From Octopus vulgaris (Eukaryota): a stretch of DNA of 64,000 nucleotides. The notes below the pieces were generated by a model. That model did no database searches. It saw nothing but the letters and a program-made list of their open reading frames with translations, and was not told where the DNA came from. This document shows positions 1 through 64,000 of this stretch, piece by piece (position 1 is the first letter of the stretch; each line of letters begins with the position of its first letter). The stretch is taken from positions 34,720,001 to 34,784,000 of the forward strand of contig OX597824.1 in the NCBI GenBank assembly GCA_951406725.2, given 5' to 3'. Made by a program: the position numbers and the translations under genes.

Positions 1-197
1 AGTATCTAATTCTCTCACCCTTATTAATTAATCATAATTATGCTGCATTTATTTCTAAATGCTGTATTTGTTTTCCGTGAGAGTTTGGCGCGCTGTTAGT
101 TGGGGCATTTGAATTATAACGTCGGATGTAATCAATTGAACCACACGCGTATTTATCGTTATGGTAAAATCTGGCGTGTGATTGAGTGGATTTCATC

Positions 198-293
198 CAG
201 ATAGTTTTGGCTGACGAGCTACAAATGGATTTTTTTGTAAGTAAAATTACATTTAATTCATTAATAGCGAAACAATTGTCCCAAAATAATCTG
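198..293 (+). ncRNA. Type I hammerhead ribozyme, copy 1
   Basis: Stem I gttttgg(204-210)/ccaaaat(281-287), extended by cagat/atctg. Core CTGACGA 211-217; stem II gcta/tagc; GAAA 269-272; palindromic stem III caattg; GUC cleavage triplet ending at 280. Confidence 0.8.
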
Positions 294-732
294 TATTTTT
301 GTTATTTTTTATTTGCCCTGTCCGTGTGAGCTAACAATCGTACTGACTTTCATGGGAAACATGTATTTTCGTGGTTGAAACCTTTTGGATTAACTGGTGC
401 TAGAGTGAGCCATATAATGACCACTCTCTTATATTTATTTTGTAAAAATATTATAATATGTTATAAAATATTATAATAATCCAGGTTTCTCGTAGCACTA
501 GGCCACTTGGTGTTGAATAGATATACTATTAAATTAGTATCTAATTCTCTCACCCTTATTAATTAATTATAATTATGCTGCATTTATTTCTAAATGCTGT
601 ATTTGTTTTCCGTGAGAGTTTGGTGCGCTGTTAGTTGGGGCATTTGAATTATAACGTCGGATGTAATCAATTGAACCACACGCGTATTTATCGTTATGGT
701 AAAATCTGGCGTGTGATTGAGTGGATTTCATC

Positions 733-829
733 CAGATAGTTTTGGCTGACGAGCTACAAATGGATTTTTTTTGTAAGTAAAATTACATTTAATTCATTAA
801 TAGCGAAACAATTGTCCCAAAATAATCTG
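733..829 (+). ncRNA. Type I hammerhead ribozyme, copy 2
   Basis: Same fold as copy 1: CTGACGA 746-752, GAAA 805-808, cleavage triplet ending at 816. Confidence 0.8.
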
Positions 830-1072
830 TATTTTTGTTATTTTTTATTTGCCCTGTCCGTGTGAGCTAACAATCGTACTGACTTTCATGGGAAACATGT
901 ATTTTCGTGGTTGAAACCTTTTGGATTAACTGGTGCTAGAGTGAGCCATATAATGACCACTCTCTTATATTTATTTTATATTATATATATATATATGTAT
1001 ATATATATATGTATATATATATGTATCTATATATATGTATATGTATATATATTTATGTATATATGTATATAT

Positions 1073-1279
1073 CTTTTACTTATTTCAGTCATTTGACTGC
1101 GGCCATGCTGGAGCACCGCCTTTAGTCGAGCAAATCGACCCTGGGATTTATTCTTTGTAAGCCCAGTACTTATTCTATCGGTCTCTTTTGCCGAACCACT
1201 AGGTGACGGGGACGTAAACACACCAGCATCGGTTGTCAAGCAATGCTAGGGGGACAAACACAGACATAGAAACACACAT

Positions 1280-1315
<36 letters not shown>

Positions 1316-1479
1316 GACAGGCTTCTTCCAGTTTCCGTCTACTAAATCCACTCACAAGGCATTGGTCAGCCTGGGGCTAAAGCTGAAGACACTTGCCGAA
1401 GGTGCCACGCAGTGGGACTGAACCCAGAACCATGTGGTTGGTTAGCAAGCTACTTCCCACACAGCCACTCCTGCACCTG
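1073..1479 (-). mobile_element. tRNA-derived SINE (cephalopod-type)
   Basis: The minus strand begins ggtgcaggagTGGCTGTGTGG...GGTTCAGTCCC (A/B-box-like) and has an internal (CA)/(TA) tract. Many copies occur in this window. Confidence 0.85.
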
Positions 1480-1683
1480 TATATATGTATATATATGTAT
1501 ATATATATGTATGTATATATATATATGTATATATATATATGTATATATATATATGTGTATATATATATATGTATATATATATATATGTGTATATATATAT
1601 ATGTATATATATATATGTGTATATATATATGTATATATATATGTATATATATATATGTATATATATGTGTATATATTTATATG

Positions 1684-1752
<69 letters not shown>

Positions 1753-2025
1753 GTATATATATATATGTGTATATATATATATATATGTATGTATATATAT
1801 ACATATGTATATCTATATATATGTATATATATATCTTTGTATATATATATATGTATATATACATATATGTGTATATATATGTGTGTATATATATATATAT
1901 GTGTATATATATATGTGTGTATATATATATGTATATATATATATGTATATATATGTATATATATATATGTGTATATATATGTATATATATGTATATATAT
2001 ATATGTATATATATATATATGTATA

Positions 2026-2070
<45 letters not shown>
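1480..2070. repeat. (TA)n/(TATG) microsatellite
   Basis: Direct inspection; it produces the spurious YI-rich ORFs. Confidence 0.98.
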
Positions 2071-2074
<4 letters not shown>

Positions 2075-2810
2075 TCATCATCAACATCATCATCGTTTAA
2101 CGTCCACTTTCCATGCTAGCATGGGTTGGACGGTTCAACTGGGGTCTGGCAAGCCCGAAGGCTGCACCAGGCCAGTCAGATCTGGCAGTGTTTCTACAGC
2201 TGGATGCCCTTCCTAACGCCAACCACTCCGAGAGTGTAGTGGGTGATTTTATGTGCCACCGACACAGGTGCCAGACGAGGCTGGCAGACGGCCACGCTCG
2301 GATGGTGTTTTTTATGTGCCACCGACACAGGTGCCAGACGAGGCTGGCTGACGGCCATTCCAGATGGTGTTTTTTATGTGCCACCGACACAGGTGCCAGA
2401 TGAGGCTGGCGGACGGCCACGCTCGGATGGTGTTTGTTACGTGCCCTCAGCACGGAGGCCAGTCGTTGCGGTACTGGCTACGGTCACGTTCGGATGGTTT
2501 TCTTATGTGCCACCGGCACTGGTACCACAAGGATACAAATTCCATTGATGTTCATCTATTTTGATTTGGTTCGATTTGATTTGATTTGATTCGATTCTCA
2601 CTTGCCTCAACAGGTCTTCACAAGTGTCACAAGAAGGAAGGTATGCACAGGTGGACTGACTACGTCCCAGGTAGGGGCCACAGATTATGGCTTCACTAGT
2701 CTTGCCGGGTCTTCTCACGCACAGCATACTTCCATAGGTCTCGGTCTCTAGTCATTTCCATGGTGAGACCTAACGTCCGTAGGTCGTGCTTCACCACCTC
2801 GTCCCAGGTT
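2071..2810 (-). mobile_element. RTE-LINE 3' end / RTE-dependent SINE with (ATG)n tail and internal ~60-bp tandem repeats
   Basis: (cat)n tail followed by gtttaacgtcc...ccatgctagcatggg. The same family occurs at 22840-23520 and 63023-63341. Three copies of atgtgccaccgacacaggtgccaga. Confidence 0.75.
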
Positions 2811-2814
2811 TTCC

Positions 2815-2845
<31 letters not shown>

Positions 2846-2850
2846 GTTTT

Positions 2851-2893
<43 letters not shown>

Positions 2894-2934
2894 ATATGTA
2901 TATATTCAGATGAATGCATTTAAACAAATTTTAC

Positions 2935-3370
2935 ATAATATACATCTGGAAGATCCTGGAAGGACTTGTCCCAAACTTTGACATCGAGAGTTATATAAAT
3001 ACAAGAACTGGGCTCCACTGCTTAGTGCTAAGGACTCCAAATTTTCTATCAAGATGTAGGACAAGATACTGCAATAGCCTGGGCTTCAGAGGTCCACAGC
3101 TCTTCAATATTCTCCCAAAGGACCTGAGAGACCTGGATGGGGTGGATGTTGGTGTCTTCAAAATAAATTAGGACCTCTTCCTGTCAGGTGTCCCAGATGA
3201 ACCAACTTCGTGAGAGGAGGTGCAAATGAGTGCAGCTGCATCAAACTCTCTCATGCACCAAATGTCAATTGCTAAAAAGCATTCATGAAGTAAAATCATG
3301 TAGCAACACAAAATGGTGGTGCCCCAGCATGTCCACAGCTCCTGAGCTGAAACTAGATGAAAAGATAAAA
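2935..3370 (+). mobile_element. CR1/L2-like LINE 3' fragment
   Basis: Translates IYIWKILEGLVPNF...YCNSLGFRGPQLFN, matching the C-terminus of the LINE at 46461-49440. Confidence 0.85.
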
Positions 3371-4847
3371 AAAAGAATTTCATATTCTTGACATTGGATA
3401 TTTCCGAATTGCCAGGTTGCACATTGTGATCTTGAGAAAAAATACTTCATCTCATGTTACTCTGCAATTACTTTGACATCTGATGTGTGGCACAGGTATA
3501 TGCATTGTATATGTGATGGAGGGAATGAGCTAATATACTGCACATTTTGACTACGCATATTTTACGAGTATTTTAATATTTTATATCAGATGTTAGAGAA
3601 GACTAACATCAACAACAGATTTAAAGTAAGTATGTGTAAAGAAGAATTATCACATTTCCTTGTATCTTAAAGAGTAGCCATTCAGTGGTAGAATAAATGG
3701 TAGAATCAGAAATATTGACAAAAAGTGTTAGTAAATTTAATATTTTTGATGAGAAAAGTAATTGAGATAGAAGTGAGGAGGATCAACAAGATTCTAATAT
3801 ACACAGGTAAAATTATGAATGTTGTTGATAATGATAAATGTCAATAAAGACGAGATGTGCAAGAAGATAATGATGATGATTCTGCAAAAGCCAGCAGCAG
3901 ACTAAGATTTTAGTAAGAAGGGAAATCAGACTCTGATACCATCAGGAAAATGATAGTTTTTGATATGCAAAAAACTGAATAGGTAGAAATTTCATATAGC
4001 ACACCCAATGTAAATTATGGACATAAAACAAGTGTAAGTGAGGTCACTGGCTTACAGAGAAGGTAGACTTTGTATGCACAGGAAGAGTTTGCAGATAGAG
4101 CTTATGTAAGTCTTTTAAATGCTCAAAAAACCTAGTTGATCTAATTTACTGTGTAAGTGAGTGTTCCAAAAGCATAGAAGCTGTAGGATGAATGAGGTGG
4201 TAAACGGCATTGATGATAATGTGAAAATGGAAGGTTAACATTTTTTATTTCTATATTTTAATATTGATTTGTAACTGGACTACATATGTAGCCAGTATTA
4301 TTGGTTTCAAATATTGCCACAAAGTCTGCAAGTTTGGTTGAAAGAGTAAGTCGATTACATTGATCTCAATCCTTAACTGGTACTTTTTTTTATCAGAATT
4401 CTTCCAGCTCACCACCTTATGCAGTAAATAATTTTGGTATTCACATGTATTTACTAATATTGATGTATATTCTATGGAAGTGCATTGAAGCTGATTCTTA
4501 ACTCCTATTTAATTGCACAGAATTATATTAATAGGAAGAAGGACTTCTTTCTGCTGTTATTGAGTCTAGACATTCACAAACATTTCTACTGCAAGTTTCT
4601 GACATTTAAGGGGACATGGTGATCTTTAATGTTAAAGATGAAATTCAGCAATAAAAGTATTGGAGCTTGTTGGTGGGAATCTCTCTTGTAACATTGTGGG
4701 AACAACAATCATTCAAATGTTGACATGAAAATTGTAACCTTAAATATTTTCTTTCCTGCTTAAATTTTGTCAACCTTGGCCTACTTTAACATTTACTATC
4801 AGTGTAATGTTTATGTTCACATAAATGGTTTCCCTTTACTTTTGCAG

Positions 4848-5002
4848 CATGTCGTGAATGGACAACTCCTATTCGTAATCAAACAAAAGGGAACAACATT
4901 ATTGTGAATTTTGAAGAAGGACCTTCAAAGTGTGATATAAAAAAATATAAAGTATCAATTTTTTATGCGAAACCACCCCATTCAGAAGTGGTGGCTCCCG
5001 AG
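4848..5002 (+). CDS. IL17R: IL-17 receptor-like gene, internal exon (ectodomain)
   Basis: tttgcag acceptor and GAG|gtttgt donor. Open frame CREWTTPIRNQTKGNNIIVNFEEGPSKCDIKKYKVSIFYAKPPHSEVVAPE; phase 1 to 0. Confidence 0.7.
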
Positions 5003-5739
5003 GTTTGTCAAATTTCACAATTTCAGTGTTTTTAAAATTCCTCTAATCTTCAATAATAATTAGAGAAAATATTTCTTCTTTTTCTAATCGTTATTTCATT
5101 ATCTTCATTCATATTACCCATTAATTAGTTTTTAGTCAAACTCAATGATATAAAACTTATTCTATTGCATTGTTTAACTGATTTGTCCTGGTAAATTAAT
5201 TTTGACTATATTGATGTTAACTATTTTATAATATCTGTAATAAATGTAACTTTGCTTCAATACACTCCCTTGTCTTGTCACTCTACACATTCTTATTATT
5301 TTCAGTGAATTTTAGCCATAAAACTTAGTATTGAAATTTTTTTCCCATTTCTCTAACAGATCTAGTTCTGGCTTTAAAACAAAACAAAGAAAATTAGTTT
5401 GTGGCTATTTTGCTTTACATGATGTAATTATGTAAAGAATGATTGTTTTGGGCATATCAATACTATTACTAGAAAAATCCATTTTGTTTTATTTTTATTT
5501 TTTTGTTATTTCAACTATTAAATTACTGATTTTTATCTTGACTAAAACTAATTTTAACCATTGAATTCAGTAAAATATAAATCATTTCACCAAATTTAAT
5601 GAGACCAGAATAATTGGCATATTTTTAAATTCTATTTTATAGTTACACCAGGTATCAAATCTTTGAAAATTATAGATTTATTATGAAAAATGTTCAGAGA
5701 ATCTATTTATAGGCCAACTTTATTATTTTTTTTTTTCAG

Positions 5740-5799
5740 ATAACCCCAAATCTAACCCAGGAATTTCTTGGACTATGTGATGGAAACTACTACATAACT
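5740..5799 (+). CDS. IL17R: IL-17 receptor-like gene, internal exon
   Basis: poly-T-cag acceptor and gtaagt donor. ITPNLTQEFLGLCDGNYYIT; phase 0 to 0. Confidence 0.7.
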
Positions 5800-6159
5800 G
5801 TAAGTTATTCTCCATATTGGTCTTTGTTTACTACATTTTGTTACATTATTACATTTAAAAGGAATTCTGTTAAATAGGATAATTGCATAAATCATTGTTG
5901 TATATGTTCCCTGACTTTCCTTCTTGTGGAACTTTCCACATTTTCAAGTTGTCAGGACTTTCCACTAGCTATGTAATTTTAAAAAAACTTGTCTCTTCCA
6001 TGACAAACACTTATACACATACTCACATATTTACTGCTATCAATTCTTTACCAAACTAGGGACTTTTTTTCTTTTCCAAACTTTGCATTAGTTGTATAAG
6101 TTGACTCGACATTTCATTACTGTTTTATAGTCTTGTTTCTAAATTTCTAAATTTTACAG

Positions 6160-8025
6160 GCTTCTAACACCTCACCCATTATTACAGGCTTTTCTACTTT
6201 TCATGCAACAGCCCAGTTACTCCGAGAAAATATCTGGAAATGTTTTATTTTTTGTTTCAATCCCTCAGCCATATTTGAACCTTCAACTGAACTGACTATA
6301 TTCCCACACAAAACACTTTTGGGCATATTCCACAATTTGAATAGTTCCATCCACTCTGTGTCGAATAGATTAACTGAAATTTTTAGCTCATAAATTTTTG
6401 CCATTTTAATTTAGTCACAAACTGTTACATTAAATGAAATTCACCGACAAAATACAGTCTTTTACCTATAACACCATATGCTACTTTTGTAATGTTTTTT
6501 CGCTTACAATGGTAATATCACTTCCAGTGTCTAACTGCATTTTTACTCTTATATTTGTAACTAGCAGTATCGCCCGGCGTTGCTCGGGTTTGTAAGGGAA
6601 ATAACCATATAAGCATTTTTAGAGAGATACTTCCCTTATATAACCCAAGCAAATATCATTAAAAATGCGGAAAAATGATGGTAAATTTTTTTTAAAATTG
6701 TAGACTCATCGTAGACACGTGCTAATGCCCAGAAGTGCTCGATATGAATCACGACTATAAGATACCCGCATTTGGTTAAACTGTACCGCAAAATGTGGGA
6801 GTAGTTAGGAATCTAAATCGGAGGAGACAGGGTCTCACACACACAACTTCAATTTTATATATAAAGATTTTCACATTTACGAATTTTCTTTTTACCATTT
6901 TCTTTCAATGACATACTGTTTATTCATTTTTCTTTGTTCCAATGTTTTGTGATGTTGGTTTTACAGTGCGCTTTTACGTGTCCAATTTTTTCACAGTGGA
7001 AGCATCCTGCTTTCTTAAATGGATAGTTTTTCCTCAGGTGTAGACCTCCACATGCAAAACATGTTGTTTTTTTTTTCTGATTCTTGTCCTGTTTGTACTA
7101 TATTTTAGTACACACTTGATTTCTATTCTGCCTATTTCACACTTGTTTCATTTGGGAGCAATCTTTTTGACCAATTTTCTCTGTGTTGTGTCTTAAATTT
7201 ACTATTCTTTCACACTCTTCTGACACTTGGTTTTGTTCCAGCTTAGCAAGAATTCTTGTTCTTACTTCAGCATCTTTCTTTGCAGTTGATCCCTGAGTAA
7301 ATATCAGGCATTTGGACATATCTGGCATTAATTTATCCAGCTTGAACTTTTCACATTCCCTGTTAACTCTACCAGCATATGTGATGTAGTCCTCCTCGTT
7401 CTTTTCTAGGTTCAAACATTTCCAATGTGTATTGAATAACAAGCTTTTCTCACTAAAAATTTTACACTATATCTTTATTGTATCTTTAAAGTTTATGTCA
7501 GAAGGTTTTTTTTTTCAGGAATATGTAATTGCTGTAATGCTCATGTTCTCCTGCCAGTTTTCGTAACATAGATTAAACATGTTTTCATACCACCGTCCCA
7601 ATCTTTGCACTCTTTATTGAAGATTTGTTTGTATCTTCTATAGGTAACTCCTTTCTCCGGTTTATACTTAAAAAAACTCTGTTATCAAGTTCGCAACGTT
7701 ATCCAGCAAGAACATTTTTTCAGCATTTCCTGACAACTTACTCTTCTTAGATTGCAGCATCTGTTGCCGTAATAGTAATTGTTATTGTTGTTGCGTCTTC
7801 TGTTATTCTTGTTGTTGTTTTTGTTGCTTCTACTGTTGTTCTTGCAGTTGTAGCTGCTGCTGTTGTTTTTTTCAGTTGTTCTTACAGTTGTGCAGTTGTT
7901 GTTCTTGCAGGTGTAGCTGTTGCTGTTGTTCTTTCAGTTGTTGTTGTTGCTGTTGTTTTTGTTTCTGCTGCTGTTCTTGCAGTTGTAGCTGCTGCTGCTA
8001 TTGTTGTTGTTGTTGTAAAAGACAT
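6160..8025 (-). mobile_element. Decayed Gypsy-type LTR retrotransposon gag-protease fragment
   Basis: Poly-Q N-terminus (7750-8020), ORF 7137-7442 (YAGRVNRECEKFKL...CLIFTQG), zinc-knuckle-like CFHCEKIGHVKAHC and aspartic protease motif MQLDTGSDITI. Confidence 0.75.
6561..6867 (-). mobile_element. Non-autonomous Helitron
   Basis: The minus strand starts TC(tttatat) and ends with hairpin cccgagcaacgccggg plus CTAG, inserted between A and T with no TSD. It splits the Gypsy protease frame. A second copy is at 27997-28300. Confidence 0.8.
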
Positions 8026-8162
8026 GAAGGAATAAAGATATAAAGTAATTTAGCAGAGCCTCTTCAAAACTTATTTTTAATATGTTCATATCAAAATAAT
8101 ATTTGAATGATATGAAATTTTTATTTCCTTTTTTCATGTAGAATATGATAATAGTTGATGAC

Positions 8163-8215
<53 letters not shown>

Positions 8216-9461
8216 TAAAATAATAATAATAATAATAATGATAACAACAACATCGAAAAATACCTTAGGAATGAGAATCCAGATTCGAAATTTCCCCAAG
8301 ACACCTGTTAAAGGCTGGAGAGTATATCAGCTGAGACGTTGTGTTAACAACAAAGAAGATGAAGACAAATATCTGTCAAGTGCAAATAATGTAATTAATG
8401 TACATAATTCCTCATCTTTTAAATATAGAACTGTAGACCAAGGTTGATTAAATTTAAGCAAAAAAGAAAATATCTAAGATTACAATTTTCATGTCAATAT
8501 TTGAATGATCTTTGTTCCCACAATATTACAAGAGACATTCCCACCAACAAGCTTCAATATCTTTATTGCTGAATCTCATCTTTAGCATGCTCTGAGTGTA
8601 TTGTTTTTAGAATGTGAATAAGATGGGGAAAGTTCAGAGCTACTACCTCTGTTAGCAACTAAAGGACTCTCTCAGAGTAAAAGGTAGCTTGCTTGATGCT
8701 AGTGTACAAATGGCTATACTCCATGGTAGTGAGACATGGGCTCTGAATACAGAGGACATGTGTAGGCTAGAGAGGAATGAAGGCAGTATGCTCTGCTGGA
8801 TGTGATAAACCTTGACACTTATTGCCATCCATCCCCAGTTCTTCCTGTTTCCTACTCTCTCTCTCTCTCTCTCTCTTTTCCTTGCTTTTCCCTCTGGCTG
8901 AGTAATCATATATCTACTCTACAGCAACAAACCTGTTTTTGCCCTCATTCTTGATCACTCTCTCTCCCTCTTTCTCTTGCTCTTACTTCTGGCTAGGTAA
9001 CCATGTATCCCCTTTACAGCAGCATACCGCTTTCTTGTTAACTCACCCTCTCTCTTTAGGTAACCATGTCCCTCCTCTTCAGCAGCACACCCGTTTCTGC
9101 CCTCTCTCTGGCTGGGTAACTATGTACCTTCTCCGTAGCAAGACATCTGTTTCTGTCTCTCTGTCACACTCTAACTTTTCATCATCTAACACAAGATCAC
9201 CTCCAATGACCCTCCTCTTTCAAAGATTCCTCATCTTGCAAAGTTACTTGGTGACCTTGCCAGTGCAGGTGCTACAAAAAAAGCACCAAGTACACACAGT
9301 AAAGTGGTTGGTGTTAGGAAGGGCATCCAGCTGTAAAAACCATACCAAAACAGACACAAGCATGGTACAGGCTGCTGCCTTCCCAGCTCCTGTCAAACTA
9401 TCCAACCCATTCCAGTATGGAAGGAGGACATGAATAAATACATGTATGTATGTACTCTTAA

Positions 9462-9868
9462 CTCTTTTACTTGTTTCAGTCATTTGACTGCGGCCATGCT
9501 GGAGCACCACCTTTAATCGAGCAACTCGACCCCGGGACTTATTCTTTTGTAAGCCCAGTATTTATTCTATCGGTCTCTTTTGCCGAACCGCTAAGTAACG
9601 GGGACATAAACACACCAGCATCGGTTGTCAAGCAATGCTAGGGGGACAAACACAGACACACAAACACACACACATACACATACATATACATATATATACA
9701 TATGTACGACGGGCTTCTTTCAGTTTCCGTCTACCAAATCCACTCACAAGGCTTTGGTCAGCCCGAGGCTATAATACAAGACACTTGCCCAAGGTGCCAC
9801 GCAGTGGGACTGAACCTGGAACCATGTGGTTGGTAAACAAGCTACTTACCACACAACCACTCCTGCGC

Positions 9869-9869
<1 letters not shown>
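9462..9869 (-). mobile_element. tRNA-derived SINE
   Basis: Same family as 1073-1479. Confidence 0.85.
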
Positions 9870-9899
<30 letters not shown>

Positions 9900-10009
9900 T
9901 GTATGCATGTATGCATGCATACATGCATGCATGCATGCATGTATGTATGTTATGGAGATGTACTTGCATATTAAGTGACTTGATCTGATATCGTGTGCTG
10001 AAACAAAAG

Positions 10010-10238
10010 CAATTGCAGTGTGGAAGATGTTTGAAAGCCATTTAAGATCACACAAAAACCATTAGTTTCACTTCAACAATTGAATTTAATTTGTGTCCAC
10101 AAAGTTTTGTCAGTGAACAGGTTACGATTTTAAAGTGACAAAAATATTTTGACACAAATTAAATTTAAATGTTGAAGTGAAGCTAATGGTTTTTGTGTGT
10201 TCTTAAATGGCTTACAAACATCTTCCATGCTGCAATTG
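10010..10238. mobile_element. Foldback MITE with ~88-bp inverted arms
   Basis: caattgcagtgtggaagatgtttg... at the left end is the near reverse complement of ...caaacatcttccatgctgcaattg at the right end. Confidence 0.8.
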
Positions 10239-10430
10239 TATATGTGTGTGTGTGTGTACATACATAAGTCATCTAAGAGTCTATAAGTCAGGGAAAGAAT
10301 GCACTTGCATATCTGTTAATAGAGTGGGTATATTATCCAAAATGCACAGTATTATATATCCATCATGGCTGAGCTTACCAATTGGTTTCACACAAGGAAT
10401 ACAATGGAATGTTTGGTAACAATCTGATTA

Positions 10431-10942
10431 CCGTAAATCCTCGAGTATAATCCGCATTTTTTCCCAAAACTTTAAAGGTCAAAATCCCTAGTGTGTACTA
10501 TATATGAGGTTAAAAATGAAACTTATTTTCTAAGCAATGTCCGCGTCTCTATTTGCTGTCTGGCAATGTTTATTCAGACGCATTTTGTGATGTCGTGCAT
10601 GAATATACCTTAAGCTAAGCCTGAAAGCAATGAAGTCATAGAAGAATCATCCATAACTTGCAGTAAGCAACATTTATTCAACGTTATTACTGTTATTTCT
10701 TTATTTTCTGCAAACAAAATGCACACAAAAGCTACATGTTTGCATTATGTTATATATACAATAATAATAAAGGATGTTACAGTATACATTTTTACAAACC
10801 AAGGAAGTTATATAGACCTCTTTGACTCAAGTTAGAGAAAGGGTGTGTATTATACTCAAGGTTTAGGTTTTTCAGAGGTACAGCCCCCTAAAAATCCCCT
10901 GCGTATTATACTCAAGGGTGGACTATACTCGAGGATTTATGT
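10431..10942. mobile_element. pogo/Tigger-type MITE
   Basis: TA|ccgtaaatcctcgagtata TIR and the reverse TIR tatactcgaggatttatg. Confidence 0.75.
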
Positions 10943-11826
10943 TCATCAGAGTTAGCTGATATGGAAGGGAATATGACAACTGCTCTCTATTGTCAGAGGT
11001 GAATTAACACATCTAGTTTGTGGCTGCTGTGAAAAAGGGTCAGGGGATTAGGCTTGGAGTTATGTCCGTTGGTTGGGTTCGCTGTAAGGCCGGTAAGAGT
11101 TATCTTGAAGTGTTTATGGGTAAAGTGTATGTTATTAAATGTGGTGCTCTTTCCTTCAACTGGCTTTGGCCTCTACAGATTAATTTCTATGTAAGATTTC
11201 TTTTATTGCACATGTTAGAAATGATCCCCTCAGAACTCCATTAAAAAAATTATTTTTTACAGAATTTTGAGAAATCATTTAAAATTAATTTTGGACTTGA
11301 TTAATGTTGTTTGGGCTCTAACAATACATTGTCTTGCTTCTTTTGTCTGAAGAAGTAGAACTTTAAGACTACTTGCATTCGTTATTTCCTTGCTAGGATG
11401 ATCATCTTCCTCATTATCATATAATGTCTTTTTCTCCATGCTGGAATAGGCTGGACATTTTGACAGGAACCAATGAGCCAGAGGGTTGTGCCAAACTACA
11501 TCTGCTTTGGTATGGTTTCAACAGCTGGATATCCTTCCTTATGCCAACCACTTTACAAAGTGTATTGGGTGCTTTTTCTGTGGCACCAGCACTTGTGAAA
11601 TCATAAGTGAAGTATAGTATTGAGGGAAGTGAAAGTGTGTCAGAGGGACAGGGGTAGGTGTCTTGCTGAAGAGGTGAATACATGTGGCTTCCCCAACTGG
11701 AAAGAAAGAAAGATGTGAGGTTAAAGTACAAGGATATGTTATGATGAATGTATTGAAGCTTCTTTCTCATTTGTTTGTTTATTTAAATATTTATTCAGTA
11801 GATGTGTTTTTTTTTTCTTTTTAAAG

Positions 11827-11929
11827 GTTGAAATATTTGATGAATTTCGGAATGATAGTAAGAAATGTATATGTAAACAATATATATATTGTAACGGATG
11901 TAAACGGTCAAGGACCAATGATTTTACAG
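11827..11929 (+). CDS. IL17R: IL-17 receptor-like gene, Cys-rich membrane-proximal exon
   Basis: poly-T-taaag acceptor and G|gtaagc donor. VEIFDEFRNDSKKCICKQYIYCNGCKRSRTNDFT; phase 0 to 1. Confidence 0.75.
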
Positions 11930-12279
11930 GTAAGCAAAACTAAAATAATGCCCAAGAAAAATCATTATTAAAATGCAGATTATATGTTGTGTATTTTGCA
12001 TAAAATGTTTGGGAATCAGCATCAAAGGTTGATGGGGAATGGATATAAGATCTGTGGGAGCTTCAGAGTAATATAGTTGCATGATGGTTGAAGTAATGAG
12101 TAAGGTGCTTAATGGATGTATGGGAAATAAGACAGTATATATAATGGGAGGAATTAGGATGATGGGTAGCCAGCCAGTTCTGATGAGCAGCAGATAGTAG
12201 TGGTAGATAAAACAGACAGTGAGGTCACAATTTGAAAATAGTGATTGAATATTATTTTCAAATAAAGGGTTGCTTTATA

Positions 12280-14665
12280 AGGAGGATACAGTAGCCAGAT
12301 TGACTACATCCCCACCAAACACATGGATAGATATATGCCCATAAATGCAAAATGTACAACTCAAAATAAGCTAGTGATGAGTGACCTCAGGTTTTGGGCC
12401 AGAAAGATTCTGAGATGCAATCCAGCATGGAAAAGGTGGCTGTGGGAGCTCAAGGATCCCTCAAGTAGGTAGAGATTTAGAGATGTCCTCAATGACGCCT
12501 ATGATGAGAAGGAAGGAGAGATAGAGACATATGATGTAGAGGACAACTGGAAGTTCTTAGGGGACAATCTACTAAGGGCTAGTGACATTAACAGAGCCAT
12601 AAAAGAGAAAAGACAAGCCTGGAAAGAGTGGAAAATAGGGTATGAAAAAATCTTATCAGAAAGCTAAAAAGGAGGCTAGATGCCAGGTCTATTCAGCATA
12701 AAGGAAGAGGTTTGCCAAAGTCCTACAGCATGAAGATCAGTTTTCCAGATTTCCAGACAGTGTGTCAGTGAGAATTGAGATATTGTAGGAGAGGAGTGTG
12801 TGCAGATGGATAATGGTATGCTTGCACTTAATGATGTGGACAAGAAAGAAGCATGGAAAAGTTACTATGCAAGACTGTTGAATGTAGAGAATGAATGGGA
12901 TAAAGGGAGTCTTCCTCATTTAAACCCAATAGAGAGATCTAGTGGACGGCTGTATGGTACATATTGCAATTGAAAACTTGAAAATCTGGAAAGCCCTTGG
13001 TTCATCCAGATTCTCAGCTGAGATGCTTAAAATATCCAGTCAGGTAGGATATGGGCTGGTCACCCACATAATTGATCCGGTCATTCAGGAAGTTGTAATA
13101 CCCAGTGACTGGCATAGCTCCATAATTGTTAACTGCTACAAGAGTAAGGTCAATGCACTAAATAGAAGCAATTACAGAGGCATCAAACTCCTAGATCTGG
13201 TGATGAAAATTACAGAGAGAGTTATCGCCCAATCAATTAGGAGCAGACATAGGCTAGACGAAATGCAGTTCAGCTTTGTCTGGGAAAGAAGCACTACTGA
13301 TGCTATTTTCAGTCTGGCAACTTCAAGAGAAGTACTTAGCTAAGAATAAACCATTATACTTGGAATTTGTTGATCTAGAGAAAGCCTTTGATCAAGTGCC
13401 CCACTGTGTGATGTGGTGGACTCTTATGAGGCTGATGAAAGCTGTACAGGCCATGTACAAAGGGGCTGTTAGTAAGGTGAGAATTAACCAAGAGTACAGT
13501 AAAGAATTTAGTTCAAAGGTAGGGGCTCATCAAGGCTCAATCCTTAGTCTCCTCCTTTTCATCATTGTCCTTCAGGCCATAACAGAGGAATTCAAGCCAA
13601 GCAGACCCTGGGAACTACTATATGCTGATGGTCTTGCTCTTGTAGTGGATTTCATATCAAAGCTAGATGAGAAATTCCAGGTGTGGCCTTAAAGTTAACA
13701 TAGCAAAAACTAAGGTCCTAGTAAGCAAGAATACTGACAGGATCCTGCCCAAGTCAGGTGGGTGACCCTGTTTGATTCGTAGGAAAGGCATAGGCAAGAA
13801 TTCCATATGGTGTACCCAGTATAAGCTATGGACACACAATCAGTGCAGTGGATTAATAAGAAGGTTATCAGAGAAGATAGCTTTCATATGTGGAAGATGC
13901 ACAGGATCTATAAAAACTATAGAGACTCAGGAAGTTGATTCTCTCAAATGCTCTGGTGGTTCATTAGTGGTAGGAAATCATTTCTGCTACCTAGGGGATC
14001 AAATTAATGGTGGGGGAGGATGCATGGAGTGAGTGATAGCTAGAATAAGAATAGAATTGAAGAAATTCAGAGAGCTGCTACCTCTGTTGGCCATGAAAGG
14101 TTACTGACTCCAAGTGAAAGGAAAACCATGGAGGAATTCCAACCATGTTTCATGGTTCGTTATCTCAACAGATTCTTTATAGGATCCAATGGCTAAGGAC
14201 ATCATCAAGGGGAACCACATCTGGTTTCGGCCCTTACTCCTCTACCATTGTCAACATGTGGGGCCCCTCCCCATTTTGGAGGTGTCTTCAGATCTGGTGT
14301 TGACTACATTTTTTTTTTTTCGTTTTCCTTTGGCCTTTTGTTCTTTGGTTTCAGACAGCATTTCTACATGGTAGTGAGACATAGGCCCTAAATGCAGAGG
14401 ACATGCAAAGGTTAGAAAAGAACGAGGCAAGTATGCTCCGCTGGATGTGTAGTGTTAGTGTACATGTTTAACAGAGTGCTAGTGTTCTGAGACAGAAGTT
14501 AGGCATAAGAGGAATTAGTTGCTGTGTGCAAGAGAGAAGACTGTACTGGTTTAATTATGTGATGTGGGTGGATGTCGACAGCTCCATAAAGAAGTGCTGA
14601 TCTCTCAAAGTGGATGGAACACATAGAAGTGGGAGACCCAGAAAGATGAAGGATGAAGTACTGAA
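12280..14665 (+). mobile_element. Decayed RTE-clade LINE (RT region)
   Basis: Fragments NYRGIKLLD, FVDLEKAFD, GAHQGSILS and LYADGL, with many stops and frameshifts. Confidence 0.9.
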
Positions 14666-15001
14666 GAACACCCTCAGGATGAAATCCTTTCAGGTGAAAC
14701 GTTTAGTTCAAATGAATTATATGAGAGAGAGATGTGTGTGTCAGTAATGATAGTGGATTATTGAAGTCATTGAATTTCATAGCATGAATTCCTGCAGCAA
14801 GTTGATTTTAGCTGTGTTACAACCACTTGTCAGTTATCAGACAAATCGTCTCTCTCTATATATGATGAATTGAAACTAACATCTATTGGACCAATTTAAC
14901 AATACTTTTGTTTATTGAAGTTAAATTGATATTTTTAAAAAGTATTTCCAATTTTGTCTTTGACAAAATAACAAAATTTTGATTTCTATTTTATTTCATA
15001 G

Positions 15002-15133
15002 TGACTGGTACACCATGTACAACCCCATCAACAAAACACAAAGAGAACTCTTCTAAATTAACCATATCCCTTGCTATTATTGGTGCTATGATCATTCTTG
15101 TGCTTCTTGCTCTCAGTTTTTACTGTTTCAAGC
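15002..15133 (+). CDS. IL17R: IL-17 receptor-like gene, transmembrane exon
   Basis: ttcatag acceptor and C|gtgagt donor. TM segment LTISLAIIGAMIILVLLALSFYCF followed by K/R; phase 1 to 1. Confidence 0.85.
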
Positions 15134-15529
15134 GTGAGTATGCAATCTTTGTTCAGACATATGCTCAAGTAGTATCACCAAGATTATCTGTATATCTGAT
15201 AGCTTAGCCCTGATTACATGGTCTTAAGCAGATGAGTTAAATCTCATATATAGGACACCAGTCTATTTCAGGAAATATTTCTTGTTGATGTGGTTCCTAT
15301 TTTGTCACAAATTAAATACCTAAGACCATGTTGATGTGGATTCAAGACTTACAAATGTATTTCCTATTTAGTTCTTTCAGCTTTGTAATATGATGAATTG
15401 TGGATATTTATATGAGACATTATTTATATGTATATGTTTTGATGTATGTTTGATGAAGGAAATTATTATTACTGTTTGTAAATAGTAATCCATTAAATAT
15501 CTGATGTTTGTGTTGGATTATTTAGCTTG

Positions 15530-18306
15530 TATAACTGACCTCTTGAAATCTAGTAATGTCTAGTAATGTCAAAGTATTTCCATTTGCAAAACAGTGTACA
15601 ATCCAAGAATTAACTATTATAGTGTCTAGGAAATTTGTGAATAGACTAAAGTACTACTTCTTACATGTAACAGAGATGTGATACTTTTGGATAAGCCAGT
15701 CTAAGTGGTCCACACCTCCCATATATTTGTCATACTTGGCTATGAGAAATGGCTGAGGAACAAATATTTCTTTTCTATGGCTGGTTGACCATCTTTTAGT
15801 ATTTCCAACAGGGGTGGCAGACTGATGATTGCTTGCAATTGTGAAAATGCTGTTGTCATGCCACTTCAAAACAAAGAATTCTTCCTTTTCTTCAAATTTG
15901 TAGTCATAGGATCCATGATTTTCCTTTTTCCTGGATTTGTTATCCTTCATGGGACATCTGGATGTTCTGTTTGAATATACTGTACCCATGATTCTGATTC
16001 CTAAAGTTATAACTTGAGAAAAAGTTAACATAAATTTCATGATCATTGGGGTTCTCTAAGTGATTGGTCATTGATAAAACCACTCTTGAACCTAGACTGT
16101 CATCATTCCTGGTATTGGAAGTAGGATTTTTTTTTGCTTTCCTTGATATAAATCCATTCTAAAATAGTAGCCACTAGTGGCACAACAAAGCACTCACTGC
16201 TTGAAACCAAATCTTATTGGCTTACTCTTATAAATTGTTTTAGAGAGCTTCTTCCATAGTATCTTACTATGTGTTCATCTACTGACAGCCTCTTAGAGAA
16301 TGTTCCAAACCGCTTGAACTTCTGATTCAGAGCAGCAGCTAGCAGTCTAATTTTGAATCCTTTATCCTCTTTGTAGTTTTCTGCATTTTCGTTGTCAACA
16401 AAATGAAGAAACCTTTTGATGCTTAGAAATCTGTTTCCTGGCATTATTTTTTTGAATAATCAGAGTTTCAAGGTCTTCAAACACACTTCAATAATGCCAT
16501 TCACTTGGAAATTTGTGGTGTCCTAAAACAAGTAGGATTCCAATGATATTTCTCAGACAGTTTGTAAACAGACTAAAATTAGGTACATTGTTCTGTGTGG
16601 AATAAGTGACAGATTCTCTGCAAATTTCACTTAGTAAATCCTTGTCAAAGAAAAGTTAAAAAATCTCAACTTGGCTCTTGTCAAGTACTTTATCTTTCAT
16701 TGATTTCATTCTATCATCTGCTCCATCAGCAGTTGGTGATGCAAATTTGGAAAAATCAGTCTTTTTCCAAGAGAAATCTGAGCTTTTCTTTCTTTTTCCT
16801 TTTAGTTATGTTAGTTCTTCATTATCATACCGATGAAGCTCAGCACTTTCTGGCACATCCTACAAGATAATGGTTAGATTTCTGTTCTGATCATCTAAAA
16901 TCTAATCATCTAAGTCTTCTTCATCAGTCAGTTCATTTACTGGTGGAGGAATTTCAACAATATCAATAAAGTTTTCATCACTAGGAGACTCATTTTCTTC
17001 TGCATAATTTACTGTACCATTAACTGAATAGAATGACTTGACTGAATGGTAGAAAGCCATGGGAAAACATCTGAAAATAAAATTAAAATTAGAATAATAA
17101 AGAAAGAAAAGAACAAATTTTTTTCACAGCTGTCTATACATAGAAAATGTTTTCAGCATAAAAAAAGTTTGCCTCTGCAGATTGTTTTCTCTTTTATGCA
17201 ACTTCAATAGAAAATTGAAAAAATGGAGTTCTAGTGACCATGCTCCTTATATTAGGACCAAACATTTAGAGCATGCTATATTTGAGCAAAATTACTTTCA
17301 AAGATTTTCTTAACTTTATTGGACAGTTAGAACAATTGTTTATACTATATACAAATATGGGTTGGATATAAGTACTACTTACCAAAAACTTTTTGATTGA
17401 AACTGAGTGTATCCTTTCCCTCAAGATTTTCACACCGTACTGAAAATTGAGACATCAGTGTTGACAATATACATCAGACACTAGGTGTAATATTTAAAAA
17501 ACACTCCAGTCTTGATGACTAAATATATCGCGGAAAAATACAGGTGTTGCAGAAATATGATGTTTAACCTGTCTTCTATGCTGATTATTTTTATTTTCTT
17601 TTTGTGGTTAAAATTATTTGTGAGTAACCTGCAAGTTGTTTTCAAACCAATACTCAAGAAATTATAGAAATCTGACTCGCAAGATTTTATTCAATGTTAT
17701 TTAATTCAAATTCAATAGTTTTAACTGTATTATAAATATAACAGGTGCTCTCCCTTAGTTTACTTTAAGATTTACGAGAAGGCAGGTGATAAAAGGCTTT
17801 TCCTAATTTCTTCTAAGAATTTACTTGTCTCGAAGAATGATGAGTATTAAATTTCCTGACTAATTCTTCAAACTGTTCCACAAACAATTTAGGTAAATTA
17901 CTTAAGGTTATGATGGAGAATACAGATAATGCAAAGGCGACTAAATGAGTGTGAAAAATAATTCACCACTTCAAGACATGCAGATGTGAGGACAAATTCT
18001 CCTGTAGCAGCTTAGATGTCACTAAAAATATATTGGAAATCCGGGGTTTTTATAAGCTACTTTGGAGTGTCCAGGAACTAAAATTTCTGAACAATTTTTG
18101 GTTGAAAACTAGGATGGCTTTGGTTAATATTTTCTTAGTCAATGAAAAAATCTTTGTCTAAACTTGTATTTTAGCGTCAGAAGAAAATTTCCACAGAACA
18201 AATCTAGTTGATTTCTGTTCAAAATATATCTGCTACAAAGTTTCTTACTACAGATGCGTGATCCTTCTGGGCCTAAAAAAAAAAAAGGACCATGGGCGCT
18301 AACGGG
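15530..18306 (-). mobile_element. Decayed piggyBac (PGBD-type) transposon
   Basis: ORF fragments SVDEHIVRYYGRSSLKQFIR, KWHDNS and YDKYMGGVDHLD. Probable terminus ...gggcgctaacggg|ttat (degenerate TTAA) at 18306. The left boundary is approximate. Confidence 0.85.
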
Positions 18307-19501
18307 TTATGAGAAACGATAGTTTTGTAAAATCACATTGTGAGCTTGTTTTCGTTTTATATGGTGTAACATTTAAATAGTGTTATTGTCAGGCTGCACT
18401 TAAGACTTGTTAACAGTTCACAAGGAAAATGCTGTACCTGTTAAGTATTATTAGCATTTGAATTGTTTATATAACATTTTGATAGTTTAGGAGCTAGGTG
18501 GAAAATCCACCCAAGAAAAGACAATTTTTAGCTTCAAAGAAAAAACACAGTCGCAATTAATATTCATAAAGATCTCACTGTGCAACACTGAAGAAAAGGA
18601 TGATAGTTTCAGTTATATTCTGTATTATGAGAGATAGTGAAAAAGAAAGAATAAGAGAAAAAGTGATATCCTACAATTATATATCTTTACATACATATCC
18701 ATGTATAATCAGTCAATGAGAACGGGAATTTTTTTAGGCGTGAGTAGGCAAAATATTGCTAATTTGTGGTTCAAATTTTGTAATTCCTGAAATTGAAACT
18801 GATTGCATTTATTAACATTGTTAAAATCGACCTATATATAGATTTCATATATTTCATCTTTGAAATTTTCTTTTTTTTTTCACATAAATAGTTTATGCCA
18901 AATACAGAAACCCATTGCTAGCAAATGATTTTTAAATATATCGTTCATGTTGGAGGCATTAATAAAAGCCAGTCAAGAGTAGTATATCTAATGGGGGTTC
19001 TGGGACAGATCACATGATAGGGCCCAGCCCATTTTCCACGTAGCCCCAGCTAACCTCAGGCTGCTTATACTCTGTTCGATTTTTTATTTAGACAAATGCT
19101 TGCCTTATGTATAAACAACAGTATGATTGAGTACAATTGATGCGAGTGGTTGGTCGTTGGGTGGACCAAGCGCTGCGGGAAACAGTGCATCAATAAATTG
19201 TGTGGGGTCCACCAGGCTCAGTTATGCAGGAAGCTGGGATTGGAGCCAGATATACATCTAGTGGGGGTTCTGGGACAGATCACATGATAGGGCCCGCCCC
19301 ACACCCCTGGCAGGCCCCAGCCCAATGATACACGTTTGTAATCCCAACCCTATACTATACTGAGTACCAATAGGAGCCTTATAGCTTCGCCATAGGATGG
19401 ACGACCCCTTGCCAGCCTAAGGGCTTATATTTACAGCAGGGGAGCTCGACAACCAGGGTTTACCCCAAACCCTAGAAGAGCTATAAATGACTCACCTCTG
19501 T

Positions 19502-19552
19502 GCCATTTCGGCCTGTAAGGCCTCATCAGAACACCTGGCAGGTATTAATGGC
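19502..19552 (-). ncRNA. Type III hammerhead ribozyme
   Basis: The minus strand reads GCCA-UU-AAUACCU-GCC-AGGUGUU-CUGAUGA-GGCCU-UAC-AGGCC-GAAA-UGGC. All three stems pair and the core is canonical. Confidence 0.85.
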
Positions 19553-19669
19553 TCCTGGTAGTGTCAGTGTGCCTGAACCCATTCCATTACATGAATAGGC
19601 CATCAATTGGGAGCAATCAGAGTTCCACATATAGGACTGTTGAGATTAACAGCCGAAAGACTGAGGCAT

Positions 19670-19941
19670 TTACTCATCCTCACCATCTGTCCCTTCCTCT
19701 ACCACAGACTCTAGCCTTTGAATGTCCTCCTTGACCAGCTGTATTTGAGCTTCCGTGGTTTCTAAGTCCATTGCTATTTTTTCAGCCTCTCTCTCTGTTT
19801 TCTCCTTTACTGTAGATGTCTTGTTCATTCAATCAGTTTTCTGGCCAATTCCGGACGTGCTTTGCCTTTAGACACGTTTGTTTCTTTGACTATTTGCTCC
19901 AAAAACGAGAAAACTCTCTTTTTTGGTCTGTCTACATCCAT
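19670..19941 (-). pseudogene. Decayed small coiled-coil ORF of the viral element
   Basis: MDVDRPKKRVFSFLEQIVKE... then, after stops and a frameshift, EAEKIAMDLETTEAQIQLVKEDIQRLESVVEE*. Confidence 0.4.
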
Positions 19942-20436
19942 TTTTGTCATGCTATGATATTCCTGTCACGCTGATAGAAACTTGTCACGGTCTAGGAGGT
20001 GTGACAACTAATTTACAGCTTATATAAACCGACAGACTTAACAGCCCTTAACACCACTTAGCACCACTTAACAGCACTTAGCACCACTTAACAGCCCTTT
20101 TTGCTATCCATAGCTATGTATATTCCGATACATTCTAGAAGGCTGATGCAGCTATGTGAAATGCTTGTGGTTTTTCACAGTGGGACAGGAAGTAAATAAT
20201 AGCACAAGGCAGAATGTAAACATGACGTAGTCATAGCACATGGCTGAACCAGGAAGTAAACATGACGATGTCATAACAGCAGTATGGTGGCCCAAAGGGA
20301 ACATAAATAAAAAAGTGGCTGAATGCTGTGATAGTTACAGAGTAATGGTGTATGGAAGCAGGCTGTGTGGTGCTCTTTTTGGCCTCATAAAGCAGATTAT
20401 GGTGCAACCAACTTCTTTATGAAACTGGCCCTGACC

Positions 20437-21087
20437 TCATCCCAGCCTCTCTGAATAAGCGAGTTTTTTTATCTCTTCATCCAACACCAGAGGTTTGACT
20501 GAAGCATGTACTTTTTTAGCTCCAGCCTGGATCTCTGCCTTAATCTGGTCATACTTGTTGAGCTCATCAAGAATGAGGCGAAACTCTTCATCTGAGATTC
20601 GACCATCCATGAGTGCACTCGAGACATGGTCTGCGATGGTATTCAGCTTGCTCTCTGCCAGGAGTCTGACCTCGTTATGCTTTTTGGCTTTGACTGTGAG
20701 ACGGTGGCCAACAAACTTGCCTATTACTCCAAGGCTGCCACATGCCAGGGCCGCAATTTCAAGGCCCAAGACTACTGGGGCCACAATAATGGTAGACAGA
20801 AGGCCCACACCACCGATGCCCATCCCCAACACTGTGTCAATGCCATCGACAACATTGACCCCATGGCAGTATTTTTTGTACAGTTGACCCCGTTTGTCCC
20901 TCTCGTCTTCAAGTCGTTCTTTTTCCAGTTGTGAGACCTCTTGAAGCGAGTGGGATTGTGCAGTATCAATGAGATAAGGCAGATGTGGATAAAGTGTTGG
21001 CGTATAACTTAGTGTGATGTATGCCTTGCCAGCAGATTCGCTGTTAACTGATGTGCTATCAGCTGGTGGAGCAGTTGCTTGCTTCAT
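20437..21087 (-). CDS. Polinton/adintovirus-type hydrophobic membrane-active protein (216 aa)
   Basis: Open frame with ATAPP and LYPHL motifs, an amphipathic helix, a Gly-rich double hydrophobic segment (GIGGVGLLSTIIVAPVVLGLEIAALACGSLGVIG) and a C-terminal KKHNEVRLLAESKLNTI...ISDEEF block recalled from Polinton-like viruses. Confidence 0.65.
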   Translation of the reverse strand: MKQATAPPADSTSVNSESAGKAYITLSYTPTLYPHLPYLIDTAQSHSLQEVSQLEKERLEDERDKRGQLYKKYCHGVNVVDGIDTVLGMGIGGVGLLSTIIVAPVVLGLEIAALACGSLGVIGKFVGHRLTVKAKKHNEVRLLAESKLNTIADHVSSALMDGRISDEEFRLILDELNKYDQIKAEIQAGAKKVHASVKPLVLDEEIKKLAYSERLG

Positions 21088-21113
21088 GATGTTATGGAGT
21101 AACTATGGCAAAG

Positions 21114-21520
21114 CTACAGGTCGAGTTCAATTAAAACGCAGTGAGGACATCAGCGTTGGTCGTAGCTGACCTGAAGCTTACTCGGTCGCATTGGGCAAGC
21201 TCTAGTGGGGTCCCAAATGTATTAGTACCAGAGTATTGGTCTGAGGTTACCCCATATGATGTATGTTATCCCGTTAACCACAATATTGACCGTTGCTATG
21301 GTGCCCGGGGAAGTGGTAACTCTGGTTACAGTTAGTCGCATTCGGTGAACCCTGCCTGCAGCCATCATGTTGTAGCCATGCATTGGCAGATTGGCACCAG
21401 CACCGAATGACCATTCATATTGGCCCGTTCCAAGAGTGCCACTTCGTTCAGCCCACATGGTTATGAGAGGCTTCCGGCTATCGACATACCTTTTTGTGGC
21501 TACATCGTGTTCATCAACTG
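21114..21520 (-). pseudogene. Fibre/spike-like virion protein, C-terminal part
   Basis: DVATKRYVD motif (DxATKxYVD, common in viral fibres) followed by a beta-rich domain (QYEWSFGAG...). It continues after a frameshift to LIELDL*. The 5' part is deleted. Confidence 0.55.
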
Positions 21521-22418
21521 GAACGTCACCAAACTTCAAGTGAGTGCTGGGGACGGTGTCTCAGGTGGAGCTGACGGTGCCATTGTAGAAGCCTATGGCA
21601 ACCACTTCTACATTTCCCTCGACTTCAAGCTTCTAGAGAGCCATATGCCCTTCTACCAGTCAGCACTTGGTGATAGGCTCGAGTAGGAGTTGACATTTAA
21701 CGACTACTCCCTCATGGTCCAGGCCACTGGAGACGCTAACCCCAGTTACTCCATTGAAAACATCTGCCTGGAGTATGACATGGTCACACTGCCTGAACTG
21801 GCAAGGATGATCCACAACCAGTACAGTGGCTGCCTGGCCATCCTGTACGACCGTGTACTGCGGTACCGCAAAATTGCAACCAACAAGAGCAACACTTTGT
21901 GGAACGTTAACCTGAACATGCCTGCTCGCTCGATGAAGGGCATTCTGTTGTTGTTTGAGGATGTTGCTGTGCATCAAGCCTTTCAGCGGGGCACCAAGGC
22001 CTTCTACAACCCCAAGATAACCAACGTAGAAGTTACCATTGAGGGGGTCCCCAACAAGCTGTACAGCCAAGGCCTGCATGCATACCAGCAGTGGGTCGAA
22101 GCAAAGATGTTCTTTGCCGCTGGCTGCAAGTGACATCTCAAGGTGGCCATGGTCGTGAAAGACCTTGCTCTTAAAGACATGTCTTTGGGGTAGTTCTTGA
22201 CCTCCAAGTTCACCCTCTGGCATGACCTCCACACCACGGACAATGACCAGCTCCATGGCAGTGGCCGGCGTATTGAGAATGCCAGCGAGGGTGTGACCAT
22301 CCAGATTCTGAAAGCGGTAGAGGCCGTGGGTGCATTGAACATCTACCTGTACATCATTATGGGCACACAGCTCAACATCGAAGATGGCCGATTCGTCTCA
22401 GTGTGCAACTTATACTGA
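21518..22418 (+). pseudogene. Polinton-type (double jelly-roll) major capsid protein, C-terminal part
   Basis: One frame with three nonsense codons (21684, 22131, 22191): YGNHFYISLDFKLLESHMPFYQSALGDRLE*ELTFNDY...LYDRVLR...FYNPKITNVEVTIEGVPNKLYSQG...LHGSGRRIENASEGVTIQI...QLNIEDGRFVS. Confidence 0.75.
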
Positions 22419-22424
22419 TACTTC

Positions 22425-22555
22425 GTATCATCAACTCTTTCCACCGGGCCCCCACTCTGCAATTATTTGTGGAATGACCGGGTGTGGGAAAACGGTCTTC
22501 ACGCTGGACCTCCTGGAGGGCCCCTATCGTAGTTTCTTTCGGCACATTGTGTGGA
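22425..22555 (+). pseudogene. A32/FtsK-like packaging ATPase, N-terminal fragment
   Basis: PHSAIICGMTGCGKTVFTLDLL (Walker A GxxGxGKT) directly downstream of the capsid gene; truncated. Confidence 0.75.
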
Positions 22556-22839
22556 TAATGTTTGAAATTTAGTTAGATTCATTTGTGTCATTTAAATAGC
22601 AGAGAACCCCAGTCGCCACAACCTCCAGTGTTTGCAAATAACAGCAGAGCAGAGACATTCTCTATCAAAAAACTATACTGAGCTGTAGTTCAAAATTCGG
22701 TGATTAATTTTTATCATTCCATAGTGATCTTATAACAGTTGTGTATAGTAAATTATTATATTCATCTTCTGTTTCTTCATAAAAAACTATTTGGAACTAG
22801 CAAAGGTTAAGTGAATGCAATCAAATGAAATGTAAATAT

Positions 22840-25610
22840 CATCATCATCATTAACATCATCATCATCATTTAACATCCATTGTCCATGCTGGCATGGGTT
22901 GGATAGTTTTACCAGGGCTGGCAGGCTGGAGTCTCCACCAGACTCCAGTTTCTACAGCTATATGCCCTTCCTAATGCCTACCACTCTGAGAGTATAATGG
23001 GTGCTTTTATGTGCCACTAGCATAGATGCCAGTTGCATGACACTGGTAGCTGTCACAACTAGGATTTCATGTAACTTGATGGGTCTTCTTCTCAAGCATG
23101 GCATATTGCTGAAGGTCTTGGTCATTTGTCATTGCTCCGTGAGGACTGATTCTTGAAAGGCACAGGTGCTAGTTATACAACACCAGCACAGGTGTTAGAT
23201 ATGTGACACCAGCATTGCACATTACCTCCATGAGGCCCAACACTCGAAAGGTGCTTTTTACATGTCACCAACATGGGTACCAGTTATGTGATTCTGGCAT
23301 TGGCCATAACTGTGATTTCATTTGACTTGATGGTTCCTCTCAAGCATAGCATATTGTCAAATGTCTCGGTCACTAGTCATTGCCTCTGTGTGGCCCAACA
23401 TTTGAAGATCATACTTCACCACCTTGTCCCATGTCTTCCTGGGTCTACCTCTTCCACAGGTTCCCTCTACAGTTAGAGATCAGCACTTCTTTACACAGCT
23501 CTCCTCATCTATACACATTTGAGGCCCTTTGCTTCTAGGCATTGCCTCAATGCCTGAAATTTCTTCTCTAGTTCTGGTAGTGATTCAGCTTTAAGAACAA
23601 GATCCTCAGCACAGAGGAGCTCCTAGGGGCAGTCCATCTTAAATTCCTCTGTTATTGCCTGGAGGACTATGATGAACAAGAGGTGGGTGGAGGACTGATC
23701 TTTGGTGAACTCTTACTTCTACCTTGAATTCATCGCTATACTTGTTGTCAACCCTCACCTTACTGACTGCATCCTTGTACATAGCTTGTACTACTCTCAC
23801 CAACCACTCATCTATCCCTAGTTTCTGCATTGACCACCAGATAAGGGAACAGGAGATCCTGTCAAAGGCTTTCTCCATGTCAACAAAAGTCAAGTACAGA
23901 AGTTTATCTTTGGCTAGGTACTTCACCTGCAACTGCCACTCTGGAAATGTAGCATCAGAGGTGCCTTTTCCCTGGCACAAAACCAAGCTGCATCTCATCT
24001 AAACCAATTCTCTCCCTAATTAGTTGGGCTATGATCCTCTCCGTGACTTACATCACTTGTTCCAACGATTTGATGCCTTTGTAATTATTTCTATCTAAGG
24101 TGTCACCTTGTAGCAGTTGACTATGGTGCTGCTACACCAGCCATTGGGTATGTCTTTTTTGTGTACTACCTGGTTAAATATATGGGCAACTAAACCATAG
24201 CCCACACCACCAGATATTTTAAGCATCTCAGTGGTGATTCCTGATGGGCCGAAGGCTTTCCCCATCTTCATATCTTTCATATTTTTGCCTAAAATGCTTC
24301 TGTTTATTTGGATTGCTAGTCCCTCTGTTGGATCCATAGGCAGACTCTCCTCCTCCCATGAGTTCTCTACACTTAGCAGCCTTTCATAGAGGCACTTTCA
24401 AGCCTCTTTTTGCTGAGTCACTAAATGCAAGTGAACCATTATCCATGTGAGCACACTTCTCTCCCACATCATAATTTTCCCTGGCACACTGTCTTGCAAA
24501 CCAAAACACTTGAAGCTGATGGTCCTCATGCTGCAGAACATTGGTCAACTTCTTCCTTTTTGCTCTACCTCTGGCTAAATATACCTGCTTCCTAGCTTCC
24601 GTTCTAGCTGCCTGATCTAGCTCCTTGCTACCAACACCCTTCCAATCCTTCCAAGCCTGTTTCTTTGCTCTGATGGCCCTGTCAGCTACACTGTTCCACC
24701 ACCACATCACCTTAGGCCTGTTTGGCACTTTGCACTAGCCACAAATTTTGTTTGTAGCTCTCAGTAAGTTGTCTTGTAGGAGCTTCCAGTTATCCTCTAT
24801 GTTACAAGTCCTCCTTCTTCTCATTAAATGCTTCATTTAGGACATCTTTAAATCTCTGACTGTTCAAAGGATCCTTAAGCTTCCATATCTTCTTTTTCGA
24901 AACTTGGTTGCTTCTTGGGATCCTTTGTGCCAGTAGTTTGAAGTAACTAATGAGTAACCTATGCTGTGTGGTACATTCTTCTCCAGGGAAGGTCTTTGCA
25001 TTTATGAGAAGCCATGAATCCCACTTTCTGGTGAGAATGTAATCAATCTGTGTAGCATGGTCACCAGATTTGTAGGTTATCAGGTGACTGGCTGGCTTTC
25101 TGAAGTTGGTGTTGCAGATCATTAAGTCATTTGCATCACTGATCTCCAGTAGCCTTGTTCCCTCCTCATTTCAGGAACCAATTCCATGGCCCCCATGCTC
25201 TCCATGAAAGACACCTGGGGCTTGCCCAGCATATGTTCAAGAATATCTGATGATTCTAATGCCCATTTTTTCTTTCAGTACATACGTACTTTGTTGCACA
25301 CGCACACTAACATTACCCGTCCATCATAGCATGTTAGTTTTATTTCTCTCTAGTCTTTACATATCTTCTGAATTCTTAGAACAAGTTTCACAACCATAAA
25401 GCATTGCTGTTTCATACACAGGCATCATACAATCTGCCTTTCACTCTGGGAGAGAGGACTTTTGTTACTAAAAGAGTTAAAAGTTCTCTAAACTTTCTCT
25501 AACTGCTCCTTATCCTATACTTCCATTGCTTCCACTGATAATTAGGTTACCTAGATAACAGAAACTATCTGCTACTTCTAGGGAGCCTCCTGGGCATCCT
25601 AGAACATTGT
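22840..25610 (-). mobile_element. Decayed RTE-clade LINE with 3' tail
   Basis: (cat)n tail at 22840; fragments FVDMEKAFDR, GPSGITTEMLK and TQIDYIL (endonuclease). Confidence 0.88.
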
Positions 25611-27214
25611 TATCTCTGCCTTTTTTACTGAACCTAGAAGAGGTAACTCATCGATCTTTAAAGCAGTCTTTAATATTATGGTCATAACATGTCCGCTTGC
25701 CATGCTGGCATGAATTGATCATTTCAGCAAGATCCAACAGACTGGAGGATCACATCTCTCTCCAATTGTTCTTGTGGCTGGATTGCCTTCTTTATGCCAT
25801 CTACTTGAAAATATGTACTGGTGGCACCAGCATTAGTGATGTTGCCTTGTAATCTGCAAGACTGAGAGAGAGAGTATCAGAGTATGAGTTGGTTTTATGT
25901 GAGGTTCAAATATGATGGGAAAAACCAGAAAAGTTTATTGCTGTTGGGGAGATTCAAGGCTTCCCAATATCATATAAGGGTAGGTGGGTTACAGGGAATG
26001 GTGCCAAAAGAGAGATTGTGGTGATGAGGTACTTGAGTGTACCTTCAAGGTAACATGTTCCAGAAGGTAATATAGAAGAAAGCATAGAGACAGAAGGATG
26101 AAGAAAGATAGGTAAAGGTTGTTAGAATATATGTGAAGAATGAATGATTGATAGAGCTTGTGGTTGCTAATATCAAAATAAGAAGTGCTGGTGGTACTAG
26201 TTATAACAGCAGTAGGATTATATTAGCAATAATGGGTGACAAAGTAATAATTATATATCAACAGAGATTGTAATAATCATGACAGTAATGGTAATACTAC
26301 TATAACTAATTGTGATATTGGTTTATTAGATACTTATTACAGCTAGGTGGACTACAACAGATTCACAGAAATGTTCAGTGAAATAAAACAGCCTAGATTC
26401 TCCGATGAATGAAAGTTTACAGCCTGTCTTATCATTATTTATATGTGTGTGTGAATGTGAGAATATTTTTATTGATATATAAGCTTGCTTCCAAACAATG
26501 TGATCTTAGGTTCAGTCCTACTGTGTGACTTGTTGTTCAAATGTCTTCTACTGTAGCCTTTGGCCAACCAAGGCCTTCTGAGTACATTTGGAAGATTGAA
26601 ACTATAAGAAATCGACAGTGTGTGTGTATTTTTGTTTGTTCCCCTCCATCTCTTGAGAACTGGTGTTGGTTTGTCTCCATCCTTATAATATAGCTGTGTG
26701 GCAAGAGAGACTGATAGAATAAGTACCAGACTTAAAAAATAACTATTGGGCACTGCCCCAGCATGGCCACAATCCAATAACTGAAACACATAAAAAGATC
26801 AATTTAAGAAGTAGGTGACTAAGTTAGTAAAGTGAAGTGTCTTTGAACATGGCTTAGAGTTATTATTATTAGGAATGATCTATTTCTCTAGAAACTCAAT
26901 AACCCTTGTTTAAATAACTGATATCAGATTAAGATTACACAGCCACATTTTTTAAGGTCACATTTAAAAGTTCTTGCATGTCAAGTGACCACATATCTTC
27001 TTTACTTCCTTTGTAGATGATTATATCTATTTTGAAATCTCACTTTTCTGAATTCAAGTTTGATTGTGGCTGGTTTTAGAATTTTATTTTTCTGGGCCAT
27101 GTAAAATGGTATGATTAATTCTGTTGATCTTGTATGTAGTTAAAGAATTTCAATCCTTTAATTCTCATATATTGTTGATATTTTATTATTGATTGTGTGA
27201 ATTTATATTTTCAG

Positions 27215-27933
27215 GAACACTCCAAGAGAAAAGAGGGCTGTTATTTTATACAGAGGACCATACTTACCACTGTGAAGCCATTGATCAGTTTATATCTTTC
27301 ATGAATAAGAGTAAATGTAAACTAGAAGTTGCTGCTCGGCTAGTGAAAGGTGGTGATCCATTAAGACTGAGTTTAGAAATTCAAAAGTCTGATTTTATAA
27401 TTCTTGTTTACTCCAAAGCTCTTCACAAAAGAATTCAGGCATGGAAAAGCAACCAAGATTACATAAATTTTTTAAAAGAGGATAACTCAGCACTTTTGAC
27501 AGTTTCCCTTCTTAGAGAACTTAATGCAAGCAACAAACTTATCATTTGTAAGTTTCCTCAGGTACCAAACTCCAGTATCAGCAGTGAATTACCTTCAATC
27601 AAGTGTTACACTCTTACAAAAGAGTTGAACTCGCTTATTAAAAAAATCCATCGATCAAGAGTGCATCAAGAGCTTGCTATTCGTGTCAAGAGTAACAAGC
27701 TCAATCATAAATTTAACTCTTTGACAAACACAATTAAGAATGCTGCCACATTTGAAGAAAATAATTCCAATTGGTTTGAAGACAAATATATTTGCCCTAA
27801 GAAAATGGAATCTTTAAATGAAATGCCTGATTACAGTGCAAACTTTTCAGATGGATGTGAACGTAGTATTTTTTCAGTCCCTGTAAGTTATATGTTGGAA
27901 CAGATCAATGAGTACAATGACTCATCAGTATAA
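27215..27933 (+). CDS. IL17R: IL-17 receptor-like gene, last exon encoding the SEFIR domain
   Basis: tttcag acceptor in phase 1 joins the TM exon (FKR|TLQEK). LLFYTEDHTYH (SEFIR box-1-like, cf. IYSADH) and SDFIILVYSKALHKRIQAW; stop TAA ends at 27933. Confidence 0.85.
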
Positions 27934-27996
27934 AAGGATTCATAGGCTGGATTCATTTATTTTAACAAAGATTTGGTTCCATTTTTTAAATTTTTA

Positions 27997-28300
27997 TTAG
28001 CAGTATCGCCCGGCGTTGCTCGGGTTTGTAAGGGAAATAACTATATAAGCATTTTTAGAGAGTTACTTCCCTTATATAAACCGAGCAAAAAATGCATTAA
28101 AAATGCGGAAAAGTGATGGTAAATTTTTTTAAAATCGTAGACTCATTGTAGATGCGCGCTAATACCCAGAAGGGCTTGATATGAATCACGACTATATGAT
28201 ACCCGATTTTGGTTAAACTGCACTGCAAAATGTGGGAGTAGTTAGGAATCAAAATCGGAGTAGACAGACACACACACAACTTCAGTTTTATATATAAAGA
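27997..28300 (-). mobile_element. Non-autonomous Helitron (second copy), in the putative 3' UTR
   Basis: Closely similar to 6561-6867, with the same TC start and terminal hairpin. Confidence 0.8.
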
Positions 28301-28511
28301 TATCTCATCCTGGATCCTTCCTGCTTTTCTTTTACCTTTTCACTCTGCCTTTTTTCTTCCCTTACCTGACGTTCTGTATTCGTCTTTCTCTCATAGAGAC
28401 AAAAACAGCAAAATCCACATTTAACATTAAAAAACAAAACAACTTATTTTTTACACTTGCCTACTTTATTGACATGCTACTGTGAGAAATAATTATATTT
28501 TTATGAGGATA

Positions 28512-28890
28512 GGACAGGAGTGGCTGTGTGGTAAGTAGCTTGTTTACCAACCACATGGTTCCAGGTTCAGTCCCACTGCGTCACACCTTGGGCAAGTGTT
28601 TTCTACTATAGCCTTGGGCTGACCAAAGCCTTGTGAGTGGATTTGGTAGACGGAAACTGAAAGTTGCCTGTCATATATATATATATGTATGTATGTGTGT
28701 ATATGTGTGTGTGTGTGTCCAACATTGCTTAACAATCGATGCTGGTGTGTTTATGTCCCCGTAAGTTAACAGTTTGGCAAAAGAGACCGATATAAGTACT
28801 GGGCTTACAAAGAATAAGTTCTGGGGTTGATTTGCTCGACTAAAGGCGGTGCTCCAGCATGGCTGTAGTTAAAATAACTGAAACAAATAA
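28512..28890 (+). mobile_element. tRNA-derived SINE
   Basis: ggacaggagtggctgtgtggtaagtagc head; same family as 1073-1479. Confidence 0.85.
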
Positions 28891-30139
28891 AAGAGTAAAG
28901 TTTCCAAAATTCAGACAGTTTATTAAATTGTAAATTTATTGAACTTTTAATGACCCTGAATAGGAAGCATCTCCAAGATTTTCTTATCATAATGCCATTT
29001 TCTGTTGGCTCCTGCAGGCTTAGAGGAAAATTTGTATTCATCAGTTCAAGCAAATAAAACTTGTTAATTATATTGAATTATGCCGTATCTGACAGCATCA
29101 TTAGAGCATCAGAAAAAGCTGCCTTGCAATTATTTGTTCTATAGATATGTTCAAAGAGTTTAGGGGATAGTAAATAGAAAGAGTAGATGTATGATGGTGA
29201 AGGAGAGATAACATGGTAGCTCAGAATGGTGATCAATGTAAAATATTGATGGAGGGGGCAGTATGAAGAATCATGTGAAATAAGTGGTGTCAGAGGAAAG
29301 CTGGTGATATATGCAGTTCAGCTAATATTAAATTACAACAGCAGAATACTGCAGTTAGAGAGACGATTGGTGATGGGGTTGTCTTCAAAAGGAAAATGGG
29401 TGAGAGGACCCAATTGTGCCTATACACATATATATGTACATACAGATTGTGCTTCTAGAATCTGTGTTACTGAGATGAGTGGATCTGAACTGCATATTTC
29501 CAGTCACCTTAATTCAGTATCATCCTCTGTGAGCTTCAAGGTCTTGAGATCAGCTTTCATAATTTTCCCCCATGTCTTTCCAAGTATCTCTCTTCCAAAA
29601 GCTCTATCTACATTAAATGACTGGTACTTTGTTTATTAAGTTGTCCTCATCCATGCACATCAATTGTCTCTGCCAGTGAGTCATCTTACTTGCATTCTAC
29701 ATCTGATTCATTTTGTGCCCAGTTTTTCTCTCAGCATATCTGTGCTATGTCTTTCATGTACATCCAACAAAGCATGCTTGCTTCATTTCTTTCTGGTCTA
29801 CTCAAATCCTCTGTATTCAAGTCCCTAGTTTCACTACAATAGAGCATGAAAACATCATACAATCTACCTTTCACTCTGAGGAAAAAGGGTTTTGTTTACC
29901 CCAGTGGCTTGTAATCATGTGTGTGTGTGTAAAGTTGTGAGGATCTCAATCATCCCGGCAATTAACTCTAACATATATTTAGCTAATAGAGTACTCAGGA
30001 TGAATACTAGTAATATTCACTAGCTATTAACAAGCAATGGAATATTAATTAGTTAAATTAACTAGTTAAATGAAAATAAGTACTTTCTAAATCCAAAGTA
30101 TGTAGCAAAAAAACTGGACATTTCATGCAGTTTAGAATA

Positions 30140-31460
30140 TAATAATAATAATAATAATAATAAACATTGTGTACAGTGCTCAGGTGCACTACAACTCATC
30201 TAAAGTGCATATATAATCAGGTGTAGTTTCGACGGATTTCGGAAAGCATGAGGGCCTCAAAGGATGCAGTGTCATGGCAGTCAACAACTGACGCAGGCAG
30301 TTTATTCCATACTTCAGCAACTCTGAGCGTGAAGAAATGTTTCCGAAAGTCATGGGAGCTGTGTTGTTTTCTGACTTTGTAGGCATGTCCACGTGTGTTA
30401 GACACATGGAGATCAAAAAGGTGTTCAGTGTTGTTATTGGTGAGGTGGTTGACAACTTTGTGGGCGTTTACCAAGTCCGTCGCAAGACGCCGGAGCTTCA
30501 GTGAATCCATGCCCAGGGAAACAAGGCGCTCAGAATATGGTAGGTGTCTGATGGAGGGTATGCGTTTGGTTGCACGTCTCTGAACAGATTCCAGGAGGTC
30601 AATGTTCTGAGCAAGATAGGGATTCCAAACTGATGATGCGAATTCCAAGTGTGGTCGTACCATAGCTGTATACAGTTTTAAATAGATGGCTGGAGAGCGG
30701 CTAACAAAAGTCTTGCTGAGTGATGCCAAGACACCCTCGGCCTTCTTGACAATTTTAGAGATATGCTTTGTCCAACGCAAATCACTGCTGACAGTAATGC
30801 CTAGGTAACGCTCGCAAGAGGATTTCTTGATATCAGTGTTGTGGAGGGAGTATGTGGACTTAGGGTTTTTTCTTCCAAAATGCATGGTGGTACACTTGTC
30901 CACAGCCAGTTTCAGTTGCCAGTCTGTGATCCATTGCTGCATTGTGTCCAGGTCTGATTGCAGGAAAGAGCTGTAGACAACAGGATCTGTCCTCTTGATT
31001 TCAAGGTACAGCTTGATGTCGTCTGCATATTTCAATACTGTGGCATTCTTTAAAGTGGCATCTATGTCATTAATGTATGCCACAAACAAGAGGGGACCAA
31101 GGACAGATCCCTGTGGTACACCTGATGACATCTCATATGGTGTAGAATGCTGTCCTAGAACTGTGACTACCTCCTTTCGGTTGAGAATGAAGGATTTCAA
31201 CCAGTTAAAAAGGTCATCCCCCACACCCATTGCAGAGAGTTTCACCATAAGCCTTTTGTGTGGCACAGAGTTGAAAGCCTTAGCAAAGTCAAGGTAGACA
31301 ACATCCACCCAAGAGCCACTGTCAGTGATCTGAGTAATGTCCTCAAGGAACTCGACAAGCTGATCACTGCAGCTGGAGTTAGGGACAAATCCATATTGTG
31401 AGGGTCGGATGAGACTGTGAGCTCCAGAAGTTCCAAAGTGTTTCTCTGACACACGATTCC
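30140..31460 (-). mobile_element. 5'-truncated CR1/L2-type LINE with uninterrupted RT ORF (411 aa) and (ATT)n tail
   Basis: YLDFAKAF, SGVPQGSVLGPLLF, YADD and VRPHLEFAS motifs; no stops in 30217-31452. Confidence 0.92.
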
Positions 31461-33576
31461 ATCAGTTTTGCAATACAGCTAGTGAGACTGACTGGGCGAT
31501 AGTTGACAGGTGATGTGCGGTCGCCCTTTTTGAACAGAGGAATGACAGTAGCAGTTTTCCATATATAAGGGAAGAGTTTGTTAAATTATACTTTGCATGT
31601 TCATTCTTCACAGGGATGTAAAATATGCTATCAAGCCACTCTAATTTGAGTGATGGATGTTGTATGGATGTGTGTGTCTGAATCATGTTATACATACAAT
31701 TATATATGTATGTGTACACATTCACACCATCTGGCCATACACACACACTCACATACATACATACTATTTACAAACTGAGACTTGATAATGATAATTATTC
31801 AAATTTTTATTTGAAAATACCAAATTCTTTATAAACTAATCAATTATGATTTTATGAGTTTTATTGAAGTTTGCCATTCTAGTATTACAATATTGATTTC
31901 TTTTCAGTTATTTCAAACAAACCCTCCACATACAACAATTCTTTTAAATTTAAGAATGATTAATTAATGTTTTGTAAGAAATCTTTTATCATAATATTTG
32001 TCTTTCTATTTTGATAGCATTTGTTTTAAATACTCATTCATTTTCATTGGAATCTGTATTCTTCTAATTTTCTGAAGGTTAGTTTGATGAACTTGCGACA
32101 TATGTCGAAATCTATTAATTCTTTAATTTTGATACTATGCTTGAGATTATGGACAGAAGCATATCTGAATCTACAAGAAAAGAGAAATTCCAATGTTGGT
32201 TGGTTATATACATTCTTATGACGCATTTATTTTTGTATATATTAAAAGATATTGATTCATATAAAATAAATATTCATGTTTATAAGATTGATCATCATCA
32301 GAAAGGTTTTGAAACCATTAAATATTATGTTTTATTTTTTTAATATTCCATATTGAAAACAAAATGAATTTGTGGTATTAATTACTAAAACTAGATGGAT
32401 TCACATTTTTCTTCATGCAAAAACAATACTCTACATTGACATATAGAGAAGTTAGATTTGGCCATGAATAGGTTTAAACATAATTGTTTAGAAAAAATTA
32501 TGCATAATAACAGAGCTACATTTGTGTTTACTGTCATCTTATGGAGATGGATTTCATTGTTAAGGACATCCAGCCATAGAAATTATGCCAAAGCAGATAG
32601 TTGGTGCTTGGTGCAGGTCTCCAACTAGTCAGCTCAAGTCAAAAAGTTCAACCCATGCCAGTATGGAAAACATGTTAAAATGACAATGATGATGATAATG
32701 TTGGTGACATTTTATATTTCAAGATTCATGATTAATTAAAATTTCTTAATTATTCACTTTTCATCATGTGTATATTTCATCATACATATATTTTTATTAC
32801 TCACTTTTCATCATACGTATATTTTTATTACTCACTTTTCATCATACATATATATATTTTACTAGCAAGCTATTCCAAAGAAGACTGAAGCCTGTAAACC
32901 TGACAATGATAAATAAATTATTCATATTCCAATCAATATTATAATATTTTACCATTTATAACTTCAAAGTATTATTTTTACAATAAAAAGGAACAAAACT
33001 GACATCAGTCTGTTGATATATACCAATAATTACAATTTTCTGTTTATGTTTACTACTTTTGTACAAAAATTCTTATTACATTTTATGGTGCCAACTCATT
33101 CCATTTTATACTTTTGTAAAATTATGGTTCTCTGTTTTAAAGTGTTTTGTTGACCATGTTTTATTTAACCCATAAGCAATTAAACCAACCAGATCCAGCC
33201 TCTTGCACCTACCCTATAAAGTCATATTAAAAATGAACAATCACATCATTAAAGTTATGAGGTTATGCATGATTAGTTCGAAACAATTTGAATAAATAAG
33301 CATTACATTTGACAGAATAAGCTGAATGCTAAATGCTTTAAATATTTGTTGCCATGATAATAGGGGAGGTAATTTTGGTTCACGTAGGAAATGGGAACTA
33401 CTTTGACAAACCATTTACAGATATTTACAAATATTTCATATGCAAAATGTTTTACTTTATATAAGCAATAATATATGTGTGTGTTTGTAAATTTACAATC
33501 TTTGTAGATCTCATTGTTTATTTTATTAAAAATCTTTCAAGTAAAATTGGTCTGTCTTCATTTATTTATTTTACTT

Positions 33577-35980
33577 TGGCGAATCTCCGACATGTCATGT
33601 AATGTTATGGGTTGGGTCTGCCCCTCTGGCGAATCTCCGACGTGTCATGTAATGTTATGGTTTTGTCTGCCCCTCTGGTGAATCCCTGACATGTCATGTA
33701 ATGTTATGGATTGGCCCTGTCCCTCTGGTGAATTTTCGACATGTCATGTAATGTTATGGGTTGGCCCTGCCCCTTTGTCGAATCTCCGACATGTCATGTC
33801 ATGTTATAGTTTTGTCTGCCCCTCTGGTGAATCCCTGACGTGTCATGTAATGCTATGGATTGGGTCTGCCCCTCTGGCGAATCCCTGACATGTCATGTAA
33901 TGTTAATCGAACAGTAAAATTATCTTATTTTCTGTCTGTGTTTTGTTTACTTTTTTTTGACACCAACTGTTACAACTTATTCTTATTCCAAATAACCTAA
34001 ACATACACATTTGATGCCTCTCATTTGCAAACTTACCATTTCTTACTTTGCCTGAAGCTGATCCTATGCCTCTATAAAATACAGCAACTAGAACTGGTTC
34101 ACTGCATATAAGCTGACACAGTTTACTATAGTTTGTATGTGCCACTCGTATGGACTATTTAAATTCAAGTAACCACCAATTGGTTTATGCAAATTGTTAC
34201 CAGGCTATGGTCAGGAGTTAGGAAAAAAGTGGGAAAAACTATCAATCTGCAAGTTTTCTCTGTAAATAAAATAATCATCGGTCTCTCTTGCTGAACGGTA
34301 AATAAACACACCAATATCGGTTGTCAAGTGATGGTAGTGGTGGTGGGGAGAGAACAAACATAGACACACACACATACGATGGGATTCTTTAAATTTCCGT
34401 CTACCAAATCCACTCACAAGGCTTTGGTCAGCCTATATATACATATATATATGGGTTTGTCTGCCCTTCTGGTGAATCGTTGACATGTCATGTAACGTTA
34501 TGGATTGCGTCTGCCCCTCTGGCGAATCCCCGACGTGTCATGTAATGTTATGGATTGGCCCTGTCCCTCTGGTGGATTTTTGACATATCATGTAATGTTA
34601 TGGGTTGGGTCTGCCCCTTTGGCGAATCTCTGACATGTCATGTAATGTTATGGTTTTGTCTGCCCCTCTGGCGAATCCCTGGCATGTCATGTAATGTTAT
34701 GGATTGGGTCTGCCCCTCTGGCGAATCCCTGACATGTCATGTAATGTTATGGGTTTGGTCTGCCCCTCTGGCGAATCTGACATGTCACGTAATGTTATGG
34801 GTTGGCCCAGCCCCTTTGGAGAATCTTCAACATGTCATGTAATGTTATGGTTTTGTCTGCCCCTCTGGTGAAACCCTGACTTGTCATGTAATGTTATGGA
34901 TTGGCACTGCCCCTCTGACAAATCCCCGACATGTCATGTAATGTTATGGGTTGGGTCTGCCCCTCTGACGAATCTTTGACATGTCATGTAATGTTATGGG
35001 TTGGCCCTGCCCCTTTGGTGAATTTTTGACATGTCATGTAATGTTATGGGTTGGCCCTGCCCCTTTGGCGAATCTCCGACATGTCATGTAATGTTATGGT
35101 GTTGTCTGCCCCTCTGGCGATTCCCTGACATGTCATGTAATGTTATGGATTGGCCCTGTCCCTCTAGTTAATTTTCGACAAGTCATGTAGCGTTATGGAT
35201 TGGCCCTGCCCCTTTGGCGAATCCGACATGTCATGTAATGTTATGGTTTTGTCTGCCCCTCTGGCGAATCCCAGACGTGTCATGTAATGTTATGGATTGG
35301 CCCTGTCCCTCTGGTTAATTTTCGACATGTCATGTAGCGTTATGGATTGGTCCTGCCCCTCTGGCGAATCTCCAACATGTCATGTAATGTTATGATTTTG
35401 TCTGCCCCTCTGGCGAATCCCTGACATGTCATGTAATGTTATGGGTTGGGTCTGCCCCTCTGGCGAATGTCCAGCATGTCATGTAATATTATGGATTGGC
35501 TCTACCCCTCTGGTGAATCTCCGATATGTCATGTAATGTTATGGATTGGCCCTGCTCCTCTGACGAATCTCCAAAATGTCATGTAATGTTATGGGTTAGG
35601 TCTGCCCCTCTGGCGAATCTGACATGTCATGTACTGTTATGGGTTGGCCCTGCTCCTTTGGAGAATCTTCAACATGTCATGTAATGTTATGGTTTTGTCT
35701 GCCCCTCTGGTGAATCCCTGACATCTTATGTAATGCTATGGGTTGTGTCTACCCCTCTGGCGAATTTCCAACATGTCATGTAATGTTATGGGTTGACCCT
35801 GCCCCTTTGGCGAATCTCTGACATGTCATGTAATGTTATGGGTTGGCCCTGCCCCTTTGGTGAATTTTCGACATGTCATGTAATGTTATGGGTTGGGTCT
35901 GCCCCTCTGGCGAATCCCCAACATGTCATGTAATGTTATGGATTGGCCCTGCCCTGGCAAATCACCCTCACATGTCATGT
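33577..35980. repeat. 49-50-bp minisatellite in two blocks (33577-33905 and 34455-35980)
   Basis: Unit catgtcatgtaatgttatgg(g/a/t)ttg...ctgcccctctggcgaatc..ga, with no unique spacers. Confidence 0.95.
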
Positions 35981-36061
35981 CTTTTTGGCATTGAACTGAT
36001 GAGCTCTGTGGAATTTCTGCACACTTTTCATGCAACAATCGAAAGAATTCACCTTTAAATT

Positions 36062-37205
36062 TAGGGTTCTGTCAAAGGCCTTCTCCATGTCAACGAAAGC
36101 CAGGTACAGGGGCTTATCTTTGGCTAGGTATTTCTCCTGTAGCTGTCTTACCAGAAATACAACATCAGTAATGCTTTTCCCTGGCACGAAACCAAACTGT
36201 GTCTCATCTAAACTGACTCTATCCCTAATTAGTTGGGCTATGACCCTCTCCGTAATCTTTATTACCTGATCCAACAGCTTGATACCTCTGTAATTGTTTG
36301 TATCTAAAGTGTCACCTTTACCTTTGTAGCAGTTGACTATTATGCTGCTACACCAGTCATTGGGTATGACTCCTTCATGTATCACCTGGTTAACTATATG
36401 GGTGACCAGGCTATAGCCAACACTGCCAGATATATTGAGCATCTCTGCAGTAATTCCTGATGGGCCGGGGGCTTTCCTTGTCTTCATACTTTTAATTGCT
36501 TTATCTACCAAGGTACTGTCAACTCGGATAGCTGGTTCCTTTGTTGGGTCGACATTCGGCAGACTCTCTTTATCCCATTCATTTTCTTTATTCAACAACC
36601 TTTCATAGTGGCGTTTCCAAACCTCTCTCTTTGCAGCACCATTTAGCACAAGAGAACCACCATCCATGCTGACACATTTCTCTCCTACAACATCACGATT
36701 CTCTCTCACACACTGTCTTGCAACACGAAATACCTCAAGTCTTTGATCTCCACAGCGCAGAACATTGGCAAATTTTTTCTTATCTGCTTCTCTCTGGCTA
36801 AATAAACCTGTCTCCTAGCTTCTCTTCTGGCAGTCTGATACAATTCCCTGCTACCACCGTTCTTCCAGTCCTTCCAAGCCTGTCTCTTTTCTCTAATAGC
36901 CCTGTCTACAACATTGTTCCACCACCACGTTATTTTGGGTTGAGAGGGGACTTTGCACCATCCACAGATCTGGTCAGTGGCTCTCAGCAGGTTGTCCTGT
37001 AGAAACCTTCAGTTGTCTTCTACACCATGTGAAGCTATATCCCCTTCTATTTTGTCAAAGGCTTCAAGTAGTATGTCTCTAAATCTCTGACCATTTGCAG
37101 AATCTTTAAGCTTCCAAACACTTCTTCTCCATGATGGTCATCTTCTGGGTGTTCACTTAGTCCTGATCCTAAAGTCATTAACTACCAGTCTATGTTGTGG
37201 GGTAC
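36062..37205 (-). mobile_element. RTE-clade LINE internal fragment
   Basis: ORF 35975-36709: GPSGITAEML, NYRGIKLLDQ, FVDMEKAFDR. Confidence 0.9.
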
Positions 37206-37237
37206 GCACACATATATATATACACATATATACATAC

Positions 37238-37269
<32 letters not shown>

Positions 37270-37311
37270 ATATATACATACATATATATACATATATACA
37301 TACATACATAT

Positions 37312-40196
37312 TTTTGATCGCGGGCCGCACAGTGTGTCTTTAGAACCTTGGCGGGCCTCATTTATAAAAATCAAGTGAAAATATTTTTAAAGGCGGTTAT
37401 AGACCTATAAACACACAATTGATTGAAAGGAAATTTTGTGAAATATTCCTGGTTTAAGTGATTTAATTTATTTTTTAGAGTATCGGGTTCATGTTTTTCG
37501 GTTATTTGCTCCTATAGTTAAAATTATTACAGGAACCTCGGTTATTTTGGACAGTTCTATTTGCTTACAAATTGCCAGGAACGGAATTTTCCTAGTAAAA
37601 TCTGCACTAATTGTGGTCAACCACCTCTTAATATTATGGACCACCATGATGAATATTATACTTAAATTCTAGGATACCCAAAATAAAAGATTTTAAAGAG
37701 AAATAACAGTTTATTAATATGAATTGATATCTGAAATTAGAAACGTCACCTGAAGCATTTATTTGAAAAACAGAGTGGCTCTGTAAATAACAATGTCAAT
37801 GAGAATGATGCAGCTGACTACTGTCATTTACCAGTTTGTCAAAATTAGGTGTCAAGTTGCTTGTGCTGATTCTTAACACTGACTGAAGATTTGAGTCTGT
37901 GAGAAGTGATTGATTCTTCCCCTTGTTAATTTTCATGATGGAGAAAGTCTGCTGACATATGTAAGTTGATGCAAACAACACAAACATCTTTCTTGCAAAT
38001 TTTTTTAGATTTTGAAACTTTTTTGAATGTAGAGAAGCATAAAACCCTCGACCAGTGGTTTACTTTCAAACATCATCTTTAAAGAATTGTCGGCTTGCAA
38101 ATGAATCAGTTCTATCTGCAGTTCCTTGGTAGTTGTTTCAATGTCACAGGCAAGAGGTGAGTTAAGCAAATCGAACAGGCCTTCAACTGCCTTGAAATCA
38201 GCAAATCTTCTAATGAATTCCTTTTGTAAAGCCATCAACTGGGAACTGTACTTGTCCGATGATTCTTGTGTAACAGACTGTGTTTTCAGCAGAGGGAAGT
38301 GAATAAATTTTTGCTCATTCAGCTGCTTGGCAAAAAGTCCAAGCTTCCATTGAAAAGGTTTCACTTCCAGGTACATTTCATGAGCAAATATACCTTTGCC
38401 TTGCAGTTTTGTGTTAAGTTCATTCAGCTTCTGCATTATGTCCACAGCAAATGCAAAATCACAAACCCATTTGTCACTCTCCATTTCGTTTAAAAAGTCA
38501 CAGGAGATGTCTTGCATTTTGAGAAACATAAGAATCTCGGCTTTGAGGTCCCATACTCTCTTAAGAACTTTTCCAATGCTTAACCAGCGGACATGTGTAG
38601 TACAGCACATCAGTAAAATCAGCCTCCACATCCTCCAAGAAACTTCGGAATTGCCTGTGTTTCAATCCCCGTGATCTTATTAAATTCACTGCATGCACCA
38701 CAGGTTCGATGACATGTTTGAGTTTTAAAGATGACTTACAAAGGCTTTCTTGATGTATGATGCAGTGAAAAGACAACACACTGTGTAGTGGAAAATCTTC
38801 TTTGATTTTGTCATTCAACAACTTCACAAGGCCGGAATGTTTACCGGTGAGTGAAGGAGCTCCATCGGTTGTAATGCTGGCCAGTTTATTTAGGGTTAAT
38901 CCAGACCTGATTGAACTGTTAATGACACTGTTGAACAAATCTTTTCCAGTAGTAGTGTCTTTGAGAGACTCCATAGATAACAATTCCTCTGTAATTTCAA
39001 AGTTTTCGTCAATTCCTCTGATGTAAATGAGTAACTGAGCAGTATCCTGAATATCAGTACTCTCATCTAAAGCAATAGAAAACCACTGAAATCGACCACT
39101 GGCTGTTAACAGCTGTTCATGAATATTCACGGCAATTGCATCAATGCAACGAACAATAGTTCTTCGTGACAGGGAAATGGCTTCTACTTTTGACTTAACT
39201 CCAGGACACACAACGCTGACAGCATCAACCATACAATCTTTGATAAATTCTGCTTCTGCGAATGACTTGTTTTGCTTTGCAATTTTGTTGGCCAATATAA
39301 AACTTGCCTTTGTCGCATTCCTTTGTAAAGAGGAAGTTTTATCAAACACATTTTGCTGTTGCTTCAAACGTTTTGTCAGATCATTTGCTTTCTTTTGCAG
39401 TTCTTGTTTTGATAAATTGTGTCCAAAATTGACATGCTTCGTTTGAAAGTGGCGTTTCAAATTATATTCCTTGAACACAGCAACTGTTTCAGAACAAATC
39501 AAACATACAGCTTTCACTCCAACGTTGGTAAAGAAATACTTTTCAGTCCAATTTTCATTAAAAACACGATATTCCTCTTCAATTTTTCGCTTTTTAGATA
39601 GCTTCGAACAACTCATTTTGGGTAAATGTTATCAGACAACAAAAGCTAGTTTGAAACACTCATGTCTGTACTAAATTCAAATAATCGATAGAGTGAATGA
39701 TAACCAACCACAGCTCTGTGTCCAGAAAAAGCTGGTTCAAGCCCTTTTATTAACCTGGCCGGCTTCTTCATTGGAATGAAACGCATCGTCCATCATGCCC
39801 TCTTCACCATCTATCACGTGATTTATTTATTTGAATGTTTCAAGCATATCGATTGACTCGTTGTATTGCCACAATACTTGTTTCATTGTTCTATTAATTT
39901 TTGAGTTTGTAGGGTCTGACGAGAAAACACAGAAAAGATATCTTCACCCGGAAATGTATTTTATTATGATGTCATAGGAATATTTCTCAAAATTTTTCAT
40001 CGCTTCACAGTAGCTGAAACAAACAAACAGCAGACAATTTTGTGAAGGTGCGAAACAGTGAACTGAAATAAAATGCAAACTATTGTGAATTACCGTACAA
40101 CTGAAACAGTTACGAAGTATCTGCATAGAAGTTGGGATCCATAAAAGCTATCGGCGGGCCGCATGCAGCCCGCGGGCCGTAGTTTGCCCACCCCTG
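37312..40196 (-). mobile_element. hAT transposon of the SPIN/GTF2IRD2/Charlie group with near-complete transposase (39616-37796, frameshifted)
   Basis: BED finger CLIC...RHFQTKH, DESTD, TTDGAP, CIIHQE, VRWLS and FASTYICQQTFS. TIR cagggtgggcaaactacggcccgcggg at 40196, followed by ttctaagg. The other TIR is eroded. Confidence 0.92.
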
Positions 40197-40910
40197 TTCT
40201 AAGGTCTAGTCACTGACCACAGAGCTACTCATCCATGTTCCAGTTTCAGGGACACAAACAGTGATGATATCAGTTAAGCTACACACACCAAGCAGAATTC
40301 TTAGCAACATTTGATCCATTTTTACATGCTCTCTTCAAATTCTGCTGAGGTCAACTTTGTCTGTCATCCTTTTGGGGTTAATAAAATAAGTACCAGTTAA
40401 GCACAACTCACCTCTCCACCCAAATCATTGGTCTTGTGCCAAAATTCAAAACTAATATTACATTAACATGATTTTTTTCAATTATTTACCTAAATACAAC
40501 AGTTCTTTTAAATTTAAGAATGATTGATTAATGTTTTGTAAAAAAATCTTTTATAATAATATTTGTCTTTCTATTTTGATAGCATTTATTTTAAATACTC
40601 ATTCATTTTCACTGCAATCTATATTCTTCTATTTTTCTGAAGATGAACTTGTGACACATGGTGAAGTCTATTAATTCTCAATTTTGATATTTTCCTTGAG
40701 ATTATGGACAGAAACATATCTGAATTTATAAGAAGAGAAATTCCTTAGAAAATGTTTAAGGTGGGAATTGTTTCAATTTCTTTTCATTCATTAAATTTTT
40801 GTTTGTTTTCTATTTAGTTGATGTTTTTAAATAGACTTTGGTTTTTAAGTAGATATTTTTGTTTTAATTAGTTTTCTTTTTCTTTTTTTTGTTAATTATA
40901 TTTTTGTTGG

Positions 40911-41700
40911 AGGTGCAGAGATGGCTCTGTAGGTAAGAAGTTTGCTTCCCAACCACATGGTTCTGAGTTCAGTCCCACAGCATGGCACCTTGGGCAAGTG
41001 TCTTCTACTGTAGCCCCAGGCTGTCCACAGCCTTCTGAATGGATTTGCTAGAGGAAAACTGAAAGAAGCCTTTCTCTCTTTACTCTTTTACTTTTTTCAG
41101 TCATTTGACTGTGGCCATGCTGGAGCACCGCCTTTAGTTGAGGAAATCGACCCCAGGACTTATTCTTTGTCAGCCTAGTACTCATTCTATCGGTCTCTTT
41201 TGCCGAACCACTAAGTTACGGGGATGTAAACACACCAGCATCGGTTGTCAAGCGATGTTTGGGAGGACAAACACAGACACACAAACATACACACACAAAC
41301 ATACACACACACATACATATATACGATGGGCTTCTTTCAGTTTCTGTCTACCAAATCCACTCACAAGGCTTTGGTCAGCCTGAGGCTATAGGCGAAGGCA
41401 CTTGCCCAAGGTCTCACGCAGTGGAACTGAATCTGGAACCATGTGGTTGGTAAGCAAGCTACTTACCACACAGCCACTCTTGTGCCTGTAACCATTCACA
41501 CAACAACAATCCAATACTCCAACACAGAATCAATGAGACTAACCACACATCTATCTATATGTATGTTATATATGACAGGCTTCCACACAGTTTCCGTCTA
41601 CTTTGGTTACTTGAAGCTATAACAGAAGACACTTGCCCAAGGTGTCATGCATTGGAACTGAACCTGGAACAATGTGGTTGCAAAGAGAACTTACTGGTGA
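40911..41700. mobile_element. Cluster of tRNA-derived SINEs (one + head at 40911-41070; - copies at 41080-41490 and 41570-41700)
   Basis: Same family head and tail sequences as 1073-1479. Confidence 0.8.
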
Positions 41701-42697
41701 CACCATGTATTTTGTATAATGGTGATGCTTGTTTACAACCATCACGTGATATAGAAGACCATACAGAGAAAGAAAGCGGGACTGAGGTTGTTTTGTCCTC
41801 AACTAAAAACTAGAAGAGAGGCTAAGTGATGCCCCTAAAATATTTGCAGGTACAGGTTACTTTATGGATATTTTTATGGTACAGGATACATGAAAGATGA
41901 AGGTCCAATTTGACTCCAGTACTTATCCTCTTTGTAAGCCTGATACTTACTGAACTATAAATACACACAAACACATATCCGAAACAGCTGTAAGCCTATA
42001 ATAAATAAATAAATCTATTATTTCTGTTCATTTCATATATACAGGACGTGCCTTAAAGAATTCACGGTTATTTAAATAAATTTATTTTACTAAATTTTCC
42101 TTTCAAGCATTGGGCCTTATGGAAGTAAAGTGGCTGAGCTCCTGGGCTACATGGAGGCAAAGTGGCTGAGCTTTGGCCTCATGGAGGCAATGGCCATTTG
42201 GCATTATGCTGTGCTTGAAAAGATCCATGAAGTCGAGCAAAATTGCAGTCATTAGCAGATACCGGTGCCAGCCCAGTCAAACCGTTAAACCCATGCCAGC
42301 ATGGGCAAAGGATGTTAAATAATGATGATTGGTGCTATAAACATTTTTTGATGCATTTATTTTTGTAAATATTAAGATATTGATTCATATAAAATAAATA
42401 TACATTTATATCTTTATAAAATTTATTATCATCATACAGGTTTTGAAATCATTAAATATGTTTCTGTTTTTTAATATTCCATGTTGAAAGCAAGATGGAT
42501 TCGTGGTATTAATTGCTAAAACTAATTAGATTCACATTTTTCTTCATACACAAACAATATATGTAGGGAAGTTAGATTTGGCTATGAACAGGTATGAACT
42601 TAATTGTTTGGAAAAAATTATGCATAACAACAGAGCTACATTTATGTTTGCTATCATCCTATGGAAATGTATTTCATTGATATTCATTGAGCATTTA

Positions 42698-43550
42698 GGA
42701 TCTTTGTGGCTTTCGTTACTGTTTACAATTATTTAAAAAAATATTTTTAATGTATCATATAGATGTAATTTTTGACACTGAATCCAAATTTGTTGTTCAT
42801 TTATTTCAGAAAAATTTTGCGAAAATGTTACAGGTGTTCAAAGTTTGATAATTTTCAGAATTTTCAGCCAATCAGAAAACAACAGTGGAAAACATTAAAA
42901 GATTTGTGAGCAAATTAAATATTTAAAACCTGTGAATAAACCAACAGGAGTTGCTAGAAATAACAGTCAAAGCATTAAAATATACACAAGCAAAGTAAAC
43001 AGTGCAAAACATTGAATCATTTGCAAGCAAATTAAATATTTAGAAGCTATGAGCAAACCAACAGGAGTTGCTAGGAATAGCAGTCAAAACATTGTTTAAA
43101 ACAGGCATTTATTAGTTTAAAAACTCAACTACGATAGTTTGTATTACACTCTAGGATTTTATAAAATAAATTATCTTTCTCATATTTCCTTCTCAACATA
43201 AATTCACAAAGAGTCAACCATGGAACAGTGTGTTCCACACTGACATTTGTTCCCATGTTTTAAAGATGCCCAGGTACTCTCAATTTGTTGGTCATACTCC
43301 TTGTGCACTTTCTCAGCATCTTTGGTTGTTATGGAGACAGATTTTTGCTACGGTGATGTGTAAATACTCGCTTCTGATTGGCTAAAATACCCAAATTTTG
43401 CAAATTTTAAAGGCTAATAACTTTTTAATTATTGATTTAATGGGAAAATAAATTTCGTTTTCATAATTAGTATACAAAACTTAATATATATACCAAATTT
43501 GAAAACAACTGGAACAAAATTGTAAACAGTGATGAAAACCACAAAGATCC
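42698..43550. mobile_element. Non-autonomous DNA transposon (MITE) with ~33-bp TIRs
   Basis: ggatctttgtggctttcgttactgtttacaatt / aattgtaaacagtgatgaaaaccacaaagatcc. Flanks agcattta / aacattta resemble an 8-bp TSD. Confidence 0.7.
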
Positions 43551-44152
43551 AACATTTATTTTTATGAATTGGTTAGATTTTATATTTTCAGATATATGAA
43601 TAATTAAAATTTTTTCATTACACATTGTTAATTACATACTTTTCATCATACATATATTTTACTTGTAAACCATTTCCAGAAGACACTTAAGCTTGTAATC
43701 TTTAAGAGGTTTACATTTTTATACTTTTACCATTGTTATTCATTTTCACATATCACTGGAAATGAAATTATCATTAGCAATAAAGTTATCTCATTATATA
43801 ATGAAATATGACTTACGTCTCAGTTTCTTTCTCTTCTTCCCTTTTCTGTTTTCAAGCCTAGAATATCATCTTATTGAATTTCACCTAATTATATAACTTA
43901 ATTTTACATACAATAAAATGCACTGTGTCTCATTGGTCACACTAGGATAAAGACAGTAAAACAACAGATTGGTAGTTCGTGATACTCACAAACATGAACG
44001 GCAGGCCAACTGCATTCAGATGATATGCTCTGAAGATGCAGGTCATTTAATCCAAATAAAACTGCAAATTTTGAATGGATATTGCATTTAGTTTATCAGT
44101 TTCACATATACACACACAAATATATCTTTATACACACACACACACACACACA

Positions 44153-45414
44153 GAGATATGCAGGAAATAAATAGACAGCTTCAAATTTCAAAATCTTTTA
44201 TTTCATAGGCAAAGCAAACAATTGAAATATAATCGATAGGTAGGACTCAATACTTTAGTATTTAGTTGACATTCCCTTTGCAGTTTTTAATTCAAAAACT
44301 CTTTTCGGCATTGAACTGATGAACTTTGTGATTGTCTCCTGTGGAATTTCTGCCAACTTTTCATGCAACAATCAAAACAATTCATCTTTAGATTTAGGTT
44401 TCTGTCGAGGTTTTCATATAGCTCTATCTAGTATATTCAAAGATTTTCAATTGGGTTCATGTCAGGAGATTGGCTCGGCCAAGGAAGCTTTTTGATCCCA
44501 TTTTCAGTCAGCCATTGTTGATTCCTTTTAACTGTGTGGCATGGAGCCCCATCTTCCATGAATAAAAACTCATTTTTTGTTATGTTATTGTGTGAATACA
44601 TCGGAAGTAGTCCTTGCTTAAATATTTCGGTGTATTTTTCAGAGTTTATGGTTCCAAACACATTTGATCAGCTCAGAATGACCACTGCTGGTGACAGCTC
44701 CCCATACCATTACAGAGATACCTCCATGTTTCACAGTTGGTTGGAGTTGTTTCAAATCAAATTCTTGATTGGGAAGCCTCTAGACACAAACATGTCCACT
44801 GTCTGAAAATAATGCAAATCTGGATTCATCTGAGAAAATCACTCTATCCCAAAATGAACTGGATTTTTCTGACATCCCCTTAAGCCATTTCTTTCTTTTC
44901 ATGATATTAATTGGTTGAAGGAGAGGTTTTCATCTAGCTGCTCATCAATAATACCCAAGCTTATGCAGATATGTAACACACGTTCTTGGACTAACTTGCA
45001 ATGTCAGAAGCCTTCGAAAGGGGTTCGTTTCCCACCTTTCTCTTCAAACAGTGAAGCTTCCTTTCCAAGGGCCTAGGTCAGCCAGGACGAGAATCTGTTG
45101 ATTCTTTTCCTTGGCTTTTGAATTGCACTATAATTCTATTAACAGTAGCAAGAGGAATTTGAAGATTTTTGGCAATTTTTTGCTGGCTAAGACCAACCTC
45201 AGATTGCCCAACAATATGATCTCTTTGAAAATCTGACAGTTCTGCTGAATTTTTTGTGCATGGCATAGTTACTCTTCGCAAATGTTTAATATAATGGCAC
45301 CTGGAATGCAAAAAAATAATTACATTGTAAATTCTACACTGCTGAAAACATATTAAAACACTTAGATCAGAAATTTAGAAAATTAAAGGTGTCTATTTAC
45401 TTCCTGCATGTCTG
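44153..45414 (-). mobile_element. Decayed Tc1/mariner transposon
   Basis: FSDESRF, EDGAPCH and WPSQSPDMNPIEN motifs plus an HTH fragment (45078-45311). TIRs gagatatgcaggaaataaatagacagc / ggtgtctatttacttcctgcatgtctg|ta. Confidence 0.9.
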
Positions 45415-45529
45415 TATATATATATATGAAATCAAATATTAAACACTTTTGTTTTCAAAATATCATCCTTCCATTAACATGTAAATGTTCTGGACCTCCG
45501 CTACCAGTTAAGCACTGCTCAGGAATCAC

Positions 45530-46285
45530 AACACCAGTACGTTGGACCAAATGGAGTAACGATCCCAGAATTAAATATGGTGTGTGATCTTGGAGTAGAA
45601 ATAAGCAACAATGCCTCATTTCACACACATATCAACAAAATGGTAGCAGTATCCAGAACACTATGATGACACTATGGAAGTCATTTATCCTCAGCCAACT
45701 GGACTACTGCTCTCAGCTATGGTCACCTTAAAATACAAGGACGATAGCAGAGCTTGAAGCAGTCCAACAACATTACACAAAGAAAATAGCATCAATGGAA
45801 CGACTGAGCTACTGGGACACATTGAAAGAGCTATGACTCTATTCCCCGGAACGAAGGCAGGAGAGGTATGCAGTGATATATATATGGAAGATACTGGAAG
45901 GACTGGTACCAAACTTTGGAATAAAAAGCTATACCAGACCACAAACAGGACATTACTGTGCTCTCTCCACTGTGCCGACTGCTTCATCTCAGGCAACGAC
46001 GATTTACTGCAATAGCTTGGGTTTCAAGTGTCCACAGTTGTTTAACTGTCTGCCGAAGCATCTGAGGAGCCTCCATGGAGTGGATGTTGATGTTTTCAAA
46101 TGTGAACTTGACCTCTGGCTCACCGAGATCCCAGATGAGCCAATATCTAAGCAAGAAACACAAAAGAGGGCAGTAGCATCGAACTCCATCCTTCACCAGA
46201 AGCTGCTCTGACAAAGGTGGATTGTGGAAAGATGATCACAATGGCAGTACTCCAGCATGGTCCCAGTCATTGGACTGAAACATAT
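45530..46285 (+). mobile_element. CR1/L2-like LINE 3' fragment (older subfamily)
   Basis: LDYCSQLWSP and IYIWKILEGLVPNFGI. Confidence 0.85.
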
Positions 46286-46376
46286 AAAAGAATATGTATA
46301 TATGTATATATATATTTGTATATATATATGTATGTGTATATATATTTGTATATATATATATATATATGTATATATT

Positions 46377-46431
<55 letters not shown>

Positions 46432-46460
46432 ATATATGTTTGTATATATATGTACATATA

Positions 46461-49440
46461 AGGCAACTTGATGTAGTTGTGTGTGCTACATATCGCCCTC
46501 CAGATGCCCCAAGCCATGTGGGCAAGTTTGAAGACTGCCTTATAAAAATAGAAGAAGTTCTAATCACATTAGAACAACACATAAGTGTACTTCTTATGGG
46601 AGACTTCAATCTACCCAATGTCAGATGGCCCGAGGGCCTTTCTCTCCCAGGAATGACAAGATGTGAACGAGGACAGGCGAGGTCCCTCCTGAACCTCATC
46701 AACACCCTGTACATGGAGCAAGTAATACTCCAACCAACCAGGGCAGGTAACACACTGGATCTCNNNNNNNNNNNNNNNNNNNNNNNNNNNNNNNNNNNNN
46801 NNNNNNNNNNNNNNNNNNNNNNNNNNNNNNNNNNNNNNNNNNNNNNNNNNNNNNNNNNNNNNNATGGCCCGAGGGCCTTTCTCTCCCAGGAATGACAAGA
46901 TGTGAACGAGGACAGGCGAGGTCCCTCCTGAACCTCATCAACACCCTGTACATGGAGCAAGTAATACTCCAACCAACCAGGGCAGGTAACACACTGGATC
47001 TCTGCTTCACAAATGACATGGATCTCATCCGTAATGTGAAAGTGACACTGACACTACTCTCGGATCACAACATGGTAGAGCTGACCATGTACGGGCCAAA
47101 AGAGAGCACAGACATGCAGCCTACAAGAAACCCTCAGAATCTTTCCAGCTTGAACTACCATAAGGCAAACTGGAAACAAATTGAGAAAGAGATCCTCAAA
47201 CAAAACTGGCCTAAATGTCTCTCCTCGCCAGACATCGATGTGAAACTTCGACAATTCATGTCTGTAATGCAAGCCATATGCTACAAATGTGTCCCAGAGA
47301 GAAAGGCCACTGTACACAAGAACAAAATCCCCAGAGAGAGGAAAATTTTAATGAGACGGCGTACAAAAATTTCAAATCGTTTAAACAAACAGATTGAAAG
47401 CAGTGAAAAGTCCCGCCTGAAAATAAAACTGTTGGAAATTGAAAAATGTCTGCAACTCTCCCATGAAAAGGAAAGAGCAGACAAAGAAGCCTGGGCTATA
47501 GACAACATAAAATCTAACCCCAGAGCTTTCTACAGGTATGCCAAAGAAACAGCTACGGTGCACTGTAGAATAGGGCCACTCCTTGAAAAGGATGGCACAC
47601 TTACAGGAAAACCAATGAGGGTAAGTGAAATACTGAATGAGCAATTCAAGAGTGTTTTCACTCCACCCCATGGGCATCTCCAAATCACCAATCCAACTGA
47701 CTTCTTTACCACTGCAGATATAAAATCAGAGGCGGCAACGATAGATTACATCGATATAAAGGAAGACGATGTAATAAAGGCTATAGATGAAATGAAAACA
47801 GACTCAGCTACTGGCCCCGATGGATTCCCGGCAATCCTCCTAAAAGCATGTAAGAGAGTCCTAGCAAGACCACTGCAGTTCCTCTTTCAGAGCTTCCTTG
47901 CAGCTGGCAAACTTCCAAGAAAACTGAAGGAAGGTAAAATATGCCCCATTCATAAAGGAGGTAGCAGAGCGGAGGCCAAGAACTACAGACCTATCTCTCT
48001 GACCTCACATCAGCAAGGTCATGGAACGAATAGTCAGAAGGAAACTGATCACCTTCCTTGAAGAATATGACTTGCTGCCCGACACCCAACATGGTTTCCG
48101 ACCAGGGAGAAGCTGTTTAACTCAGCTCCTACAACACTATGACTGGGTGCTGAAACGGCTGCTCAACCACTCAAATGTGGAAGTGATATATCTCGACTTT
48201 GCAAAGGCCTTTGATAAAGTCGATCATGGAATGATATGTCACAAACTGCGTGATCTCAACATAGTTGGAAAACTGGGAGAATGGCTTCATGACTTTCTGA
48301 AAGATAGAAGTCAGGTGGTAGTAGCCAATGGGGCCACTTCCATTAACACGCAAATAGTGAGCGGTGTTCCGCAGGGCACTGTTCTGGGACCACTACTGTT
48401 CATAATGGCCCTCTCAGACATGCCCTCAGCCACACAGAGAGCCACGATCACAAGTTATGTAGATGATACAAAAGTTTCACAGGCAATACAGAACCCTGAG
48501 GACACTAAACGCCTGCAATGTGAGCTGGACAAAATATACAAGTGGGCTGAAAAGAATAGCATGCAGTTCAATGCTGAAAAGTTTCAAGCTTTATACTATC
48601 AGCATGCAAAACTAAATGCAATACCCAATGAATACACTGGACCTGGAGGAATGGCGGTCCCAGAGGCACAATCAGTGCATGACCTGGGTATTTACATGAG
48701 TGATGACGCAACCTTTCATGTACATGTTGCTAAATTGGCAATGAAATGTAGACGACTGGCCGGATGGATTCTTAGAACCTTTAGAACAAGAGAACAAGAA
48801 ACCATGATGGTCCTCTGGAGGACACTTGTCCTAAGCCACTTTGACTATTGCTCTCAGTTATGGTCACCATCCAGTGTCAAGTTGATCACAGAGCTCGAAG
48901 CGATCCAGCGTAGCTACACGAAGAAGATAGCCTCTATGCAGAATGTAAGCTACTGGGAAAGACTCAAGAGATTAAAACTATATTCCTTGGAGCGTAGGCG
49001 GGAAAGATATGCCATAATATACATCTGGAAGATCCTGGAGGGACGTGTCCCAAACTTTGGCATTGAGAGTTACACAAATGCCAGAACTGGGCGCCACTGC
49101 GTGGTGCCTAGGACTCCAAATTTGCCATCAAGATGTAGGACAAGATACTGTGATAGCCTGGGCTTCTGAGGCCCACAGCTCTTCAATATCCTCCCGAAGA
49201 ACCTGAGAGACCTGCATGGGGTGGATGCAGATGTCTTTAAAATGAAACTGGATCTCTTCCTGTCAGGTGTCCAAGATGAGCCAACTTCACAGCAGGAGGT
49301 GCAGATGAGGGCAGCTGCATCGAACTCTCTCATGCACCAAATGGTAGTTGCTAAAAAGCGTTCGTGAAGTAAAGCCAAGTAGCAACACCAAATGGCAGTG
49401 CCCCAGCATGGCCACAGCTCATGAGCTGAAACTAGAATCA
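46461..49440 (+). mobile_element. Young CR1/L2-like LINE ORF2 (APE endonuclease + RT), 5'-truncated
   Basis: YRPP, GDFNLP, LDL and SDH (endonuclease); YLDFAKAFD, GVPQGTVLGP and YVDD (RT). One frameshift near 48010 and a stop at 49167. Confidence 0.93.
46764..46863. other. Assembly gap (100 N) flanked by a duplicated ~140-bp overlap
   Basis: atggcccgaggg...actggatctc appears both before and after the N-run. Confidence 0.95.
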
Positions 49441-49468
49441 ATCAATCATATATATGTATATATATGTT

Positions 49469-49503
<35 letters not shown>

Positions 49504-49629
49504 ATATATATGTTTGTATATATATATATATGTATATATATGTTTGTATATTTATATATGTATATGTATGTATGTATATATATATGTATATATATATATG
49601 TATGTTTATATATATTCATATGTATATAT

Positions 49630-50850
49630 AAATTAGAGAAAAACCACTATTATGCAATTCAAAACATGATAGACATAAACCAAATCATAAATAAAAGATA
49701 AAATATATTTTAAAACATATAACTAGATCACAAAAAGTACAAAAATGAATAAACAATATATAATAAGTAAAAAGACTACATATGTTTCATGGCTATAATT
49801 AAAATTTGAATTACAATTAAATTTAAATTTAATCAAAAAACAATTCAATTTAAAATTATAATCACTCCTCGGGTCAACAATAATAACAATAATAATTAAA
49901 TAAATAAGCAAATAGAATTAAACAATATTTCATAACATTATGATTGTTCTTATAGAAGAAACTCCCTTAACTAAATTTGAAAGTTAAAACATTAGGACCA
50001 GGTGTCTATAATACATTTATCATATTAAATATTTAAGGTAAAAAAATAGAGAAAATAGATAGAAAAATGTATTTATCTGTGAAGATATAATTTAGCTTTA
50101 ATAAAAAATATTAATAAACTATATAATATATGTTTAACCTAGCTATACTCTAATATTTAATTACCAAACTATTTTACAAAACAATCACACTTAATATTTT
50201 TAGATTTTAGTTCACATATTATAATTATAAAATTTTAAAAATTATAAAATTTTATAAAAGTACGTATCTAAATTATAATCAACAAATATAGCAATTAGAA
50301 ATCCATATTTTTTCAATCAATAAACATAAATAAATAAATAAATTACTCCATTATTTCTTAAATAAATATTATAGATATCATTCCGAAAATATATATGAAA
50401 TAAAAAATAAAAAATACCAAAACTAAAAACGTATAACTTATCATTTATAAAATTATTTGCAAAAAAAGTACTTATTATTATTATTATTATTATTGTTATT
50501 ATTATTATTATTAAATTTAATAATACTAGAAATATAATAAAAACCTCTAGTTATACTAAAGCATTTTTACAATCTAAATCACAAAGTGACAAACTAATAT
50601 TTTACAATTTACGTCCAGATATAATAATTATAAAATAATAATAATTAAATAAATGTAAGTTTCTAAATTATTGTTAACAAATAAAAAATTAGTAATTCAT
50701 ATTTGTCAATCAATACTTATAAAGAGTACATTATTATTTCTTAACGTTTCGAGTGGAGCTCTTCGTCAGAAACATAGGAAAAGGAAAGATCCAGAGAAGG
50801 GAAGACGGAGGAAAAAAAAATCGCCAACGGTACACATGTGGTCACATATA
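49630..50850 (-). mobile_element. AT-rich Penelope-like non-coding repeat(s) with degenerate hammerheads
   Basis: Minus strand gac-CCGAGGA...GAAA-catatg-ta-gtc (49774-49875) and CTGACGA-a-gag..ctc-GAAA-cgtt (50741-50773). Confidence 0.5.
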
Positions 50851-51650
50851 TATATATGAATTTATGTGAGTACATGTATGAGGAGTAATGCTACAAGGTA
50901 GTAAAACCTAAGCCATGAATGCAGGGGACATGCAAAGGTTAGAAAGAAATTAAATAAGCATATGCAAATGAGTTGAGAGAAAATGCAAATGTATTGAGAG
51001 AAAAATTGCTCATCAGATGTAATGTACAAGAGAGAAGACTGCTCTGGTATGGATAAGGGCAGCTTTATAAAGAAGTGCCATTGAGGATTATATTGTGATT
51101 ATAATATTTATCATGTGAAGTTCTTTCAGTATTTTCCTGTGTTTCGTGTTCCAATTCTGAACTTAGGTCTAAGGTATTTCCCACTCCCATATTTATCATT
51201 ACCCGTCTGTCATCCATTGTCCAATGTGCTCCTTGGTGACTCGTGCAACGATATGGTCGGAAATCTCAGTGTTGTCAGTAATTCCATAGAAGGTGAGTAG
51301 GGGACAACATGAGAGAAGTGGCACGCTGAAGTTCCCTTCCTAATTCACAGTGCCAACTAATTAGGCAATTAATGTCTGCTGTATAAATTACAGGTACTCT
51401 GTATTTTGCCAGACATTGATAAAAAAAACATGTGAGTGCCATTTCTCCAGCCTCTTATGAAATTTATTGTCCTGTCAATAGCTTCACTGTAACTCTGGCA
51501 TGGGGAGCTAATAAAAGGCTATCCTTCCTCAAGGGAACCCTAGATTGTGGTTTAATATCATGCCCAGTGAGAATAGTTGCCTAATAATTCCAACTTTTGA
51601 CGGAAATATTTCAAATGACCTTATTACAAGTGTTGTCCACATTATTATTA

Positions 51651-51691
<41 letters not shown>

Positions 51692-52477
51692 ATTTTTTTT
51701 TTCTTCTTTCTTCAAATTTTCTTCTGTTTCTCGCCAAGTGTTTTCCATACACATAGGGCAGAGAAGGGCATTGTATGCATTCCCAGATTACACATGCAAA
51801 TTCATAGATAAAATATGTATTTAAAAATTAATAAATAAATAAATTCATGGATGGATGTTATTTTCACAGCGATAGTGCTCTTCTCAGTACATGAGCCGTT
51901 CCAGTTAATACGATTTTTTGCACTTCCTGTAGGGATGGTGAGCCTGGAATCATTTTCAAATAGGTTTCAGTAACTTTTTTTTTATTTTTTATTATTATTA
52001 TTATAATTATTTTTCTCGTTTGTGGGAGCAGTCAAGTTTCAGATATTCACATTTTAAAAATCATCTCTGGCTAATCGTTGAGAGGACGTTGGTGTTGCCT
52101 TGCCGGAAGTTTGCACTCTCTGAGTACTCTAATTATTATTATTATTATTGAGTGAGAGAGCAGTGCATACCATCAAAGTAACACTGGGGTAAAATATATG
52201 AAGCCCAGTATATGCATCATGACTACCTGTCTGATAAGAGTACACCAGGTACATGTATCACAACTATATGTGCACAACATGGTGATCTTATATCAAGATA
52301 AACAGTGCATGACCCTGCAGGTGGGGCCCAGTTAAAATTTTCTTCGGGTTAAGTACTCCATCCTACTCAAATAAGGAGATGAGATGGTCTATTGTTTCGT
52401 CAAATGTGTCACAGAATCTGCATTTAGGGTTAGAACCATTTTGAAGAATATTAGCCTGGTAGTTTTTGTGAATAATC

Positions 52478-52529
<52 letters not shown>

Positions 52530-52889
52530 CATCACCATCATCATTATTTTTATTATTATTACTATTATTAAGGAAATGTCTTAAAACTTGGTAAACAATT
52601 CAGTTTTTAAGTAGCAGCTGCTTCCTAGATTTATAATTACAGGATTATACATGTGTATACATGATTCATGTATATATACGTGAATCATGCCTTATTACAA
52701 TATGTGTGTGTGTGTGTGTGTGTGTGTATACATGAATCATACCATATTACAATCCTGTGATCATACATCTAGGAAACAAATGCTACCTGAAAACAAAAAT
52801 GTTTACCAAGTTTTAAATGACATTTCTTTGATAATAATAATAATAATAATCATACTATAACTGGCGTAATGTCCGTCCATTTGTTTGTC

Positions 52890-55800
52890 TGTACTCACAT
52901 TATGGCCAAACGGTCTTTGAACAAAACAAAAACAGTTCAACACCAATCCAAAAAGATTCTACCAAGAACTTGGCAAAAATAAAACAGAGATCAATGCAGC
53001 ACCAACAGCAGAAATAGTGAAAGAATTTTGGAAAGAAGTATGGTTGGTAAAGGAACAGCCTCGGAAATGATCTATCAAAATAACAAACACAACATCTGAA
53101 CAACTCTGGACTCCTCTAACAAAAGAAGATGTCACTCAGGCACTGCAAAAACTAAGCAACTGGAAGGCACCTAGACACAAGATCACCAATTTCTGGTTAA
53201 AATAGGAATACATAAGATGCTGACTGAGAAATTTAATGAGATACCAGTGGAGCCAAGGACAATGTCTGAATGGCTCACAGAAGGGAAAACTATCCTAATT
53301 CTCAAATCCACTGAACCAGCAAACCCACAAAACTACAGACTGATAACTTGTCTCCTTACAATGTACAAAACCTTAACTGCAATAATATCACAGAGAATGG
53401 ACAAACATCTGGAAGGAAGCAACATGTTTCCAGAAGATCAGAAGGGATGCTGCAAGGGCTCATATGAATGAAAATATCATTTATTGATCAATAAAACCAT
53501 AACTGAAGACAACCAAAAGAAAAAATAAGGGTCTAAGCATGGCTTGGATCGATTATCAAAAGTCTTTTAACAGTATTCCCCCACACATGGATCCTGGAAA
53601 CATTAGCTATGAACAAGGTAGTACCAATAATCATAAAATATATAAAACATTCCATGAATAAATGGCAAATAGTACCACAGCTCCAGACAAAAGAGAGACT
53701 CATAAAAACTAAAGCCATCCCAATTAGAAGAGGAATATTCCAAGGAAACATACTCTCTCCACTCATTTTCTGCTTGACACTGATGCATTTATCTGACATG
53801 CTGAAGAAAACTGGATATGGATACATCTGCTACAGTAAAACAATTGACCATCTCTTGTATATGGATGATCTAAAACTGTATGCTGCAAATGACAAACGGC
53901 TGGAAACATTACTACAAACAGTGCATGAATTTATGAAAGAAATAAACATAAAATTCAGCTTAGAAAAAATACCAAAGCAACCATCAAAAGTGGAAAACTA
54001 GTTAGGAGTAACAATATCACCCTAGATAAAGCAAATGAAATAAGAGAATTAGACCAAAACCAGACAATACGAATATTTAGGAATCAATGAACTAGATATG
54101 GTATAACACACAAATGAAAGAGAAGATAAGAAAGGAATACTATAGAAGAGTTACAATAATACTTAAAACAGAACTCAATGTGAAAATCAAGATAATAAGT
54201 ATCAACACTCTTGCCATCCCAGTTATAAGTTACAGCTACAATATTCTTAATTGAACTCTAAATGAACAAACCAAACTAGACAAGAAATCAATAATAATGA
54301 TGACAGAATTTAGGATGCACCACCCAAAATCTGACATAATGGGGTTTTCAAAAAATCCACCCAGAGCTGTTAAATCGAAAATTTTATTTTATAAAACTAG
54401 TTTTCAGTTTAAATAACTGCCCACCTATAATAAGTGCTTATGGGTGGTAATATGGAAGTAAAATATTTCACCTAGGAAAAACAAAGATATTCTCAAAAAC
54501 CATATTTATTTTATACAATTCCATTGAACTTCTATCGTTTCAGTTATCAGATATATAGACATAAAGAAAGTGAAACAGCCTTAAAAGAAGTAGCATATTA
54601 AAAAATATTCTCAAGTTAACAATGGATCTATTAGGAAATACTGAAAATTAAACTGTTGAAAACATGAATGGAAGCCTCGTATGACCAAATAATGTCCTTG
54701 GGCATTTATGGGTAAATATCACAAATTTCTTCATTTGTTGCTTGGTCATAATTCACATCAGAGCTAATTTCACTTACTTGTATCCCATCTTCTTCAATTT
54801 TGTCATTATGTGCATCTGGCGCATTTACCTCAAGGCCAGACAAAACATCCTGTAAGAGTGAGCTTAAGAGACTATGTTCTACAGTCTGTCCATGAGGAGC
54901 AATTCCACAACATTCAAAAGCATGCTTTATAGTTTCTCTATTTAAAGTGGCAACAGCTTGGGTCACAAAGTTCACTATCTCCTGACAAGAAAGTTTTTTG
55001 CGATATCCTTTATTTGTATACTCCCTTTTTGCCTTTGAAAACCAATTCTCTCATTCTGCATGAAGGACTTTCTTGAAAGGACCAATAACTGATACATCTA
55101 ACGGCTACAAGTAAGATGTTTTAGGAGATATAAGTTTGAGAATTGTATTCCTACGTTTGAACACTTCTAGGAGCTTTGTTTTCTTGTGCACTGAGCATTC
55201 ATCCATGAATAGCCCTGAATTTTGAGCATGGAATAGTTGTGCTGTTCTCTGCCCAAGCACTTTGTCAGTTCACAGCTGCATGAGTTCATATGGGAATGAT
55301 TCCTTGTTGGAGACAGTTAAGTAAACATTCTTTGGGACCTTGATTTTAGGCACGTTTTTCAATCCTTTAAGGATAATCATTTTTTTTTCAACACCCTTCC
55401 TTCAGCATTAACACACAACACAGCAGTAAAACAAGCTTTGGTAGCATCACAGTGGCTAGCATCTACATTTTTATTGCCAACAAAGTCTATGGTTGTTGAA
55501 TTCAGCATGTCAACGTATACAGGGGTTTCATTCATATTATAAATCTGGTCAGCATCCTTATCTGCTGTTAATATTGGAATGCTATCTAGACACTCACTGG
55601 CAATTTGTACCTGTTCTCCAAGTGTTTTATTGTCTGCTTGACCAACATGTGTAATCTTTCTCACAGTCAGTTTATTCCATTTCATGAAATTGAAAATCCA
55701 TTTATCAGAACATCTAAAGCTGTTCATTTCAATTCCAAACCTTTTTACCAATTCAAAAACATATTTCCATAAATGGCAATAATTTATTATTATATTGTTT

Positions 55801-56790
55801 GTATGCAGAACAACAATCCACTGTAAGAGTTCAATCTCTAGATCTCTATGTGTTGGTCCTCTACCTCCACCAATTGATCTGCGCCTCCTCTTGTCTGACA
55901 TATTGATTAACTCAGTTTCTTTTGTGCACCATTCTCTCAATCGTTTCCTATCAATACCTAAGTCTCTTGATGCAGCAGATAAATTGCCAGAATGTTCTTT
56001 CACTCGTTTAGTAGCTCTCAATTTTTTACTAATGGTATATGATCGTTAAACATGTTTGATATATTTTGTTTTGACTCCATTATTGGGAATAAAAATCCTT
56101 TAAATTTATCTACAGACTATTTACTGTACAATAACATAGTGAAGCTTGCAATGAGATAATTACTAGTGACACACGTAAAGAACATTAACAGCAAGACAGT
56201 GGTTATTCCCAGGATATCGGCGTTCAATAAGAACTTGTGTTACAAATTGAGATATTCAAGGTAAATGAGATCACGTAGCAATGATGACAAATATAATCGG
56301 ATCAGATAAGTGGCATGGTGTAGCCAACGAACTATCAGGGTGTTACATTATTCCTCCGACGAAATAAGGCTAGTGCCGAACAGAGCAAATGAACATCTAA
56401 ACACAATGCAAACAAGAACACTAACTCTGTTTCAGCTTTTAACCACAAATAACCACCCATCCAAATAAATGCCCATGAGTGATCTAATGGATGGGTGGAT
56501 TTCCGAAAACCCCAGAAGAAAGTTATATATAAAATGTAGAGGCCTTATACAGCTAGAAAATTATTATAAAATAAATACCATAGGATTACAAAAATACCTA
56601 ATTCAGAAGCAAGGAAAACTGGTACAAATAGGCATGAAAAACAAGCAAAACAAAAAACTGTTTTCTGATTTTTAGAAAACTGAAGAATACAAGAAACAAC
56701 CTGACTACTACTAAGACAAAGAAGAAAAAGCAACAGCTGTGAAACAACTGAAATCCAAACGAAAACTGGAACTACGAAGTATCTTGATTA
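52890..56790 (+). mobile_element. Decayed R4/Dong-like (RLE clade) non-LTR retrotransposon, interrupted by a pogo element
   Basis: NYRLITCL, MAWIDYQK, RGIFQGNILSPLIF, HLLYMDDLKLYA and HPKSDI|ERLY-like motifs. Lies next to (TAA)n. A C-terminal fragment of a similar element is on the - strand at ~51865-51960. Confidence 0.8.
54339..56515 (-). mobile_element. pogo/Tigger-like transposon (CENP-B HTH + DDE_1), decayed
   Basis: ORF 55377-56021 (HTH, WIFNFMKWN, IYNMNETP) and SYLQPLDVSV. TIRs tggggttttc..aaatccaccca / tgggtggatttccgaaaacccca at a TA-like site. Confidence 0.88.
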
Positions 56791-56918
56791 ACTTAGGAAA
56801 TTAATGTTGTTCGCAAAGCTTCTCCAATATAATAAAAATCTACAACTTGCTTTTTTTAGTTCAAAGCATATCCTGTTAGTTTTTTTATTGTTTATAAAAA
56901 ATAACCACTTTATGCAAA

Positions 56919-59684
56919 TGTATGTGTATGTATACACTTGTGCGTGTGTGTGTGAGTGAGTGTATGCACATGTGTGTGTGTTTTTTTATTTTTAACTATT
57001 TGAAATCTTCCTGTAAGGAAGCAGCTGGTTTCTAACAAAGATACAATGTTCCATTGTTAAAATGTAGATAAGAAAAATAAAGTCACATTTCAAACTTGCA
57101 TATTTTTACTGTGCCACTAACAGATTGCATTTGTAATGTGTGATTTAACTAGTTAATTTCTTTTCCTGAAATGGATTGCAGCCTAGGGGTGATCCCAAAA
57201 TGAAGGTGCGCATGCATGTGTATAAGAGATATTCTCTTTAATGATAAATTACCATAGATTTTTCCACTTTAGTGACACTGACTTATTAATAAAAAAAAAA
57301 AACAGTTTGCTACCAGTTCCAAAGGTACCTATAGATTTTTCCACTTTAGTAACATCAATCCCCATACAATTCTCTTCTGCAGACTGATGTCACTATGACA
57401 GTGAAAAAAAGAAAAGACTACCACTTCTGAAAATGTATATATGTGTGTGTGTACCCTGCCCAGTGGGGATTACAATCCTAGAACTTAAACCAGTGAGGGA
57501 CCTGGGTATCGACATGAGTGATGATAGCTCTTTCCAAGTGCACATTACAAAAGTGGTGACAAAGTGCAGATGGAAGGCTGGATGGTACCTGAGAACCTTC
57601 AGAACATAGAGAAGGGAATCATGATGGTCCTCAGCTGCCTGGACTACTGCTCCCAACTATGGTCACCCCACATTATAAAATTAACAGTAGACTTTGAAGC
57701 AATCCAGCAAAGTTACACAAAGAAGATCATCTCATTGCAACTGCCCAGCTACTGGGAAATGCTGAAACAGCTAAGACTCTACTCCCTGGAGCGAAGATGA
57801 GAGAGATTTGCAGTAATATACATCTGGAAGATCTTGGAAGGGATTGTACCAAGTTTTGGCATTGAGAGCTACATAGATGCCAGAATGGGTCGCCACAGTG
57901 CAGTGCCAAAGATCCTAACATTGCTGTTGTGTTTGAAGATCAGTTACTGCAACAGCTTGGGTTTCAAGGTTCCACAGCTTTTTAATATTCTCCCAAAGAG
58001 CCTAAGGGACCTACACAAAGTGGATGTAGGTGTTTTTCAAACAAAACTGGATCTCTTCCTGCCAAGAATCCCAGATAAACCTACCTCGATGCAGGAGGTG
58101 CAAATGAGGGCAGCGACATCAAACTCCCTTATTCACCAAATGCCACATATCAGAGGAAGCTCTCAAAAATGATAGTGTAGCAAAACGGCAGTGCCCCAGC
58201 GTGGCTGCAGCTTTGAACTGATACAGATAAAAAAAATAAATGAATATATATATATAGGCACAGGAGTGGCTGTGTGGTAAGTAGCTTGTATGTGTATGTA
58301 TACACTTGTGCGTGTGTGTGTGAGTGTATGCACATGTGTGTGTGTTTGTGAGTGTATGCACATGTGTGTGTGTTTTTTTTATTTTTAACTATTTGAAATC
58401 TTCCTGTAAGGAAGCAGCTGGTTTCTAACAAAGATACAAAGTTCCATTGTTAAAATGTAGATAAGAAAAATAAAGTCACATTTCAAACTTGCATATTTTT
58501 ACTGTGCCACTAACAGATTGCATTTGTAATGTGTGATTTAACTAGTTAATTTCTTTTTCTGAAATGGATTGCAGCCTAGGGGTGATCCCAAAATGAAGGT
58601 GCGCATGCGTGTGTATAAGAGAGATTCTCTTTAATGATAAATTACCATAGATATTTCCACTTTAGTGACACTGACTTATTAATAAAAAAAAAAAACACAG
58701 TTTGCTACCAGTTCCAAAGGTACCTATAGATTTTTCCACTTTAGTAACATCAATCCCCATACAATTCTCTTCTGCAGACTGATGTCACTATGACAGTGAA
58801 AAAAAAGAAAAGACTACCACTTCTGAAAATGTATATATGTGTGTGTGTACCCTGCCCAGTGGGGATTACAATCCTAGAACTTAAACCAGTGAGGGACCTG
58901 GGTATCGACATGAGTGATGATAGCTCTTTCCAAGTGCACATTACAAAAGTGGTGACAAAGTGCAGATGGAAGGCTGGATGGTACCTGAGAACCTTCAGAA
59001 CATAGAGAAGGGAATCATGATGGTCCTCAGCTGCCTGGACTACTGCTCCCAACTATGGTCACCCCACATTATAAAATTAACAGTAGACTTTGAAGCAATC
59101 CAGCAAAGTTACACAAAGAAGATCATCTCATTGCAACTGCCCAGCTACTGGGAAATGCTGAAACAGCTAAGACTCTACTCCCTGGAGCGAAGATGAGAGA
59201 GATTTGTAGTAATATACATCTGGAAGATCTTGGAAGGGATTGTACCAAATTTTGGCATTGAGAGCTACATAGATGCCAGAATGGGTCGCCACAGTGCAGT
59301 GCCAAAGATCCTAACATTGCTGTTGTGTTTGAAGATCAGTTACTGCAACAGCTTGGGTTTCAAGGTTCCACAGCTTTTTAATATTCTCCCAAAGAGCCTA
59401 AGGGACCTACACAAAGTGGATGTAGGTGTTTTCAAACAAAACTGGATCTCTTCCTGCCAAGAATCCCAGATAAACCTACCTCGATGCAGGAGGTGCAAAT
59501 GAGGGCAGCGACATCAAACTCCCTTATTCACCAAATGCCACATATCAGAGGAAGCTCTCAAAAATGATAGTGTAGCAAAACGGCAGTGCCCCAGCGTGGC
59601 TGCAGCTTTGAACTGATACAGATAAAAAAAATAAATGAATATATATATATAGGCACAGGAGTGGCTGTGTGGTAAGTAGCTTGT
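56919..59684 (+). repeat. Near-identical tandem duplication of ~1.38 kb (56919-58286 and 58287-59684) containing CR1-like 3' fragments
   Basis: Identical ORF pairs (57564/58960 and 57727/59123). The junction cuts a SINE head at a tgt microhomology. Confidence 0.93.
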
Positions 59685-60030
59685 TTACCAACCACATGGT
59701 TCCGGATACCTTGGGCAAGTGTCTTCTACTATAGCTTCAGGCCGACCAAAGCCTTGTGAGTGGATTTGGTAGACGGAAACTGAAAGAAGCCAGTCGTATA
59801 TATGTATATATATGTATGTGCGTTAATGTTTGTGTGTCTGTGTTTGTCCCCCTAGCATTGCTTAACAACCGATGCTGGTGTGTTTATGTCCCCGTAACTT
59901 AGCGGTTCGGCAAAAGAGACCGATAGAAATAAGTACAGGGCTTACAAAGAATAAGTCCCGGGGTCGAGTTGCTTGATTAAAGTCAGTGCTCCAGCATGGC
60001 CAGTCAAAATGACTGAAACAAGAGAAAAAG
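59652..60030 (+). mobile_element. tRNA-derived SINE
   Basis: Same family as 1073-1479. Confidence 0.85.
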
Positions 60031-60929
60031 AGAGAAAGATATATATATATATATATATGTAAAGGGCATAACTACAGATAGATGCCTCCACTCCCACCTC
60101 GAATTAGTTGTCTCTTAACTTCCAGAAAAATGGATAATTTTAACGAAATTTTTCAACAAATACCATTTAAATACTGTAGATTCAGAGTATATAGGGATAT
60201 GTTGTAAAAAATTTTTTCGAAGGATTGGTGAAAGGAGTTTTAGAAAATTCACGCGATTCAACTTTTTTCCTCTCATAGCTTTCAAGAAAATGGGTATCTT
60301 TTAATGAATGTTTATACAAATACTTTTCAAACGACATAGATTACGATTATAAAGAAATTTGCAGAGAAAGTCTTTTCCGAGGGGATGGGGAGACGGGTTT
60401 CGAAAAAAACGGGGTTTCGGATCAGGAAGACCACATAAGATGGAATTTCTCCGTTTTGACGGGAATTTTTCCATTTTTTTTTTTGCTCCAGGGCCCTCAA
60501 AATGATGGGAGGAGGAGCATCGTTTTATTCTTTTTTGTTTCAGCCTTGAAGCTTTGTTGAAATATTTTTCTACTCCCCCTTTCCTCACCATCCCATTCCA
60601 GACCAATTTTGGCCAATTTTTTTGCACTTAAAAACCATGTAAGGAGCATTTTCGGTTTTAAAAACCCCCCAGAAAATTGTAAATATTTTCAGACGAGAAA
60701 AGTGTGTGATTTAAGGGAGATTTGGCTGTTATTTCTAGCATATCTCAAGACAATCCTCCACGTTTCTTTCTCATACTCGTGTGTATAGATGCTTTTCAAT
60801 ATATTTCTTCCCCTAAGGCAACGAGTTGGCAGAAACGTTATTTTGTTAAAAGATATCTATTATTTTGGAAGTTATGTGGCAACAAAGCTGGGTTGGGGTA
60901 CACATCTGTAGTTATGCCATATATATATA

Positions 60930-61619
60930 TCTCTCTATGTAAAACTGAAATGCGTTTTTACCGCTTGGATCGCTTTCAATGCCACTACGTCCCGTCCGAT
61001 TCGCTCCAAAATTTACAGGGACATGTAGAATGAGGTGACGATGCCCGTGGGCTACTTTAGAAATCCCTATCTTGAAAGGTGTGGTTGCTAGGGGCCATCT
61101 TCCTCACTCAAGCTATTTCCTCCTTCCCTCTCTTACTACCCTCATATATAACTTTGAAAAGGCCACTCCCGTTATTTAATGTATTCCCCTCAACTCCCTT
61201 TCACTTTCCCTTTATAAGTTCGTCAGACGGCTTTCTTTGATGTATCTGTCTGCATTCATAGGGAGAATTATCATCGCCACCAACAACACACAATCATGAG
61301 AACAAATGTTCATTTATATATGTGTGTGTGTTCGATATATAAATATGTATATATAATGTATATATACAAAGTGTATATATCTGTATTTATGTATATTAAA
61401 CTTTTTAATACTTTTTGATAGTTATATATATTTTTAAACAAATTATAAATATAATTTAATAATTTTTATTTTAAATTTAAATAATTAAAATTTTTCAATT
61501 TTATATATTTTCTATATTATATTCTTATTTTTGTTTTTGTTTTTTTTTGCCTATTAGTGGTTTTATCTCTAATTTAATTTATACATATATATATATATAA
61601 TTTGTATATATAATGCATG

Positions 61620-61654
<35 letters not shown>

Positions 61655-63409
61655 GTATATAATGTGTGCATTATGTGGTCGGTCGGTTCAGCTGAAAATA
61701 TGCACACCTATTAACCCTTTCGTTTCTATATTTCTGACCAAAATACACCCCTTATGTGTTTCAATTAATTTCTAACATAATCATAAAGTTAGTCTGGTTT
61801 CATTAAACAACTATAACTTTTTTATTTATCAATATATCAAACTGATTTTTGGAAGATAATTTAATGAAATGTTCTCAACCAATTCTATACTATAATTTTT
61901 GTCACAAGGTGACTCTAATTGCAGGTAGATACAGGTAAATTCAACAAAATATAAAATTATTAAAATTTTGTTCAAACATCGCTATAGAAAATGGGTTATT
62001 AGCTAATATTCAATTGGGTATACAACAAAATTTTACGATAGGATTTGTTATTCTGGGTAACTTTCTGATACCCATAATAATATTTATGGCAAAATAGTCT
62101 TAATTTCATTTAAGGTTGTGGGAAACTACAAACTATCCTTTCTTTCGCTTTGTTTACATTTAGCGTAACGGATCGTTTCCGCCGTAATGATTTCAAATAG
62201 GCTCATTCGAAAAAGTAAAAAGAAATAGTCTAAGGCTTTACTCTCCTGGGAAAGTCTGTGGCTTGGTCCAGTTTCTTCAGAAAAATCACCGAAAGAAACA
62301 GTTTTTCAATTTTCACTCCATTCAGGTGCCAATTCATTTTCTTTATCGCTGTCGGAGCTGGGGTCCGAATGAAATCGGGTTATATTAACCAAAAGGTGAA
62401 AAGGGGTATAAATGGGGCTGGAAGGGGATTAAAATTTAAAGGAGCGAGTGTTTAGGAATTCTCTGTTACATCAAGCTAAAAAAATTGCGCCAGCCTTTTA
62501 ATCTTCAATGTGTTGCCGTCCATGATGAAGAGGTTTTGAATGCTTGCCATGGTGAGTCTACTGTCGTGAGAAAGAATCACTTCAAAACTTGGTGTTTACG
62601 AACTTTCTTTTACATCAAGTTCAAAATTTTACGCCAGCCGTTAAACTGTCAATACGTTGCTGTCCGTCGTTAAGAAATGCCAGTCATGGTGACTCTACTA
62701 TCTTCAGATTCTATCCCTTCAAACTTTGCTTTCCAATATTTTATTATTTTTATTCAGCTCGCAAGTTCGTCTGTCCCTTTTAAATGTTAGCGTTTTGCTG
62801 TCTGCCTTGAAGCAGACCTTTCCGTTGCCACTGCCTGATATTTATGATTGATCTTTCTAAATATTTTATTTCTCAACTTACTCAAGATCTTTTGTTGTTT
62901 ATAAATGGGAGAGAGATAGATAAAGATAGAGAGTAAGAGAAAGCGAGGGAGAGTCCGAGAGAAAAGAAAAGTAAGAGAATGGGAAATTGAGAGAGAAAGG
63001 AGAGAGAAACAAAGAGGGAGAATCATCATCATCATCATCATCATCATCGTTTAACGTCCGTTTTCCGTGCTAGCACGGGCTGGACAGTTTGACTGGGGTC
63101 TGGGAAGCCAGGAGGCTGCACCAGGCTCCAGTCTGATCTGGCAGTGTTTCTACAGGTGGATGACCTTCCTAACGCCAACCACTCTGTGAGTGTAGTGGGT
63201 GCTTTTTTCGTGCCGCCGGCACAGGTGCCAGGGGGGCTGGCAGCGGCAACAATCGGTTGGTGCTTTTTACGTGTCACTGTCACAGAAGCCAGTCAAGGCG
63301 GCGCTGCAATCGGCCACGTTCGGATGGTGCTTTTTACGTGCTGAAAGGAAGCAAAAGAAAGTAACAACCACACATTTACCCGCGCGTAGAGCGGGTCACC
63401 TTCAGCTAG
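60930..63409 (+). mobile_element. Probable non-autonomous Helitron with nested insertions
   Basis: The 5' end tctctctatgtaaaactgaa resembles the small Helitron's 5' end. The 3' end has hairpin acccgcgcgtagagcgggt plus CTAG|T at 63406-63410. Pairing of the two ends is inferred. Confidence 0.5.
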
Positions 63410-63423
63410 TATATATATATATA

Positions 63424-64000
63424 TGTAGTCACCCTATACAACAGCGCGCGCGCGCAACGCCCTCTCGCGAATACACGAAGTCCGAAAGAGGGAATTTTGC
63501 TGACGTGGCCTTAGCAAGGGAGCGTGAGCCTTAACAAAGAGGCAAGGGAGCGTAAAGGTTGACCATTAGCGTCCGACAGACAGCGGCAGGCATTTCATTG
63601 AAGCAGACGTTTAATTCGCTCTCTCTCCGGTTTTGATAGCAGCAGTCTTTTGGCCGAAGACTTTTAACCTGAATTGTTGCAGTCAAATCATCTTCTTCAC
63701 CCGGACGCCATTTTTGACCCGTTCTGTTTTTGGCGGCTGGACATTGTAAATATTACAATCGATTAACTTTCAGTCTTGCGCGCCCAGAACCAAGGACATC
63801 AGATATACCACTGATTTCTCACCGGTATAAAACAATAAAGTATATCTATTTTTTACGTCTGCGTTTTGTGTTTCTTTGACTGGTAGAGTCTGGATATAAA
63901 GGCAACGGAAAGTGATTGCACCAACTTGCACCCCAAAAGTGCAAGCGGAGATATTCACATATTCCTTACAGTGGTGACCCCAAAGTTCCAGAGAACACTC
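63424..64000 (+). mobile_element. 5' LTR (63424-63970, TGT...ACA) and tRNA-Trp-type primer-binding site of an LTR retrotransposon continuing beyond the window
   Basis: ...ccttACA-g-TGGTGACCCC is complementary to the 3' end of tRNA-Trp; AATAAA at ~63834; CpG-rich. Confidence 0.7.

Follow-up and report, generated by a model that had tools for sequence, protein, structure and literature searches.

A probable germline remnant of a Polinton-type virus in the last coding intron of an IL-17-receptor-type gene of Octopus vulgaris

The closest described counterparts of the element reported here are Polinton-N1_NV and Polinton-3_NV of Nematostella, which PMC4642659 regards as chimeric Polintons because their capsid is of PLV type, and which are both listed without a protease (PMC4028283, Table S1). 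Cnidarian and bivalve elements are described as falling outside the main Maverick cluster (PMC10120064), and ATPases from Octocorallia, Hydrozoa and Bivalvia are placed near Aquintoviruses (bioRxiv 10.64898/2026.06.19.733378). Degraded germline relics of Polintoviricetes are known as well, for example on human chromosome 7 (PMC8502044). A cephalopod record of the PLV-capsid Polinton group was not found in the open-access literature. Here we describe a locus in a window of 64,000 nucleotides of O. vulgaris (contig OX597824.1, positions 34,720,001 to 34,784,000), which is the whole stretch of DNA that was analysed and to which all positions refer. The locus very probably represents what decay has left of one germline insertion of a Polinton-type virus. 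The virus likely belonged to the protease-less N1/-3 group with a PLV-type capsid, and its remnant was copied passively together with the host gene.

A viral island in a SEFIR gene

The last coding intron of the host gene spans 15134-27214 and contains the GC-rich viral remnant (18978-22552, about 3.6 kb). The gene is of the SEFIR (IL-17-receptor) type and encodes a TM helix followed by the SEFIR domain (Table 1). As proposed in the first-pass annotation, the island is located between the TM exon and the SEFIR exon, and the splice sites of both exons are canonical and match in phase. Its GC content is 0.479, compared to 0.30 and 0.31 in the flanks, and it starts with the AGTAGT hexamer that had been noted at 18978. 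This hexamer occurs 30 times in the 64 kb and is weak evidence alone. The first 30 nucleotides of the island are identical at 26 of 30 positions to the end of a related element (L040), and the motif GGGGTTCTGGGACA, which follows the AGTAGT start, recurs at the ends of another relative (L011) and of a second Polinton relic in the genome (C2). AGTAGT in the relatives L034 and L035 was dropped as a terminus, as it lies inside a SINE-like insertion.

Table 1. Features of the viral remnant and of the flanking host exons (positions in the window)
Feature	Position	Strand	Evidence or remark
Host TM exon, IL-17-receptor-type gene	15002..15133	+	Hydrophobic helix, AG acceptor, GTGAGT donor; conserved in paralogs
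Viral terminus copy 1 (AGTAGT start and conserved terminal motif)	18978..19031	+	L040 end match, motif alignment
5' half of small Cys-rich gene	19123..19248	+	Residues 1-42 of 94, E 1.4e-6
Viral terminus copy 2, direct repeat of copy 1	19248..19301	+	49 nt at 92% identity, 270 nt spacing
Stretch of viral GC content	19302..20131		Coiled-coil frame 19670-19828 (minus strand); 10-nt tandem repeat 20036-20105
Left subterminal sequence	20132..20256		73-77% nucleotide match to left parts of L020, L034 and L035
ORFa, conserved all-helical protein with hydrophobic hairpin	20400..21081	-	Frameshift near its end
C-terminal part of fibre-like gene	21222..21521	-	Residues 151-237 of L010 fibre, E 1.9e-16 (piece 21270-21521)
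Double-jelly-roll major capsid pseudogene	21522..22400	+	Without first ~136 residues; three in-frame stops
A32-type packaging ATPase stub (Walker A)	22384..22552	+	Cut by right-hand deletion
Host SEFIR exon, last coding exon to stop codon	27215..27933	+	Pfam SEFIR E 2.7e-5, over cut-off; splice phase

The annotated order of a capsid-like frame followed by a GxxGxGKT ATPase was borne out. The capsid frame covers residues 137-427 of the 430 residues of the capsid of the near-complete relative L010 with 69% identity, and is interrupted by stops at 21684, 22131 and 22191. Among 1706 candidates, 985 protein homologs (clusters at 90% identity) were found at E ≤ 1e-3, the best being 69-72% identical; the homologs that carry a name come from a sea slug and from bins of clam symbionts. 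An intact homolog (P0002) is 71% identical to the capsid frame, and its predicted model (pLDDT 75) matched the PBCV-1 capsid in Foldseek (E 3e-16). Judged by this model, the fold of the capsid family is a double jelly roll, as the first-pass annotation had expected. The ATPase frame (22384-22548) overlaps the end of the capsid frame and corresponds to residues 1-49 of the 210 residues of the L010 ATPase (61% identity). Pox_A32 was recognized in the stub with E 0.008 and in the full L010 protein with E 4.7e-8, the latter over the cut-off.

The fibre-like and hydrophobic ORFs, annotated as divergently oriented, are both present on the minus strand. The divergent arrangement itself is not by design, because capsid and fibre became neighbours when an internal deletion joined them, and the 5' part of the fibre-like gene was lost in the same deletion. 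The L010 fibre protein matches phage tail-fibre families. ORFa has 367 homologs (best 67-73%) and its 221-codon frame is still largely open. No informative Pfam or Atlas name was obtained for it; the fold matches of its model are uncharacterised iridovirus proteins, and SLATT-type fold matches appeared only at E > 0.1. The minor capsid (penton) is absent from the window copy, and a candidate gene in the relatives found no match. A polymerase, an integrase and a right terminus, which had all been reported as missing, were not found within 424 kb around the insertion site. Having neither pPolB nor RVE, the window copy is a deleted derivative and not an autonomous Polinton.

Related elements and the Polinton group of the parent virus

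The relatives, examined at 33 loci, measure 13-14 kb and have inverted ends, an RVE integrase and a protein-primed PolB. The ATPase follows the capsid in 26 of the 33 loci, and an integrase is present in 11, pPolB in eight and a PolB-helicase in two, the families being identified with Pfam. Inverted ends were seen in L010 and in L015, the latter being without integrase. The 15 ORFs that tile L010 gave no protease match in Pfam or PHROGs, and ORF436 of the relatives is without an assigned family. Relatives have been mis-binned into MAGs of bacteria and archaea, and none was found in scans of IMG/VR. The jelly-roll homolog, the A32 ATPase, the pPolB, RVE and inverted ends of the relatives, and junctions in sequencing runs of several organisms (see below) together support the earlier proposal of a dead, germline-integrated Polinton-type dsDNA virus. 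Extrapolating from these relatives, the parent would have had a linear genome of about 14 kb with inverted ends and a protein-primed PolB or PolB-helicase fusion, and would have used an RVE integrase for integration and the A32 ATPase for DNA packaging.

Compared by eye, without E-value or joint tree, the capsid and the ATPase share motifs over their whole length with the rows of Polinton-N1_NV and Polinton-3_NV in supplement 3 of PMC4642659. At least four separate capsid motifs agree in this way, for example RSMKGILLLF/RSMSGLLLLF and GVPNKLYSQGL/GVPNRVFSQGL. The foremost competing explanation, that the island is a relic of a canonical Maverick or adintovirus (Polintoviricetes group 1 or 2), is improbable. 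It would be in line with the pPolB, RVE and AGTAGT ends of the relatives, and with ORFa (37%), fibre and terminal motif, which the relatives share with the canonical C2 relic; a swap from PolB to helicase also fits group 2, which is described with variable polymerase/helicase modules. However, PF21738, the canonical Maverick capsid family, which may not span both Maverick groups, was matched by none of 86 close and none of 37 distant family capsids. The C2 capsid does match PF21738 (E 1.9e-17), and the family capsid profile gave no match to C2 (HHalign probability 0.1). In addition, the best adintovirus fold match of a capsid homolog was 13% identical, and the motifs track the Nematostella N1/3 rows and not the canonical rows. 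Given the PF21738 and fold results and with no protease detected in L010, the term adintovirus-like, as used in the first-pass annotation, is not supported in its strict sense.

A single insertion, its doubled left end and its decay

Three copies of the island were found in the genome, all within host-gene tandem units of 93-94 kb that are 97-99.5% identical, one of them containing a 100-N gap. The copies differ at 31 and 45 of 3577 sites. All three stem from a recent tandem duplication of about 94 kb of the host gene and therefore represent one integration; that there are exactly three copies is known with less certainty than the insertion as such. DNA, capsid and ATPase searches of the host genome, which score the best candidates only and may therefore miss distant copies, returned only the three tandem ones, and an integrase search gave three weak matches elsewhere, one of which is in the C2 relic. 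The first-pass annotation had proposed to look for full-length, TIR-bearing copies flanked by a target duplication; none was found in the genome by any of these searches. The virus probably arrived from outside the host genome, because no other member with the family capsid was found there and close relatives occur in other marine invertebrate material. Neither an empty site nor a target duplication was found among the paralogs or, in the matches listed, among the run joints, and the right end of the element is missing. Paralogs at C11 34.588 Mb, C11 34.948 Mb and C30 are without the element but also without the unique left flank, and are therefore uninformative as empty sites.

At the left end the AGTAGT start noted in the first-pass annotation holds, and the terminus is present a second time. 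The two terminus copies flank half of the small Cys-rich gene, a right-end gene: in 6 of the 33 loci of relatives it sits beside the right end and is oriented inward, and no locus has it on the left. The window copy thus contains a single end, twice in direct orientation, with the right end deleted, while L010 and L015 have inverted ends. The second copy (19248-19301) is likely the original left end. More tentatively, the doubled end could have arisen if replication began on the right terminus, proceeded for about 270 nt and then jumped to the left terminus, which is identical. The stretch at 19302-20131 gave no match in the relatives or in the C2 relic.

The internal deletion amounts to about 4.2 kb and the right-hand loss to about 7.9 kb. 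Both would have followed arrival, and the remnant presumably drifts neutrally in the intron. CpG o/e is 0.47 in the island vs 0.73-1.13 in seven relatives, and the terminal branch of the window capsid is 0.33 vs a median of 0.15 in a quick tree of database homologs only, with long branches among the distant rows. The copy is dead, as had been claimed, in view of the two deletions, the three stops, the CpG decay and the lack of selection. It is very improbable that ORFa or the island is a domesticated piece, retained to serve the host IL-17 receptor locus. The largely open ORFa frame and the maintenance of the island in three copies and in sequencing runs under four organism labels would speak for such a role, but ORFa shows one synonymous vs 19 non-synonymous differences against the left copy and zero vs four in the other comparison, and no excess of synonymous change exists between the copies. 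Moreover, ORFa carries the frameshift near its end and further indels in contigs of other organisms, and host duplication explains the copy number. From its sequence the copy appears inert, and its position in an immune gene gives no sign of function.

An assembly artefact, with contaminant viral DNA in the scaffold or haplotypes falsely placed in tandem, is scarcely credible: the near-identity of the units, the gap and the mis-binning of relatives would fit it, but the junctions recur in the runs (contigs bridge the right junction in 4/4 runs and the left in 2/4), run X3 contains 20844-21111 in two versions with 18 differing sites, exactly as many as separate the window from the left copy, and the depletion of CpG agrees with a long stay in the host.

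Significance and comparison with described elements

The value of the copy is that of a fossil. As a decayed insertion of a Polinton-type virus, it likely adds cephalopods to the host range of the one animal Polinton group that has been reported apart from the main Maverick cluster, a group little studied so far, with records from sea anemones and clams. The number of capsid clusters points to a large and mostly unnamed family, with about 15 genes in fixed order and an exchangeable polymerase. One insertion and no dispersed copies agree with an arrival from outside and not with the spread of a resident transposon, which bears on the question whether animal Polintons move as viruses. The island can also serve as a shared marker when the recent IL-17-receptor duplications are dated. 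A more speculative reading, which we consider possible but rather unlikely, is that the PLV-capsid Polinton clade is a large group of infectious viruses of marine invertebrates that entered the cephalopod germ line once from outside, with a genome already defective at integration and a doubled left end that records a template switch in protein-primed replication. If so, the terminal motif, ORFa and fibre in common with the canonical relic would be direct evidence of capsid-module swaps on a common replication chassis.

Adintoviruses and Maverick groups 1-2 (Polintoviricetes), as described in PMC8502044, resemble the family in AGTAGT inverted ends, RVE, pPolB, an A32/FtsK ATPase and a double-jelly-roll capsid. 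They differ in the capsid family, and neither an adenain protease was detected nor PLA2X or GasderminX recognised here. The cnidarian and bivalve elements outside the Maverick cluster, compared by description, are likewise animal-associated and have a non-canonical capsid; the passages on them in PMC10120064 and bioRxiv 10.64898/2026.06.19.733378 name no cephalopod. Polinton-N1_NV and Polinton-3_NV of Nematostella are most alike, in their capsid and ATPase motifs by eye, in pPolB and RVE (present in the relatives of the window copy), in that no protease is listed for them or was detected here, and in a length of 13-16 kb. Their rows are clearly, in an unquantified comparison, more distant from the close capsid family than its members, which are 70-85% identical, are from each other. 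The window copy also differs from the Nematostella elements in that its host is not a cnidarian and in being a relic with two deletions and a doubled left end.

Viral genes in the host intron

The GC-rich island (0.479, vs 0.30-0.31 in adjoining DNA) is a dead endogenous Polinton-type virus. As the first-pass annotation had placed it, it lies between the transmembrane exon and the SEFIR exon of an IL-17-receptor-type gene, in a 12.1-kb intron whose bounding exons have canonical splice sites and matching phases. The plus-strand capsid frame was searched as protein with X in place of its three stops. This search gave 985 homologs at E <= 1e-3 (1706 candidates), the best being proteins of ~430 aa with 69-72% identity; one homolog, from Elysia marginata, carries the name major capsid protein. 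Relative to its homologs, the relic capsid is without the first ~136 residues. An intact homolog, modelled from an 86-row alignment (pLDDT 75), has capsids of PBCV-1, iridoviruses and virophages as its structural matches (best E 3e-16). The viral capsid fold that the annotation had proposed to look for was thus found, and it is inferred for the relic because the model was made from the intact homolog. Of the ATPase a stub remains, equivalent to residues 1-49 of the 210-residue A32 ATPase in a relative. The minus strand carries ORFa, which encodes a helical protein and has 367 homologs, and a fibre-like gene, of which the C-terminal part is present. The earlier description of a capsid-like frame with an ATPase, and of fibre-like and hydrophobic ORFs on the opposite strand, was therefore correct.

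Coordinates of the relic, its surroundings and related loci
Feature	Location	Strand	Remark
Window	G000:C11:34720001-34784000	+	G000, host genome; C11, contig carrying the window
Viral relic	18978-22552		
Transmembrane exon	15002-15133		upstream of relic
SEFIR exon	from 27215		downstream of relic
DDE_Tnp_1_7 (piggyBac-like) transposase	15654-16459	-	decayed; same intron as relic
LINE	23639-25170	-	decayed, judged by eye; same intron as relic
Internal junction	21521/21522		
Right end of homology	~22550		
Cluster of differences	20844-21111		
~49-nt tandem array and 1.4-kb tandem duplication	33574-35980 and 56919-59684		
100-N gap	46764-46863		
PolB-like/SF1-helicase fusions	L008:9967-13596; L035:6394-8734		in place of pPolB
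TTAGGG repeats	L024:1-70		start of contig
C2 relic (L106-L107)	G000:C2:139508606-139517452		~8.8 kb
SEFIR-exon paralogs	G000:C11 34.39-34.95 Mb; C11 22.5 Mb; C30 9.14 Mb		

Relatives, deletions and the left end

Relative loci came from a metagenome scan (31) and a MAG scan (2), and scans of viral contigs gave none. Taking L010 and L008 as the reference loci, the order is ORFa, fibre, candidate minor capsid (a putative label given in this analysis, without support from searches), ORF436, ORF448, capsid and ATPase, followed by five small genes, an RVE integrase, pPolB and a Cys-rich gene. The 33 loci include many short fragments; in 26 loci the ATPase follows the capsid, and an integrase occurs in 11, pPolB in 8 and a PolB-helicase fusion in 2. 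The fusion loci otherwise keep the same gene order; the helicase part was identified by Pfam and the polymerase motifs by eye. Inverted ends are present in L010 and L015, the latter having both ends and pPolB without an integrase. No protease was found among 15 ORFs chosen to tile L010, and ORF436 has no assigned family. Family members in bacterial or archaeal MAGs, many of them clam-symbiont (L039, L040; P0009, P0021 and the cluster of P0095), are likely mis-binned host or viral DNA annotated as bacterial hypothetical proteins. The TTAGGG repeats that open the contig of L024 suggest that this relative is inserted close to a telomere of an animal.

At the internal junction, L010 position ~1338 is followed directly by ~5557, with ~4.2 kb missing. 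On the right a further ~7.9 kb is lost, including the integrase, the polymerase and the right end, no piece of which was found in the 424 kb around the site; their reported absence from this copy is confirmed.

The AGTAGT at the left end is a hexamer present 30 times in the window. Its reading as a viral terminus is upheld by the first 30 nt, 26 of which are identical to the end of L040, and by a longer terminal motif common to the window element, L011 and the C2 relic, a second Polinton remnant in this genome. A second terminus copy (49 nt, 92% identity) lies 270 nt downstream of the first, and the interval between them contains the 5' half of the Cys-rich gene; 6/6 loci carrying this gene have it at their right end. 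The doubled end would have arisen by a template switch from the right terminus to the left one; alternatively, the element may have undergone an inversion, or a second, partial insertion may have occurred. Beyond the second copy, 19302-20131 has no match in the relatives or in the C2 relic.

Copies, age and decay

The annotation had proposed a search for full-length copies. In the host genome (2.8 Gb, 227 contigs) only three copies were found among the best candidates scored, spaced ~94 kb apart on the contig of the window, with the identity continuing into their flanks. All three share their stop types and the two deletions, and they were duplicated in tandem together with the host gene. Comparison of the copies shows 31 and 45 differences over 3577 sites. 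Against the left copy (L003), 18 of the 45 differences are packed into 268 nt; both versions of this stretch occur in sequencing run X3, and it may represent a conversion tract or a haplotype of greater age. Three SEFIR-exon paralogs show 98-100% identity and the others 86, 79, 79, 33, 24 and 24%, besides one fragment. DNA downstream of the 86% paralog is 95-97% identical, which suggests conversion or unequal crossing-over.

Between copies, synonymous:non-synonymous differences are 1:19 and 0:4 in ORFa and 4:5 in both capsid comparisons (not independent), with no sign of constraint on codons. Two deletions and three stops in 293 capsid codons likewise bear out that the copy is dead.

The relic stretch or part of it is present in 18 of 24 listed sequencing runs (9 studies, four organism labels), and 11 contain at least half its words. 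One run per label was examined, one of which could be the source of the window itself. Among the pieces listed, contigs bridge the right junction in 4/4 runs, the internal junction in three clearly and one marginally, and the left junction in two; the insertion and both deletions are therefore older than these ~1%-diverged lineages. The three stops, a terminal branch of 0.33 vs a median of 0.15 (quick tree, 59 rows) and the two terminus copies, which differ at 4 of 49 nt, each suggest that the element has diverged neutrally by a few to ~10% after inserting, a rough value with wide error and uncalibrated in years. CpG o/e is 0.47 in the relic vs 0.73-1.13 in 7 relatives.

Group assignment

The first-pass annotation had named a Polinton/adintovirus-like virus. 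The element is real and its broad class stands; the adintovirus part is not supported. PF21738, the capsid family of canonical Maverick/adintovirus type, matched 0/86 close and 0/37 distant family capsids, and the best adintovirus fold match to the capsid model has 13% identity. The same profile matches the degraded C2 relic (E 1.9e-17), whose capsid is not matched by the family capsid profile. The C2 relic is unrelated to the window element; it has AGTAGT at both ends with differing flanking 6-mers, and encodes a canonical capsid, an integrase, an ORFa homolog (37%) and a fibre homolog.

The window relic likely belongs to a protease-less, PLV-capsid group rather than to the adintoviruses, judged from sequence comparison with a motif tie to Nematostella made by eye. 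Against this reading, group 2 Mavericks are also described with polymerase-helicase swaps in bioRxiv 10.64898/2026.06.19.733378. The literature searches, which covered open papers, turned up no cephalopod record of the PLV-capsid group, though preprint supplements may hold some, and cephalopods are not mentioned in the related text of PMC5499653 and bioRxiv 10.1101/2025.04.19.649669. The only animal elements outside the main Maverick groups in the relevant parts of PMC10120064 and bioRxiv 10.64898/2026.06.19.733378 are cnidarian and bivalve. In the alignment of PMC4642659, compared by eye, the C2 relic is close to the Polinton-1_HM row; the family of the window element has capsid and ATPase motifs in common, along their length, with Polinton-N1_NV and -3_NV. 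Both anemone elements are entered without a protease in Table S1 of PMC4028283, and PMC4642659 treats them as possibly chimeric, combining a PLV-type capsid with pPolB and RVE.
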